Origin: Escherichia coli
GTDB taxonomy: Bacteria; Pseudomonadota; Gammaproteobacteria; Enterobacterales; Enterobacteriaceae
Direction: 5' to 3' (one strand)
DNA: 64,000 bases
Assembly: GCF_044324785.1 (NCBI RefSeq)
Contig: NZ_CP172127.1
Shown here: one piece after another, positions 1-64,000 of the stretch
How the letters are laid out: each line of letters opens with the position of its first letter
Numbering within the stretch: the first letter of the stretch is position 1
The notes under the pieces: model-generated
What the model saw: the letters and a program-made list of their open reading frames with translations, nothing else
What the model was told of the DNA's origin: nothing
Databases searched by the model: none
Position numbers and translations under genes: made by a program

Positions 1-272
1 AGTAAGAGGGAGAAAATTAACGGTCAGTCCGCACGCTATAACCAAATTGTTCAGCTAAGAAAGAAAACCAGAGATGCTAATCGAAGGGTGAACACAACGG
101 CATTGTTATGTTTATTTATATAGTTAGTTTTATAGCTAAAATTGAAATTATAAAAATAAATAATGAATTAGCAGGAGCATCAACAGTAATATCTTAATCT
201 CTGGTCGATTTATGTAAAACCGACCAGTATTATCGATAAATTATCGTCTGACTTATTTTGCTTCGATAAAGC

Positions 273-617
273 TTACACCGCAGCCACAATCTTAATTTCA
301 ACTTTATACTTCGGGTTCATCAAACCCGCTTGTACCGTGCAGCGCACCGGCGCATGACCCGCGACAACCCAGGCATCCCACGCTTTATTCATCGCCGCGA
401 AGTCGTTTTTATCGGCCAGGAAAATGGTGGCATCCAGAATGCTCGATTTATTGCTGCCCTGTTTTTCCAGCACGGCGTCAATCTGCGCCAGCGTGTTGGC
501 GGTTTGCTCAAAGGCATCGGCGTCGAGGTTTTCCGGTACACCAGTGTAGTAGAGCGTGTTGTTGTGGATTACTACATCAGACCAGCGGGCTTCAGCATCG
601 ATACGAACGATAGTCAT
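273..617 (-). CDS. yoaB: RidA/YjgF-family protein YoaB
   Basis: Track ORF 273..665 trimmed to the tandem ATG at 615-620; product begins MTIVRIDAEAR (114 aa). Confidence 0.85.
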   Translation of the reverse strand: MTIVRIDAEARWSDVVIHNNTLYYTGVPENLDADAFEQTANTLAQIDAVLEKQGSNKSSILDATIFLADKNDFAAMNKAWDAWVVAGHAPVRCTVQAGLMNPKYKVEIKIVAAV

Positions 618-724
618 CATTTTGTCCTCATTATACTTCCATTTTCGTGCTGCAAAGACTGCCACAATGTGAGGTCGCCGTCACCACTTCAACTGGCGAA
701 AGCGCCCTCATCCTGACATAATCC

Positions 725-740
725 CTGTTCAAATCAACAG
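725..740. promoter_or_regulatory. LexA box (SOS operator) upstream of yoaA
   Basis: CTGTTCAAATCAACAG fits CTGT-N8-ACAG; sits 9 bp before the yoaA GTG start in the yoaB-yoaA divergent region. Confidence 0.6.
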
Positions 741-748
741 GGGGTAGT

Positions 749-2659
749 GTGACGGACGATTTTGCACCAGACGGTCAGCTGGCGAAAGCGATACCAGGCT
801 TTAAGCCGCGAGAACCACAGCGACAGATGGCGGTAGCCGTCACCCAGGCGATAGAAAAAGGCCAGCCGCTGGTGGTGGAAGCAGGAACCGGTACGGGCAA
901 AACCTACGCTTACCTGGCCCCTGCGCTGCGGGCGAAAAAGAAAGTCATTATCTCGACCGGCTCAAAAGCGTTGCAGGATCAGCTCTACAGCCGCGATTTG
1001 CCAACAGTCTCAAAGGCGTTGAAATATACGGGCAACGTGGCGTTGCTGAAAGGGCGCTCAAACTACCTCTGCCTCGAACGTCTCGAACAGCAGGCGCTGG
1101 CGGGCGGCGATCTGCCGGTACAAATCTTAAGCGATGTGATCCTGCTGCGCTCCTGGTCTAATCAAACAGTCGATGGTGATATCAGCACCTGCGTCAGCGT
1201 GGCGGAAGATTCACAGGCGTGGCCGCTGGTCACCAGCACCAACGACAACTGTCTTGGCAGCGACTGCCCGATGTATAAAGATTGCTTTGTGGTCAAAGCA
1301 CGTAAAAAAGCGATGGACGCCGATGTGGTGGTGGTAAACCATCATCTCTTTCTGGCGGATATGGTGGTTAAAGAGAGTGGATTTGGCGAGTTGATCCCGG
1401 AAGCGGACGTCATGATCTTCGACGAAGCCCATCAGCTACCGGACATTGCCAGCCAGTATTTTGGTCAGTCACTCTCCAGTCGACAACTGCTCGACCTGGC
1501 AAAAGACATCACCATCGCCTACCGCACCGAATTAAAAGACACCCAGCAGTTACAAAAGTGCGCTGATCGTCTTGCCCAGAGTGCGCAGGATTTTCGTCTG
1601 CAACTCGGTGAGCCAGGTTATCGCGGTAACCTGCGTGAGCTGTTAGCTAATCCGCAAATTCAGCGGGCATTTTTACTGCTCGATGACACCCTGGAACTTT
1701 GTTATGACGTGGCGAAACTGTCACTGGGGCGTTCCGCCTTGCTGGATGCGGCATTTGAGCGCGCCACGTTGTATCGCACACGGCTGAAGCGGCTAAAAGA
1801 GATCAATCAGCCGGGCTACAGCTACTGGTACGAATGCACTTCGCGCCATTTTACTCTGGCTCTCACGCCGCTCAGCGTGGCGGATAAATTCAAAGAGTTA
1901 ATGGCGCAAAAGCCCGGTAGCTGGATCTTCACCTCAGCAACGCTGTCGGTGAACGACGATCTGCATCATTTCACCTCGCGGCTTGGGATAGAACAGGCGG
2001 AGTCGTTGCTATTGCCAAGCCCGTTTGATTACAGCCGCCAGGCGTTACTCTGTGTGCCGCGCAACCTGCCGCAAACCAATCAACCGGGCTCCGCACGGCA
2101 ACTGGCGGCAATGTTGCGACCGATCATCGAAGCTAACAACGGTCGTTGTTTTATGCTTTGTACCTCGCACGCCATGATGCGCGATCTGGCCGAGCAGTTC
2201 CGCGCTACCATGACGCTTCCCGTTTTGTTGCAGGGGGAAACCAGCAAAGGGCAACTGTTGCAGCAATTTGTCAGTGCCGGTAATGCGCTTCTTGTGGCAA
2301 CCAGTAGTTTCTGGGAAGGGGTGGACGTGCGTGGCGATACATTGTCATTGGTAATTATCGACAAATTGCCGTTTACCTCGCCGGATGATCCACTGTTAAA
2401 AGCGCGCATGGAAGATTGTCGTTTGCGCGGTGGCGACCCGTTCGATGAAGTACAACTGCCGGATGCGGTGATTACTCTCAAGCAGGGAGTAGGGCGACTG
2501 ATTCGCGACGCCGACGATCGCGGCGTGCTGGTGATTTGCGATAATCGGCTGGTGATGCGCCCTTACGGCGCGACGTTTCTCGCCAGTCTGCCGCCCGCGC
2601 CGCGCACCCGTGACATTGCCCGTGCGGTTCGCTTCCTTGCGATACCATCCTCCAGGTAA
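749..2659 (+). CDS. yoaA: DinG/XPD-family ATP-dependent helicase YoaA
   Basis: 636-aa ORF with GTG start; Walker A AGTGTGKT, DEAH-type box DEAHQL, Cys-rich Fe-S motif CLGSDCPMYKDC. Confidence 0.9.
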   Translation: MTDDFAPDGQLAKAIPGFKPREPQRQMAVAVTQAIEKGQPLVVEAGTGTGKTYAYLAPALRAKKKVIISTGSKALQDQLYSRDLPTVSKALKYTGNVALLKGRSNYLCLERLEQQALAGGDLPVQILSDVILLRSWSNQTVDGDISTCVSVAEDSQAWPLVTSTNDNCLGSDCPMYKDCFVVKARKKAMDADVVVVNHHLFLADMVVKESGFGELIPEADVMIFDEAHQLPDIASQYFGQSLSSRQLLDLAKDITIAYRTELKDTQQLQKCADRLAQSAQDFRLQLGEPGYRGNLRELLANPQIQRAFLLLDDTLELCYDVAKLSLGRSALLDAAFERATLYRTRLKRLKEINQPGYSYWYECTSRHFTLALTPLSVADKFKELMAQKPGSWIFTSATLSVNDDLHHFTSRLGIEQAESLLLPSPFDYSRQALLCVPRNLPQTNQPGSARQLAAMLRPIIEANNGRCFMLCTSHAMMRDLAEQFRATMTLPVLLQGETSKGQLLQQFVSAGNALLVATSSFWEGVDVRGDTLSLVIIDKLPFTSPDDPLLKARMEDCRLRGGDPFDEVQLPDAVITLKQGVGRLIRDADDRGVLVICDNRLVMRPYGATFLASLPPAPRTRDIARAVRFLAIPSSR

Positions 2660-2716
2660 TTTGTTACGGAGTATGGTATGATGCGCGCCTTTTTATTGAT
2701 CTAAGCACGAAGACCC

Positions 2717-3412
2717 ATGCGAATTCTGGCTATCGATACCGCGACAGAGGCCTGCTCTGTCGCTCTGTGGAACGACGGCACTGTCAACGCTCATTTTGAG
2801 CTTTGCCCTCGTGAACATACTCAACGAATTTTACCGATGGTGCAGGATATCCTGACCACCAGCGGAACTTCCCTGACTGACATTAACGCTCTGGCTTACG
2901 GGCGCGGCCCCGGTAGCTTTACTGGCGTGCGCATTGGTATTGGCATCGCGCAAGGGCTGGCACTTGGCGCAGAGCTGCCGATGATTGGCGTCTCCACGCT
3001 AATGACGATGGCGCAAGGGGCGTGGCGCAAAAACGGCGCAACACGCGTGCTGGCAGCCATTGACGCGCGAATGGGCGAAGTTTACTGGGCCGAATATCAG
3101 CGTGATGAAAACGGTATCTGGCACGGTGAAGAAACCGAAGCCGTACTCAAACCTGAACTCGTTCATGAACGGATGCAACAGCTTTCCGGGGAATGGGTGA
3201 CGGTAGGTACAGGCTGGCAAGCCTGGCCGGATCTCGGTAAAGAGAGCGGGCTGGTTTTGCGCTACGGAGAAGTTTTACTGCCAGCGGCGGAAGATATGCT
3301 GCCGATTGCTTGTCAGATGTTTGCCGAGGGTAAAACGGTGGCGGTGGAACATGCCGAACCGGTTTATTTACGTAACAACGTCGCATGGAAGAAACTTCCG
3401 GGCAAAGAATGA
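2717..3412 (+). CDS. tsaB: tRNA t6A37 threonylcarbamoyltransferase partner TsaB (YeaZ)
   Basis: 231-aa ORF; N-terminus [17 protein letters not shown] typical of the Kae1/TsaB/YeaZ family. Confidence 0.9.
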
Positions 3413-3450
3413 ATCTTAAGAGTATGCCCTGAGAAAAAAGGAGTCGCATC

Positions 3451-4032
3451 ATGGCGGTTCAAAAGAATGTTATCAAAGGCATACTGGCAGGTACGTTTGC
3501 GCTAATGCTGAGCGGTTGTGTCACTGTGCCGGACGCCATTAAAGGCAGCAGTCCCACGCCGCAACAAGATTTAGTTCGGGTGATGAGTGCGCCGCAGCTG
3601 TACGTTGGTCAGGAGGCTCGCTTTGGCGGCAAAGTGGTTGCGGTACAAAACCAGCAAGGGAAAACCCGCCTGGAAATTGCTACCGTACCGCTGGACAGCG
3701 GTGCCAGACCGACGCTGGGAGAACCTTCTCGCGGGCGCATTTATGCCGATGTGAATGGTTTTCTTGATCCGGTCGATTTCCGTGGGCAGCTGGTGACAGT
3801 TGTCGGGCCAATCACCGGTACGGTTGACGGAAAAATCGGCAACACGCCCTATAAATTTATGGTGATGCAGGCAACAGGTTACAAACGTTGGCATTTAACC
3901 CAGCAGGTGATTATGCCGCCTCAGCCGATTGATCCATGGTTTTATGGCGGTCGTGGCTGGCCCTATGGCTACGGCGGATGGGGCTGGTATAATCCCGGCC
4001 CTGCGAGAGTACAAACAGTTGTAACTGAATAA
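3451..4032 (+). CDS. yeaY: Slp-family outer-membrane lipoprotein YeaY
   Basis: 193 aa; signal peptide ending in lipobox LSGC. Confidence 0.85.
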
Positions 4033-4053
4033 TTGCTTGTTTTTAAAGAAAAA

Positions 4054-4078
4054 GAAACAGCGGCTGGTCCGCTGTTTC
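4054..4078. promoter_or_regulatory. FadR operator-like inverted repeat (distal site) and hairpin after yeaY
   Basis: GAAACAGCGG-CTGGT-CCGCTGTTTC is a perfect 10-bp inverted repeat containing CTGGTC; matches the distal fadD FadR site as I recall it. Confidence 0.5.
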
Positions 4079-4147
4079 TGCATTCTTACGGTAAAGATAA
4101 AAATAAATAGTGACGCGCTTCGCAACCTTTTCGTTGGGTAATTATCA

Positions 4148-4164
4148 AGCTGGTATGATGAGTT
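4148..4164. promoter_or_regulatory. FadR operator (proximal site) in fadD promoter
   Basis: AGCTGGTATGATGAGTT fits the FadR consensus AnCTGGTCnGAcnnGTT; about 70 bp before the fadD TTG start. Confidence 0.6.
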
Positions 4165-4236
4165 AATATTATGTTAACGGCATGTATATCATTTGGGGTT
4201 GCGATGACGACGAACACGCATTTTAGAGGTGAAGAA

Positions 4237-5922
4237 TTGAAGAAGGTTTGGCTTAACCGTTATCCCGCGGACGTTCCGACGGAGATCAACCCTGACCGTT
4301 ATCAATCTCTGGTAGATATGTTTGAGCAGTCGGTCGCGCGCTACGCCGATCAACCCGCGTTTGTGAATATGGGGGAGGTGATGACCTTCCGCAAACTGGA
4401 AGAACGCAGTCGCGCGTTTGCCGCTTATTTGCAACAAGGGTTGGGACTGAAGAAAGGCGATCGCGTTGCGTTGATGATGCCTAATTTATTGCAATATCCG
4501 GTGGCGCTGTTTGGCATTTTGCGTGCCGGGATGATTGTCGTAAACGTTAACCCGTTGTATACCCCGCGTGAACTTGAGCATCAGCTTAACGATAGCGGCG
4601 CATCGGCGATTGTTATCGTGTCTAACTTTGCCCACACTCTGGAAAAAGTGGTTGATAAAACCGCCGTTCAGCACGTAATTCTGACCCGTATGGGCGATCA
4701 GCTATCTACGGCAAAAGGCACGGTAGTCAATTTCGTTGTTAAATACATCAAGCGTCTGGTGCCGAAATACCATCTGCCAGATGCCATTTCATTTCGTAGC
4801 GCCCTGCACAACGGCTACCGGATGCAGTACGTCAAACCCGAACTGGTGCCGGAAGATTTAGCTTTCCTGCAATACACCGGCGGTACCACTGGTGTGGCGA
4901 AAGGCGCGATGCTGACTCACCGCAATATGCTGGCGAACCTGGAACAGGTTAACGCGACCTATGGTCCGCTGTTGCATCCGGGCAAAGAGCTGGTGGTGAC
5001 GGCGCTGCCGCTGTATCACATTTTTGCACTGACCATTAACTGCCTGCTGTTTATCGAACTGGGTGGGCAGAACCTGCTTATCACTAATCCGCGCGATATT
5101 CCAGGGTTGGTAAAAGAGTTAGCGAAATATCCGTTTACCGCTATCACTGGCGTTAACACCTTGTTCAATGCGTTGCTGAACAATAAAGAGTTCCAGCAGC
5201 TGGATTTCTCCAGTCTGCATCTTTCCGCAGGCGGAGGGATGCCTGTTCAGCAAGTGGTGGCAGAACGTTGGGTGAAACTGACTGGACAGTATCTGCTGGA
5301 AGGTTATGGCCTGACCGAGTGTGCGCCGCTGGTCAGCGTTAACCCGTATGATATTGATTATCATAGTGGTAGCATCGGTTTGCCGGTGCCATCGACGGAA
5401 GCCAAACTGGTGGATGACGACGACAACGAAGTACCACCGGGTCAACCGGGTGAGCTTTGTGTCAAAGGACCGCAGGTGATGCTGGGTTACTGGCAGCGTC
5501 CGGATGCTACCGATGAAATCATCAAAAATGGCTGGTTACACACCGGCGACATCGCGGTGATGGATGAAGAAGGATTCCTGCGCATTGTCGATCGTAAAAA
5601 AGACATGATTCTGGTTTCCGGTTTTAACGTCTATCCCAACGAGATTGAAGATGTCGTCATGCAGCATCCTGGCGTACAGGAAGTCGCGGCTGTTGGCGTA
5701 CCTTCCGGCTCCAGTGGTGAAGCGGTGAAAATCTTCGTAGTGAAAAAAGATCCATCGCTTACCGAAGAGTCACTGGTGACTTTTTGCCGCCGTCAGCTCA
5801 CGGGCTACAAAGTACCGAAGCTGGTGGAGTTTCGTGATGAGTTACCGAAATCTAACGTCGGAAAAATTTTGCGACGAGAATTACGTGACGAAGCGCGCGG
5901 CAAAGTGGACAATAAAGCCTGA
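4237..5922 (+). CDS. fadD: long-chain fatty-acid-CoA ligase FadD
   Basis: AMP-binding signature [12 protein letters not shown]; conserved N-terminus [14 protein letters not shown] starts at TTG 4237 after a GAGGTG RBS; track ORF extends upstream to ATG 4171. Confidence 0.9.
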
Positions 5923-5941
5923 GCGTTAAGTCAGTCGTCAG

Positions 5942-5967
5942 ACGCCGGTTAATCCGGCGTTTTTTTT
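5942..5967 (+). terminator. intrinsic terminator of fadD
   Basis: ACGCCGG-TTAAT-CCGGCGT stem-loop followed by T8, 20 bp after the fadD stop. Confidence 0.8.
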
Positions 5968-5991
5968 GACGCCCACTAAAGAGAATACAAT

Positions 5992-7119
5992 TTGAATTAC
6001 CAAATGATTACCACGGACGATGCGCTGGCTTCTTTGTGTGAAGCCGTCCGTGCCTTTCCGGCGATAGCCCTGGATACTGAATTTGTTCGTACGCGCACCT
6101 ATTACCCGCAACTGGGTCTAATTCAACTTTTTGATGGTGAGCATCTGGCGCTAATTGATCCTCTCGGGATCTCCGACTGGTCACCGCTGAAAGCGATCCT
6201 GCGCGATCCGTCCATCACAAAATTTCTCCATGCGGGCAGTGAAGATCTGGAAGTGTTCCTCAATGTCTTTGGCGAATTACCACAACCCTTGATTGACACG
6301 CAAATCCTTGCTGCCTTCTGCGGACGCCCGATGTCATGGGGTTTCGCTTCCATGGTGGAAGAGTATTCCGGCGTTACGCTGGACAAGAGTGAATCGCGCA
6401 CCGACTGGCTGGCCAGACCGCTGACCGAACGTCAGTGTGAATACGCAGCGGCGGATGTCTGGTATCTGTTACCGATCACCGCAAAGCTTATGGTAGAAAC
6501 GGAGGCCTCCGGCTGGCTACCTGCGGCGCTGGATGAATGCCGCCTGATGCAAATGCGTCGTCAGGAAGTCGTTGCACCGGAAGATGCCTGGCGTGATATT
6601 ACCAATGCCTGGCAGTTACGCACACGCCAACTGGCCTGTCTGCAACTGTTAGCCGACTGGCGACTGCGCAAGGCGCGGGAGCGCGATCTGGCGGTGAACT
6701 TTGTCGTGCGTGAAGAGCATTTGTGGTCGGTAGCGCGTTATATGCCGGGAAGTTTAGGCGAACTGGACAGCCTGGGCTTATCCGGTAGCGAAATCCGCTT
6801 TCACGGTAAAACGCTGCTGGCGCTGGTGGAAAAAGCGCAGACATTGCCGGAAGAGGCCTTACCGCAGCCGATGCTTAACCTGATGGACATGCCGGGTTAT
6901 CGTAAAGCGTTTAAAGCGATTAAGTCGTTGATTACTGACGTGAGCGAAACGCACAAGATCAGCGCCGAATTGCTGGCATCGCGTCGGCAAATCAACCAAC
7001 TGCTGAACTGGCACTGGAAACTGAAACCGCAGAACAATTTGCCGGAGCTGATTTCCGGCTGGCGTGGTGAGCTGATGGCGGAAGCATTACACAATTTATT
7101 GCAGGAATATCCGCAGTAA
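5992..7119 (+). CDS. rnd: ribonuclease D
   Basis: 375-aa ORF MNYQMITTDDALASL starting at TTG 5992 (non-ATG start is established for rnd). Confidence 0.9.
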   Translation: MNYQMITTDDALASLCEAVRAFPAIALDTEFVRTRTYYPQLGLIQLFDGEHLALIDPLGISDWSPLKAILRDPSITKFLHAGSEDLEVFLNVFGELPQPLIDTQILAAFCGRPMSWGFASMVEEYSGVTLDKSESRTDWLARPLTERQCEYAAADVWYLLPITAKLMVETEASGWLPAALDECRLMQMRRQEVVAPEDAWRDITNAWQLRTRQLACLQLLADWRLRKARERDLAVNFVVREEHLWSVARYMPGSLGELDSLGLSGSEIRFHGKTLLALVEKAQTLPEEALPQPMLNLMDMPGYRKAFKAIKSLITDVSETHKISAELLASRRQINQLLNWHWKLKPQNNLPELISGWRGELMAEALHNLLQEYPQ

Positions 7120-7125
7120 AATCTT

Positions 7126-7168
7126 CCGAAGCCGGACTGGGCGCGCTCAGCGCCACATCCGGCTTCGG
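7126..7168. terminator. long palindromic hairpin between convergent rnd and yeaX
   Basis: CCGAAGCCGGA...TCCGGCTTCGG 11-bp stem with an inner GGCGC/GCGCC stem; lies between the two stop codons. Confidence 0.5.
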
Positions 7169-7172
7169 CAAA

Positions 7173-8138
7173 CTACAAATCCAACACCAGGCGTTTACCC
7201 TTCGCGCGCGAACAACAGATCAACATACTTTGCTGGCTGGCACGCTCTTCATCGCTAAAATACTGATCCCGATGGTCAGCTTCACCTTCCAGTATTGCCG
7301 TTTCGCAGGTTCCGCATACCCCTTCACGACATAAACATTCCACTTTCGCTGCTTTATTATTTTCAATAACCTGCAAAATAGTCATCTCTTCCGGCACCAC
7401 ATACTCTTTACCGGAACGGGCAAGCACCAGGGTAAATGCATCGCCGGTTTTGTCTTCAATCGCAAATTGTTCAAAGTGCAGCGTATCGGCGGCGATGTCC
7501 AGACGCGCAGCTTCACTTCTTACCGCCTCATTTAGCGCTTCGGGGCCACAGGTATAAACATGTGTGCCAGGTTCGATATCCGCCAATAATCGCGCTAATT
7601 CCAGTCGTGTTCCGGTTGATGAATGATGCAAATGGACTTTCTCAGCCTGCGGATGCTGGACTAGCTCATCACGAAATGCGCAACTTTCTGGATTTCGTGA
7701 GCAGTAATGTAACTGCCAGTCGACGTCGCTGTATTGCATCTCTGCCAGGTGCGACAGGAAAGGGGTGATACCAATGCCTCCCGCGATAAACAGATGCTTT
7801 CTGGCCGAGGGAATTAGCGCAAACAGGTTATTAGGCGTTGAAATCGTTAACCGATCGCCCACTTTTACCTGCTGATGCAAAAAGCGGGAACCGCCGCGCG
7901 AGTTTTCCTCCAGCCGAACGGCAATCTGATAACAAGAGGTGTCATGCGGCGAACTCAGTAGTGAATACGCATTGCTGTACTCGTTATCACCATCGCTCAT
8001 CTGCACAATGACGTGACTTCCTCCGGTAAACGCAGGTAATGGTTTGCCATCGGTTGCCACCAGCGTGAAGCGTTTCACCTGTTCGGTAAGCGGTTCAATT
8101 TGGCTCACCTGTACTTCAAACATTTGATAGTCTGACAT
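7173..8138 (-). CDS. yeaX: reductase subunit of Rieske-type carnitine monooxygenase (CntB-like)
   Basis: 321 aa; C-terminal plant-type 2Fe-2S motif CREGVCGTCE. Confidence 0.85.
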   Translation of the reverse strand: MSDYQMFEVQVSQIEPLTEQVKRFTLVATDGKPLPAFTGGSHVIVQMSDGDNEYSNAYSLLSSPHDTSCYQIAVRLEENSRGGSRFLHQQVKVGDRLTISTPNNLFALIPSARKHLFIAGGIGITPFLSHLAEMQYSDVDWQLHYCSRNPESCAFRDELVQHPQAEKVHLHHSSTGTRLELARLLADIEPGTHVYTCGPEALNEAVRSEAARLDIAADTLHFEQFAIEDKTGDAFTLVLARSGKEYVVPEEMTILQVIENNKAAKVECLCREGVCGTCETAILEGEADHRDQYFSDEERASQQSMLICCSRAKGKRLVLDL

Positions 8139-8193
8139 TGCTGTACTCCATCAAAAATCAGCCCAGCGGCGGAAAATACCGCCGCCGATGTCA

Positions 8194-9318
8194 TTAGTCC
8201 TTAAACACCTGCGCCAGCAGATTATGGAAATGGGCGATACCATGTTCGGAAATTCCGCTACCGCTACTGTCGGCCATGATGCGCCCCTGACCACGATAGC
8301 CACGCGATTTCAGCCCTTTCTGTACGCTTTCAACCAGACGTAAATCTTCCGGACGGAACACATCGCGATACCACTCAATCAGCGATTTTTGCTCGTCGGT
8401 TAACTCTTCATTGGTGAAGTAAATATCGTAGTTTTGCAGGGTAGTTTCAGAATCCACCGGGAATTCATAAATGACCGTCATCATCCCTTTGATCGGGGTG
8501 ACGTTCAGCATCGTGCACGGCCACAGCCAGAAACCGTGGAATGCCGCATCCGTGCCCTCTTCGAATTTGAAAGACTGTTCGGACGGTTTGGCGAAACCGT
8601 ACTGCAGCGTCCAGTTACCGTGCATGGTGTGCCAGTAACGATCAACCTGAACGGAGTCGGAGAAACCTGGATGCGCCGGACCACAGTGATAGCACTCGAG
8701 ATAGTTATCGACAATGTTCTTCCAGTTGGCAGGCGTGCGGGTGGTAAAGCGGGCCGCCAGTTTCAGGTCGTGGACTTCCGGGCAGGCTTCCAGCACTTTC
8801 GCGCCCAGACCGGGTAACTGATCTTCTACGCTGGTGGCGTTGGGGTCCATGTTGATGAAGACGAATCCGGCATATTCTTCCAGACGCACCGGAACCAGTT
8901 GCGCTTTGTCGCTATCGAAATTGGCGACGTTTTCGCAGTTACGTGCATGGGCCAGATTGCCATCGAGTTTGAATGCCCATGCGTGATACGGGCAGGTAAT
9001 CACATTTTTTGCTTTTCCTTCACCGCTCAACAACTGATGACCACGGTGCGGACACACGTTATAGAACGCGCGCAAAACCTTATCACGACCGCGTACCAGC
9101 ACGATGCTTTCGCCAATGATCTCACGCGTCACATAATCATTGGCATTAGCCAGTTCGCTGCTGTGAGCGACGCAAATCCAGCTTTTGGCGAAGACGTTCT
9201 CTTTTTCGTGTTCAAAGGCGTTCTGATCGGTATAAAAACGGGCAGGAATGGTCCACGCCTCTTGCGGGTTAGCGCAAAAATTTTCGGGTAGTACAAAGTC
9301 AGGGCTCAGATTGCTCAT
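8194..9318 (-). CDS. yeaW: Rieske oxygenase subunit of carnitine monooxygenase (CntA-like)
   Basis: Rieske motif CPHRGHQ...CPYHAW; conserved start MSNLSPDFVLPE at ATG 9318; track ORF is upstream-extended. Confidence 0.85.
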   Translation of the reverse strand: MSNLSPDFVLPENFCANPQEAWTIPARFYTDQNAFEHEKENVFAKSWICVAHSSELANANDYVTREIIGESIVLVRGRDKVLRAFYNVCPHRGHQLLSGEGKAKNVITCPYHAWAFKLDGNLAHARNCENVANFDSDKAQLVPVRLEEYAGFVFINMDPNATSVEDQLPGLGAKVLEACPEVHDLKLAARFTTRTPANWKNIVDNYLECYHCGPAHPGFSDSVQVDRYWHTMHGNWTLQYGFAKPSEQSFKFEEGTDAAFHGFWLWPCTMLNVTPIKGMMTVIYEFPVDSETTLQNYDIYFTNEELTDEQKSLIEWYRDVFRPEDLRLVESVQKGLKSRGYRGQGRIMADSSGSGISEHGIAHFHNLLAQVFKD

Positions 9319-9349
9319 AGGGTTACCTTTATCGTTAGGATGATGGCGC

Positions 9350-10960
9350 TCAGTTGTCGCCTTTGAATACGGTTCCCGCAGGGAGCACTGGTGTTTTTTC
9401 CAGGGCTTCAACCGGTGTCTGCGGGAGATAATGTTCAACTTGATGAGCCGGAATGTCGGCGTAATCCTGTTTCAGCCAGCGAATAAATCCGCCGACTTTC
9501 ACCAGTAAAATGACGAGGAAGGGAAGGGCTGTGAGCACGACGGTGGTTTTCATCGTTTCCAGCGAAGCACCGGTAAACAAGATGGAAAGCGGGATCAGAG
9601 TGATCACCACGCACCAGAAAAGACGCAGCCCACGGTCAGGATCTTCACCTTCCTGGAGATTACGCGTACTGGTCGCCGCCATGGTGTAGGCCACCGCATC
9701 CATATGCGAGGCAAGGAAAATAATCATCACGCCCAGGTATGCGGCGAGGAACAATTTACCGGCTGGCAACGACATCAGAACTTGCTGCACAGCTGTTTCA
9801 CCGCCCAGTGTTTCCAGCACCTGTGGGACGTTGATTACGCCATTGATAAACTGATGAATGGCATAGCTTTCCATTACGCCGAAGAAGAACCAGCAACCGA
9901 CGGTGCTGCCGAGGATCAGTCCCCAGATAACTTCTTTAATCTTATGACCGCGGGAAACGCGGGTGACAAACATTGCTACGCCAGGCGTGTATGAGATCCA
10001 CCACAGCCAGTAGAAAACGGTCCAGTTGCGGGTAAATGAACCATCGCCAAGCGGATCGGTGAATAAGCTCATTTGCAGGAAGTTTTGCGTGGTCAGGCCG
10101 ATGGCATTGATGATGCTGTTGGTAATAAATTCGGTTGGACCGACAATCAGCACCAGTAATGGCAGCAGGAACGCGCCCCAGCCAACCATTTTGCTCAGAC
10201 GTTGCAAACCGTTGTTGATACCAATCCATGAGCTTAGGCAAAAAATGCCGCCGGAAAGCAGGATCACAAATGCCTGCACGGTGAAGTTATCGGGTAAACC
10301 GGTCAGTGCGGAAAGTCCACGAGTAAAGGTTGCTGCGGTGACAACAAGGGAAATAGTCAGTGCGCCGACAGTGGCGATCAGGAACATCAAATCAACCAGT
10401 TTTCCCCATGGGCCTTGCGGGCGAACGCCGGTAATCGCGGCAATAATGCCGGAAAGACTCAGACCTTTGTTTTTCCGCACATGAAAGTGATAAGCCATGA
10501 TTAATGAGGCCAGCGTATAAGTTGCCCAGGCGCTGATGCCCCAGTGGAAGAAGGAGTAAGGGACGCTAAATTCGAGTGCCTGTTGTGAACGCGGTGCGAT
10601 ATTTAATCCAGGCGTTTGATAATAATAGGCCCATTCAGCAACCCCCCAATAAAGCGTAGAAGAACCTAAACCGGCACAAATAAACATAAACAGCCAGGAG
10701 AGCGTGCTGTATTCCGGTTTTCCTTCGCCAAGACGAATATTGCCGTATTTACTGGTGGCTAAATAAATCACCAGTCCCATTGCCAGCAAAACCAATACCT
10801 GTACGGCGGAACCTAACGTACGCGTAACAAAAGTGTATATTGCGTTGGCCGCGTCGGCCGATTGTTGTGGGAAAAGGCTTAATGCAGCTGCGATGAAAAG
10901 AATGGCCACCAGGCTGATGCTTATCAGCGGCACATCTTTTTTCTTAACATTGCTCATCAT
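9350..10960 (-). CDS. yeaV: BCCT-family (betaine/carnitine/choline) transporter YeaV
   Basis: Multi-TM ORF directly upstream of yeaW on the same strand; exact start uncertain (track ORF 536 aa may be N-terminally extended). Confidence 0.8.
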
Positions 10961-11165
10961 GAGTCATCTCCTGGGCATAAAAGCCCGTCTCTGGCTTTTG
11001 CCAGTTGTAATTATTTGCAGGGTAATGAGTTGTATGTTGTGTTTAACAAATTGATTATTTGCATGTTACATAAATTAAACAATTAAGAATACGGAAAGCC
11101 ATAAAACACGAAACGGAAACAATAAAAGGTGAAATGACGCAGGTTATTAACTGCAAAGAACGAAT

Positions 11166-11190
11166 AAAAAAACCGCGTCAGTGACGCGGT
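11166..11190 (-). terminator. intrinsic terminator of dmlA
   Basis: On the minus strand ACCGCG-TCACTGA-CGCGGT followed by T7, 20 nt after the dmlA stop. Confidence 0.75.
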
Positions 11191-11210
11191 TCAAATAAAC
11201 TGGTTTGACC

Positions 11211-12296
11211 TTAACGCAAAATAATTTTGCAAATCGCGTCGGCAACCTGTGGCGTGGTGGCACTGCCTTTCATATCCGGTGTTTTCGGCCCGTGAGCAAT
11301 CACTTCTTCAATCGCTGCCAGAATACCGTTATGCGCTTGCTGGAAACGCTCATCGCCATTGCCGAGAAAATCGAGCATCATTGCACCGGCCCAAATTGTG
11401 GCAATAGGGTTAGCAATATTTTTCCCGTAGATATCCGGCGCGGAACCGTGAACAGGCTCGAAGAGCGACGGGAAAGTGCGTTCCGGATTCAGGTTGGCGG
11501 ATGGGGCAATGCCAATGGTGCCGGTGCAGGCCGGGCCAAGATCGGAAAGGATATCGCCAAACAAATTGGACGCCACCACCACATCGAAGCGTTCCGGCTG
11601 CATCACAAAACGCGCGCAGAGAATATCAATATGCTGCTTGTCCCAGCGGATCTCCGGGTAATTCTCGGCCATTGCTTCCACTCGCTCATCCCAGTACGGC
11701 ATGCTGATGGCTAAACCGTTTGATTTAGTGGCAGAGGTTAGCGTCTTACGTGGGCGGCTTTGCGCAAGTTCGAAGGCATAACGCAAAATGCGATCGACAC
11801 CACGACGCGTAAATACCGATTCCTGAATGACGACTTCATGCTCTGTACCTTCATTCACTCTACCGCCGAGCGAGGAATATTCGCCTTCGGTGTTTTCCCT
11901 GACCACGTAAAAATCGATGTCGCCAGGCTGTTTTCCCGCCAGCGGGCAGGGAACGCCAGGAAAGAGACGAACCGGGCGCAGGTTGACGTACTGGTCGAAT
12001 TCACGACGAAATTTCAGCAGCGAACCCCACAACGAAATATGGTCCGGAACGGTGTCCGGCCAGCCGACGGCACCAAAATAGATGGCGTCGAAACGGCTAA
12101 GTTGCTCATGCCAGTCGTCCGGCATCATTTTACCGTGATGGCTGTAATACTCGCAGCTCGCCCACTCCATTTGCTCAAAACTCAAGGCGAAGCCCCAGCG
12201 CTCAGCGGCAGCCTGTAACACGCGAATCCCTTCAGGAAGGACTTCTTTGCCAATCCCGTCTCCCGGGATCGCAGCAATACGCATCGTTTTCATCAT
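11211..12296 (-). CDS. dmlA: D-malate dehydrogenase (decarboxylating), isocitrate/isopropylmalate DH family
   Basis: 361-aa ORF MMKTMRIAAIPGDGIGKEV with the family N-terminal fold signature. Confidence 0.85.
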   Translation of the reverse strand: MMKTMRIAAIPGDGIGKEVLPEGIRVLQAAAERWGFALSFEQMEWASCEYYSHHGKMMPDDWHEQLSRFDAIYFGAVGWPDTVPDHISLWGSLLKFRREFDQYVNLRPVRLFPGVPCPLAGKQPGDIDFYVVRENTEGEYSSLGGRVNEGTEHEVVIQESVFTRRGVDRILRYAFELAQSRPRKTLTSATKSNGLAISMPYWDERVEAMAENYPEIRWDKQHIDILCARFVMQPERFDVVVASNLFGDILSDLGPACTGTIGIAPSANLNPERTFPSLFEPVHGSAPDIYGKNIANPIATIWAGAMMLDFLGNGDERFQQAHNGILAAIEEVIAHGPKTPDMKGSATTPQVADAICKIILR

Positions 12297-12398
12297 TGGG
12301 TTCTCACTTCCTGACCATCAAAATTGACAACATCACCATCCTATAATTGACTGAAAAGGAATTAATCCCCGTAACTGGTGAAACATAAAACACGAATC

Positions 12399-13322
12399 AT
12401 GAATAATTTACCGCTGCTGAACGATTTGCGCGTCTTTATGCTGGTGGCTCGCCGGGCTGGTTTTGCCGCCGTGGCGGAAGAACTGGGCGTTTCACCGGCG
12501 TTCGTCAGCAAGCGCATCGCCTTGCTGGAGCAAACGCTAAACGTGGTGTTGTTACACCGCACCACCCGCCGCGTCACCATTACCGAAGAAGGAGAGCGGA
12601 TTTATGAATGGGCGCAGCGGATTTTGCAGGATGTCGGTCAGATGATGGACGAACTTTCTGACGTGCGTCAGGTGCCACAGGGGATGCTGCGTATTATCAG
12701 CAGCTTTGGTTTTGGACGACAGGTGGTGGCTCCGGCGTTATCAGCGCTGGCGAAGGCGTATCCGCAACTGGAATTACGTTTTGATGTGGAAGACCGGCTG
12801 GTCGATTTGGTCAATGAAGGTGTCGATCTCGATATTCGCATTGGCGATGACATCGCCCCTAATTTAATCGCCCGCAAACTGGCGACCAATTACCGCATTC
12901 TCTGCGCGTCGCCGGAATTTATTGCGCAACATGGCACGCCGAAACATTTAACCGATCTTTCTGCATTGCCGTGCCTGGTCATTAAAGAGCGCGATCATCC
13001 TTTTGGTGTCTGGCAATTACGCAATAAAGAAGGCCACCATGCGATTAAAGTCACCGGCCCACTGTCGTCTAATCATGGAGAAATTGTCCATCAGTGGTGT
13101 CTCGATGGGCAGGGGATTGCTCTGCGTTCCTGGTGGGATGTTAGCGAAAACATTGCCAGTGGTCATTTAGTGCAAGTGCTACCGGAATATTACCAGCCAG
13201 CGAACGTCTGGGCCGTTTATGTTTCAAGGCTGGCGACGTCAGCGAAAGTGCGGATAACGGTAGAATTTTTACGCCAGTATTTTGCCGAGCACTACCCGAA
13301 TTTTTCACTGGAGCATGCCTGA
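12399..13322 (+). CDS. dmlR: LysR-type transcriptional regulator DmlR
   Basis: N-terminal HTH MNNLPLLNDLRVFMLVARRAGFAAVAEELGVSPAFVS; divergent from dmlA; track ORF trimmed to ATG 12399. Confidence 0.85.
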   Translation: MNNLPLLNDLRVFMLVARRAGFAAVAEELGVSPAFVSKRIALLEQTLNVVLLHRTTRRVTITEEGERIYEWAQRILQDVGQMMDELSDVRQVPQGMLRIISSFGFGRQVVAPALSALAKAYPQLELRFDVEDRLVDLVNEGVDLDIRIGDDIAPNLIARKLATNYRILCASPEFIAQHGTPKHLTDLSALPCLVIKERDHPFGVWQLRNKEGHHAIKVTGPLSSNHGEIVHQWCLDGQGIALRSWWDVSENIASGHLVQVLPEYYQPANVWAVYVSRLATSAKVRITVEFLRQYFAEHYPNFSLEHA

Positions 13323-13379
13323 TTAATGATTCAATTATCGGGTTGATATCGGGTTAAAACCTGATTTTCTCCTTTCTAA

Positions 13380-14087
<708 letters not shown>

Positions 14088-14094
14088 TACTTTC

Positions 14095-14114
14095 AGCCCG
14101 CGTTGTCGCGGGCT
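14095..14114 (+). terminator. hairpin after leuE (terminator candidate)
   Basis: AGCCCGCG-TTGT-CGCGGGCT 8-bp GC stem 8 nt after the leuE stop; weak U-tract. Confidence 0.45.
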
Positions 14115-14169
14115 TCCCATCTGTAATCCTCCCTGATTCTTCTCTGATATGGTGCTAAAAAGTAACCAA

Positions 14170-14194
14170 TAAATGGTATTTAAAATGCAAATTA
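14170..14194. promoter_or_regulatory. NsrR-like operator upstream of yeaR-yoaG
   Basis: AT-rich imperfect inverted repeat AAATGGTATTT-A-AAATGCAAATT resembling the 11-1-11 NsrR motif, about 70 bp before yeaR. Confidence 0.5.
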
Positions 14195-14259
14195 TCAGGC
14201 GTACCCTGAAACGGCTGGAATAAACCATTTTCAGCGCATTCACCGAAGGAGGGAAAAGG

Positions 14260-14619
14260 ATGCTGCAAATCCCACAGAATTATATTCATACGCGCTCAAC
14301 GCCTTTCTGGAATAAACAAACTGCGCCTGCCGGAATATTCGAACGTCATCTTGATAAAGGAACGCGCCCGGGAGTTTACCCACGCCTTTCCGTTATGCAT
14401 GGGGCGGTCAAATATCTCGGCTACCCTGATGAACACAGTGCAGAGCCTGATCAAGTGATCCTTATCGAAGCGGGGCAGTTTGCGGTGTTCCCTCCAGAAA
14501 AGTGGCACAACATTGAAGCCATGACTGACGATACTTATTTCAACATTGACTTCTTCGTTGCCCCTGAAGTCCTGATGGAAGGTGCGCAACAACGGAAAGT
14601 CATTCATAACGGGAAATGA
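14260..14619 (+). CDS. yeaR: DUF1971 protein YeaR
   Basis: 119-aa ORF; 3-nt gap to yoaG suggests an operon. Confidence 0.85.
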   Translation: MLQIPQNYIHTRSTPFWNKQTAPAGIFERHLDKGTRPGVYPRLSVMHGAVKYLGYPDEHSAEPDQVILIEAGQFAVFPPEKWHNIEAMTDDTYFNIDFFVAPEVLMEGAQQRKVIHNGK

Positions 14620-14622
14620 ATC

Positions 14623-14805
14623 ATGGGCAAAGCAACGTATACCGTGACCGTCACCAATAACAGCAATGGCGTTTCTGTCGATTATGAAACAGAGACGCCG
14701 ATGACTTTGCTGGTGCCAGAAGTGGCGGCTGAAGTGATAAAAGATCTGGTGAATACCGTGCGTTCTTATGACACGGAAAACGAACATGATGTTTGTGGTT
14801 GGTAA
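14623..14805 (+). CDS. yoaG: DUF1869 small protein YoaG
   Basis: 60-aa ORF MGKATYTVTVTNNSNG immediately after yeaR. Confidence 0.8.
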   Translation: MGKATYTVTVTNNSNGVSVDYETETPMTLLVPEVAAEVIKDLVNTVRSYDTENEHDVCGW

Positions 14806-14952
14806 TTATCTCTGATCGTTGATGGCGCAATTTCTGCGCCATCGCAAAAAAATCCTCCGTGATGCTCGTCACAAATTTTGCCCTCCCGATGTTGTGCTAT
14901 GCTTTTTATCAGCGACTAACCCGCTAATGCAAAACAGATAAGTGAGGAAACA

Positions 14953-15201
14953 ATGGGCATTCTGTCATGGATTATTTTTGGGCTTATTGCCGGTATTCTG
15001 GCGAAGTGGATCATGCCAGGTAAAGATGGTGGTGGATTCTTTATGACTATCCTGCTGGGGATAGTCGGTGCCGTAGTCGGCGGATGGATCAGCACGCTGT
15101 TTGGCTTTGGTAAAGTCGATGGCTTCAATTTTGGCAGCTTCGTGGTTGCCGTTATTGGCGCGATTGTCGTGCTGTTTATCTACAGAAAGATTAAAAGTTA
15201 A
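14953..15201 (+). CDS. yeaQ: GlsB/YeaQ/YmgE-family small membrane protein
   Basis: 82-aa glycine-rich two-TM ORF MGILSWIIFGLIAGILAKW. Confidence 0.85.
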   Translation: MGILSWIIFGLIAGILAKWIMPGKDGGGFFMTILLGIVGAVVGGWISTLFGFGKVDGFNFGSFVVAVIGAIVVLFIYRKIKS

Positions 15202-15214
15202 CGTTTAAATTGCA

Positions 15215-15249
15215 CAAAGGCTGCACACAGGCAGCCTTTGCTATTTTCT
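15215..15249. terminator. terminator hairpin after yeaQ
   Basis: CAAAGGCTGC-ACACAG-GCAGCCTTTG 10-bp perfect stem followed by CTATTTTCT; lies between the yeaQ stop and the yoaJ stop. Confidence 0.7.
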
Positions 15250-15259
15250 AGATGTGACG

Positions 15260-15334
15260 TTACCACCATCCCAGCTCAGTGCCGAGTACGACAATAATCG
15301 CCACACCCATCATAATAATCGTTGTTTTTTTCAT
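15260..15334 (-). CDS. yoaJ: small membrane protein YoaJ (24 aa)
   Basis: Direct reverse-complement reading gives MKKTTIIMMGVAIIVVLGTELGWW then stop; below the ORF-track size cutoff. Confidence 0.75.
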   Translation of the reverse strand: MKKTTIIMMGVAIIVVLGTELGWW

Positions 15335-15336
15335 CT

Positions 15337-15435
15337 TTATGCTCCCGGGGCAGCATAGCCGCCAATAAAAAACCATGCTAAAAATACGACCGCTGTAATA
15401 AAGATTACAACCGGAAAAATAATACCGATTCGCAT
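15337..15435 (-). CDS. yoaK: small membrane protein YoaK (32 aa)
   Basis: Direct reading gives MRIGIIFPVVIFITAVVFLAWFFIGGYAAPGA then stop; ends 2 nt before the yoaJ start. Confidence 0.75.
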   Translation of the reverse strand: MRIGIIFPVVIFITAVVFLAWFFIGGYAAPGA

Positions 15436-15467
15436 GTTATCACCAATCAAAAGGATGTGAATACGCC

Positions 15468-16493
15468 TCAGGAATGTAGCGCTGGATGCGCGACAAAAGG
15501 GGTTTTCTGTTTGTGTTTTTTCTCCTGATACATCGCGATATCGGCAGCATGCAGGGCACTGTCTGCATCGGTCGTTTCAGGATCGACTTCTACTATGCCA
15601 AGACTGGCACCGGGATAATACAAATCAACATCACCTAAGTGATATTCTCCACGTATTTGCTGTTGAATACGTTCTCGCAGCGACGAAATATCCGCATTCT
15701 CGTTGTTCAGTGAAACAACCAAAAACTCATCACCGCCGAGACGACCAATAACTTCGCCATTTTGCTGGAGCGTATTAAGGCGCTCGCCAACCTGAATGAG
15801 GAACAAATCACCACTATTATGACCAAAACGATCGTTGATTAATTTGAAGTTATCCAGATCGATAAACGCGATCATTATCTTATGGTTAAGATGTCGGGCG
15901 AGAGAAAACAGCGTCGTCAGGTTTTCAAAAATCGCCCGCCGATTCGGTAGCCCGGTTAACGAGTCGGTATACGATTGCGCAATCAGCGCAGCATTGGCTT
16001 CGCGCAGCTGTTCTACCAGCGCCTCTTTTTGAATATATTGTGCAATCAGTCCGGCGAATAACTGCAAAACCTGTTCCGCGCGTTCACTCCACTGGCGCTT
16101 CTCACTACTGGCGGCGCAAAGCGTGCCATAGAATGATCCATCCGGTAAGTGAATTGGCGTGCTCAGAAATGTGGTGATGCCAAGATTGCGTGCCGCAATA
16201 CAGTCGCCCCAACGGTCAGGGACTTCATCGCTGAAAAAGCAGTTTTCATCAATGGCGCGTTTGCATAACGAGTAATCCCACGAGACGGTAAAATTCTCCG
16301 GGATGTGCATTTTCTGGCTGTTACGGGCAAACATAATATGCTGCAGGCGCGCTTCGACATCCACTTTGGTCAGGTAGGTTGATTCCATATCAGTGACCAT
16401 TTCCAGCATCTCCAGAAGCTGTCGGACCAGGCTTTCCAGTGACTGTTCTTTGGCAAGGGATTGCGAGACGCGGGCGATAATCTGATCTGACAC
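15468..16493 (-). CDS. dgcP: diguanylate cyclase DgcP (YeaP), GAF-GGDEF
   Basis: GGDEF motif RLGGDEF with I-site-like RxxD context; GTG start at 16493 gives the 341-aa product; track ORF extended upstream. Confidence 0.85.
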   Translation of the reverse strand: MSDQIIARVSQSLAKEQSLESLVRQLLEMLEMVTDMESTYLTKVDVEARLQHIMFARNSQKMHIPENFTVSWDYSLCKRAIDENCFFSDEVPDRWGDCIAARNLGITTFLSTPIHLPDGSFYGTLCAASSEKRQWSERAEQVLQLFAGLIAQYIQKEALVEQLREANAALIAQSYTDSLTGLPNRRAIFENLTTLFSLARHLNHKIMIAFIDLDNFKLINDRFGHNSGDLFLIQVGERLNTLQQNGEVIGRLGGDEFLVVSLNNENADISSLRERIQQQIRGEYHLGDVDLYYPGASLGIVEVDPETTDADSALHAADIAMYQEKKHKQKTPFVAHPALHS

Positions 16494-16675
16494 GAAACAA
16501 CTCCAGGATACGGCGGGTAAATGCTGATTATTTAATCTTTGCAGGCATGATAAAACATCATCAACAAAGATGAAACAAGGCGTAATATGATTTGAGTGAA
16601 TGTAATAAAAATAGTGCTGCAAAACAAAACGATACCGCGATACTCTAAGCCTGGATAAATATGTGAGATCAATAA

Positions 16676-16930
16676 ATGAAAATTATCAGTTTTGTTCTGC
16701 CTTGCTTGCTGGTTCTGGCTGGTTGTTCAACCTCTTCTCAGCCAGAAGCACCTAAACCGCCGCAGATTGGTATGGCAAATCCGGCGTCGGTCTATTGCCA
16801 GCAGAAGGGCGGGACGCTCATTCCAGTGCAGACAGCGCAAGGGGTCAGCAACAATTGCAAATTACCGGGCGGTGAAACGATTGATGAATGGGCATTGTGG
16901 CGACGGGACCATCCGGCTGGTGAAAAATAA
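16676..16930 (+). CDS. yoaF: DUF333 lipoprotein YoaF
   Basis: 84 aa; signal peptide with lipobox LAGC. Confidence 0.8.
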   Translation: MKIISFVLPCLLVLAGCSTSSQPEAPKPPQIGMANPASVYCQQKGGTLIPVQTAQGVSNNCKLPGGETIDEWALWRRDHPAGEK

Positions 16931-16951
16931 CCGCCGGATGCTGTACTAAAA

Positions 16952-17299
16952 TCACAAGCTACGTAGCCAGTCGGCCAGCACCAGCGCATGGTTCTGCGTG
17001 GTGTTTTTTGCTGAGTAGAGCAGGGTCAGCGGCTGTTTTTTGGCGATGTCCGCCAGCCGCTTTCCTTCTTGCTCGTGTTGCGCCAGTTCTGCAAGATATT
17101 GCTCGCGAAAGGTTGCAAAATCGACGACTTCGCCGTGAAAGGCTTTGCGCAGTTCCGTTGACGGCGTGATTTCTTTATCCCACTCATCAAGGGCTAAATC
17201 GGTTTTTTTGATACCACGCGGCCAGAGGCGGTCGACCAGTACGCGATAACCATCGCTCTGTTCTGCCGGATCATAAACGCGTTTGCACTGAATATTCAT
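16952..17299 (-). CDS. yeaO: DUF488 protein YeaO
   Basis: 115-aa product from ATG 17299 (MNIQCKRVYD); track ORF has a 7-codon upstream extension. Confidence 0.8.
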   Translation of the reverse strand: MNIQCKRVYDPAEQSDGYRVLVDRLWPRGIKKTDLALDEWDKEITPSTELRKAFHGEVVDFATFREQYLAELAQHEQEGKRLADIAKKQPLTLLYSAKNTTQNHALVLADWLRSL

Positions 17300-17353
17300 C
17301 GTGTTTGTTCTCCCTTCCACGCATGATTGGTCACGTCACTATAGCACCGGATA

Positions 17354-18535
17354 TTAGCGAATTTCTTTGTCTCTCCCGGCGCAAAGTCCGAAAATCGCCA
17401 TCAGTAGTGAAAGTATGGCAACACCCATCAATGGTATGGACCAGTCACCGTTAGTATCGTGTATTTTACCCATCAGCGGCGGCCCACAGGCTGCCAGCAA
17501 ATACCCGACGGATTGTGCCATCCCCGAGAGTGCCGCCGCCTGATGCGCAGAACTTGCCCGAAGACCAATGAACGTCAACCCTAGTATCATTGTTGCGCCG
17601 GAACCAAAACCGAAAAGCAGAGTCCAGGTGATCGCGTGCGCTGGCATAAAGCAGAGCCCAACCGCGCCCACTGCGCACATCAAGGCAACGAACGCTGCAA
17701 TACCACGCTGATCTTTCACATGATGTAAGAAAAGTGGGATCAGCAAACCGGGAGCTGCTGTGGCTAGTTGCAGCAAACCATGCAGTGAACCCGCCTGTGC
17801 TTCGCTATAGCCGTGACTGATGAGGATCGCCGGAAGCCAGCCAATAATCACGTAATAGATCAGTGAGTTGATCCCAAGAAACAATGTTACCTGCCAGGCA
17901 AGCGGCGAACGCCAGATACCCCGAGTATGTAAGGCGCGTGAGGTACTCAAATTTGCATGTTGTTGACTTCGCCACTGTGGCAGCCATAAAAAAAGAGCCA
18001 GCAGAGGAAAACACATCAGCATGAGCAACGCGCCTTGCCAGCCAAAACCGTTCAAAGCCAGCGGCACGACCATAGCCGATCCCAGTGCCGCTGCAGCTCC
18101 CATTGTCAGGGAATATGCGCCGGTAAGTCTGGCGACGGAATGAGGGAAATCGCGTTTAATTAATCCTGGCAGTAAGACATTGCCTAATGCAATCCCACCG
18201 CCAATGACCGCTGTACCGCCAAATAATAAGTAAGGCGAAGGGAGAGAGCGAATTGCGATACCAGCACAGATCAAAAGTAACGCGGCAAACAGGCTACGCT
18301 CCATACCAAAACGTCGCGCCACCGGGGCAGCCAGCGGTGAGATTAGCGCAAAGGCTAATAATGGCAGGGTGGTCAATAAGCCGGTTTGCGCCGTCGTCAG
18401 CGAGTAAGCGAAACGAATCGTATCCAGTAACGGTGCTGCGCCGGTAAAGGTGACGCGTAATGTTGTGGCAATCATTAGAATGCCAGCGATAAGGACAATC
18501 CTGTTTTTGCCGCTTAATGAAGTTGAACAGGTCAT
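17354..18535 (-). CDS. yeaN: MFS transporter YeaN (NimT)
   Basis: 393-aa 12-TM-like ORF divergent from the AraC-family regulator yeaM. Confidence 0.8.
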   Translation of the reverse strand: MTCSTSLSGKNRIVLIAGILMIATTLRVTFTGAAPLLDTIRFAYSLTTAQTGLLTTLPLLAFALISPLAAPVARRFGMERSLFAALLLICAGIAIRSLPSPYLLFGGTAVIGGGIALGNVLLPGLIKRDFPHSVARLTGAYSLTMGAAAALGSAMVVPLALNGFGWQGALLMLMCFPLLALFLWLPQWRSQQHANLSTSRALHTRGIWRSPLAWQVTLFLGINSLIYYVIIGWLPAILISHGYSEAQAGSLHGLLQLATAAPGLLIPLFLHHVKDQRGIAAFVALMCAVGAVGLCFMPAHAITWTLLFGFGSGATMILGLTFIGLRASSAHQAAALSGMAQSVGYLLAACGPPLMGKIHDTNGDWSIPLMGVAILSLLMAIFGLCAGRDKEIR

Positions 18536-18631
18536 ATGCTTCTCATTGTTACAAACGAGGCTGTACCTTACCGTTTTTATTGTTATGTTGAATCAAGCTA
18601 AAATGACAAATTATCGCTAAATTCGGACAAA

Positions 18632-19453
18632 ATGATGCATAGGTTGAATCTCAATGGCTATGAACCCGACCGACACCATGAAGCCGCGGTCGCATTTTGT
18701 ATTCACGCCGGAACGGATGAGTTAACCAGTCCTGTACATCAGCACCGCAAAGGGCAGCTGATACTGGCGCTACATGGTGCAATTACCTGTACGGTGGAAA
18801 ATGCTTTGTGGATGGTGCCGCCGCAATATGCGGTTTGGATACCGGGAGGGGTGGAACATAGCAATCAAGTGACAGCTAACGCTGAACTCTGTTTTCTGTT
18901 TATCGAACCCAGCGCAGTGACAATGCCGACAACCTGTTGCACATTGAAAATATCGCCCTTATGCCGGGAATTAATTTTAACCCTGGCAAACAGGACGACG
19001 ACTCAGCGTGCTGAGCCGATGACCCGCAGATTAATTCAGGTCCTGTTTGATGAACTCCCTCAGCAGCCACAACAACAGCTGCACCTACCCGTTTCTTCTC
19101 ATCCTAAAATTCGCGCGATGGTGGAGATGATGGCGAAAGAGCCCGTCGAGTGGGGGTCATTGGGGCAATGGGCTCGCTTTTTTGCGATGAGTGAACGCAA
19201 TCTTGCCCGACTGATAGTGAAAGAGACGGGGTTGAGTTTTCGCCAGTGGCGTCAGCAGTTACAGCTGATTATGGCGCTTCAGGGATTAGTGAAAGGCGAT
19301 ACTGTACAGAAAGTTGCTCATACGCTGGGGTATGATTCAACAACGGCCTTTATTACTATGTTTAAGAAAGGCCTGGGGCAAACGCCAGGCCGATATATTG
19401 CGGGATTAACTACTGTTTCCCCACAATCAGCGAAACCAGACCCGCGGCAATAA
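18632..19453 (+). CDS. nimR: AraC-family transcriptional regulator NimR (YeaM)
   Basis: 273 aa; cupin-like N-terminus and C-terminal AraC HTH ([23 protein letters not shown]). Confidence 0.85.
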
Positions 19454-19856
19454 GCGGGCCAACCGGTACGCCGCGAAACAGCGCCACGCCCAAAACAGTG
19501 CCCACCAGCAGCCCGGCGACCAGTTGCGGCTGGCTGCCCATTAACGTCACGCCGCGCCCACCTAGCCAGGAGACAATAACGCCTACTGCAATTGCCACCA
19601 GCGATTTCCAGTTCAGAAACGAGTGAATCAGGGTTGAGGGCGGTAGCGTCCCGCTGGCGATGGGGGCCATAACGCCAATCGTCAGAATGATTATCCCGAT
19701 ACTTAGCCCCTGTTTTTCAATCCACGGGAAAAAGGTGCTTAACGGTGTGACGCGGACAATGATTAACACCAGAATTGAAACGGCGACAGTGGTGTTATGA
19801 CTGATAAAGCCCAGCGCAGCTAACCCGAGCAGGATCAGCAAAGTGACATCAAACAT
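19410..19856 (-). CDS. yeaL: DUF441 inner-membrane protein YeaL
   Basis: 148-aa hydrophobic ORF; its 3' end overlaps the nimR 3' end by 44 nt. Confidence 0.8.
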
Positions 19857-20025
19857 CGTGGTTTCCTTGCCAAAGAATAATAAGCCTGCTTACTTTACGC
19901 TTGCTGCAGGAAGGAAGTAGAAAATCTTTACGTTTTTTGCATAAAAAATCAGGCGAACTGTCATCAAACTGCCATTTGCGCACGCTAACAATAACGTGAA
20001 AACAGCTATCTCCCGGGGGCATACT

Positions 20026-20130
20026 ATGAACGATCAAATGTTCGTCGAGACTCTGATTATCACGTCATCGTTTTTTGCCATTGCTGTTGTGCTGGTTTTG
20101 TCCGTTCTTCTTATCGAACGGACAGGCTAG
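20026..20130 (+). CDS. yoaI: small membrane protein YoaI (34 aa)
   Basis: Direct reading gives [34 protein letters not shown] then TAG; stop codon abuts the yeaK stop. Confidence 0.75.
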
Positions 20131-20634
20131 TTACGCAGTGCGGCGGAAATTGACCAGTTCTGGTTGCGCAATGCGCAAATAATCCGCGGTTTTCAAAATA
20201 ACGGATTTATCCAGCATGCCTGCATTGAAGGCGATTTCATCAAATCGTTCGAAGAGTAGGGGATCGGCAACCAGTTTGAGTTTTGGATGGAAGCTGAAAG
20301 GGGGGATCGCGCCGAAGACACAGCCTGTGAGTTCATCGACTTCCGCCGGGCTGGCCAACGAAGCGCGTAATCCGCCTATATGGCTGGCGAGTTGGCTCAG
20401 ATCGGCCTGTTGATCGGCAGCGAGGATCGCCAGAACATGTTGATTTACACCATTGCCTTTGACTTTACATACCAGTGCCTTAGCCCCCTGGCCTAAAGCG
20501 GTGCCACGAATTTCTGACACCGCTTCACATTTACCTACCGCTTCATGGGTAACGACGCGGAAGTCAGCACCTTCTTGTGATAATAAAGCGATTAACCGCT
20601 GATGCGTCACGCTTCCTTTAGCCATTTCAGTCAT
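20131..20634 (-). CDS. yeaK: YbaK/ProX-type aminoacyl-tRNA deacylase YeaK
   Basis: 167-aa ORF MTEMAKGSVTHQRLIALLSQEGADFRVVTHEA. Confidence 0.8.
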   Translation of the reverse strand: MTEMAKGSVTHQRLIALLSQEGADFRVVTHEAVGKCEAVSEIRGTALGQGAKALVCKVKGNGVNQHVLAILAADQQADLSQLASHIGGLRASLASPAEVDELTGCVFGAIPPFSFHPKLKLVADPLLFERFDEIAFNAGMLDKSVILKTADYLRIAQPELVNFRRTA

Positions 20635-20676
20635 TTCATGCTCCTGAGATTACAAGCAAACAACCACAGAAGGTTA

Positions 20677-22167
20677 TCATGAACGGCTGTTTTTGTTCTG
20701 CTTATTGACATATAAACGCTCATCGGAAGCTTTATACGCATCATGTAACGTATCGTTTTCTTTCATCGCGTAAATACCGGAAGAGAAGCCGATCTCTTTC
20801 TGCGGCGCGATATGTTGCAGACGTTTTTCGATACGTTCAGGCAGTTGTGCTGCAATTTGCGGCGTTGAATCGACAAGAATGATGCAGAATTCATCGCCAC
20901 CGAGTCGGATGGCATAATCACTTTTACGAATCGACTGTTTAATCGCCTGCGCTAATAACGTAATCGCTAAATCCCCCTCCTGATGACCGAGGGTGTCATT
21001 TATTTGCTTTAACTTGTCCATGTCAATTGCAATAAACATCACCGAAGAACCGGATTGCACCAGTTTCTGCAACCGCTGCTCCAGTTCAGGGGTTAAAATT
21101 TTGCGATTATACAGTCCAGTCATCGCATCACTAATATTTTCTCGCGACACATTTTGGTATAAACGGAAGTGCATCCGGACCATATTCAACAAAATTAATG
21201 CCGTCAAAATCCAGAACAGAACGCTTTTCCACGAAGACGTGATAAAGTAAAGAATATCAATGGATAACGAGACACGAATGCCGCCCGGTAAGTCATGGAC
21301 GTAACTGACATACTGGAACAGATTATCTTCGCTCTGGTTGATGATAATGTCGCGCCCCGAATCGGTATCGGTTAGCGTGACATTGAGAAAACGCCAGAGG
21401 AGAGGGCGGTCATGAGTGTAAAAGATATTCCGCAGATTGTTTTTGTTAATATCCAGCAGCACAATCCCTTTTAGCTGCCCTGCGACATATACCGGCGTCA
21501 GCAAACTCATCACGTTCTGTTTAGTACGCTGATCCTGGTAAATGCTCGATAATACGGTACGCCCGGTAAATACCTTTTCAATATCTTTGCGATCGATGCC
21601 AATACTTCCTGACTGCAGGAAAGACCAGTTATTCATCGCAAAGTACTCAACATTAACCGGCTCATAAAAATAGACATAGCGGTCATTGAGATCGAGATAA
21701 TAGTGAAATTTCTCTTCGGCCATCCCAAGACCTGAACCGTAATCATCCTGGTGGCGGTTGCCTTCCACTGCCTGATCAAAAGCGGGTAATAGTGCAGCAG
21801 CTTCCACAATTGTGTCGCAGTCAGTGGATGCGGTTTGTAGTGTGCCGCGTAAGCCCGGGTATTTATGGGCAGTCAGGTTTAAGCCATGGGTATTATTGGC
21901 AGACTCAAAAGCCTCGCAGATGGCGCGCCGCTGTTCTGGCGACACTTCCGACTGCTCAGCAGCGAGAGCGCGCATCACATGCGCGGCAATACTCTGATTC
22001 TGATACTTATCATAAAGAAAGGAGGAGTCTGCTCTCTGCACGATATAGCGCAGATAGGCACTCATTGCTCTGTCGCTGGCGACAAGTTCAAAAATAAGGA
22101 AGGAAGATGTCAGCACAATGACACTTGCGGCGATAAAATGCCGGAGCATTCTATGGTGCAATTTCAT
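20677..22167 (-). CDS. dgcJ: membrane diguanylate cyclase DgcJ (YeaJ)
   Basis: GGDEF motif RLGGDEF; two TM segments flanking a periplasmic sensor region; conserved start MKLHHRMLRHF at ATG 22167 (track ORF extended by 60 codons). Confidence 0.85.
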   Translation of the reverse strand: MKLHHRMLRHFIAASVIVLTSSFLIFELVASDRAMSAYLRYIVQRADSSFLYDKYQNQSIAAHVMRALAAEQSEVSPEQRRAICEAFESANNTHGLNLTAHKYPGLRGTLQTASTDCDTIVEAAALLPAFDQAVEGNRHQDDYGSGLGMAEEKFHYYLDLNDRYVYFYEPVNVEYFAMNNWSFLQSGSIGIDRKDIEKVFTGRTVLSSIYQDQRTKQNVMSLLTPVYVAGQLKGIVLLDINKNNLRNIFYTHDRPLLWRFLNVTLTDTDSGRDIIINQSEDNLFQYVSYVHDLPGGIRVSLSIDILYFITSSWKSVLFWILTALILLNMVRMHFRLYQNVSRENISDAMTGLYNRKILTPELEQRLQKLVQSGSSVMFIAIDMDKLKQINDTLGHQEGDLAITLLAQAIKQSIRKSDYAIRLGGDEFCIILVDSTPQIAAQLPERIEKRLQHIAPQKEIGFSSGIYAMKENDTLHDAYKASDERLYVNKQNKNSRS

Positions 22168-22347
22168 GATAAATGGCACTCCTTCGGTTAGTGAAACGAG
22201 AAAACCAGTTAAAGTTCGATTGCGGCCTGGCACAGGGGCGCTAATTATACTCATCTCTGCGCCGCTGGGGAGGGGAAATTTAGGGGTAATAGTAATAAAT
22301 TGTATGCAAAAGCCACGCAAAAAGCATGGCTCTGAATATTTTTGCAC

Positions 22348-23823
22348 TTAAATATGATGAATAATCACTTTGTTGCCCCCATCGCTTTTCGCTTCGCGTA
22401 AGGCTTTATCTGCTTCCGTCATGACAAGCGAGATATTACGTGTGTCACCCGTTGAAAAAACCGTGCCAATACTGATGGTCATTTGCTCAGGAACATCATA
22501 TCTGTTACTAAAGCCGGTCAGGAGTTCGACATTTTTACGCATACGATCCGCAATGATTTTTGCCTGGGCACTATTGAGTTCGGTAAATAGCAAGCCAAAC
22601 ACCTCACCCTCCAGTCGCGCTAAAATATCATCGGGGCGGATGCTTTGCTGGATAATATCGACAATTGAAACCAGCACTTTATCACCCACACGATGTCCCC
22701 ATTGGGCATTGATGCGTTTGAACTGATTAATATCAACCAGCATGACACAGAAGTCCTTAACAACAGGTCGCGACAATAATGACTCTACGCTGTTGAAAAA
22801 GTAGCGCCGATTATAAATATTGGTCAGCACATCATGAACTGCCAGTTTGCTGGAGAGTTGCAGTTCCTGAAAAATGTTATAAATCAGAAAAGACACAACA
22901 AACAGTTTACTGGAGACTTCAATCCCGCGACTGATATACCAGATGGTATAATTATACTCATCCAGAGTCAGTAGAAGTAAGTTGCAGCATAGCGATGCCA
23001 GACATAATAATGCTATTAACGGCCATAGTTCGCTGGCTAATCGTGTACGCATGATAATAAAGAACAGTAAAAATGCCCACAGACAAACCAATATTTTTGT
23101 ATAGTTGATTCCCCAGGTCGCAGTATGGTTGTCCGGACAGTAATCGACGACATACAAAGAATAGTCAGCGTTATAACTGCTCAGATTGTGTGCCAGAAGG
23201 GGAAAAACTAAAAAAGGAATCAGCGCCAGCAACAGGATCCCCGTTTTTTTCTTATTGTTGTCAAGGATGTTGTCTTTACCATAACAAAAGAGCGCCAGCG
23301 AGGTTAAACAAATAAAACTGAGTTGGCGGAAAATATAGAAAATAGAAACATCATTCGACTTTGTCTGGATCAGTGTGCTGTCGTTGATTGGTTTATGGAT
23401 AATTACAATGGTTTCAACTAAATAGATAAGGCCACTTAAAAATGCAAGGCTTAAAATGAGTGTTGGTAAAATTTGTTTGTTAGTGAAATATTTCATTAAC
23501 ATGAAAAGAAAAATGACGGCGTTAAGGAAAAACAAAGCCACAACAACCATCAGGTAATTCATCTGTGGGATGAGTTTTACATTCGTGTTTTCGTTATATA
23601 AGGTAGTAATGCAAAATAAAATTAACGTCAGCAATAAACTGAAAATAAAAAAGCCTTGAGCTTTTAATTTTTGTGTACCCATAGAAACCATAAAAAGGAG
23701 AGCAATGTGAGTGCTGGATTTTATTGATGGCAGAGATATATAGTTTTGACCAGGATCAATTTTCGTTAACGATAAAAAATATTTAAAGAATAACCCCAGG
23801 GAAACACGTGTTGACCGAATCAT
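22348..23823 (-). CDS. cdgI: membrane GGDEF-domain protein CdgI (YeaI) with degenerate active site
   Basis: 491 aa; multi-TM N-terminus; GGDEF position reads EGEVF, so probably not a cyclase. Confidence 0.8.
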   Translation of the reverse strand: MIRSTRVSLGLFFKYFLSLTKIDPGQNYISLPSIKSSTHIALLFMVSMGTQKLKAQGFFIFSLLLTLILFCITTLYNENTNVKLIPQMNYLMVVVALFFLNAVIFLFMLMKYFTNKQILPTLILSLAFLSGLIYLVETIVIIHKPINDSTLIQTKSNDVSIFYIFRQLSFICLTSLALFCYGKDNILDNNKKKTGILLLALIPFLVFPLLAHNLSSYNADYSLYVVDYCPDNHTATWGINYTKILVCLWAFLLFFIIMRTRLASELWPLIALLCLASLCCNLLLLTLDEYNYTIWYISRGIEVSSKLFVVSFLIYNIFQELQLSSKLAVHDVLTNIYNRRYFFNSVESLLSRPVVKDFCVMLVDINQFKRINAQWGHRVGDKVLVSIVDIIQQSIRPDDILARLEGEVFGLLFTELNSAQAKIIADRMRKNVELLTGFSNRYDVPEQMTISIGTVFSTGDTRNISLVMTEADKALREAKSDGGNKVIIHHI

Positions 23824-23969
23824 TTTTCCGAATGATTGTTTTCTGGAACTAAATTGTGTAAAGGTTATGCTGTCATATTTAAAGCGATTGTAAGCTAATG
23901 TATGTAATAAATGAGATAATTTACAGTGAGCTAAAAATCAGCCAGGCGATAATGACCCGGCTGATAGTT

Positions 23970-25265
<1,296 letters not shown>

Positions 25266-25365
25266 CTACATTTGCCAACTGTATGCTACGCCTGTGTTGC
25301 CGCTTCTCTGGCCCACGGTTCGCTGTCGTTGTAGGCCCGGTAGCATGTGTACCGGGCCAGGGTTG

Positions 25366-27300
25366 TTAAGACGATTTACGTACGCGCAAATACCATTCGC
25401 ACAGTAAACGCACCTGTTTACGGGTGTAGCCTTTTTCCATCATACGGTCGACAAAGTCGTCATGTTTCTTCTGCTCGTCGGTTGACGTTTTGGCGTTAAA
25501 CGAAATAACCGGCAACAGCTCCTCGGTATTGGAGAACATTTTCTTCTCAATAACCGTGCGCAGTTTTTCATAGCTGGTCCAGTTCGGATTGCGTCCGCTG
25601 TTATTCGCTCTGGCGCGCAGTACGAAGTTAACAATCTCGTTGCGGAAATCTTTTGGATTACTGATCCCCGCCGGTTTCTCGATTTTCTCCAGCTCGGCGT
25701 TAAGAGACTCGCGGTCAAACAACTGCCCGGTATCCGGATCGCGATACTCCTGATCCTGAATCCAGAAATCCGCGTAGGTAACATAACGGTCGAAAATGTT
25801 TTGCCCATATTCGGAATAGGATTCAAGGTAGGCCGTCTGGATCTCTTTGCCGATAAACTCGGCATATTTCGGGATCAGATAACCTTTCAGGAACTCCAGA
25901 TAGCGTTCTGCCTGCTCTTGCGGGAACTGCTCGCGCTCGATCTGCTGTTCCAGGACGTAGAACAGATGGACCGGGTTTGCCGCCACTTCTACATGATCGA
26001 AGTTGAACACGCGGGAGAGGATCTTAAACGCAAAACGCGTCGACAGACCGTTCATCCCTTCATCGACACCGGCATAGTCACGATATTCCTGATACGACTT
26101 GGCTTTGGGATCGGTGTCTTTCAGACTTTCGCCATCATAAACCCGCATCTTTGAATAAATGCTGGAGTTTTCTGGCTCTTTCAGGCGCGAAAGAATGGAG
26201 AAACGTGACAGTGTTTCCAGCGTGCCAGGGGCGCAGGGGGCGTGAGTCAATTCACTGTGATTAAGCAATTTCTCGTAGATTTTGATCTCTTCGGAAATGC
26301 GCAAGCAATACGGCACCTTCACGATGTAAACACGATCGAGGAAGGCTTCGTTGTTTTTGTTATTACGGAAAGTGACCCATTCGGATTCGTTCGAGTGGGC
26401 GAGAATAATCCCGTTGAACGGCAGGGCGGAGATACCTTCCGTCCCGTTGTAGTTACCTTCCTGAGTGGCGGTTAGCAAGGGATGCAGCACTTTTATCGGT
26501 GCTTTAAACATCTCGACAAATTCCATGATCCCCTGATTGGCGCGGCACAGCGCACCGGAATAGCCGTAGGCGTCCGGGTCATTCTGCGCGTAGTGTTCGA
26601 GTTTACGAATATCGACTTTCCCAACCAGCGCGGAGATGTCCTGGTTGTTCTCATCACCGGGTTCCGTTTTGGCGATAGCAATTTGTTGCAGAATTGACGG
26701 CCAGACCTTCACTACCCGGAACTTAGTGATATCGCCACCAAATTCATGCAGGCGTTTTGCCGCCCACGGCGACATGATGGTGCCGAGATAACGGCGAGGA
26801 ATGCCATACTCTTTTTCCAGAATCTGCGCATCTTCCTGCGGATTGAAAAGACAGAACGGATGATCGTTGACCGGGCTACGCTCACCGTTGGCGCTCAATA
26901 CATAAATCGGTACGAGCTGCATTAATGATTTCAGTCGCTCAGCAAGCGATGATTTACCCCCACCCACAGGCCCCAGCAGATACAGGATTTGTTTCTTCTC
27001 TTCCAGCCCCTGAGCCGCGTGTTTCAGATAAGAGACAATCTGTTCAATCGCGTCTTCCATGCCGTAAAACTCTTCAAACGCCGGATAACGTGCAATGACC
27101 CGGTTAGAAAAGAGTCGAGAAAGTCTGGGTTCCTGGGCTGTATCGACCATGACAGGCTCACCGATAGCCATCAATAGCCGCTCAGCCGCGTTGGCATAAG
27201 CACTGCGATCTTGCCGACAAGTGGTAAGAAACTCCTGCAGTGTGAACTCTTCGTCCTTGGCAGCTTCATATCGCTGGCGATAGTGATCGAATATATTCAT
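25366..27300 (-). CDS. yeaG: PrkA-family serine protein kinase YeaG
   Basis: 644 aa; AAA-type Walker A GPVGGGKSSLAERL in the N-terminal domain. Confidence 0.9.
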   Translation of the reverse strand: MNIFDHYRQRYEAAKDEEFTLQEFLTTCRQDRSAYANAAERLLMAIGEPVMVDTAQEPRLSRLFSNRVIARYPAFEEFYGMEDAIEQIVSYLKHAAQGLEEKKQILYLLGPVGGGKSSLAERLKSLMQLVPIYVLSANGERSPVNDHPFCLFNPQEDAQILEKEYGIPRRYLGTIMSPWAAKRLHEFGGDITKFRVVKVWPSILQQIAIAKTEPGDENNQDISALVGKVDIRKLEHYAQNDPDAYGYSGALCRANQGIMEFVEMFKAPIKVLHPLLTATQEGNYNGTEGISALPFNGIILAHSNESEWVTFRNNKNNEAFLDRVYIVKVPYCLRISEEIKIYEKLLNHSELTHAPCAPGTLETLSRFSILSRLKEPENSSIYSKMRVYDGESLKDTDPKAKSYQEYRDYAGVDEGMNGLSTRFAFKILSRVFNFDHVEVAANPVHLFYVLEQQIEREQFPQEQAERYLEFLKGYLIPKYAEFIGKEIQTAYLESYSEYGQNIFDRYVTYADFWIQDQEYRDPDTGQLFDRESLNAELEKIEKPAGISNPKDFRNEIVNFVLRARANNSGRNPNWTSYEKLRTVIEKKMFSNTEELLPVISFNAKTSTDEQKKHDDFVDRMMEKGYTRKQVRLLCEWYLRVRKSS

Positions 27301-27403
27301 GGTATGCCGTCCTTTCGTTTTTTAGCACAGGTTAAGAGCCGTTCATATGAATAGTAGAGGCTCCCGGAAGAGGTAAACTGAACGACGTCTCTTGCTAAAA
27401 CAC

Positions 27404-27419
27404 AGCAACTCTCATGCCA
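27404..27419 (-). promoter_or_regulatory. sigma54 promoter of yeaGH
   Basis: Minus strand reads TGGCAT-GAGAG-TTGCT, matching TGGCAC-N5-TTGCW with correct GG/GC spacing, about 105 nt before the yeaG ATG. Confidence 0.65.
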
Positions 27420-27735
27420 TTTTATCGACGATGAGAACAACGTGCCCGGTGATACACCTTCAAAATTAAGCGTAGATGGCAAATGGAAAACTTGCCTACA
27501 CGGCTTTCTTAATTTCAATGGCATATCAACAACTCATCCATAAATTTTGCATAATTAATGTAAAGACCAGGGTCGCCAGTAACGCTAAATTCATTTGGCT
27601 GTAAGCGCGATGTCATCCGCGTCAGGAAAATTAAACAGTTACTTTAAAAAATGAAAACGTAAAAAGGTTGGGTTTCGATGTATTGACGGGTAAACTTTGT
27701 CGCCCGCTAAACATTTGTTTAAGGAATGATTAATT

Positions 27736-28482
27736 GTGACCAAACTCAAACTTCTGGCACTTGGAGTGCTTATCGCAACGTCTGCAGGCGTAGCGCACGC
27801 TGAAGGTAAATTTTCCCTGGGCGCAGGCGTAGGTGTCGTTGAACACCCATATAAAGATTACGATACCGATGTTTACCCAGTACCGGTAATCAACTATGAA
27901 GGCGATAACTTCTGGTTCCGTGGCTTAGGTGGTGGTTACTACCTGTGGAATGACGCAACGGACAAACTTTCAATTACCGCTTATTGGTCGCCGCTTTACT
28001 TCAAAGCGAAAGACAGTGGCGATCACCAAATGCGTCACCTGGATGACCGTAAGAGCACCATGATGGCTGGTCTGTCTTATGCTCACTTTACCCAGTACGG
28101 TTACCTGCGTACCACCCTGGCTGGCGATACCCTGGATAACAGCAACGGCATCGTCTGGGATATGGCCTGGTTGTATCGTTACACCAACGGTGGCCTGACC
28201 GTGACTCCGGGTATTGGTGTGCAGTGGAACAGCGAAAACCAGAACGAATACTATTATGGCGTATCGCGCAAAGAGTCTGCTCGCAGCGGTCTGCGTGGCT
28301 ATAACCCGAACGACAGCTGGAGCCCTTACCTGGAGCTGAGCGCCAGCTACAACTTCCTCGGCGACTGGAGTGTTTACGGTACCGCGCGCTACACCCGTCT
28401 GTCTGATGAAGTTACTGACAGCCCAATGGTGGATAAATCCTGGACTGGCCTGATTTCTACCGGGATCACCTACAAATTCTGA
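27736..28482 (+). CDS. mipA: MltA-interacting outer-membrane protein MipA
   Basis: 248 aa; GTG start; cleavable signal peptide ...AGVAHA, beta-strand-rich, C-terminal F. Confidence 0.85.
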   Translation: MTKLKLLALGVLIATSAGVAHAEGKFSLGAGVGVVEHPYKDYDTDVYPVPVINYEGDNFWFRGLGGGYYLWNDATDKLSITAYWSPLYFKAKDSGDHQMRHLDDRKSTMMAGLSYAHFTQYGYLRTTLAGDTLDNSNGIVWDMAWLYRYTNGGLTVTPGIGVQWNSENQNEYYYGVSRKESARSGLRGYNPNDSWSPYLELSASYNFLGDWSVYGTARYTRLSDEVTDSPMVDKSWTGLISTGITYKF

Positions 28483-28513
28483 TAATGCATCTTTCCAGGG
28501 CATTTTGTGCATA

Positions 28514-28538
28514 AAAACAGGGCGTAATGCCCTGTTTT
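28514..28538 (+). terminator. intrinsic terminator of mipA
   Basis: AAAACAGGGC-GTAAT-GCCCTGTTTT perfect 10-bp stem ending in a T-run, 32 nt after the stop. Confidence 0.75.
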
Positions 28539-28571
28539 GCATTACGGTGGTGCAATACCTGGGAGGAAACA

Positions 28572-29426
28572 ATGCAACAAAAAATGATTCAATTTAGTGG
28601 CGATCTCTCACTGCCAGCCATAGGGCAGGGAACATGGTATATGGGCGAAGATGCCAGTCAGCGTAAAACAGAAGTTGCTGCACTACGCGCGGGCATTGAG
28701 CTCGGTTTAACCCTCATTGATACCGCCGAAATGTATGCTGATGGCGGTGCCGAAATGGTGGTTGGGGAAGCATTAACCGGCCTGCGTGAGAACGTCTTTC
28801 TCGTCTCTAAAGTCTATCCGTGGAATGCTGGCGGGCAAAAAGCGATAAATGCATGCGAAGCCAGTTTACGCCGTCTCAATACTGATTATCTCGATCTCTA
28901 CTTATTACACTGGTCTGGCAGTTTCGCTTTTGAAGAGACTGTCGCAGCGATGGAAAAATTGATTGCCCAGGGAAAAATCCGCCGCTGGGGCGTTTCTAAC
29001 CTTGATTATGCCGATATGCAGGAACTCTGGCAGCTGCCGGGGGGAAATCAGTGTGCCACTAATCAGGTGCTTTACCATCTCGGTTCACGAGGGATTGAGT
29101 ACGATCTACTCCCCTGGTGCCAGCAACAGAAGATACCGGTGATGGCTTACAGTCCGTTAGCTCAGGCCGGGCGGTTGCGCAATGGGCTGCTAAAAAACGC
29201 AGTAGTCAACGAAATTGCACATGCTCACAATATCAGCGCGGCACAAGTATTGTTAGCGTGGGTAATCAGCCATCAGGGGGTGATGGCGATTCCAAAAGCG
29301 GCCACGATAGCCCATGTCCAACAAAATGCGGCTGTGCTTGAGGTTGAACTTTCGTCAGCGGAATTAGCTATGCTGGATAAGGCATATCCGGCACCAAAAG
29401 GTAAAACTGCGCTGGATATGGTGTGA
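28572..29426 (+). CDS. yeaE: aldo-keto reductase YeaE
   Basis: 284-aa product MQQKMIQFSGD from ATG 28572 with GGGAGG RBS; AKR fold. Confidence 0.85.
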   Translation: MQQKMIQFSGDLSLPAIGQGTWYMGEDASQRKTEVAALRAGIELGLTLIDTAEMYADGGAEMVVGEALTGLRENVFLVSKVYPWNAGGQKAINACEASLRRLNTDYLDLYLLHWSGSFAFEETVAAMEKLIAQGKIRRWGVSNLDYADMQELWQLPGGNQCATNQVLYHLGSRGIEYDLLPWCQQQKIPVMAYSPLAQAGRLRNGLLKNAVVNEIAHAHNISAAQVLLAWVISHQGVMAIPKAATIAHVQQNAAVLEVELSSAELAMLDKAYPAPKGKTALDMV

Positions 29427-29435
29427 TGTTGATAC

Positions 29436-29460
29436 GTGCCGGATGCATCGCACCCGGCAC
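29436..29460. repeat. REP-like palindrome between convergent yeaE and yeaD
   Basis: GTGCCGGATGCATCGCACCCGGCAC with 7-bp stems; GCCGGATGC resembles REP elements. Confidence 0.45.
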
Positions 29461-29476
29461 ACAACATTAACGCAAA

Positions 29477-30361
29477 TTAACGTTTGGCAACGCGAATGGA
29501 TTGCGCCAGATGTGCAGGTTTTTCTTTGGTGACTTTTTGCGTTTCTGAAGCGTAAGCCGTTTCTACACAAACAAAGGTCTTGTAGCCATCGTCCGGCATG
29601 TCGCCCATGCTAACTGAAAGCGCCGGTCCCGGATTCCAGCCTACAACGTTCAGATGATGCTGGTGACCTACGGCGATAATACGATTCAGCGCTTCATCAT
29701 TAATCACGCTGCAATCTTGCGGATTCAGATACACGCGATCGGTACGGTCAGGGAAGGTCTGAATACCGTCGGTCAGTACATCTTCTTTCGCGTCATTCAC
29801 TTTATCAATGAAGCGATCGCCCAGCCCACTGACGCTTACCTTAGCGATATCACCCACGTTAAAGTAGGTATGCAGGGCAGAGGTGGTTTCAAATTCGCCA
29901 TGTGATTCAAGATCGATTTCACAGGTTTTACCCACGCGGAAATGCGCTAACAGCGTAAAGTCGTGCGGCCAGAATTTTTTCGTCTCTTCGCTTTGCGTCA
30001 ATTCAAAAGTCAGCGCTACGCCATCAGCATCTTCATGATGTGATTTCAGCGTCCACGGCAGGTTGCGGGCAAAACCGTGCGCAGGCAGGCCTTGTTGTGC
30101 AGCCGGACCAAACCACGGCCAGCAAACCGGTACGCCACCGCGAATAGCGACGCCATTTTTGAACGGTGTGTTATTGCTCAACCACAGAACTTCTTCTTCA
30201 CCCGCAGGTTTCCATGAGAGAAGGTGTGCGCCCTGTAATGCAAAAGAGGCTTTTACCTGGGGATGATCGACCACAATGAGGTCCAGTTCATCCAGTTTAC
30301 GACGGGAGAGGACAGGGGAGATTTGTTCGATGACCGGAAGGGCAAAAATTTTCTTAATCAT
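29477..30361 (-). CDS. yeaD: aldose-1-epimerase-family protein (glucose-6-phosphate 1-epimerase) YeaD
   Basis: 294-aa product from ATG 30361 (MIKKIFALPVIEQ); track ORF carries 7 extra codons. Confidence 0.85.
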   Translation of the reverse strand: MIKKIFALPVIEQISPVLSRRKLDELDLIVVDHPQVKASFALQGAHLLSWKPAGEEEVLWLSNNTPFKNGVAIRGGVPVCWPWFGPAAQQGLPAHGFARNLPWTLKSHHEDADGVALTFELTQSEETKKFWPHDFTLLAHFRVGKTCEIDLESHGEFETTSALHTYFNVGDIAKVSVSGLGDRFIDKVNDAKEDVLTDGIQTFPDRTDRVYLNPQDCSVINDEALNRIIAVGHQHHLNVVGWNPGPALSVSMGDMPDDGYKTFVCVETAYASETQKVTKEKPAHLAQSIRVAKR

Positions 30362-30392
30362 GACGCAGTCCTTTAACTTCATTTTATCAGGT

Positions 30393-30423
30393 AAAAAAAA
30401 GAGCGACCGAAGTCGCTCTTTTT
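30393..30423. terminator. bidirectional intrinsic terminator (gapA / yeaD)
   Basis: A8-GAGCGAC-CGAA-GTCGCTC-T5; on the minus strand the stem is followed by a U-tract 21 nt after the gapA stop. Confidence 0.8.
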
Positions 30424-30444
30424 AGATCACAGTGTCATCTCAAC

Positions 30445-31452
<1,008 letters not shown>

Positions 31453-31647
31453 CTATTTGTTAGTGAATAAAAGGTTGCCTGTAAAATTACAAAAACCTTA
31501 CGCAGCGTCAAGCGGAATCGTGTCAATCATTGCGACAAATCAATCCTGTGCCTAAGCATTACGCGACTGACTCGCCTCACTCTTCCTTTGGGCTTGAGAC
31601 CACATGGGGTCGGCGTCCCGAATTTTAAAGGGCAATTACGATAAAAA

Positions 31648-31663
31648 TGTGATTTTCATCACG
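31648..31663. promoter_or_regulatory. CRP-like binding site in the gapA-msrB divergent region
   Basis: TGTGATTTTCATCACG matches TGTGA-N6-TCACA at 9 of 10 half-site positions. Confidence 0.5.
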
Positions 31664-31781
31664 ATTTAGGTGCAGCCATTTCGTCGAGATCAAGTTTAGG
31701 ACAAATTTTTGCCAGTTGGTGTTAATGTTTTGTTAGAATCAGTCGCGTAATGTGAGCACGATTAAAGTGAGATGTGAGCAA

Positions 31782-32195
31782 ATGGCTAATAAACCTTCGG
31801 CAGAAGAACTGAAAAAAAATTTGTCCGAGATGCAGTTCTACGTGACGCAGAATCATGGGACAGAGCCGCCATTTACGGGTCGTTTACTGCATAACAAGCG
31901 TGACGGCGTATATCACTGTTTGATCTGCGATGCCCCGCTGTTTCATTCCCAAACCAAGTATGATTCCGGCTGTGGCTGGCCCAGTTTCTACGAACCGGTG
32001 AGTGAAGAATCCATTCGTTATATCAAAGACTTGTCACATGGAATGCAGCGCATAGAAATTCGTTGCGGTAACTGTGATGCCCATCTGGGGCATGTCTTCC
32101 CCGACGGGCCGCAGCCAACGGGCGAACGTTATTGTGTTAACTCTGCCTCTTTACGCTTTACCGATGGCGAAAACGGCGAAGAAATCAACGGTTGA
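31782..32195 (+). CDS. msrB: methionine-R-sulfoxide reductase MsrB
   Basis: 137 aa from ATG 31782; two CxxC zinc motifs (CLICDAP, CGNCDAH) and catalytic RYCVNSASL. Confidence 0.9.
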
Positions 32196-32236
32196 AAAAA
32201 CGATTCAGCAACTTATTCCACAGGAGCGGAAAAATT

Positions 32237-32509
32237 ATGAATCTTGATGACATTATCAACAGCATGACGCCTGAGGTATACCAGCGTTTGTCAACAGCCG
32301 TTGAACTGGGTAAGTGGCCAGATGGCGTTGCGCTGACCGAGGAACAAAAAGAGAACTGCCTGCAACTGGTGATGCTGTGGCAAGCCCGCCATAATACCGA
32401 AGCTCAGCATATGACAATTGACACAAATGGTCAGATGGTTATGAAGAGCAAACAACAGTTAAAAGAAGATTTTGGTATCTCAGCAAAGCCTATTGCCATG
32501 TTTAAGTAA
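32237..32509 (+). CDS. yeaC: DUF1315 protein YeaC
   Basis: 90-aa product MNLDDIINSMTPEVYQRL; overlaps the msrB end region, suggesting an operon. Confidence 0.8.
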   Translation: MNLDDIINSMTPEVYQRLSTAVELGKWPDGVALTEEQKENCLQLVMLWQARHNTEAQHMTIDTNGQMVMKSKQQLKEDFGISAKPIAMFK

Positions 32510-32878
32510 GTGGTTTATCCCCTTTTTGCCGCGATTATAAAGGGGATATCCAACAATAACCCCACGACTCATCTCAATTATCTCGTCACGACCAGGCAAA
32601 GCCCCAGCCCGGTCTCTTGCAGTCGCGTTCACGCCTGAATGACTTCTCCTGAACTTAAGTCTCAGACCTATTTGGCCGGTAATCCCTCTCAAATTTGCTC
32701 ATTTTGCGTTCCGCCTTCCATCAACCTGTAACAGATCCAGCCATTTTCTGCGTAATTGTGATCTCAGTTGTAAAACGCAGATCATTATCTGTGTTTTGCA
32801 GATTTAATGTTGACCTCAAAAATCATGTGGGTAAGTATGATGACCATCTAAGCAAAACAAAACACAGAGGATGACGCA

Positions 32879-33955
32879 ATGAAAGCACTGGCTCGGTTTG
32901 GCAAAGCCTTTGGCGGCTACAAGATGATCGATGTGCCACAACCCATTTGTGGCCCGGAAGATGTAGTGATTGAAATTAAAGCCGCGGCAATCTGCGGCGC
33001 AGACATGAAGCACTACAATGTCGATAGCGGTTCTGATGAGTTTAACTCTATCCGCGGCCATGAGTTCGCAGGTTGTATTACGCAGGTTGGTGAAAAAGTC
33101 AAAGACTGGAAAGTGGGGCAACGCGTCGTGTCGGATAACAGCGGTCACGTCTGCGGCGTTTGTCCGGCCTGTGAACAAGGTGATTTTCTGTGTTGTACAG
33201 AAAAAGTAAACCTTGGTCTGGATAACAATACCTGGGGCGGTGGTTTTTCCAAATATTGTCTGGTTCCTGGCGAAATTCTCAAAATTCATCGTCATGCGTT
33301 GTGGGAAATCCCTGATGGTGTTGATTATGAGGACGCAGCCGTACTTGACCCTATCTGTAATGCCTACAAATCCATCGCGCAGCAATCGAAATTCCTTCCT
33401 GGTCAGGATGTGGTCGTCATCGGCACTGGCCCACTCGGGCTGTTCTCCGTACAAATGGCGCGGATTATGGGGGCGGTAAATATCGTCGTCGTTGGTCTGC
33501 AAGAAGATGTGGCGGTCCGCTTTCCGGTTGCAAAAGAACTGGGTGCGACGGCTGTAGTAAATGGTTCTACCGAAGATGTGGTGGCGCGCTGCCAGCAAAT
33601 TTGTGGCAAAGACAATCTGGGACTGGTGATTGAATGCTCCGGTGCCAATATCGCACTGAAACAAGCCATCGAAATGCTCCGCCCGAACGGGGAAGTGGTA
33701 CGCGTTGGAATGGGCTTCAAACCTCTTGATTTCTCGATTAATGACATTACCGCCTGGAACAAAAGCATCATTGGGCATATGGCCTATGACTCCACCTCAT
33801 GGCGTAACGCTCTCCGGCTATTAGCCAGCGGCGCTATCAAAGTCAAACCGATGATCACGCATCGTATCGGCCTGTCGCAATGGCGCGAAGGGTTTGAAGC
33901 GATGGTCGATAAAACCGCAATCAAAGTGATCATGACTTACGACTTTGATGAATAA
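32879..33955 (+). CDS. ydjL: zinc-dependent MDR-family alcohol/polyol dehydrogenase YdjL
   Basis: 358 aa; catalytic Zn motif GHEFAG and structural Zn Cys cluster CGVCPACEQGDFLCC. Confidence 0.85.
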   Translation: MKALARFGKAFGGYKMIDVPQPICGPEDVVIEIKAAAICGADMKHYNVDSGSDEFNSIRGHEFAGCITQVGEKVKDWKVGQRVVSDNSGHVCGVCPACEQGDFLCCTEKVNLGLDNNTWGGGFSKYCLVPGEILKIHRHALWEIPDGVDYEDAAVLDPICNAYKSIAQQSKFLPGQDVVVIGTGPLGLFSVQMARIMGAVNIVVVGLQEDVAVRFPVAKELGATAVVNGSTEDVVARCQQICGKDNLGLVIECSGANIALKQAIEMLRPNGEVVRVGMGFKPLDFSINDITAWNKSIIGHMAYDSTSWRNALRLLASGAIKVKPMITHRIGLSQWREGFEAMVDKTAIKVIMTYDFDE

Positions 33956-33981
33956 CTACTCTCCTGAAGGAACGTTATCGC

Positions 33982-35361
33982 ATGGAACAGATAACAAAAC
34001 CGCATTGTGGTGCACGGCTGGATCGCTTACCGGATTGCCGCTGGCATTCGTCAATGTTTGCTATCGTCGCGTTTGGCTTGCTTGTCTGCTGGAGTAATGC
34101 CGTTGGTGGCTTGATCCTCGCGCAGCTGAAAGAGTTGGGCTGGACAGATAATTCCACCACTGCCACATTCTCAGCAATCACGACCGCCGGAATGTTTCTC
34201 GGTGCGCTGGTTGGCGGCATCATCGGTGACAAAACCGGTCGCAGAAATGCGTTCATCCTCTATGAGGCCATTCATATTGCCTCGATGGTGGTCGGTGCTT
34301 TTTCACCGAATATGGATTTCCTTATTGCCTGCCGTTTTGTGATGGGCGTTGGGCTGGGAGCTTTACTGGTGACGCTGTTTGCTGGGTTCACCGAATATAT
34401 GCCCGGTAGAAATCGCGGAACGTGGTCCAGTCGGGTTTCCTTTATTGGCAACTGGTCATATCCGCTCTGTTCATTGATTGCGATGGGACTCACGCCGCTG
34501 ATTAGTGCTGAGTGGAACTGGCGGGTACAACTGCTTATCCCTGCAATATTGTCGCTTATCGCTACGGCGCTGGCCTGGCGCTACTTTCCTGAATCCCCGC
34601 GCTGGCTGGAATCGCGCGGACGGTATCAGGAAGCCGAGAAAGTCATGCGGAGTATAGAAGAAGGCGTCATACGCCAGACGGGTAAACCTTTGCCGCCCGT
34701 GGTTATTGCTGATGACGGTAAAGCGCCACAAGCGGTGCCGTATTCAGCCTTACTGACAGGCGTATTACTGAAACGCGTGATATTAGGTTCTTGTGTGCTG
34801 ATTGCCATGAACGTTGTGCAGTACACACTAATTAACTGGTTGCCAACGATATTCATGACCCAGGGGATTAATTTAAAAGACTCGATTGTTTTAAATACCA
34901 TGAGTATGTTTGGCGCGCCATTTGGTATTTTTATTGCCATGCTGGTGATGGATAAAATTCCGCGTAAAACAATGGGTGTGGGGCTATTAATCCTGATTGC
35001 GGTGCTCGGATATATCTATTCACTGCAAACCAGTATGTTGCTCATAACGTTGATTGGTTTCTTCCTGATTACTTTCGTCTATATGTACGTTTGCTATGCC
35101 TCGGCAGTGTATGTCCCTGAAATCTGGCCGACAGAGGCCAAACTCCGTGGCTCCGGTCTGGCGAATGCGGTAGGGCGAATCAGTGGTATTGCCGCACCTT
35201 ATGCCGTTGCAGTGCTGCTCAGTAGTTATGGCGTAACGGGAGTCTTTATTCTTCTGGGGGCGGTTTCAATTATTGTCGCAATTGCTATCGCCACCATTGG
35301 AATTGAAACCAAAGGTGTCTCCGTTGAAAGTTTAAGTATTGATGCAGTAGTCAATAAATAA
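33982..35361 (+). CDS. ydjK: MFS sugar/metabolite transporter YdjK
   Basis: 459-aa 12-TM ORF with MFS motif GDKTGRR between TM2 and TM3. Confidence 0.85.
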   Translation: MEQITKPHCGARLDRLPDCRWHSSMFAIVAFGLLVCWSNAVGGLILAQLKELGWTDNSTTATFSAITTAGMFLGALVGGIIGDKTGRRNAFILYEAIHIASMVVGAFSPNMDFLIACRFVMGVGLGALLVTLFAGFTEYMPGRNRGTWSSRVSFIGNWSYPLCSLIAMGLTPLISAEWNWRVQLLIPAILSLIATALAWRYFPESPRWLESRGRYQEAEKVMRSIEEGVIRQTGKPLPPVVIADDGKAPQAVPYSALLTGVLLKRVILGSCVLIAMNVVQYTLINWLPTIFMTQGINLKDSIVLNTMSMFGAPFGIFIAMLVMDKIPRKTMGVGLLILIAVLGYIYSLQTSMLLITLIGFFLITFVYMYVCYASAVYVPEIWPTEAKLRGSGLANAVGRISGIAAPYAVAVLLSSYGVTGVFILLGAVSIIVAIAIATIGIETKGVSVESLSIDAVVNK

Positions 35362-35377
35362 TACTGGTGGATTCAAA

Positions 35378-36421
35378 ATGAAAAATTCAAAAGCAATATT
35401 GCAGGTGCCGGGCACAATGAAAATTATTTCAGCAGAAATACCTGTGCCTAAAGAAGATGAAGTTTTGATTAAAGTGGAATATGTCGGTATTTGTGGTTCA
35501 GATGTACATGGTTTTGAATCAGGCCCGTTTATTCCGCCTAAAGACCCAAATCAAGAAATTGGCCTGGGACATGAATGCGCCGGGACGGTTGTGGCTGTGG
35601 GAAGCCGTGTGCGCAAATTTAAAGCGGGGGATCGGGTAAATATCGAACCTGGCGTTCCTTGCGGTCACTGTCGTTACTGTCTGGAAGGCAAATATAACAT
35701 CTGCCCGGACGTTGATTTTATGGCGACACAACCTAACTACCGCGGCGCATTAACGCACTATCTGTGTCATCCGGAGAGCTTTACTTACAAACTGCCCGAC
35801 AATATGGACACGATGGAAGGGGCGCTGGTGGAGCCTGCCGCAGTCGGGATGCATGCCGCGATGCTGGCAGATGTTAAACCGGGTAAGAAGATAATTATTC
35901 TGGGAGCGGGTTGTATTGGTTTGATGACGTTGCAAGCGTGCAAATGCCTGGGAGCAACGGAAATTGCCGTCGTTGATGTACTGGAAAAACGTCTGGCAAT
36001 GGCGGAACAGCTTGGTGCGACAGTGGTTATTAACGGCGCAAAAGAAGACACTATTGCACGCTGTCAGCAATTTACCGAAGACATGGGCGAAGATATTGTT
36101 TTCGAAACAGCGGGTTCTGCGGTCACCGTTAAACAGGCACCTTATCTGGTAATGCGCGGCGGTAAAATTATGATTGTTGGTACTGTACCGGGCGATTCGG
36201 CAATCAATTTCCTCAAAATCAATCGCGAAGTCACTATCCAGACAGTATTCCGCTATGCCAATCGTTATCCGGTCACGATTGAAGCTATTTCCACAGGGCG
36301 ATTCGATGTGAAATCGATGGTGACACATATTTACGATTATCAGGATGTACAACAGGCATTTGAAGAGTCGGTTAACAACAAACGCGACATTATTAAAGGC
36401 GTTATTAAAATTAGCGATTAA
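35378..36421 (+). CDS. ydjJ: zinc-dependent MDR-family dehydrogenase YdjJ
   Basis: 347 aa; GHECAG and CGHCRYC zinc motifs; Rossmann GAGCIG. Confidence 0.85.
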   Translation: MKNSKAILQVPGTMKIISAEIPVPKEDEVLIKVEYVGICGSDVHGFESGPFIPPKDPNQEIGLGHECAGTVVAVGSRVRKFKAGDRVNIEPGVPCGHCRYCLEGKYNICPDVDFMATQPNYRGALTHYLCHPESFTYKLPDNMDTMEGALVEPAAVGMHAAMLADVKPGKKIIILGAGCIGLMTLQACKCLGATEIAVVDVLEKRLAMAEQLGATVVINGAKEDTIARCQQFTEDMGEDIVFETAGSAVTVKQAPYLVMRGGKIMIVGTVPGDSAINFLKINREVTIQTVFRYANRYPVTIEAISTGRFDVKSMVTHIYDYQDVQQAFEESVNNKRDIIKGVIKISD

Positions 36422-36441
36422 TTAATACGGGAGAACAGAAT

Positions 36442-37278
36442 ATGCTCGCAGATATCAGATATTGGGAAAACGATGCCACAAATAAACATTATGCAATTGC
36501 CCATTTTAACGTATGGAATGCAGAAATGTTGATGGGCGTTATCGACGCAGCCGAAGAAGCGAAATCACCGGTTATTATTTCTTTTGGTACAGGTTTTGTC
36601 GGCAACACCTCATTTGAAGATTTCTCTCACATGATGGTATCAATGGCACAAAAAGCAACGGTGCCGGTAATAACTCATTGGGATCATGGTCGGAGTATGG
36701 AGATTATTCATAACGCCTGGACTCATGGTATGAATTCATTAATGCGTGATGCTTCCGCGTTTGATTTCGAAGAAAATATTCGTTTAACCAAAGAGGCTGT
36801 TGATTTTTTCCATCCGCTGGGTATTCCGGTAGAGGCGGAATTAGGGCATGTCGGTAATGAAACCGTTTATGAGGAAGCTCTGGCGGGCTATCACTATACC
36901 GATCCTGACCAGGCGGCTGAATTTGTTGAACGTACGGGCTGTGACTCATTGGCTGTCGCCATCGGCAACCAGCATGGGGTTTATACGTCAGAGCCACAAT
37001 TGAACTTTGAGGTCGTCAAACGCGTACGCGATGCCGTTTCTGTTCCGCTGGTTTTGCACGGTGCATCGGGGATCAGTGATGCCGACATTAAAACTGCAAT
37101 TTCGTTGGGTATCGCGAAAATCAACATTCATACGGAGCTCTGTCAGGCCGCAATGGTAACAGTGAAAGAAAACCAGGATCAGCCTTTCCTGCATTTAGAA
37201 CGTGAAGTACGTAAAGCTGTAAAAGAACGGGCATTGGAAAAAATTAAACTGTTCGGTTCTGATGGCAAAGCGGAATAA
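36442..37278 (+). CDS. ydjI: class II (metal-dependent) aldolase YdjI
   Basis: 278-aa ORF with class II fructose-bisphosphate/tagatose-bisphosphate aldolase family features. Confidence 0.8.
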   Translation: MLADIRYWENDATNKHYAIAHFNVWNAEMLMGVIDAAEEAKSPVIISFGTGFVGNTSFEDFSHMMVSMAQKATVPVITHWDHGRSMEIIHNAWTHGMNSLMRDASAFDFEENIRLTKEAVDFFHPLGIPVEAELGHVGNETVYEEALAGYHYTDPDQAAEFVERTGCDSLAVAIGNQHGVYTSEPQLNFEVVKRVRDAVSVPLVLHGASGISDADIKTAISLGIAKINIHTELCQAAMVTVKENQDQPFLHLEREVRKAVKERALEKIKLFGSDGKAE

Positions 37279-37282
37279 TGAT

Positions 37283-38230
37283 ATGGATAATCTCGACGTT
37301 ATTTGTATAGGTGCCGCTATTGTTGATATTCCATTGCAACCGGTCAGTAAAAATATCTTTGATGTGGATTCTTATCCTCTTGAAAGAATCGCAATGACCA
37401 CCGGGGGTGATGCAATAAATGAAGCAACAATTATTTCTCGTCTGGGCCATCGCACAGCATTAATGAGTCGTATTGGTAAAGATGCCGCCGGGCAATTTAT
37501 TCTCGACCATTGCCGCAAAGAGAATATTGATATTCAAAACCTGAAGCAGGACGTCAGCATAGATACCTCTATTAACGTTGGACTGGTGACGGAGGATGGC
37601 GAGCGGACGTTTGTTACAAACCGTAACGGCAGTCTGTGGAAATTGAATATTGACGATGTTGATTTTTCGCGGTTTTCTCAGGCGAAATTATTATCACTGG
37701 CCAGTATTTTCAACAGTCCTCTATTGGATGGTAAAGCGCTAACAGAAATTTTTACGCAAGCTAAAGCCCGGCAGATGATTATCTGTGCCGATATGATCAA
37801 ACCGCGGTTGAATGAAACGCTGGATGATATTTGCGAAGCATTGAGTTATGTCGATTATCTGTTTCCTAATTTTGCCGAGGCAAAATTACTCACCGGGAAA
37901 GAGACACTGGATGAAATTGCTGACTGCTTTCTTGCGTGCGGCGTAAAAACGGTGGTGATTAAAACGGGTAAAGACGGCTGCTTTATCAAGCGTGGTGACA
38001 TGACGATGAAGGTGCCGGCGGTCGCAGGAATAACCGCCATCGACACTATTGGCGCAGGCGATAACTTTGCTTCTGGCTTTATAGCGGCTCTGTTAGAAGG
38101 CAAAAATCTGCGTGAATGCGCACGCTTTGCCAATGCAACGGCTGCTATTTCGGTTTTAAGCGTCGGTGCCACCACCGGTGTAAAAAACAGAAAGCTGGTC
38201 GAACAATTGCTGGAAGAATACGAAGGATAA
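37283..38230 (+). CDS. ydjH: PfkB-family sugar kinase YdjH
   Basis: 315 aa from ATG 37283; ribokinase-family motif DTIGAGDNFASGF. Confidence 0.85.
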   Translation: MDNLDVICIGAAIVDIPLQPVSKNIFDVDSYPLERIAMTTGGDAINEATIISRLGHRTALMSRIGKDAAGQFILDHCRKENIDIQNLKQDVSIDTSINVGLVTEDGERTFVTNRNGSLWKLNIDDVDFSRFSQAKLLSLASIFNSPLLDGKALTEIFTQAKARQMIICADMIKPRLNETLDDICEALSYVDYLFPNFAEAKLLTGKETLDEIADCFLACGVKTVVIKTGKDGCFIKRGDMTMKVPAVAGITAIDTIGAGDNFASGFIAALLEGKNLRECARFANATAAISVLSVGATTGVKNRKLVEQLLEEYEG

Positions 38231-38239
38231 TGAAGGCAA

Positions 38240-39220
38240 ATGAAAAAGATACCTTTAGGCACAACGGATATAACGCTTTCGCGAATGGGGTTGGGGACAT
38301 GGGCCATTGGCGGCGGTCCTGCATGGAATGGCGATCTCGATCGGCAAATATGTATTGATACGATTCTTGAAGCCCATCGTTGCGGCATTAACCTGATTGA
38401 TACTGCGCCAGGATATAACTTTGGCAATAGTGAAGTTATCGTCGGTCAGGCGTTAAAAAAACTGCCCCGTGAACAGGTTGTAGTAGAAACCAAATGCGGC
38501 ATTGTCTGGGAACGAAAAGGGAGTTTATTCAACAAAGTTGGCGATCGGCAGTTGTATAAAAACCTTTCCCCGGAATCTATCCGCGAAGAGGTAGAAGCCA
38601 GCTTGCAACGTCTGGGTATTGATTACATCGATATCTACATGACGCACTGGCAGTCGGTGCCGCCATTTTTTACGCCGATCGCTGAAACTGTCGCAGTGCT
38701 CAATGAGTTAAAGGCCGAAGGGAAAATTCGCGCTATCGGCGCTGCTAACGTCGATGCTGACCATATCCGCGAGTATCTGCAATATGGTGAACTGGATATT
38801 ATTCAGGCGAAATACAGTATCCTCGACCGGGCAATGGAAAGCGAACTGCTGCCGCTATGTCGTGATAATGGCATTGTGGTTCAGGTTTATTCCCCGCTAG
38901 AGCAGGGATTGTTGACCGGTACCATCACTCGTGATTACGTTCCGGGCGGCGCTCGGGCAAATAAAGTCTGGTTCCAGCGTGAAAACATGCTGAAAGTGAT
39001 TGATATGCTTGAACAGTGGCAGCCACTCTGTGCTCGTTATCAGTGCACAATTCCCACTCTGGCACTGGCGTGGATATTAAAACAGAGTGATTTAATCTCC
39101 ATTCTTAGTGGGGCTACTGCACCGGAACAGGTACGCGAAAATGTCGCGGCATTGAATATCAACTTATCGGATGCAGACGCAACATTGATGAGGGAAATGG
39201 CAGAGGCCCTGGAGCGTTAA
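38240..39220 (+). CDS. ydjG: aldo-keto reductase YdjG
   Basis: 326-aa AKR-fold ORF 10 nt after ydjH. Confidence 0.85.
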   Translation: MKKIPLGTTDITLSRMGLGTWAIGGGPAWNGDLDRQICIDTILEAHRCGINLIDTAPGYNFGNSEVIVGQALKKLPREQVVVETKCGIVWERKGSLFNKVGDRQLYKNLSPESIREEVEASLQRLGIDYIDIYMTHWQSVPPFFTPIAETVAVLNELKAEGKIRAIGAANVDADHIREYLQYGELDIIQAKYSILDRAMESELLPLCRDNGIVVQVYSPLEQGLLTGTITRDYVPGGARANKVWFQRENMLKVIDMLEQWQPLCARYQCTIPTLALAWILKQSDLISILSGATAPEQVRENVAALNINLSDADATLMREMAEALER

Positions 39221-39246
39221 ATACTCAACACGATTCACCTCTGTTT

Positions 39247-39274
39247 CTGTGAAAACTGTGATGAAAATCTGTGA
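39247..39274. promoter_or_regulatory. three direct CTGTGA repeats upstream of ydjF (candidate operator)
   Basis: CTGTGA at 39247, 39256 and 39269, with a fourth TGTGAT at 39327; about 85 bp before the ydjF GTG start. Confidence 0.35.
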
Positions 39275-39356
39275 TTCAAACAGGTTATTTTGAAAGTAAA
39301 CATCGGTTATGCGATAATCGCGCTAATGTGATGTAAAAAGATACAGGGGTGTAATC

Positions 39357-40115
39357 GTGGCGGCAAAAGACAGGATTCAGGCAATTAAGCAAATGGTTGC
39401 CAACGATAAAAAGGTGACAGTCTCAAATTTGAGTGGGATTTTTCAAGTAACCGAAGAAACCATTCGCCGCGATCTTGAGAAGCTGGAAGATGAAGGCTTT
39501 TTGACCAGAACCTATGGTGGTGCTGTTTTAAATACAGCGATGTTGACGGAGAATATCCATTTTTATAAGCGCGCTTCATCGTTTTATGAAGAGAAGCAGC
39601 TTATTGCACGCAAGGCACTACCCTTTATCGACAATAAAACCACTATGGCAGCCGATTCCAGTAGTACCGTTATGGAATTGCTCAAATTGTTGCAGGACCG
39701 TAGTGACCTGACGTTGCTAACCAACTCGGCGGAAGCGATTCATGTTCTGGCTCAATCAGAAATTAAAGTCGTTTCAACGGGGGGGGAACTAAACAAAAAT
39801 ACACTTTCCCTGCAAGGAAGAATTACTAAAGAGATCATCAGCCGCTACCATGTCGATATCATGGTAATGAGTTGTAAAGGTCTTGATATTAACAGCGGCG
39901 CGCTGGACTCTAACGAAGCGGAAGCTGAAATCAAAAAGACAATGATCCGTCAGGCGACAGAAGTTGCGTTATTGGTTGATCACTCTAAGTTTGATCGCAA
40001 AGCTTTTGTCCAGTTAGCTGACTTTAGTCATATTAATTACATAATAACTGATAAATCACCGGGTGCAGAGTGGATAGCATTTTGCAAAGACAATAATATC
40101 CAGCTGGTGTGGTAA
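39357..40115 (+). CDS. ydjF: DeoR-family transcriptional regulator YdjF
   Basis: 252 aa; GTG start; N-terminal HTH and C-terminal DeoR sugar-binding domain. Confidence 0.85.
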   Translation: MAAKDRIQAIKQMVANDKKVTVSNLSGIFQVTEETIRRDLEKLEDEGFLTRTYGGAVLNTAMLTENIHFYKRASSFYEEKQLIARKALPFIDNKTTMAADSSSTVMELLKLLQDRSDLTLLTNSAEAIHVLAQSEIKVVSTGGELNKNTLSLQGRITKEIISRYHVDIMVMSCKGLDINSGALDSNEAEAEIKKTMIRQATEVALLVDHSKFDRKAFVQLADFSHINYIITDKSPGAEWIAFCKDNNIQLVW

Positions 40116-40231
40116 TTTAAGCACACGTTGTCAATATTATTTGTTCCTGCGCCTGGAAATAAAATGATGATAAAGATGCGGCAAGTGAATTTGCCGCAAT
40201 TGCTACCTTTTTAGCAAATCCGAGGCACCTA

Positions 40232-41510
40232 ATGGAACAATATGATCAAATTGGCGCAAGACTGGACCGCTTGCCTTTGGCCCGGTTTCATTATCGTATA
40301 TTTGGTATTATAAGCTTTAGTCTGTTATTAACGGGTTTTTTGAGTTATTCAGGCAATGTTGTTTTAGCAAAGCTGGTAAGCAATGGATGGTCAAATAATT
40401 TCCTCAATGCCGCCTTTACCTCGGCATTAATGTTTGGTTATTTCATCGGCTCTCTTACCGGTGGGTTCATCGGTGATTATTTTGGGCGGCGCAGGGCTTT
40501 TCGCATAAATCTTCTCATCGTCGGTATTGCGGCAACAGGGGCCGCTTTTGTCCCTGATATGTACTGGCTCATCTTCTTTCGCTTCCTGATGGGCACAGGA
40601 ATGGGGGCGCTGATTATGGTTGGCTATGCTTCGTTTACGGAGTTTATCCCCGCGACGGTGCGTGGAAAATGGTCCGCGCGGCTCTCATTTGTCGGTAACT
40701 GGTCGCCCATGTTGTCTGCGGCGATAGGCGTGGTGGTTATCGCTTTTTTTAGTTGGCGGATAATGTTTCTGCTGGGTGGTATTGGCATACTGTTAGCCTG
40801 GTTTCTCTCAGGTAAATACTTTATTGAGTCGCCTCGATGGTTGGCGGGGAAAGGACAAATCGCAGGTGCAGAAAGCCAACTTCGTGAAGTAGAGCAGCAA
40901 ATTGAAAGAGAGAAGAGTGTTCGTTTACCCCCGCTTACTTTGAATCAGAGCAACAGCAAGGCTAACATAATCAATGGTACTTTCTGGCTGCTGTTTAAAG
41001 GGAAAATGTTACGACGTACATTAGTCGCGATTACTGTTTTAATTGCAATGAACATTTCACTTTATACCATCACCGTATGGATACCGACCATATTTGTTAA
41101 CTCCGGCATTGATGTCGATAAATCAATATTAATGACTGCTGTTATTATGATTGGTGCTCCGGTAGGAATATTTATTGCGGCATTAATTATTGATCATTTT
41201 CCTCGTCGATTATTTGGCTCCGCCTTACTTATTATTATTGCCGTGTTAGGCTATATCTATTCAATTCAGACTACAGAGTGGGCGATTTTAATCTATGGCC
41301 TGGTGATGATCTTCTTTTTATACATGTATGTTTGCTTCGCGTCGGCGGTTTATATCCCGGAGCTTTGGCCAACGCATTTACGCCTGCGCGGTTCAGGTTT
41401 CGTTAATGCCGTCGGACGGATCGTCGCGGTCTTCACGCCTTATGGCGTTGCGGCACTATTAACGCATTATGGGTCAATCACGGTGTTTATAGTGCTTGGC
41501 GTGATGTTAG

Positions 41511-41533
<23 letters not shown>
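40232..41533 (+). pseudogene. ydjE: MFS transporter ydjE, 3'-truncated by IS5 insertion
   Basis: Reading frame enters IS5 at codon 427 and ends after 7 IS-encoded residues (GKVRTSP); the displaced final 26 codons continue in frame at 42706..42789. Confidence 0.75.
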
Positions 41534-42705
<1,172 letters not shown>

Positions 42706-42789
42706 TTAGTGCTCTGTGCGCTGGTTCTCTCCATTTTTGGCATCGAAACGCGGAAGGTGTCATTGGAAGAGATTTCTGAGGTGAATTAA
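42706..42789 (+). other. ydjE: displaced 3' remnant of ydjE (last 26 codons plus stop)
   Basis: Joining 41510 to 42710 restores an in-frame MFS C-terminus ...VMLVLCALVLSIFGIETRKVSLEEISEVN, total 452 aa. Confidence 0.7.
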
Positions 42790-42839
42790 ATCTTTCGTTG
42801 ATGGCGTCAATTGCCAGAGGTACCACTGACGTGTTTTAT

Positions 42840-42874
42840 CTGGCCTACAATGGCAGTACAGAATTGTAGGCCAG
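42840..42874. repeat. REP-like palindrome between ydjE and pncA
   Basis: CTGGCCTACAAT...ATTGTAGGCCAG perfect 12-bp stem with 11-nt loop, 8 nt before the pncA stop. Confidence 0.5.
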
Positions 42875-42881
42875 CATAAAA

Positions 42882-43523
42882 TTACTCCTGCGTCTCTTCC
42901 CAGTCTGCCAGCGTATATAGCGTTGCCCCAGCTGCTGACATCTCCATAAACGCGTGCGCACTGTCCTGGGGCTGGATATTCACGCCACGACAACCATCGG
43001 TAATCACGTTTACCTTATAACCTAACTGTAACGCGTCCAGCACGGTAAACTTCACGCAATAGTCAGTAGCCAGGCCCATAACGATCAATTCATCGATTTC
43101 ATGATCGCGTAACCAGTCATCGAGAGAGGTTTTCTGCCGACGGCCGTTATCAAAAAAGGCACTGTAACTGTCAACTAAAAGATTTTCGCCTTTATGGAAC
43201 ACCGCTGCGATCGCTTTTTGGTTCAGTAACGGATGTAATTGTGCGCCTTCACTGTTCTGCACACAGTGATCTGGCCAGAAGGTTTGTGGCAAACCGTCGA
43301 GTTGGCCTGGCGTATAAGGCTCTACACCGTGCTGACTGGCAAAACTGCCGTGATTCGCCGGGTGCCAGTCCTGACTGGCGATAACCGCTTCACCGCGCGA
43401 CTGGCACCAGTCAATCAGGCGGTTAGCGACATCCACCGTACTGTCACCTTCCGGCACGGCGAGCGCGCCACCAGCACAGAAATCATTTTGTAAATCGACC
43501 AGTAACAGGGCGCGAGGGGGCAT
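42882..43523 (-). CDS. pncA: nicotinamidase/pyrazinamidase PncA
   Basis: 213-aa product MPPRALLLVDLQNDF from ATG 43523; isochorismatase-like fold. Confidence 0.9.
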   Translation of the reverse strand: MPPRALLLVDLQNDFCAGGALAVPEGDSTVDVANRLIDWCQSRGEAVIASQDWHPANHGSFASQHGVEPYTPGQLDGLPQTFWPDHCVQNSEGAQLHPLLNQKAIAAVFHKGENLLVDSYSAFFDNGRRQKTSLDDWLRDHEIDELIVMGLATDYCVKFTVLDALQLGYKVNVITDGCRGVNIQPQDSAHAFMEMSAAGATLYTLADWEETQE

Positions 43524-43533
43524 TGCAGTCTCC

Positions 43534-44550
43534 TTAATCATCCGGCGTCAGTTCGCCGCGCAGGTTTTGGCTCATGGCCTTGCGAATGGTTTCAGTATCC
43601 AGTTCCTGGCTAAGCAGGTAATGCAGTTTGGTTAGCGTGGCTTCTACAGTCATATCTGCACCGCCAATAACGCCGGCATGGGCGAGGGCGTTACCAGTGG
43701 CATACCCCCCCATGTTCACTTTACCGGACATACATTGTGTCAGGTTGACCACCACAATACCGCGATCGCTGGCTTCTTGTAATTCCTGCAGGAAGGCTTT
43801 GTTTTGTGGCGCATTACCCACGCCATATGAGCGCAGAATCAATGCTTTCACCGGTTGGCGCAGAAAATTGCGCACGACGTCAGCAGAAATCCCCGGATAA
43901 ATCGTCACTACGCCAATTGGTTGTGGCGTGATTGGATGAACGATCAATTCCCCTTCACCGTGCGGGGCGGGTGGCGTATTCAAACGACGAATATGGATAC
44001 CTGCTTCCAGTAACGGAGGAAGGTTTGGAGAGGCAAACGCATCAAAACCATCGGCATGGGCTTTGGTAGTGCGGTTGCCGCGATACAATCGGTTATTGAA
44101 AAAGAGCGTTACTTCGTTGATCGGATAATTCGCCGCAACGTACAACGCATTCAGCAGATTAATTTGTCCGTCAGAGCGTAACTCAGCCAGCGGGATTTGT
44201 GACCCTGTCACAATGACCGGTTTACCGAGATTCTCGAGCATGAACGACAGTGCAGAGGCGGTATACGCCATCGTGTCGGTGCCGTGCAGAATGACAAAAC
44301 CATCATAGTCGTCATAGTGCGCTTTAATATCTTCAGCAATATGCTGCCAGTCTTCTGGCGTCATATCAGAAGAATCCATCAGCGGCGTATATTCATGAAT
44401 GGTGAAATCTGGCATCTCCGGGCGATGGAATTCCGGCATCAGCGCCAGTTGGCGTTGTAGATGACCTGACACCGGAATATAACCCTGCTCGGAACGCTGC
44501 ATCCCGATGGTCCCGCCCGTGTAGGCGACGTAAATTGATTTCTTTTGCAT
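43534..44550 (-). CDS. ansA: cytoplasmic L-asparaginase I
   Basis: 338 aa from ATG 44550; asparaginase motif VAYTGGTIGM; 10-nt gap to pncA. Confidence 0.9.
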   Translation of the reverse strand: MQKKSIYVAYTGGTIGMQRSEQGYIPVSGHLQRQLALMPEFHRPEMPDFTIHEYTPLMDSSDMTPEDWQHIAEDIKAHYDDYDGFVILHGTDTMAYTASALSFMLENLGKPVIVTGSQIPLAELRSDGQINLLNALYVAANYPINEVTLFFNNRLYRGNRTTKAHADGFDAFASPNLPPLLEAGIHIRRLNTPPAPHGEGELIVHPITPQPIGVVTIYPGISADVVRNFLRQPVKALILRSYGVGNAPQNKAFLQELQEASDRGIVVVNLTQCMSGKVNMGGYATGNALAHAGVIGGADMTVEATLTKLHYLLSQELDTETIRKAMSQNLRGELTPDD

Positions 44551-44715
44551 GATATTGATATGAATGATATCGAAAGAGCAAAAGTATATACGTGAGGCAG
44601 GGGGAGCGCACCTGATACTATGCGGATAAGGAAATATGGGGCGAGACAGCGGGAAGAGGATTCGTAGAGGTAAAAATAATGTGGCCGACGATCTGTCGGC
44701 CAATCAGTACAAGAC

Positions 44716-56007: not shown

Positions 56008-56661
56008 TTATCGCAGTTTGTTGTAATTTTCTGACCACTGCGCCATATCCAGAACAGAACTATCAGCAGGAACATCCTGGAGATCGTGCGTTACCTGAAC
56101 GACGGGGATCGCCAGGGCGCGAACTTCGCTAAATACCCACTGGCGAAAATTATCGCGCAGAGCTACATCAAGACGGCTGAATGGCTCATCCAGTAGCAAC
56201 GCTTTTGGCTGAGCGAGAAGAGCGCGAAGCAGAGCAACGCGCGCTCGCTGACCACCGGACAGAGTAGCAGGATCCTGATGGAACATACCGCCAAGCCCCG
56301 CACGCTCCAGCGCATCATTTACCGCATCGCGCCTTGCAATACCTTTGAGTGCCGCTGGCAGAGCCAGCAGTAAATTTTGCCCGACGCTGAACTGGTCAAA
56401 TAACAGTGCATCCTGGAAAAGAATGCCAATCTGACGCTCTGCGGTGGGTAGCATGTCAATCCGTTGCTCATTGAGCCATAGCTCACCTGTACAAGAAAAC
56501 TGTCCGGCCAGCGCACCAATCATCCATGAAAACAGAGTGGATTTTCCACAGCCAGACGGCCCCATTAACGTGACAATGTCACATTTATCCACCGTAAAGT
56601 TAACGTTTGTCAGCAAGCAGCTTTCTGGTAAACGTAGCGAAACATTTTTCACGCAGAGCAT
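56008..56661 (-). CDS. ynjD: ABC transporter ATP-binding protein YnjD
   Basis: 217 aa from ATG 56661; Walker A GPSGCGKST and ABC signature LSGGQRAR. Confidence 0.85.
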   Translation of the reverse strand: MLCVKNVSLRLPESCLLTNVNFTVDKCDIVTLMGPSGCGKSTLFSWMIGALAGQFSCTGELWLNEQRIDMLPTAERQIGILFQDALLFDQFSVGQNLLLALPAALKGIARRDAVNDALERAGLGGMFHQDPATLSGGQRARVALLRALLAQPKALLLDEPFSRLDVALRDNFRQWVFSEVRALAIPVVQVTHDLQDVPADSSVLDMAQWSENYNKLR

Positions 56662-58196
56662 TAGCGGAGTCCTTGTCTGACATAACCTACCCATTTTGCG
56701 ACTAACGCGGTCAGGGCAAAAATAATAAGCGGTAATAGCAGTTGCCATAAAGCCTGGGCGGCGAGAATACCGTTGCTGCCGCCGCTGCTTAATGCCACCG
56801 CTTCAGTGGTGAGCGTCGGAAAACGCCCCGCGCCCAGCCACAGCGTCGGCATATACTGTGCAATACTGACTGAAAATCCCACCGCGAAGGCAATCAGCGT
56901 AGGGCGTAGCATAAGCGGACATTTCACGTAAAAGAAGATTTTGGACTGCGACCAGCCCAGTGTTTGCGCAATCAAAATTAACCGTGAATCAATGCGCTGC
57001 CAGGCGGGTTGCAGGATAAACAGCATCCACGGCATTACCCACAGCAGATGCCCCCAGACCACCGCCGTCCAGCTTCCATCCAGGTTTAGCCATAGAGCCA
57101 GCGTGTACTGGCCCGCCACCAGTGGCAGAGCGGGTAATAAAATGGGCAACCATAGCCACAACTGGCGACGCTGTGGCCCCCATTCCAGCCACAGCAGTAA
57201 CAGGAGCAAAGCGATGAATGTCGCCACCAGCCCCATTGTCAGGCTGTTGATGAGCGCTTCACTATTGATCGTCGACTGATCCGCGAGGATCGCCAGCAGA
57301 ACCACACACAGCACACCGGTCAAGGGTAAAAAACTCGCCAGCGTATTGCCTGGCAATAAAGACGTGGCAGGCTTACGAACGCCATCTACGCGGGGAATAT
57401 TACGCCGCCAGCCACGCCATAGCAGATAGCCCAGCAAAACGTAGGCGGCGAGTAACAGCATCAGCAGCAGGCTGGCGAGTGCGCCTTTCGCTTGTTGATC
57501 GGCGTCGCCCTGAGTTAACCACTGCCAGCTAATTACTGCCAGCGTCGGTGGATTACCTGGCCCAAGAATAATCGCCACATCCACGACCGACAGCGACCAG
57601 GCAACAATCGCCAGCATCGCCATTGCTAATGCAGGCGCGACGGAGGGCAACAGCAGCCAGTTCAGGCATTGCCAGCGGCTGTAGCCCAGCGAATCCAGCA
57701 CAATGACCTGCTGCAATAGCCGTTTTTCGCTCAATACTGCCGCTAAGATCCACAGCAGAAATGCGCTTTCTTTCACCGCCAGGGTGAGGCCCAGCCCAAT
57801 ACCCAATTTATCCATTGGCGGAGTGAAATATGGGAAATAGTCATAAAGCAGCCCTCCGTCAGCAAAGAGCAGAAGGGTGCTGGTGGCAAAAGCCACATGG
57901 GGAATGGCGAGCAGCCACGGCAGACGGGCGCACATACGCTGCCATTTCGGCCCAGGCCACAGCGCCACAATCACCAGCAGGGCAATCAACAACGCCCCGA
58001 CCGCCGCGATGGTTGTCGACACCAGCGTTGCCAGTAATGCCTGCGGTAACTGTGGATCGGCAAATAACGTCTGCCAGTGTGTCAACGACAAAGCAGGCGA
58101 TATCAGCGTGAGAGCTGCCGGGATCAGCGGTGCATAAATCACCGCCACCATCGCCCACAGCAAAAAGATTAATGCGTACCGTAACGGTGTAGCCAT
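56661..58196 (-). CDS. ynjC: ABC transporter permease YnjC (fused double permease)
   Basis: 511 aa from ATG 58196; about 12 TM segments; stop overlaps the ynjD start by 1 nt. Confidence 0.85.
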   Translation of the reverse strand: MATPLRYALIFLLWAMVAVIYAPLIPAALTLISPALSLTHWQTLFADPQLPQALLATLVSTTIAAVGALLIALLVIVALWPGPKWQRMCARLPWLLAIPHVAFATSTLLLFADGGLLYDYFPYFTPPMDKLGIGLGLTLAVKESAFLLWILAAVLSEKRLLQQVIVLDSLGYSRWQCLNWLLLPSVAPALAMAMLAIVAWSLSVVDVAIILGPGNPPTLAVISWQWLTQGDADQQAKGALASLLLMLLLAAYVLLGYLLWRGWRRNIPRVDGVRKPATSLLPGNTLASFLPLTGVLCVVLLAILADQSTINSEALINSLTMGLVATFIALLLLLLWLEWGPQRRQLWLWLPILLPALPLVAGQYTLALWLNLDGSWTAVVWGHLLWVMPWMLFILQPAWQRIDSRLILIAQTLGWSQSKIFFYVKCPLMLRPTLIAFAVGFSVSIAQYMPTLWLGAGRFPTLTTEAVALSSGGSNGILAAQALWQLLLPLIIFALTALVAKWVGYVRQGLR

Positions 58197-59338
58197 TCTT
58201 GTTCCAGCGCATTTACCCAACCTGCGTGCGGTTCAGCCAGTACCGGCGGCAGATCTTGCGGCATTCTTGATTGCAATGTTTCGCGCTGCCCATCAGGCAG
58301 TTTTTGCGGATCGAGAACAGAAGGATCGCCCCAGACAGCGGGATCTGCTTTACGCAATTGCGCATCGGGTGAGAGCAAGAAATTGGCAACTACCTTCGCC
58401 GCAGCACTGGCATTCGCGTTGGCAGGAATGGTGACGAAATGCACGTTGCCAATCATCCCCTCGCGAAAGCCAAAACTGTAACTGCTTGCAGGCAAATCGC
58501 CGCTGGCGATTTTTTGCTGCGCATGCGCGGGGTTAAAGGTCAGCGACAGGCGCAATGTGCCGGCTTTCAGCAGAGCATCCATCCGCGCGGGCGAAGGCGG
58601 GAAATCCTTTCCTTCGCGCCATAAATACGGATGCAGCGTATCAAGATATTGCCACAAGGGCGCAGTGACACGGGCGAAAGTCGCATCGTCCGGCGCTTCT
58701 TTTAATGCTGTGGGATCTGGCGTTAGCATAATCAGCAACTGTTCAAGAAACGCCGTGCCGGTAAAGTCCGGTGGGCGCGGATAGGTAACCGTGCCGGGAT
58801 TGGCTTTAGCAAACTCCAGTAAGGCTTGCGGCGTTTGTGGTGGCTGTGGCGTAACATCGCGGCGGGCGATAAATGTCAGTTGTGCGCCACCCCAGGGCGA
58901 TTCAGCCCCTTCTGTAGGCACTGAAAAATCTTCCCGCACCGGCAGCTGTGTGTCGACATAGCGCCAGTTGGGCAGAGTCTCCGCCCAGCCCGTTTGTAAT
59001 AAATTGGCCTCTTTTAAGGTGCGGAAGTTTTCGCCGTTCACCCAGAGCAGATCCACCGAGCCGCCCGTTTTACGTCCGGCAGCAGCTTCGGTCTGAATGC
59101 GCTTCACCGCGTCTGCGGCATCCGCGAGACGAACAATCTTCAGGTTTATAGCGTAATGGGTTTTCATCTCGCCGCTAACCCAGTCGAGATAGCGGTTAAT
59201 TGCGGTATCGCCGCCCCAGGCGTTAAACCATACGGTTTGTCCTTTGGCCTCATTTTTTATTTCCTGCCAGTCACTGGCATGTGTTGCCAAAGAAAACAGC
59301 GATAACAATCCCAGCAACCACCCACAATGGCGCATCAT
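58169..59338 (-). CDS. ynjB: ABC transporter periplasmic substrate-binding protein YnjB
   Basis: About 388 aa; signal peptide MMRHCGWLLGLLSLFSLATHA; 3' end overlaps the ynjC start by 28 nt. Confidence 0.85.
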   Translation of the reverse strand: MMRHCGWLLGLLSLFSLATHASDWQEIKNEAKGQTVWFNAWGGDTAINRYLDWVSGEMKTHYAINLKIVRLADAADAVKRIQTEAAAGRKTGGSVDLLWVNGENFRTLKEANLLQTGWAETLPNWRYVDTQLPVREDFSVPTEGAESPWGGAQLTFIARRDVTPQPPQTPQALLEFAKANPGTVTYPRPPDFTGTAFLEQLLIMLTPDPTALKEAPDDATFARVTAPLWQYLDTLHPYLWREGKDFPPSPARMDALLKAGTLRLSLTFNPAHAQQKIASGDLPASSYSFGFREGMIGNVHFVTIPANANASAAAKVVANFLLSPDAQLRKADPAVWGDPSVLDPQKLPDGQRETLQSRMPQDLPPVLAEPHAGWVNALEQEWLHRYGTH

Positions 59339-59344
59339 CTCTCC

Positions 59345-59893
59345 TTAAGAACGTTTTTCAGGAATACGGCACAGCCCCTGAGCGGGAATGTCCATGGCAG
59401 AATTAAAACGAGCCGACAGGTTTTGCAGGCCGATCAATGCCGTCAGTTCGGTGAGCGCCTGGGCGTCAAAATGCGCAGCCAGTCGGGTACGCAGGGCATC
59501 ATCGACCGTTGGCGGCGTTACGCTTGCGGCTTCGGCGTACTCCAGCGCCAGCCGTTCTTCATCGCTAAAGAGCGGGCTTTGCCGCCAGTCAGCCACTGCC
59601 AGCAGTTTATCGGTGCTGCCAGTGCGCTCGGCGACTTTCATACTGGTGATATCCACGCAAAACTCACACAGACACATTTGCGCAATGCGCGCGCTGACAA
59701 GCGATCGCACTACCGGATCCAGCGGTGAGCGTTTGCGCTCCAGCCAGCCGACAAACATCGACACCAGATAAAAGATAAACGGGATCCGCCCCCACCAGCG
59801 AATCGGGCTTAGCACCTCGCCGTAATGGCGACGATGCAGCCACGCCTGCGGACGTAAAATGAAAGGAATTTTGCTAAGCGGCGGTAAACCCAT
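59345..59893 (-). CDS. ynjA: carboxymuconolactone-decarboxylase/AhpD-like protein YnjA
   Basis: 182-aa ORF with Cys pair CLCEFC characteristic of AhpD-like proteins. Confidence 0.8.
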   Translation of the reverse strand: MGLPPLSKIPFILRPQAWLHRRHYGEVLSPIRWWGRIPFIFYLVSMFVGWLERKRSPLDPVVRSLVSARIAQMCLCEFCVDITSMKVAERTGSTDKLLAVADWRQSPLFSDEERLALEYAEAASVTPPTVDDALRTRLAAHFDAQALTELTALIGLQNLSARFNSAMDIPAQGLCRIPEKRS

Positions 59894-60600
59894 CAGGCAT
59901 TCCTCTTCTGGCGCTCAAGCCATATTTTCTTCGCCATAAAAATCACCACGGTCAGGGCAAACAGAATAAACAGTCCGGTGACAAACCAGAAAGTACCGCC
60001 TGTTAACATGCTGCCCGCCCAGGAATAAACAATAGTCGCCGGTAACTGACCAAGCCCGGTGGCGATAAAAAACGAGCGAAAACGTATTGAAGTCAAACCG
60101 GCAGCATAGCTGATTGGATCGAAAGGGACAAAAGGCAATAACCGACATACCAGGATGGTGTGTTTGCCGTAGCGAGTGAAAAAGCCGTCCATACTCTCAA
60201 GCACGGTCTTGCCGGTTAATTTTTCCACCACTTCGCGGCCCATCACTCTGGCGATAAAAAAGCACAGCGCCGCGCCGGCCATCGAACTGGTCCACGACAG
60301 CAAGCCACCCCAGAACGCGCCAAACAGCGACGCATTGGCAAAGGTGATCAAAAACGCAGGTAGCGGTGCAGCAATGGCCTGTAAAATCATCAACAAGAAC
60401 GATACAACTGCCGCTAGTGCGCCGTAAGACTGAATAAAGCGTTCTATACCCTGTTGGTCCACGGCGGCAAACGCCGTAACGCTGCGATTGATAAACTCAT
60501 GGACGCCGGGAAGCAGCGCCCATGCCAGCAGCATAGCGAACAACAGGATGATGAGGGTTATACGGTAGTACCAGATTTTTCGCGATTGCATCTTCATCAT
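59893..60600 (-). CDS. ydjZ: TVP38/TMEM64 (DedA-related) membrane protein YdjZ
   Basis: 235-aa multi-TM ORF; stop overlaps the ynjA start (ATGA). Confidence 0.8.
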   Translation of the reverse strand: MMKMQSRKIWYYRITLIILLFAMLLAWALLPGVHEFINRSVTAFAAVDQQGIERFIQSYGALAAVVSFLLMILQAIAAPLPAFLITFANASLFGAFWGGLLSWTSSMAGAALCFFIARVMGREVVEKLTGKTVLESMDGFFTRYGKHTILVCRLLPFVPFDPISYAAGLTSIRFRSFFIATGLGQLPATIVYSWAGSMLTGGTFWFVTGLFILFALTVVIFMAKKIWLERQKRNA

Positions 60601-60614
60601 CCTTTATCCTGGCT

Positions 60615-61292
60615 TTATTCGGTGATTTTAAAGGTAACCGTTGCCAGCGTGTTATCCGCCGGGAGAACCGAGGCATTGCCTTTGAATTTCACTTCGCCGC
60701 GTTTTTCCACCGCACCATAAGTGTATGTTGCATTGCTGACGATGCCGACCGGGCAGCTATCCAGACACACCAGGCAACCCGTTTTCTTCTCTTCTGCTGC
60801 CGTTAAATTACCGCCAAAGCGCATGTCCAGTTTCTTGCCATTACTGTCAACAATCACTTCATCGAAGGAATACGCTTTTGCCGCCCCTTGCCAGTTGACC
60901 GAAATATCCAGTTTGCTGCCTGTGACATGAGTCGTTTCTTTATTATCCATCGTCATGTTTTCGCCCGGCGTACCACCTGCCTCTTTCAGGGCTTCATAAA
61001 ATGCTTTCGGGGTCGCATAACCCATAAACAGCGATTTATGTCCGTTGGAGCCATCTTTAAACACAATACCGTGACGAGTGTCGTCGGTGAGGAAACGACC
61101 ATTAATTTGCACCAGCATGGTTACCGTATGGTTATTAGCATCGACACGCAGCGGTTGGCTGTTCGAAAGTCCGTCGTATTCCACTTTTGCCGCCGCATTC
61201 TCTTGTTGATCGCAGCCGCTAAGCCCAGCAACAGCCAGTAAACAGAGTGCAGCCAGTCCTTTTTTCCATGACACTGAATAATGTTGCAACAT
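60615..61292 (-). CDS. ydjY: secreted/lipoprotein-like protein YdjY
   Basis: 225 aa from ATG 61292 (MLQHYSVSWKKGLAALCLLAVAGLSGC, lipobox LSGC); track ORF extended by 54 codons. Confidence 0.8.
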   Translation of the reverse strand: MLQHYSVSWKKGLAALCLLAVAGLSGCDQQENAAAKVEYDGLSNSQPLRVDANNHTVTMLVQINGRFLTDDTRHGIVFKDGSNGHKSLFMGYATPKAFYEALKEAGGTPGENMTMDNKETTHVTGSKLDISVNWQGAAKAYSFDEVIVDSNGKKLDMRFGGNLTAAEEKKTGCLVCLDSCPVGIVSNATYTYGAVEKRGEVKFKGNASVLPADNTLATVTFKITE

Positions 61293-61296
61293 CGTT

Positions 61297-62007
61297 CTAT
61301 CCTTCATTTTTTGGGTGAGAAAGTGGGCTGCGGCGAGAAGCAGACAGATCCACATGTTTGTGTCGGGCGTAGAGTTTTGCGAGCTGGACGAGAATAAACA
61401 GCGCCAGGCCCGCCAGACAGAGTTGTAAAATAAAGCGCAGCGTAATGCCTTCATTGGCGAGATCGCTTGCCATCACGGTATAAATAACAATACCGGGCAG
61501 GGTCGTGAGTGCCGAAATAAGGGTATAAGGCCAGAAGGCGATTGTGGTTAATCCGTAAGCGTAATTTTGAATATTGTAAGGAAACAACGGGATTAAGCGG
61601 GTCAGAATAAGAAAATCAATACCGTTACGCGCAATGCCTTTTTCAATGGCCTGAAAGGTATGGCTATGGCCAACGTATTTCAGCAGTAAATCACGTCCCA
61701 GCCAGCGCGCCAGCAGGAATGAGCACGAGGAGGCCAGCGTGGCGGCAATTAATGATAGTAGTGTCCCTAAGAGCGGGCCAAAAACTATTCCTCCAGCGAT
61801 CACCAGTATGCTTCCTGGTAACAGAAAGAGGGTGGCAATGATGAATAACAGAATATAGAGGCTATAACCGAACAATCCGCTCTGGCGAATGAGTGTCAGT
61901 AAGTGAGGTAAATCGGTGAGCAGCTCGAATAAACCGAAAGCGTGGAAAGCGTAAATGACCAGCGCAAAAATAAGACAGGCAAACAGAAATTTACGCTCAG
62001 CGTTCAT
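61297..62007 (-). CDS. ydjX: TVP38/TMEM64 (DedA-related) membrane protein YdjX
   Basis: 236 aa from ATG 62007 (MNAERKFLFACLIFALV); paralogous in architecture to ydjZ. Confidence 0.8.
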   Translation of the reverse strand: MNAERKFLFACLIFALVIYAFHAFGLFELLTDLPHLLTLIRQSGLFGYSLYILLFIIATLFLLPGSILVIAGGIVFGPLLGTLLSLIAATLASSCSFLLARWLGRDLLLKYVGHSHTFQAIEKGIARNGIDFLILTRLIPLFPYNIQNYAYGLTTIAFWPYTLISALTTLPGIVIYTVMASDLANEGITLRFILQLCLAGLALFILVQLAKLYARHKHVDLSASRRSPLSHPKNEG

Positions 62008-62173
62008 TGTGGAGTTTCCTATATCAAACTTGATAATAGAGAAGTGGTCAGACAACTAAAAACGCAGTGACGGTATAACAAAGGGCGGCAGGCAACAAAT
62101 CATTACTGACAGTTTGTTGATTTTTCTCAAGGTTAATTCTCCTGACCCAGTTTGAGCCAGGAGAACAGCTAAA

Positions 62174-62980
62174 TTAGCGGCGGAAGGTCGCCCAGACGGG
62201 GGCGTGATCGGACGGTTTTTCCATGCTGCGGATTTCATAGTCGATGCCGGTTTCTACGCAACATTCTGCCAGCGGTTGGCTGGCGAGAAGCAGGTCGATA
62301 CGCAGACCGCGGTTATCGTCAAAACCTTTTGAGCGGTAATCAAACCATGAGAAACGATCGGCTGTTTGCGGATTCGCATGGCGGAAGGTATCGACCAACC
62401 CCCAGCTCATCAGTCTCTCCATCCATTCGCGTTCTTCAGGAAGGAAAGAGCATTTTCCGGTACGCAGCCAGCGCTTACGGTTCTCTTCGCCAATGCCAAT
62501 ATCCAGGTCGCCAGGACTGATATTCATATCGCCCATAATCAGCACCGGATTTTCACGCTTGAGTTCGGTTTCCAGGTAGTTTTGCAGATTCTGATAAAAC
62601 TGCGCCTTTGCCGGGAATTTTATCGGATGGTCGCGGCTTTCACCCTGCGGGAAGTAACCGTTGATCACGGTAACATTGCCCAGCGTCGAGGGGATTTCAG
62701 CCATAATAATTCGCCGTTGCGCCTCTTCGTCATCACCCGGAAAACCGCGACGCACGGCAATCGGCGTCTCTTTGGTCAGCAGCGCCACGCCATAATGGCC
62801 TTTCTGCCCGTGATAAAACACGTTGTAGCCGAGCTTCGCCACCTCTTCGAGCGGAAACATATCGTCATGAACTTTTGTCTCCTGCAGGCCAATCACATCC
62901 GGTTGGTGCTTTTCGACGATGGCTTCAAGCTGGTGAGGTCTGGCGCGCAGGCCGTTGATATTAAAAGAGACAAATTTCAT
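62174..62980 (-). CDS. xthA: exodeoxyribonuclease III
   Basis: 268 aa from ATG 62980 ([18 protein letters not shown]); AP-endonuclease fold. Confidence 0.9.
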
Positions 62981-63102
62981 AGTCGCTGCCATTTATTCAG
63001 ATAAAGAGTGCGTGGATGGTAGCAGAATTTCGCTTTGCGTACCGCCTGTTGTTAAGTGATTTGATCGATGGTTGTTAATGATGTCAACGATGGCGCAAAA
63101 AA

Positions 63103-63139
63103 TGCCCGCTTTTGGTGCGCGCTGCGTCAGAATGGCGCA
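63103..63139. promoter_or_regulatory. two adjacent NtrC-like enhancer sites upstream of astC
   Basis: TGCGTCAGAATGGCGCA (63123-63139) matches TGCACC-N5-GGTGCA at 13 of 17 positions; weaker TGCCCGCTTTTGGTGCG at 63103-63119; about 200 bp before the sigma54 promoter. Confidence 0.45.
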
Positions 63140-63337
63140 GTAATTTCCAGTAAATTTCGTCAATGATCACAATTCCAGAATTATATTTTACTTCTGCATA
63201 ACATTACGTTTTTTATTCTTTTTATTCACCCACATCGCAAACGTATTCACTTTATATGCACTTTAAATGCATATGGTTTGGTTATAACTCCTTGATTTCC
63301 AGTTAGCCTCCGCCGTTTATGCACTTTTATCACTGGC

Positions 63338-63353
63338 TGGCACGAACCCTGCA
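63338..63353 (+). promoter_or_regulatory. sigma54 promoter of the ast operon
   Basis: TGGCACGAACCCTGCA matches TGGCACG-N4-TTGCA with correct spacing, about 70 bp before the astC ATG. Confidence 0.7.
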
Positions 63354-63389
63354 ATCTACATTTACAGCGCAAACATTACTTATTATTAA

Positions 63390-64000
<611 letters not shown>

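Follow-up and report, generated by a model that had tools for sequence, protein, structure and literature searches.

The ydjXYZ-ynjABCD operon of Escherichia coli: probable enterobacterial form of a modular cell-envelope system and candidate route for a chalcogen

The ydjXYZ-ynjABCD genes of Escherichia coli, together with ynjE and probably ynjF, very likely constitute the enterobacterial form of a modular system of the cell envelope that is conserved across phyla. The core of this module is an exported three-cysteine (Cys3) lipoprotein, YdjY, and the COG0398 DedA/VTT proteins YdjX and YdjZ. On balance, we favor the view that the system traffics a chalcogen, either sulfur or selenium; the narrower assignment to selenium is tentative. 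The operon represents in E. coli a gene set whose neighbors in distant anaerobes include SelD, and is on that account a candidate route for trace selenium or a related sulfur species. Its transcription as a single FNR-activated unit (PMC3688515) and its membership in an anaerobic iModulon (PMC7888660) have already been published. What is new here is the finding that a VTT gene (DedA COG0398, YdjZ/YdjX-type) adjoins ydjY in 65 of 73 non-enterobacterial YdjY loci, and that the pair has recurrent partners, which in Desulfobacterota include SelD and YedF.

The window analyzed here is a stretch of 64,000 nucleotides of E. coli DNA (contig NZ_CP172127.1), in which ydjX through ynjE are intact open reading frames, each with an ATG start (Table 1). 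A sequence-only reading of this DNA had described seven co-directional minus-strand genes with gaps of 14 nt or less, and the measured junctions confirm this: from ydjX to ynjD the spacings are +4, +14, -1, +9, -28 and -1 nt. The three start/stop overlaps that it listed all exist, the ynjC start overlapping ynjB by 28 nt and ynjC meeting ynjD at TAATG, but the ydjZ/ynjA junction (cc-TGATG-gg) is a 1-nt TGATG overlap rather than a 4-nt ATGA, the sole error in that description. Shine-Dalgarno-like AGGA/GAGG motifs lie upstream of six of the seven starts; the ynjC motif is weak. The ydjX-ynjD locus is part of the core E. coli chromosome, with at least 80% of the region present in 5312 of 5426 complete genomes. 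This representation, and the recurrence of the genes in other phyla, argue that the arrangement is not due to chance.

Table 1. Genes and putative regulatory elements of the ydjX-ynjF region (window coordinates)
Feature	Position	Strand	Basis
ydjX	61297-62007	-	RefSeq annotation of the best E. coli match, mapped onto the window
ydjY	60615-61292	-	same RefSeq mapping
ydjZ	59893-60600	-	same RefSeq mapping
ynjA	59345-59893	-	same RefSeq mapping
ynjB	58169-59335	-	same RefSeq mapping
ynjC	56661-58196	-	same RefSeq mapping
ynjD	56008-56661	-	same RefSeq mapping
ynjE	54634-55941	-	same RefSeq mapping
ynjF	54005-54625	+	annotation; convergent with ynjE, 8 nt between stops
FNR-like box TTGATTTTTCTCAA	62117-62130		pattern search; between xthA and ydjX, 110 nt before the ydjX ATG
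sigma-70-like promoter TTCAGA-16-TACAAT	55955-55982	-	in the 66-nt ynjD-ynjE spacer

The FNR-activated unit is listed with a site at -60.5, and ynjE is activated separately by FNR from its own FNR-dependent promoter (PMC3688515). The FNR-like box TTGATTTTTCTCAA, which has one mismatch to TTGAT-N4-ATCAA, is consistent with the published site. The earlier proposal of a single operon is supported by the published unit, the junction geometry and this near-consensus box. The ynjD-ynjE spacer contains a putative promoter, and a pattern search of it found no FNR box with two or fewer mismatches. In E. coli, ydjXYZ-ynjABCD, yedEF, yjiLM and ynjE form an uncharacterized anaerobic iModulon for which its authors proposed a role in Mo/Se usage (PMC7888660). 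Additionally, O157 arrays record that oxygen limitation raises ydjY, ynjE and yjiM expression, and that ynjE, yedE and yedF drop together upon entry into stationary phase.

The domain content predicted by the sequence-only reading, an ABC importer, an AhpD-like protein, two DedA/TVP38-like proteins and a lipoprotein, is matched by Pfam, NCBIfam and motif results. YdjX, a polytopic membrane protein of 236 aa (Pfam VTT_dom, PF09335; E 2.3e-26), belongs to the COG0398 (TVP38/TMEM64) subfamily, as does YdjZ, a second VTT/DedA membrane protein of 235 aa (same domain; E 1.3e-24) that is 28% identical to YdjX. Both are named E. coli members of COG0398, whose DedA proteins resemble eukaryotic scramblases and are thought to be phospholipid scramblases rather than solute channels (PMC10127716). 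YdjX and YdjZ thus share PF09335 with bacterial TVP38/TMEM64 proteins and the eukaryotic scramblases TMEM41B and VMP1, no COG0398 member having an assigned substrate. YdjY is an exported lipoprotein of 225 aa with the lipobox LSGC and an NF040466 match at 146 bits; its domain contains an invariant C173-x2-C176-x3-C180 (CxxCxxxC) cluster plus R73/H74, and every YdjY carries both an export signal and CxxCxxxC. No close solved fold was found for YdjY, and AFDB contains entries (328 and 495 aa) that match it and carry a rhodanese or sulfurtransferase description.

In Firmicutes and Campylobacterota, YdjY has YdjZ partners of 49-58% identity (tblastn, 80 loci). A small-TM partner domain, absent from E. 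coli, is present in 66 of the 73 loci. The COG0398 literature searched describes no obligate partnership of a VTT protein, a Cys3 lipoprotein and a small-TM domain; moreover, that family has been proposed to be tied to aerobic metabolism, whereas the YdjY/VTT pair is FNR-induced and occurs mainly in anaerobes. YdjY and VTT are repeatedly accompanied by extracytoplasmic rhodaneses, by an HdrD-like Fe-S/CCG protein, by YnjBCD with a YnjF-like protein, and by an ArsS/TIGR04282/TIGR04283 set. On one gammaproteobacterial contig (L169), ydjX-ydjY-ydjZ-ynjA-rhodanese are contiguous and lack the ABC genes. The co-localization of the same families across phyla, and this array, strengthen the earlier suggestion that these genes act together on a sulfur-like or redox-active substrate; the accompanying statement that no substrate is established still holds in the literature searched.

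YnjA (182 aa) has the AhpD/CMD fold (Pfam CMD, E 5e-8; AhpD-like PDB relatives), no signal peptide, and an invariant C76-E-F-C79 pair. Alignment distinguishes it from AhpD in two respects, the absence of the catalytic His four residues past CxxC and the presence of an additional invariant C-terminal cysteine, C175. It also matches a YciW-related (seleno)protein family weakly (101 bits, cutoff 310); many such '(seleno)protein' names mean just that some members contain Sec. In Firmicutes operons, the slot of YnjA in the E. coli order is occupied by the HdrD-like gene, as in L054 (YdjY-smTM-VTT-VTT-HdrD-YnjF-YnjB-perm-perm-ATPase). Bonds of the S-S type are reduced both by CCG Fe-S disulfide or trisulfide reductases of the HdrD/DsrK type and by AhpD-like proteins with a CxxC. 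In other phyla an Fe-S/CCG protein takes the place of the cytoplasmic partner, and in Enterobacteria a CxxC protein, YnjA, does so. In 11 loci, the VTT domain is preceded in the same polypeptide by an HdrD-like domain lacking a signal peptide. Fusion of an Hdr-like protein to a VTT membrane domain is not a known trait of characterized Hdr/Dsr complexes. Disulfide-oxidoreductase fusions in the COG0398 family (PMC10127716) offer a parallel.

ynjE belongs to the ydjXYZ-ynjABCD gene set. As had been noted, it encodes a periplasmic rhodanese directly downstream, 66 nt after ynjD; the 435-aa, three-domain protein has a CGTGWR active site and a PDB match to 3IPO/2WLR (E about 1e-287). Rhodaneses, bearing signal peptides, are found in 10 of the 73 loci. 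In Geobacter sulfurreducens, the rhodanese-like lipoprotein ExtH and the porin-like ExtI have been implicated in selenite uptake and reduction (PMC8981825). ExtH and YnjE are both extracytoplasmic and of rhodanese type, and ExtH is tied to selenite entry (PMC8981825). However, YnjE is not an ExtH orthologue, since it scores only 40 bits with the ExtH model, for which the cutoff is 200; furthermore, ExtI is an outer-membrane porin and ExtHI lacks YdjY, VTT or ABC parts. The convergent ynjF probably belongs to the gene set as well. It encodes a membrane protein of the CDP-alcohol phosphatidyltransferase family whose NCBIfam matches to archaetidylinositol-phosphate and PIP synthases fall below cutoff. 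YnjF-like genes adjoin YnjBCD in five Firmicutes loci (L031, L042, L047, L054 and L061), and in Edwardsiella translational coupling joins the ynjF-like gene to ynjA.

The ABC importer is best seen as an optional accessory, not as the center of the system. YnjB (388 aa) is a periplasmic substrate-binding protein of cluster-D type (SBP_bac_8, signal peptide; PRK11622 at 562 bits), YnjC (511 aa) is a fused double permease with BPD_transp_1 regions at residues 96-257 (weak) and 346-502, and YnjD (217 aa) is an ABC ATPase with Walker A (GPSGCGKS), LSGGQ signature and Walker B (LLLDEP) motifs. These proteins share a full part list and general subfamily signals with Type I importers containing a fused double permease (ThiBPQ, FbpABC/AfuABC and PhnSTUV-type), but differ from them in falling below every equivalog cutoff, in lacking a close solved binding protein, and in being embedded in, yet separable from, the YdjY/VTT module. 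No PDB sequence relative of YnjB was found, and its ligand cannot be inferred from sequence or from its structural neighbors (TbpA, PotD, FbpA and PhnS-like), which bind many different ligands.

Genes of selenium metabolism recur beside YdjY. SelD is present in four and YedF in five of the 73 loci; across the 1.11 Mb examined, chance alone would supply about 0.3 SelD genes (P about 3e-4). SelD lies directly downstream of YdjY in L025, L077 carries SelD-YedF-86aa-YdjY on one strand, and in L074 and L079 a SclA-like lyase and a YjiM-like double-cubane protein stand beside YedF. Such markers occur in only 6 of the 73 loci and, since all six are from Desulfobacterota, they are not independent events. 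The families to which the YedF and YjiM-like neighbors in Desulfobacterota belong are, in E. coli, expressed together with the operon, and selD lies 6.2 kb from ynjE in the window. Reviews note that some routes of selenite uptake in E. coli are still unidentified (PMC8981825), and YedE is confined to selenium-using organisms (PMC5322559). Like the system proposed here, YedE/YedF (a putative selenium transporter and a TusA-like protein) and YeeE/YeeD (TsuA/TsuB) combine a membrane protein with a cysteine-bearing partner for a chalcogen. YedEF is linked to the present system by its co-expression in E. coli and by the five YedF-bearing loci, but there is no sequence relationship; here VTT/DedA proteins and an ABC importer make up the membrane parts, the thiol parts (YdjY and YnjE) are exported, and in the cytoplasm an AhpD-like or HdrD-like partner stands in place of a TusA-like one.

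We tentatively propose a thiol-based relay that passes a reactive chalcogen, with selenium the likeliest cargo, through the inner membrane and on to SelD. Under anaerobiosis FNR switches on one polycistronic mRNA, as the literature shows, and the overlapping stop and start codons would couple translation of the later genes. Thiol-reactive selenium in the periplasm (selenite-derived selenotrisulfide, Se(0) or perselenide) would be caught by the active-site cysteine of YnjE and the CxxCxxxC of YdjY, and would cross the inner membrane via, or aided by, YdjX/YdjZ. At the cytoplasmic face a thiol/disulfide reductase partner, YnjA in Enterobacteria and the often VTT-fused HdrD/DsrK-like protein elsewhere, would free the reduced chalcogen for the selenophosphate synthetase SelD. 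YnjBCD may serve as an accessory ATP-driven importer for a related small solute, and YnjF would tie that solute, or a carrier, to phospholipid. Several observations count against a selenium relay: the scramblase view of COG0398 DedA proteins (PMC10127716), the absence of the small-TM partner from E. coli, the missing AhpD His of YnjA, and the fact that loci with the ArsS set (15) outnumber those with selenium markers (6). Moreover, the periplasmic cysteines may simply form disulfides.

The same architecture could instead carry sulfur, a serious alternative that we consider less likely. YnjE and YdjY would then be persulfide carriers in the periplasmic uptake or processing of sulfane sulfur, polysulfide or thiosulfate, YdjX/YdjZ would provide passage, and YnjA or the HdrD-like protein would release sulfide for anaerobic sulfur assimilation or Moco/Fe-S sulfuration. 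Sulfur and selenium chemistry are interchangeable for every part seen, S-S bonds are the target of HdrD/CCG domains and CxxC proteins, YnjE was solved as a thiosulfate sulfurtransferase (PDB match), and YeeE, a YedE paralogue, is a thiosulfate transporter. A link of YnjE to molybdopterin synthesis appears as a citation in PMC3688515, but cytoplasmic MoaD is out of direct reach of a periplasmic protein. Furthermore, YnjE has poor activity on thiosulfate and 3-mercaptopyruvate, its physiological substrate being called unclear, and thiosulfate-derived sulfane sulfur is accounted for by PspE (PMC10215317). The neighbors are SelD, YedF (TIGR03527, 'selenium metabolism') and the SclA-like lyase; cys, sox or dsr genes are not among them. 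These neighbors, and yedEF co-expression in E. coli, make selenium at least as likely as sulfur. The ArsS set, YnjF and flippase-like genes point instead towards a lipid or organo-metalloid product, a second serious alternative that we likewise regard as less likely. YnjBCD would import an alcohol or head-group precursor for YnjF to attach to lipid, and YdjX/YdjZ, as scramblases, would bring the product to the outer leaflet for YdjY and YnjE to act on; in other phyla ArsS (a radical-SAM enzyme), together with the TIGR04282 and TIGR04283 transferases and a kinase resembling choline kinase, would make the precursor in situ, yielding an arsenosugar-phospholipid-like or seleno-sugar-lipid product. 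Markers of this pathway, 'arsenosugar biosynthesis' in NCBI naming, adjoin YdjY/VTT in 15 of 73 loci, above cutoff (ArsS 448 bits, cutoff 300), L159 and L160 having the order TIGR04283-TIGR04282-ArsS-YdjY-YdjZ. Flippase-like TIGR00374 genes occur in six loci, the YnjF associations described above fit this reading, and three clustered cysteines form a classical As(III) site. However, ArsS, both transferases and the kinase were absent from E. coli in a search of the window, arsM, arsR and arsB do not recur in YdjY loci, and the YdjY-VTT core often stands with none of the lipid genes. SelD and YedF, moreover, are given no role unless the product contains selenium; in Desulfobacterota (L049, L074) the ArsS set co-occurs with selenium genes.

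It is improbable that YnjBCD is an ordinary nutrient importer (for example of thiamine, polyamine, phosphonate or iron) beside unrelated membrane genes. KEGG and JGI apply thiamine labels, some YnjB orthologues being named 'putative thiamine transport system substrate-binding protein' by JGI, YnjD and YnjC have sub-threshold matches to ThiQ, PhnT2/PhnU2, CysA/CysT and ModB/C, and TbpA, PotD, FbpA and PhnS-like proteins are among the structural neighbors of YnjB. All of these matches lie far below curated cutoffs (ThiQ, 125 bits against 245), against TbpA a YnjB profile gives no better than E 0.22, and E. coli already possesses ThiBPQ. Accidental adjacency is also hard to reconcile with Firmicutes, where YnjBCD at 32-37% identity again stands with YdjY, VTT and YnjF. 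More improbable still is an envelope-stress or detoxification module working outward, in the anaerobic export or neutralization of a toxic thiol-reactive compound. DedA proteins have been implicated in drug, indium and selenite resistance, an FtsX-type exporter stands beside the YdjY/VTT module in some Firmicutes loci, and BaeR overexpression induces ynjABCD 1.4-1.6 fold. That induction is mild and was judged indirect by its authors, YnjB is a classical importer-type binding protein, and the operon is under FNR control with the anaerobic respiratory regulon.

The 6-kb region carrying ydjXYZ-ynjABCD was found in 5424 of 5426 complete Escherichia coli genomes, with at least 80% of the region present in 5312 and identities mostly of 95-99%; the top match was strain N3 (99.1%). 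The window is E. coli-type chromosomal sequence, and a plasmid or mobile-element origin was ruled out, the sole 'plasmid' matches being chromosome-sized records. The reading frames from ydjX to ynjF are all intact with ATG starts, and an AGGA or GAGG motif lies 5-10 nt 5' of most operon starts. From ydjX to ynjD the junctions measure +4, +14, -1, +9, -28 and -1 nt, followed by a 66-nt spacer before ynjE. The tight junctions described in the sequence-only reading are right on the window sequence, save that ydjZ and ynjA meet in TGATG, a 1-nt overlap, and not in ATGA.

Positions of the ydj/ynj genes in the window, transferred from the RefSeq annotation of strain N3
Gene	Position	Strand
ydjX	61297-62007	minus
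ydjY	60615-61292	minus
ydjZ	59893-60600	minus
ynjA	59345-59893	minus
ynjB	58169-59335	minus
ynjC	56661-58196	minus
ynjD	56008-56661	minus
ynjE	54634-55941	minus
ynjF	54005-54625	plus, convergent with ynjE

The longest open reading frames of ydjY (279 aa, 60615-61454) and ynjD (246 aa, 56008-56748) exceed the annotated 225 and 217 aa, and these long forms are used by some database entries, such as AFDB entries for YdjY of 246-279 aa; it is the annotated starts that give a proper lipoprotein signal as well as the close gene spacing.

As first described, ydjXYZ-ynjABCD is an already known, uncharacterised transcription unit. It forms one operon that is directly activated by FNR from a site at -60.5, and ynjE is activated by FNR separately (PMC3688515); the literature places the FNR site of K-12 ynjE at -41.5. 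Our pattern search places an FNR box close to consensus, TTGATTTTTCTCAA (62117-62130), 110 nt 5' of the ydjX start codon. The ynjD-ynjE spacer holds a sigma-70-like promoter, and at two or fewer mismatches the search returned no FNR box within its 66 nt. A consensus scan of 54400-62400 gave 22 terminator-like hairpins, compared with 9.8 expected from shuffles, the matches being weak, mostly on the minus strand and within coding sequence; in the ynjD-ynjE interval the scan gave no strong terminator candidate. Independent-component analysis of E. coli transcriptomes has defined an uncharacterised co-expressed gene set (iModulon) consisting of exactly ydjXYZ-ynjABCD, yedEF, yjiLM and ynjE, which is more active anaerobically and depends on FNR and ArcA; its authors suggested that it functions in the use of molybdenum and selenium (PMC7888660). 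In O157 arrays ydjY, ynjE and yjiM rise together with the FNR regulon, and ynjE, yedE and yedF drop jointly at entry into stationary phase. Overexpression of BaeR leads to a weak, probably indirect induction of ynjABCD. Our literature searches retrieved no paper assigning a substrate to the system and none reporting a selenium-dependent phenotype or selenium binding for these genes.

The conserved core of the system contains two membrane proteins and an exported cysteine protein. YdjX and YdjZ, 28% identical to one another, carry the VTT membrane domain of the DedA superfamily (PF09335, E 2.3e-26 and 1.3e-24). Their scores of 28.6 and 34.6 bits against the UptA model (cutoff 250) led us to reject a DedA undecaprenyl phosphate (UndP) flippase of the COG0586 type. 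YdjZ is the published representative of COG0398, the TVP38/TMEM64 subfamily, whose members lack the UndP-binding residues, are deemed unlikely UndP flippases and in some cases carry a fused pyridine-nucleotide disulfide oxidoreductase (PMC10127716). YdjY belongs to the YdjY domain family (NF040466/PF27149; 146 bits, cutoff 50), and its translation contains the lipobox LSGC. An export signal is always present on its homologues, and in an alignment of 81 members the motif CxxCxxxC is invariant in all 81, with no Sec variant of the cysteines among them. The UniProt label of 4Fe-4S ferredoxin was discarded, YdjY having neither the four-cysteine CxxCxxCxxxCP motif nor the ferredoxin fold. Foldseek retrieved AFDB entries of 328 and 495 aa that match YdjY and are labelled rhodanese or sulfurtransferase, which points to YdjY-rhodanese domain fusions. 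In a deltaproteobacterial MAG, one of two tandem YdjY paralogues (locus L049, 9110-9856, plus strand) bears a twin-arginine-like signal, SRRHFLRSLL, in place of a Sec or lipoprotein signal, which hints at possible export of this copy in a folded, cofactor-bearing state.

YnjA matches the Pfam CMD family (E 5e-8), has AhpD-like proteins as its PDB relatives, and retains C76-x-x-C79 and Cys175 as invariant residues in the alignment; its distant homologues were found in unrelated gene contexts. It was rejected as an AhpD alkylhydroperoxidase proper, the catalytic His four residues past the second Cys being replaced by Thr, Ser or Asn, and as a peroxidase-related protein (TIGR01926, 22.7 bits, cutoff 81.8). 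YnjE, with the active-site loop CGTGWR, is the solved three-domain rhodanese 3IPO/2WLR (E ~1e-287). The nearest solved relatives outside E. coli are the 441-460 aa 'sulfurtransferase' chains 6KTV, 6KVW and 6H98 (~300 bits), which we take to be EanB, the anaerobic ergothioneine synthase. EanB puts sulfur into a C-H bond. The relationship hints that the acceptor of sulfur or selenium from YnjE may be a small molecule and not cyanide. YnjE is reported to be periplasmic and to act poorly on thiosulfate and 3-mercaptopyruvate, and its physiological substrate has been described as unclear (PMC10215317). Because of this periplasmic location, Moco sulfuration is not favoured as the reason for the operon. 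The RefSeq annotation assigns E. coli YnjF to the CDP-alcohol phosphatidyltransferase family; it scores 62.8 bits against the archaetidylinositol-phosphate synthase model, below the cutoff of 180, and PF01066 is present in its 68% identical Edwardsiella orthologue.

YnjB, YnjC and YnjD make up a complete ABC importer of type I, its two permease domains joined in one chain. YnjB, whose translation begins with a readable signal sequence, matches SBP_bac_8 (E 3e-14) and PRK11622 (562 bits, cutoff 203). Residues 346-502 of YnjC match BPD_transp_1 (E 9e-7), residues 96-257 match it weakly (E 1.1) as a diverged first half, and both halves are covered by matches to PhnU2 and PRK15050. YnjD contains GPSGCGKS (Walker A), LSGGQ (signature) and LLLDEP (Walker B), and has 183 NCBIfam ABC ATPase matches. 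Several specific assignments were rejected: the thiamine importer ThiBPQ, behind the database label 'putative thiamine transport' (ThiQ 125.5 bits, cutoff 245; the YnjB profile reached only E 0.22 with TbpA, 2qry), the sulfate/thiosulfate importer CysPUWA (CysT 23.8 against 246, CysA 104 against 502) and the molybdate importer ModABC (ModB 24.3 against 183, ModC 124 against 285). An ordinary nutrient importer was likewise dropped as a confident label, every equivalog cutoff being missed. The YnjB homologue search was filled by enterobacterial orthologues and no sequence relative of YnjB was found in the PDB. Its profile matches are weak and scattered across polyamine, iron, AEP and maltose binders, and its Foldseek neighbours (TM 0.55-0.66) have unrelated ligands; the ligand is therefore not inferable from structure. 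YnjBCD adds a new member to a familiar kind of importer.

Homologues of YdjY with 45-60% identity occur in distant anaerobes. An alignment scan of one genome per species over 100,044 species gave about 120 matches, in taxa including Escherichia, Citrobacter, Finegoldia, Peptostreptococcus, Gemella, Catonella, Clostridium, Sulfurospirillum, Campylobacter concisus, Desulfarculus and Syntrophobacterales. The best 80 loci were analysed by tblastn with the E. coli proteins and by clustering of all open reading frames, and the counts that follow cover the 73 non-enterobacterial loci among these best 80 of about 120. VTT genes, including YdjZ orthologues of 49-58% identity, lie beside YdjY in 65 of the 73 loci. 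A nearly constant partner (66/73) is a small polytopic membrane domain (~125-150 aa) that matches no NCBIfam model and is either free (L058:1985-2362 and L054:10735-11157, among numbered loci L013-L086) or fused N-terminally to a YdjZ-type protein of 390-410 aa (L063:10764-11951); an HMM search of the six-frame translation found nothing of this domain in the E. coli window. A cytoplasmic HdrD/GlpC-like Fe-S/CCG protein accompanies YdjY in 25 loci, fused to VTT in 11 of them, and an ArsS/TIGR04282/TIGR04283/kinase set in 15, with two additional cases in L159 and L160. Ten loci have an extracytoplasmic rhodanese and ten have YnjB, two permeases and an ATPase (32-37% identity); a YnjF-like CDP-alcohol phosphatidyltransferase is present in six, adjoining YnjBCD in five. 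The Firmicutes operon order, exemplified by YdjY-smTM-VTT-VTT-HdrD-YnjF-YnjB-perm-perm-ATPase in L054 (smTM, the small membrane domain; perm, permease), parallels that of E. coli, with the HdrD-like gene in the position of YnjA.

Reduced arrangements reveal a layering of the system. One proteobacterial locus (L170) consists of VTT-YdjY-VTT alone, another (L169) is a contiguous VTT-YdjY-VTT-YnjA-rhodanese array without ABC genes, and Edwardsiella has overlapping YnjA and YnjF genes, YnjE and one VTT gene, without YdjY and the ABC genes. We therefore assign ydjXYZ to the core, ynjA and ynjE to a next layer, and ynjBCD and ynjF to an accessory set. These cross-phylum linkage counts and the layering are new in this analysis. 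A metagenome scan for YdjY returned mostly E. coli contigs and about 14 diverged loci, and gave no independent test of the link to SelD. The sole arsenic-resistance context seen among the YdjY loci is in a Finegoldia MAG (L003:1-2713), where a cluster of ArsA ATPase, Acr3-type SBF carrier and LMW-phosphatase-type ArsC genes lies 7-10 kb upstream of YdjY with an Opp-type ABC operon between.

A possible connection to selenium comes from the Desulfobacterota, which account for all of the loci with SelD (4/73) or YedF (5/73). SelD lies immediately downstream of YdjY in L025; SelD-YedF-86aa-YdjY occupy a single strand in L077; SelD and YedF are within a few kb in L076 and L079, the latter in the order YedF, SclA-like lyase, 84-aa ORF, SelD; and L049 and L074 have YedF. 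Against a chance expectation of ~0.3 SelD genes in the 1.11 Mb of flanking sequence, four were found (P ~3e-4), a figure that overstates independence, the loci being phylogenetically related. In L074, from a Syntrophus-like MAG, a contiguous cluster at 15923-18940 encodes a double-cubane reductase of the E. coli YjiM family (NF040772, 435 bits), an SclA-like cysteine/selenocysteine lyase and YedF, ~5 kb from HdrD::VTT-YdjY-ArsS. This cluster mirrors the membership of the E. coli iModulon (yjiLM, yedEF, ydj/ynj). The families clustered in Desulfobacterota (YedF, double-cubane protein, rhodanese, YdjY/VTT) are those co-expressed in E. coli, and physical clustering and co-expression are two independent kinds of evidence. 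The window itself contains selD (47395-48444, plus strand; 619 bits to PRK00943), 6.2 kb from the end of ynjE and ~13.6 kb from the start of ydjX; ynjF, nudG, ynjH, gdhA and two further long ORFs lie between selD and ynjE, and this proximity is suggestive only.

Topology provides the firmest mechanistic inference. YdjY and the rhodaneses at its loci lie outside the cytoplasm, the partner with Fe-S/CCG or CxxC centres lies within it, and the VTT proteins span the membrane between them. This arrangement fits a scheme in which a thiol-reactive species would be captured outside the cell membrane, would pass the membrane and would be released reductively inside by the cytoplasmic partner; SelD would be its likely consumer. 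DsrK-type CCG proteins carry out trisulfide reduction, and the proposed release would be analogous to it. Nothing characterised corresponds to the YdjY/VTT/rhodanese/reductase module; in function it comes nearest to YedE/YedF, TsuA/TsuB and Geobacter ExtH/ExtI, none of them homologous to it.

The cargo could also be of another kind. A lipid- or sugar-linked organo-metalloid product is suggested by the genes for ArsS, the transferases, the kinase, YnjF and flippase-like proteins, and COG0398 proteins are thought to be scramblases. We rate a lipid or organo-metalloid pathway as improbable, on a par with the trafficking of sulfur. Because of these genes and the scramblase assignment, and because selenium markers occur in a minority of loci and the small membrane domain is missing in E. 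coli, we grade our confidence in the system, the chalcogen and selenium separately. That the ydj/ynj set is a coherent system is highly probable, and we lean slightly towards a chalcogen as what it traffics. Selenium is a tentative identification of that chalcogen. The broadest proposal, that the YdjY/VTT/rhodanese/CxxC-or-HdrD module represents a new class of uptake machinery, a thiol relay (possibly lipid-assisted via YnjF) that would bring trace selenium over the cytoplasmic membrane and hand it, reduced, to SelD, is doubtful as a whole.

The operon itself will not surprise a specialist: the genes and their co-regulation are already published, and what we put forward is a candidate function. 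Three independent lines, cross-phylum linkage, co-expression with yedEF and yjiLM, and protein topology, converge to turn nine y-genes of the best-studied bacterium into one specific hypothesis. The hypothesis bears on how bacteria acquire trace selenium, apart from leakage via sulfate and phosphate carriers; reviews refer to selenium uptake systems in E. coli that are yet to be identified. Human TMEM41B and VMP1 have their nearest bacterial relatives in the COG0398 DedA proteins, for which no bacterial substrate is known (PMC10127716). Specific selenium acquisition, COG0398 DedA function and YnjE function are thereby made directly testable in E. coli. If the selenium proposal is true, these DedA proteins gain their first bacterial physiological substrate, and E. 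coli and many anaerobes gain the dedicated system for acquiring selenium that has long been missing; if the cargo is sulfur or a lipid-linked organo-metalloid, the genes would even so mark out an envelope pathway yet to be characterised and widespread among anaerobes of the gut and mouth.

Two convergent gene pairs lie at the ynjE-proximal end of the region. The stop codons of ynjF and ynjE are 8 nt apart, and a GC hairpin followed by a T-run, CCGGTTGCTACCGG GTTTTTTGG, on the plus strand at 54662-54675, inside the 3' end of ynjE, could serve as the ynjF terminator. The coding regions of ynjH (53273-53545, plus strand) and nudG (53511-53918, minus strand) share 35 nt.

Follow-up and report, generated by a model that had tools for sequence, protein, structure and literature searches.

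Comparative analysis of the known astCp2 control region of Escherichia coli: NtrC, ARG-like and IHF-type elements upstream of astC

Introduction

What shapes the DNA between the distant NtrC enhancer and the sigma-54 promoter of the E. coli astC gene, and how strictly is the spacing of its elements kept? An original prediction, made from the 64,000-nucleotide stretch of E. coli DNA analyzed here (hereafter the window), placed upstream of astC a sigma-54 promoter with a distal NtrC enhancer and possible ArgR boxes between the two, and this is indeed the published architecture of E. coli astCADBE. We are highly confident that the region controls the arginine succinyltransferase operon astCADBE and that it contains astCp2, the name under which the architecture of sigma-54 promoter, NtrC enhancer and ArgR sites is already known and published. 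The recovery of astCp2 from raw sequence reveals that a first-stage reader can recognise a sigma-54/NtrC/ArgR architecture, and has little discovery value.

Genetic and biochemical work on the astC promoter goes back to 1998-2002. The astCADBE control region of E. coli K-12 is reportedly the subject of Kiupakis & Reitzer 2002 (J Bacteriol 184:2940), and the ast control region of S. Typhimurium is said to be that of Lu & Abdelal 1999 (J Bacteriol 181:1934).

Results

The xthA/astC region is nearly identical to that of K-12

In its last kilobase, the window covers the divergent intergenic region between xthA and astC of E. coli. Of 5426 complete E. coli genomes, 5424 were matched by a 601-bp query across it, at 90-99.5% identity, and all its matches are annotated as lying between xthA and astC. 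The astC coding region, so annotated in the E. coli genomes that match, occupies positions 63426-64000 of the + strand (the first 191 codons, after which it leaves the window). Its ATG is at 63426, not 63427, and the 191-amino acid AstC fragment is 99% identical to that of E. coli and 65-93% identical to those of other genera. The divergent neighbour xthA, coding for exonuclease III, is located at 62174-62980 on the - strand, with the real start (MKFVSF) at 62980.

When the spacer was compared with K-12 MG1655, 4 of 445 positions differed and no indels were found. The substitutions, at 63034, 63039, 63206 and 63404, all lie outside the sigma-54, NtrC and IHF motifs, and only the one at 63206 falls within an ARG-like box, in its weak right half. 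Given this near-identity, the published K-12 experiments apply directly to the window, whose positions are converted by the expression K-12 coordinate = 1831982 + 63426 - window position. Relative to K-12 astCp2, which is the same locus and shares the sigma-54 motif, the NtrC enhancer, the ArgR dependence and the sigma-S input, the window sequence carries no functional difference.

The sigma-54 promoter departs from the consensus before the -12 element

The original prediction proposed a near-consensus sigma-54 promoter about 70 bp before astC. We found TGGCACGAACCCTGCA (TGGCACG-N4-CTGCA) at 63338-63353 on the + strand, and 72 nt separate the end of the motif from the astC ATG. The GG of the -24 element (63339-63340) and the GC of the -12 element (63351-63352) are exactly 10 bp apart, as is characteristic of sigma-54 promoters, and comparison with TGGCAC-N5-TTGCW showed C instead of T before GCA as the only mismatch. 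When no more than 1 mismatch was tolerated, this pattern occurred 7 times in the window against 3.35 expected. The motif agrees with the Salmonella astC sigma-54 site, TGGCACGAATGCTGCAAT, obtained by ChIP-chip (PMC3844500). The promoter is named astCp2 in PMC7045595, where it is reported to be a weak sigma-54 promoter, and astCADBE is listed among the NtrC-dependent operons (PMC4066584).

An earlier sigma-54 promoter in the window had been assigned to yeaG. This assignment was confirmed: TGGCATGAGAGTTGCT, at 27404-27419 on the - strand, equals the published Salmonella yeaG site (PMC3844500) and is located 104 nt upstream of a 644-amino acid open reading frame (25366-27300, - strand).

Just upstream of the -24 element of astCp2 there is a conserved T-rich stretch, TATGCACTTTTATCACTG (63318-63335, -46 to -29), within which TTATGCA is nearly invariant. 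This stretch might represent an ARG half-site, or else serve as an upstream contact. Downstream of the promoter, the geometry of the -24 and -12 elements predicts a transcription start at about A63364, and hence a 62-nt leader (63364-63425, + strand). The leader contains a GAGG Shine-Dalgarno sequence at 63417-63420 and, in the alignment described below, conserved blocks. One of these, the A+T-rich TTAACATATAAATAAC (window 63380-63400, about +20 to +37), had a median ARG-like matrix score of 4.9 bits across orthologues, and ArgR might make a downstream contact here, or the block might be subject to post-transcriptional control. A search for structured RNA, by an Rfam scan of 62000-64000, returned one chance-level match only.

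The NtrC sites are poor dyads in a unique arrangement

The original prediction had also placed two adjacent NtrC-like half-palindromes far upstream of the promoter. Their presence and position were borne out, but they are actually full, imperfect 17-bp dyads. NtrC (NRI) enhancer site 1, TGCCCGCTTTTGGTGCG, is located at 63103-63119, with its centre about -253 from the predicted sigma-54 start, and site 2, TGCGTCAGAATGGCGCA, at 63123-63139, with its centre about -233. The two centres, 20 bp apart, precede the -24 element by 227 and 207 bp. Two or more adjacent 17-bp dyads that share a helix face upstream of a sigma-54 promoter are the sequence mark of an NtrC enhancer, and this is the arrangement found here.

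Each site is a poor match, disagreeing with TGCACC-N5-GGTGCA at 3 of its 12 specified positions, and when up to 3 mismatches were allowed the window contained 31 matches against 32.5 expected. The pair, with its 20-bp distance, is the only one of its kind in the 64 kb. Random sequence of the same dinucleotide make-up gave an expectation of 0.25 such pairs per 64 kb, and of about 6e-4 for the 150-bp zone upstream of a given promoter. Single motifs are thus not above chance, and the signal is carried by their arrangement.

In E. coli, an NtrC ChIP-seq peak with a 23-fold enrichment was assigned to astCADBE, and a passage of the same source credits the direct binding of NtrC to Kiupakis & Reitzer 2002 (PMC4066584). 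The 80-bp interval of that peak (PMC4066584), after genome-version conversion, falls over the core promoter and not over the enhancer. It was therefore discarded as a locator of the enhancer and was used only as evidence that NtrC binds to the region. The same gene-ward offset seems to be present at glnK, with the gene at the coordinates that we take to be its own.

The elements hold their positions across Enterobacterales

A scan of one genome per species yielded 80 loci encoding AstC relatives, 44 of which keep xthA divergent from astC. The MAFFT alignment of the window with 43 related spacers revealed sharp footprints separated by unconserved DNA. Sequences were also anchored, without gaps, on the sigma-54 motif; when the window and its 80 related loci were scanned, 62 of these 81 sequences had the motif with both GG and GC. 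The promoter-bearing loci belong to Escherichia, Citrobacter, Enterobacter, Kluyvera, Cedecea, Pantoea, Erwinia, Tatumella and others, and among the 81 sequences the sigma-54 promoter was absent from the Acinetobacter, Halomonas and other distant loci.

Across the 62 Enterobacterales genomes, the sigma-54, NtrC, ARG-like and IHF-type elements are conserved in position, and from about -199 to +5 the conserved blocks align gap-free in Enterobacteriaceae and Erwiniaceae. Such fixed spacing suggests a stereospecific complex. The comparative map is of modest value in that it reveals a segment, from -199 to the start site, that tolerates no indels across two bacterial families. The base preceding the -12 TGCA in the 62 astC promoters was C (40), G (21) or A (1), and never the T of the consensus. 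This conserved departure may keep astCp2 weak and dependent on the architecture of the loop.

At the conserved position of NtrC site 1, many genera have a closer match to the dyad consensus (e.g., TGCACCATTTTGGCGCG), and when the interval from -300 to -200 was searched, the two best NtrC-like sites were 20 bp apart in 35 of the 62 loci. In Enterobacteriaceae they are found at -253/-233. Several Erwiniaceae loci have them near -263 and -243/-244, about 10 bp, or one helical turn, further out, and in those loci the IHF core and the GATCACA block described below have not moved. A shift of the enhancer by one turn, with the downstream elements fixed, is the pattern predicted by a face-of-helix constraint on a DNA loop. 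Several loci of the Pantoea, Erwinia and Tatumella group (L045-L070 in our set) have an apparent third NtrC-like site.

ARG-like boxes are found between the enhancer and the promoter

As had been proposed, the DNA between the NtrC sites and the promoter is AT-rich (67% A+T over 63140-63335 vs 50% for the whole window). Its imperfect palindromes had been suggested as possible ArgR boxes, and this suggestion held in part. The palindrome TATGCACTTTAAATGCATA is present at 63255-63273 (a repeat search gave arms at 63254-63263 and 63265-63274 with 90% complementarity) and overlaps the best ARG box, but it is not itself the best register. As a canonical ARG box it was rejected, with 2.7 and 5.6 bits for its own registers vs 12.0 for 63245-63262. 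These scores were obtained with a symmetrised matrix built from 19 K-12 operator boxes (carAB, argA, argR, argECBH, argI, argF, argG, argD, artJ and artP). The matrix replaced the simple counting of ARG consensus matches, in which the enrichment mostly reflected A+T content: the matches were 6-10 fold over the whole window, and only about 2-fold over composition-matched shuffles.

The box at 63245-63262 (ATTCACTTTATATGCACT, centred at -110.5 and 10 bp to the left of the palindrome) is the only strong ARG match in the spacer and the second best in the 64 kb. It is part of a cluster of overlapping ARG-box registers (63234, 63245 and 63255/6) that spans 63234-63273 (-130 to -91), includes the palindrome, and is the probable main contact of ArgR. 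Further upstream lies an ARG-box-like 18-mer, TCTGCATAACATTACGTT (63193-63210, -171 to -154), which scores 3.5 bits in the window sequence and whose left half, TGCATAA, is conserved and reads TGAATAA in Citrobacter. Across the 44 aligned spacers, register 63245 had a median of 11.6 bits, with 91% of the orthologues at 5 bits or more, followed by registers 63193 (6.2 bits; 68%), 63234 (5.5 bits; 55%) and 63255 (3.9 bits; 41%).

ArgR operators have been described as two boxes with 18+3+18 spacing (PMC6640053; PMC4381063). Registers 63234 and 63255 form a pair with this canonical spacing, but a weak one (1.8 and 2.7 bits, with a sum of 4.5), and the best 18+3+18 pair in the region reached 9.4 bits. 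An operator was taken here as two imperfect 18-bp palindromes, WNTGAATWWWWATTCANW, with a gap of 3 (or 2) bp. When the single sequence was compared with composition-matched random DNA, the ARG signal had a P of about 0.08 for the top score and of about 0.05 for the count of registers with at least 2 bits. Since this signal is marginal, the assignment to ArgR rests on conservation and on the literature, and the exact boxes are provisional. Arginine-bound ArgR is reported to bind the ast control region within the loop; superinduction in E. coli depends on it, as does induction in Salmonella, and it acts at ast as an accessory factor that is not essential (PMC3037356; PMC12341379). The main text of the ArgR ChIP-exo paper (PMC4381063) does not mention astC.

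An exact IHF-type core is conserved at -73

An exact match to the IHF core, AATCAAGGAGTTA (consensus, WATCAANNNNTTR), was found at 63285-63297 on the - strand, centred at -73 and preceded by the A/T-rich 5' flank that is looked for in such sites. In the 128 kb of both strands it is one of 7 exact cores, against 2.9 expected. At -72/-73 the exact core recurred in 57 of the 62 loci, and there was a single other match anywhere in the 500-bp upstream regions. The ATCAA and TTA parts were present in 60 of the 60 sequences tallied, with a variable N4 between them and an A-rich 5' flank (AAW), which is a classical signature of an IHF site. As judged from these comparisons, the predicted IHF-type core is the most strictly conserved element of the loop, above any ARG box, and it probably provides a second sharp bend. 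The astC enhancer is cited in PMC4740811 among those that lack sites for IHF.

The same positions include TTGATT (63292-97), which was considered as a sigma-70 -35 element and rejected: no acceptable -10 is found at 16-18 bp, and the sigma-70 scan finds none there. The conserved TAA-N4-TTGAT pattern is better explained as an IHF site than as a sigma-70 -35.

A nearly invariant block lies downstream of the enhancer

The most conserved upstream block is a nearly invariant 25-bp sequence, GATCACAATTCCAGAATTATATTTT, at 63165-63189 (-199 to -175). Its GATCACA, which contains a GATC (Dam) site, is invariant in the 44-genome alignment, and in most Erwiniaceae loci, too, the spacing between block and promoter is unchanged. 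The identity of a possible ligand was considered. At this block, the CRP dyad TGTGA-N6-TCACA is present only as its right half, within GATCACA (63165-63171); the left half, TTCGT, matches at 2 of 5 positions and is not CRP-like in other genera either, and a full CRP site was thus rejected. Comparison by hand with the Lrp SELEX consensus gave agreement at 12 of 15 positions in E. coli and a poor fit in Erwiniaceae, and the ARG matrix gave weak scores of 2.5 and 5.7 bits. It has been reported that astC is a direct Lrp-activated ChIP target (bioRxiv 276808), and CRP is listed among the ast regulators. The block (GATCACA...CCAGAATTATATTT) may bind a factor such as Lrp, a partner of a CRP half-site, or another protein.

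A putative sigma-S -10 overlaps the sigma-54 promoter

Conservation does not end at the -12 element, but extends through TCTACATTTACAG to about +5. Within this segment, TACATT at 63357-63362 of the + strand, preceded by C (TCTACATT), is a putative sigma-S/sigma-70 -10 that overlaps the sigma-54 promoter. A simple sigma-70 scan made no call for TACATT at 63357-63362. The expression of astC is sigma-S dependent in stationary phase (PMC1413537; bioRxiv 082537), and a sigma-S -10 at TACATT fits this dependence. It is probable, from sequence and conservation, that the sigma-S -10 is located here, and the corresponding start would be predicted at about 63369-71.

Discussion

The biochemistry of the NtrC/sigma-54 family, in which phosphorylated NtrC oligomerises, reaches the closed complex by looping and drives promoter opening with ATP, is well established. 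For astC, the dependence on rpoN and NtrC, the binding of NtrC and ArgR, and the dependence on sigma-S come from the work of others; the present analysis shows the motifs with their spacing and conservation; the exact ArgR boxes, the binding of IHF and the position of the sigma-S promoter are what we infer. We propose that, under nitrogen limitation, phosphorylated NtrC would occupy the dyads at about -253/-233, which, with a spacing of 20 bp or roughly two helical turns (about 21 bp), would lie near the same face of the helix, and would assemble there into the active AAA+ oligomer. Sigma-54 RNA polymerase would wait at 63338-63353 as a closed complex with the -24 GG and -12 GC, and the roughly 230 bp of A+T-rich DNA would loop so that NtrC touches the polymerase and, by hydrolysing ATP, opens the promoter, with transcription starting near 63364. 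Arginine-loaded ArgR hexamers would bind the ARG boxes of the loop, most likely at 63234-63273 and 63193-63210, and bend the DNA, thereby raising expression further when arginine is present ("superinduction"), and would be dispensable for basal nitrogen induction. IHF bound to the conserved site at -73 would probably add the second bend, and expression in stationary phase would probably proceed from the sigma-S-type -10 that overlaps the sigma-54 promoter.

Could the motifs simply co-occur by chance in an A+T-rich intergenic region, with no joint function? Taken singly, each occurs in the window about as often as expected by chance, and the ARG-like matches are only about twice the composition-matched expectation. 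However, the window contains no second such NtrC pair, whose expected count is tiny, the elements hold their positions without indels in 62 genomes of two families, and ChIP and genetic data have been published for the near-identical K-12 sequence. Conservation and the published binding data already refute chance as the explanation, and we consider it to have practically no standing. Nor do we think it at all likely that the operon is driven in vivo mainly by the overlapping sigma-S (or sigma-70) promoter, with the sigma-54 motif acting largely as a competing, poised site. Such a role would suit the sigma-S dependence of astC in stationary phase, the plausible -10 (TCTACATT) over the -12 region, the conservation beyond the sigma-54 elements and the reported weakness of astCp2 as a sigma-54 promoter. 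Against it, expression analysis and ChIP have documented nitrogen-limited induction through NtrC and sigma-54, a decoy would have no need of the enhancer pair, which is nonetheless conserved, and the two modes are condition-specific rather than exclusive.

A less remote alternative, which we still regard as unlikely, is that the loop is shaped mainly by IHF together with another factor (CRP, Lrp or else) on the invariant block, and that the called ARG boxes and the palindrome are not true ArgR contacts. In its favour, no ARG box is as strictly conserved as the IHF core, which matches its consensus exactly, the block at 63165-63189, where upstream conservation is highest, has a poor ARG score, and both the Lrp ChIP result (bioRxiv 276808) and the presence of CRP among the regulators would be accommodated. 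Yet ArgR-dependent induction and ArgR binding have been published for E. coli and Salmonella, the box at 63245-63262 is the second-best ARG box in the 64 kb and reaches at least 5 bits in 91% of the orthologues, and the block offers one CRP half-site only and an Lrp match of 12/15. A bolder reading, held tentatively and with more doubt than confidence, is that the astC enhancer works through a fixed-geometry complex that would use both IHF and ArgR, with an additional factor on 63165-63189, and not purely through "ArgR instead of IHF", the class to which it has been assigned. The IHF-type site and the invariant block may be small additions to the known picture, possibly already documented.

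The relationship of the astC boxes to canonical ArgR operators (argA, argECBH, argI, argF, carAB and others) is one of shared vocabulary and different layout. The half-sites are of the same type (TGAAT/TGCAT ... ATTCA), and the 12.0 bits of 63245-63262 fall within the range of genuine operators (9.0-22.4 bits for the training boxes). Canonical operators consist of two 18-bp boxes, 3 bp apart, over a sigma-70 promoter, where they repress. In contrast, the ARG-like boxes of astC lie 90-170 bp upstream of the start, would be activating, and have registers that overlap at 10-11 bp steps, with no strong 18+3+18 pair.

A position of -73 is within the usual range for the IHF sites of glnHp2/nifH-type promoters. 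These promoters have an IHF site between the enhancer and the -24/-12 elements, and at astC the predicted site is likewise placed; this class of sigma-54 promoters has been described in PMC4740811. The astC enhancer differs from that of the glnHp2/nifH type in its distance (-233/-253 vs roughly -110 to -140), and the extra roughly 120 bp contain the ArgR-type boxes and the invariant block. If IHF does bind, astCp2 would provide a natural case in which two different bending proteins shape a long bacterial enhancer loop (about 250 bp), and such a two-protein loop would bear on models of loop-mediated regulation.

Some further observations were made in the window. The exonuclease III gene xthA is sigma-S dependent. 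On its strand, the conserved TGCTACCAT at 63016-63024 (-) resembles an extended -10 with C at -13, which would suit that dependence, and the astC NtrC sites are only about 100-120 bp upstream of this element. The yeaG sigma-54 promoter (27404-27419, - strand) is preceded, at a distance of about 130 bp, by an ARG-box-like 18-mer, TTTGCATAATTAATGTAA, at 27546-27563, with 10.7 bits; yeaG may have a regulator-in-loop layout similar to that of astC. The strongest ARG pair in the window, TCTGAATATTTTTGCACT taa ATATGATGAATAATCACT, is located at 22331-22369 and scores 21.1 bits with the K-12 operator matrix. In the E. coli matches of the surrounding stretch, the annotation shows cdgI and dgcJ, both diguanylate-cyclase genes, and a sigma-54-like match that has no -12 GC lies 85 bp from this pair, at 22453-22468 on the - strand.
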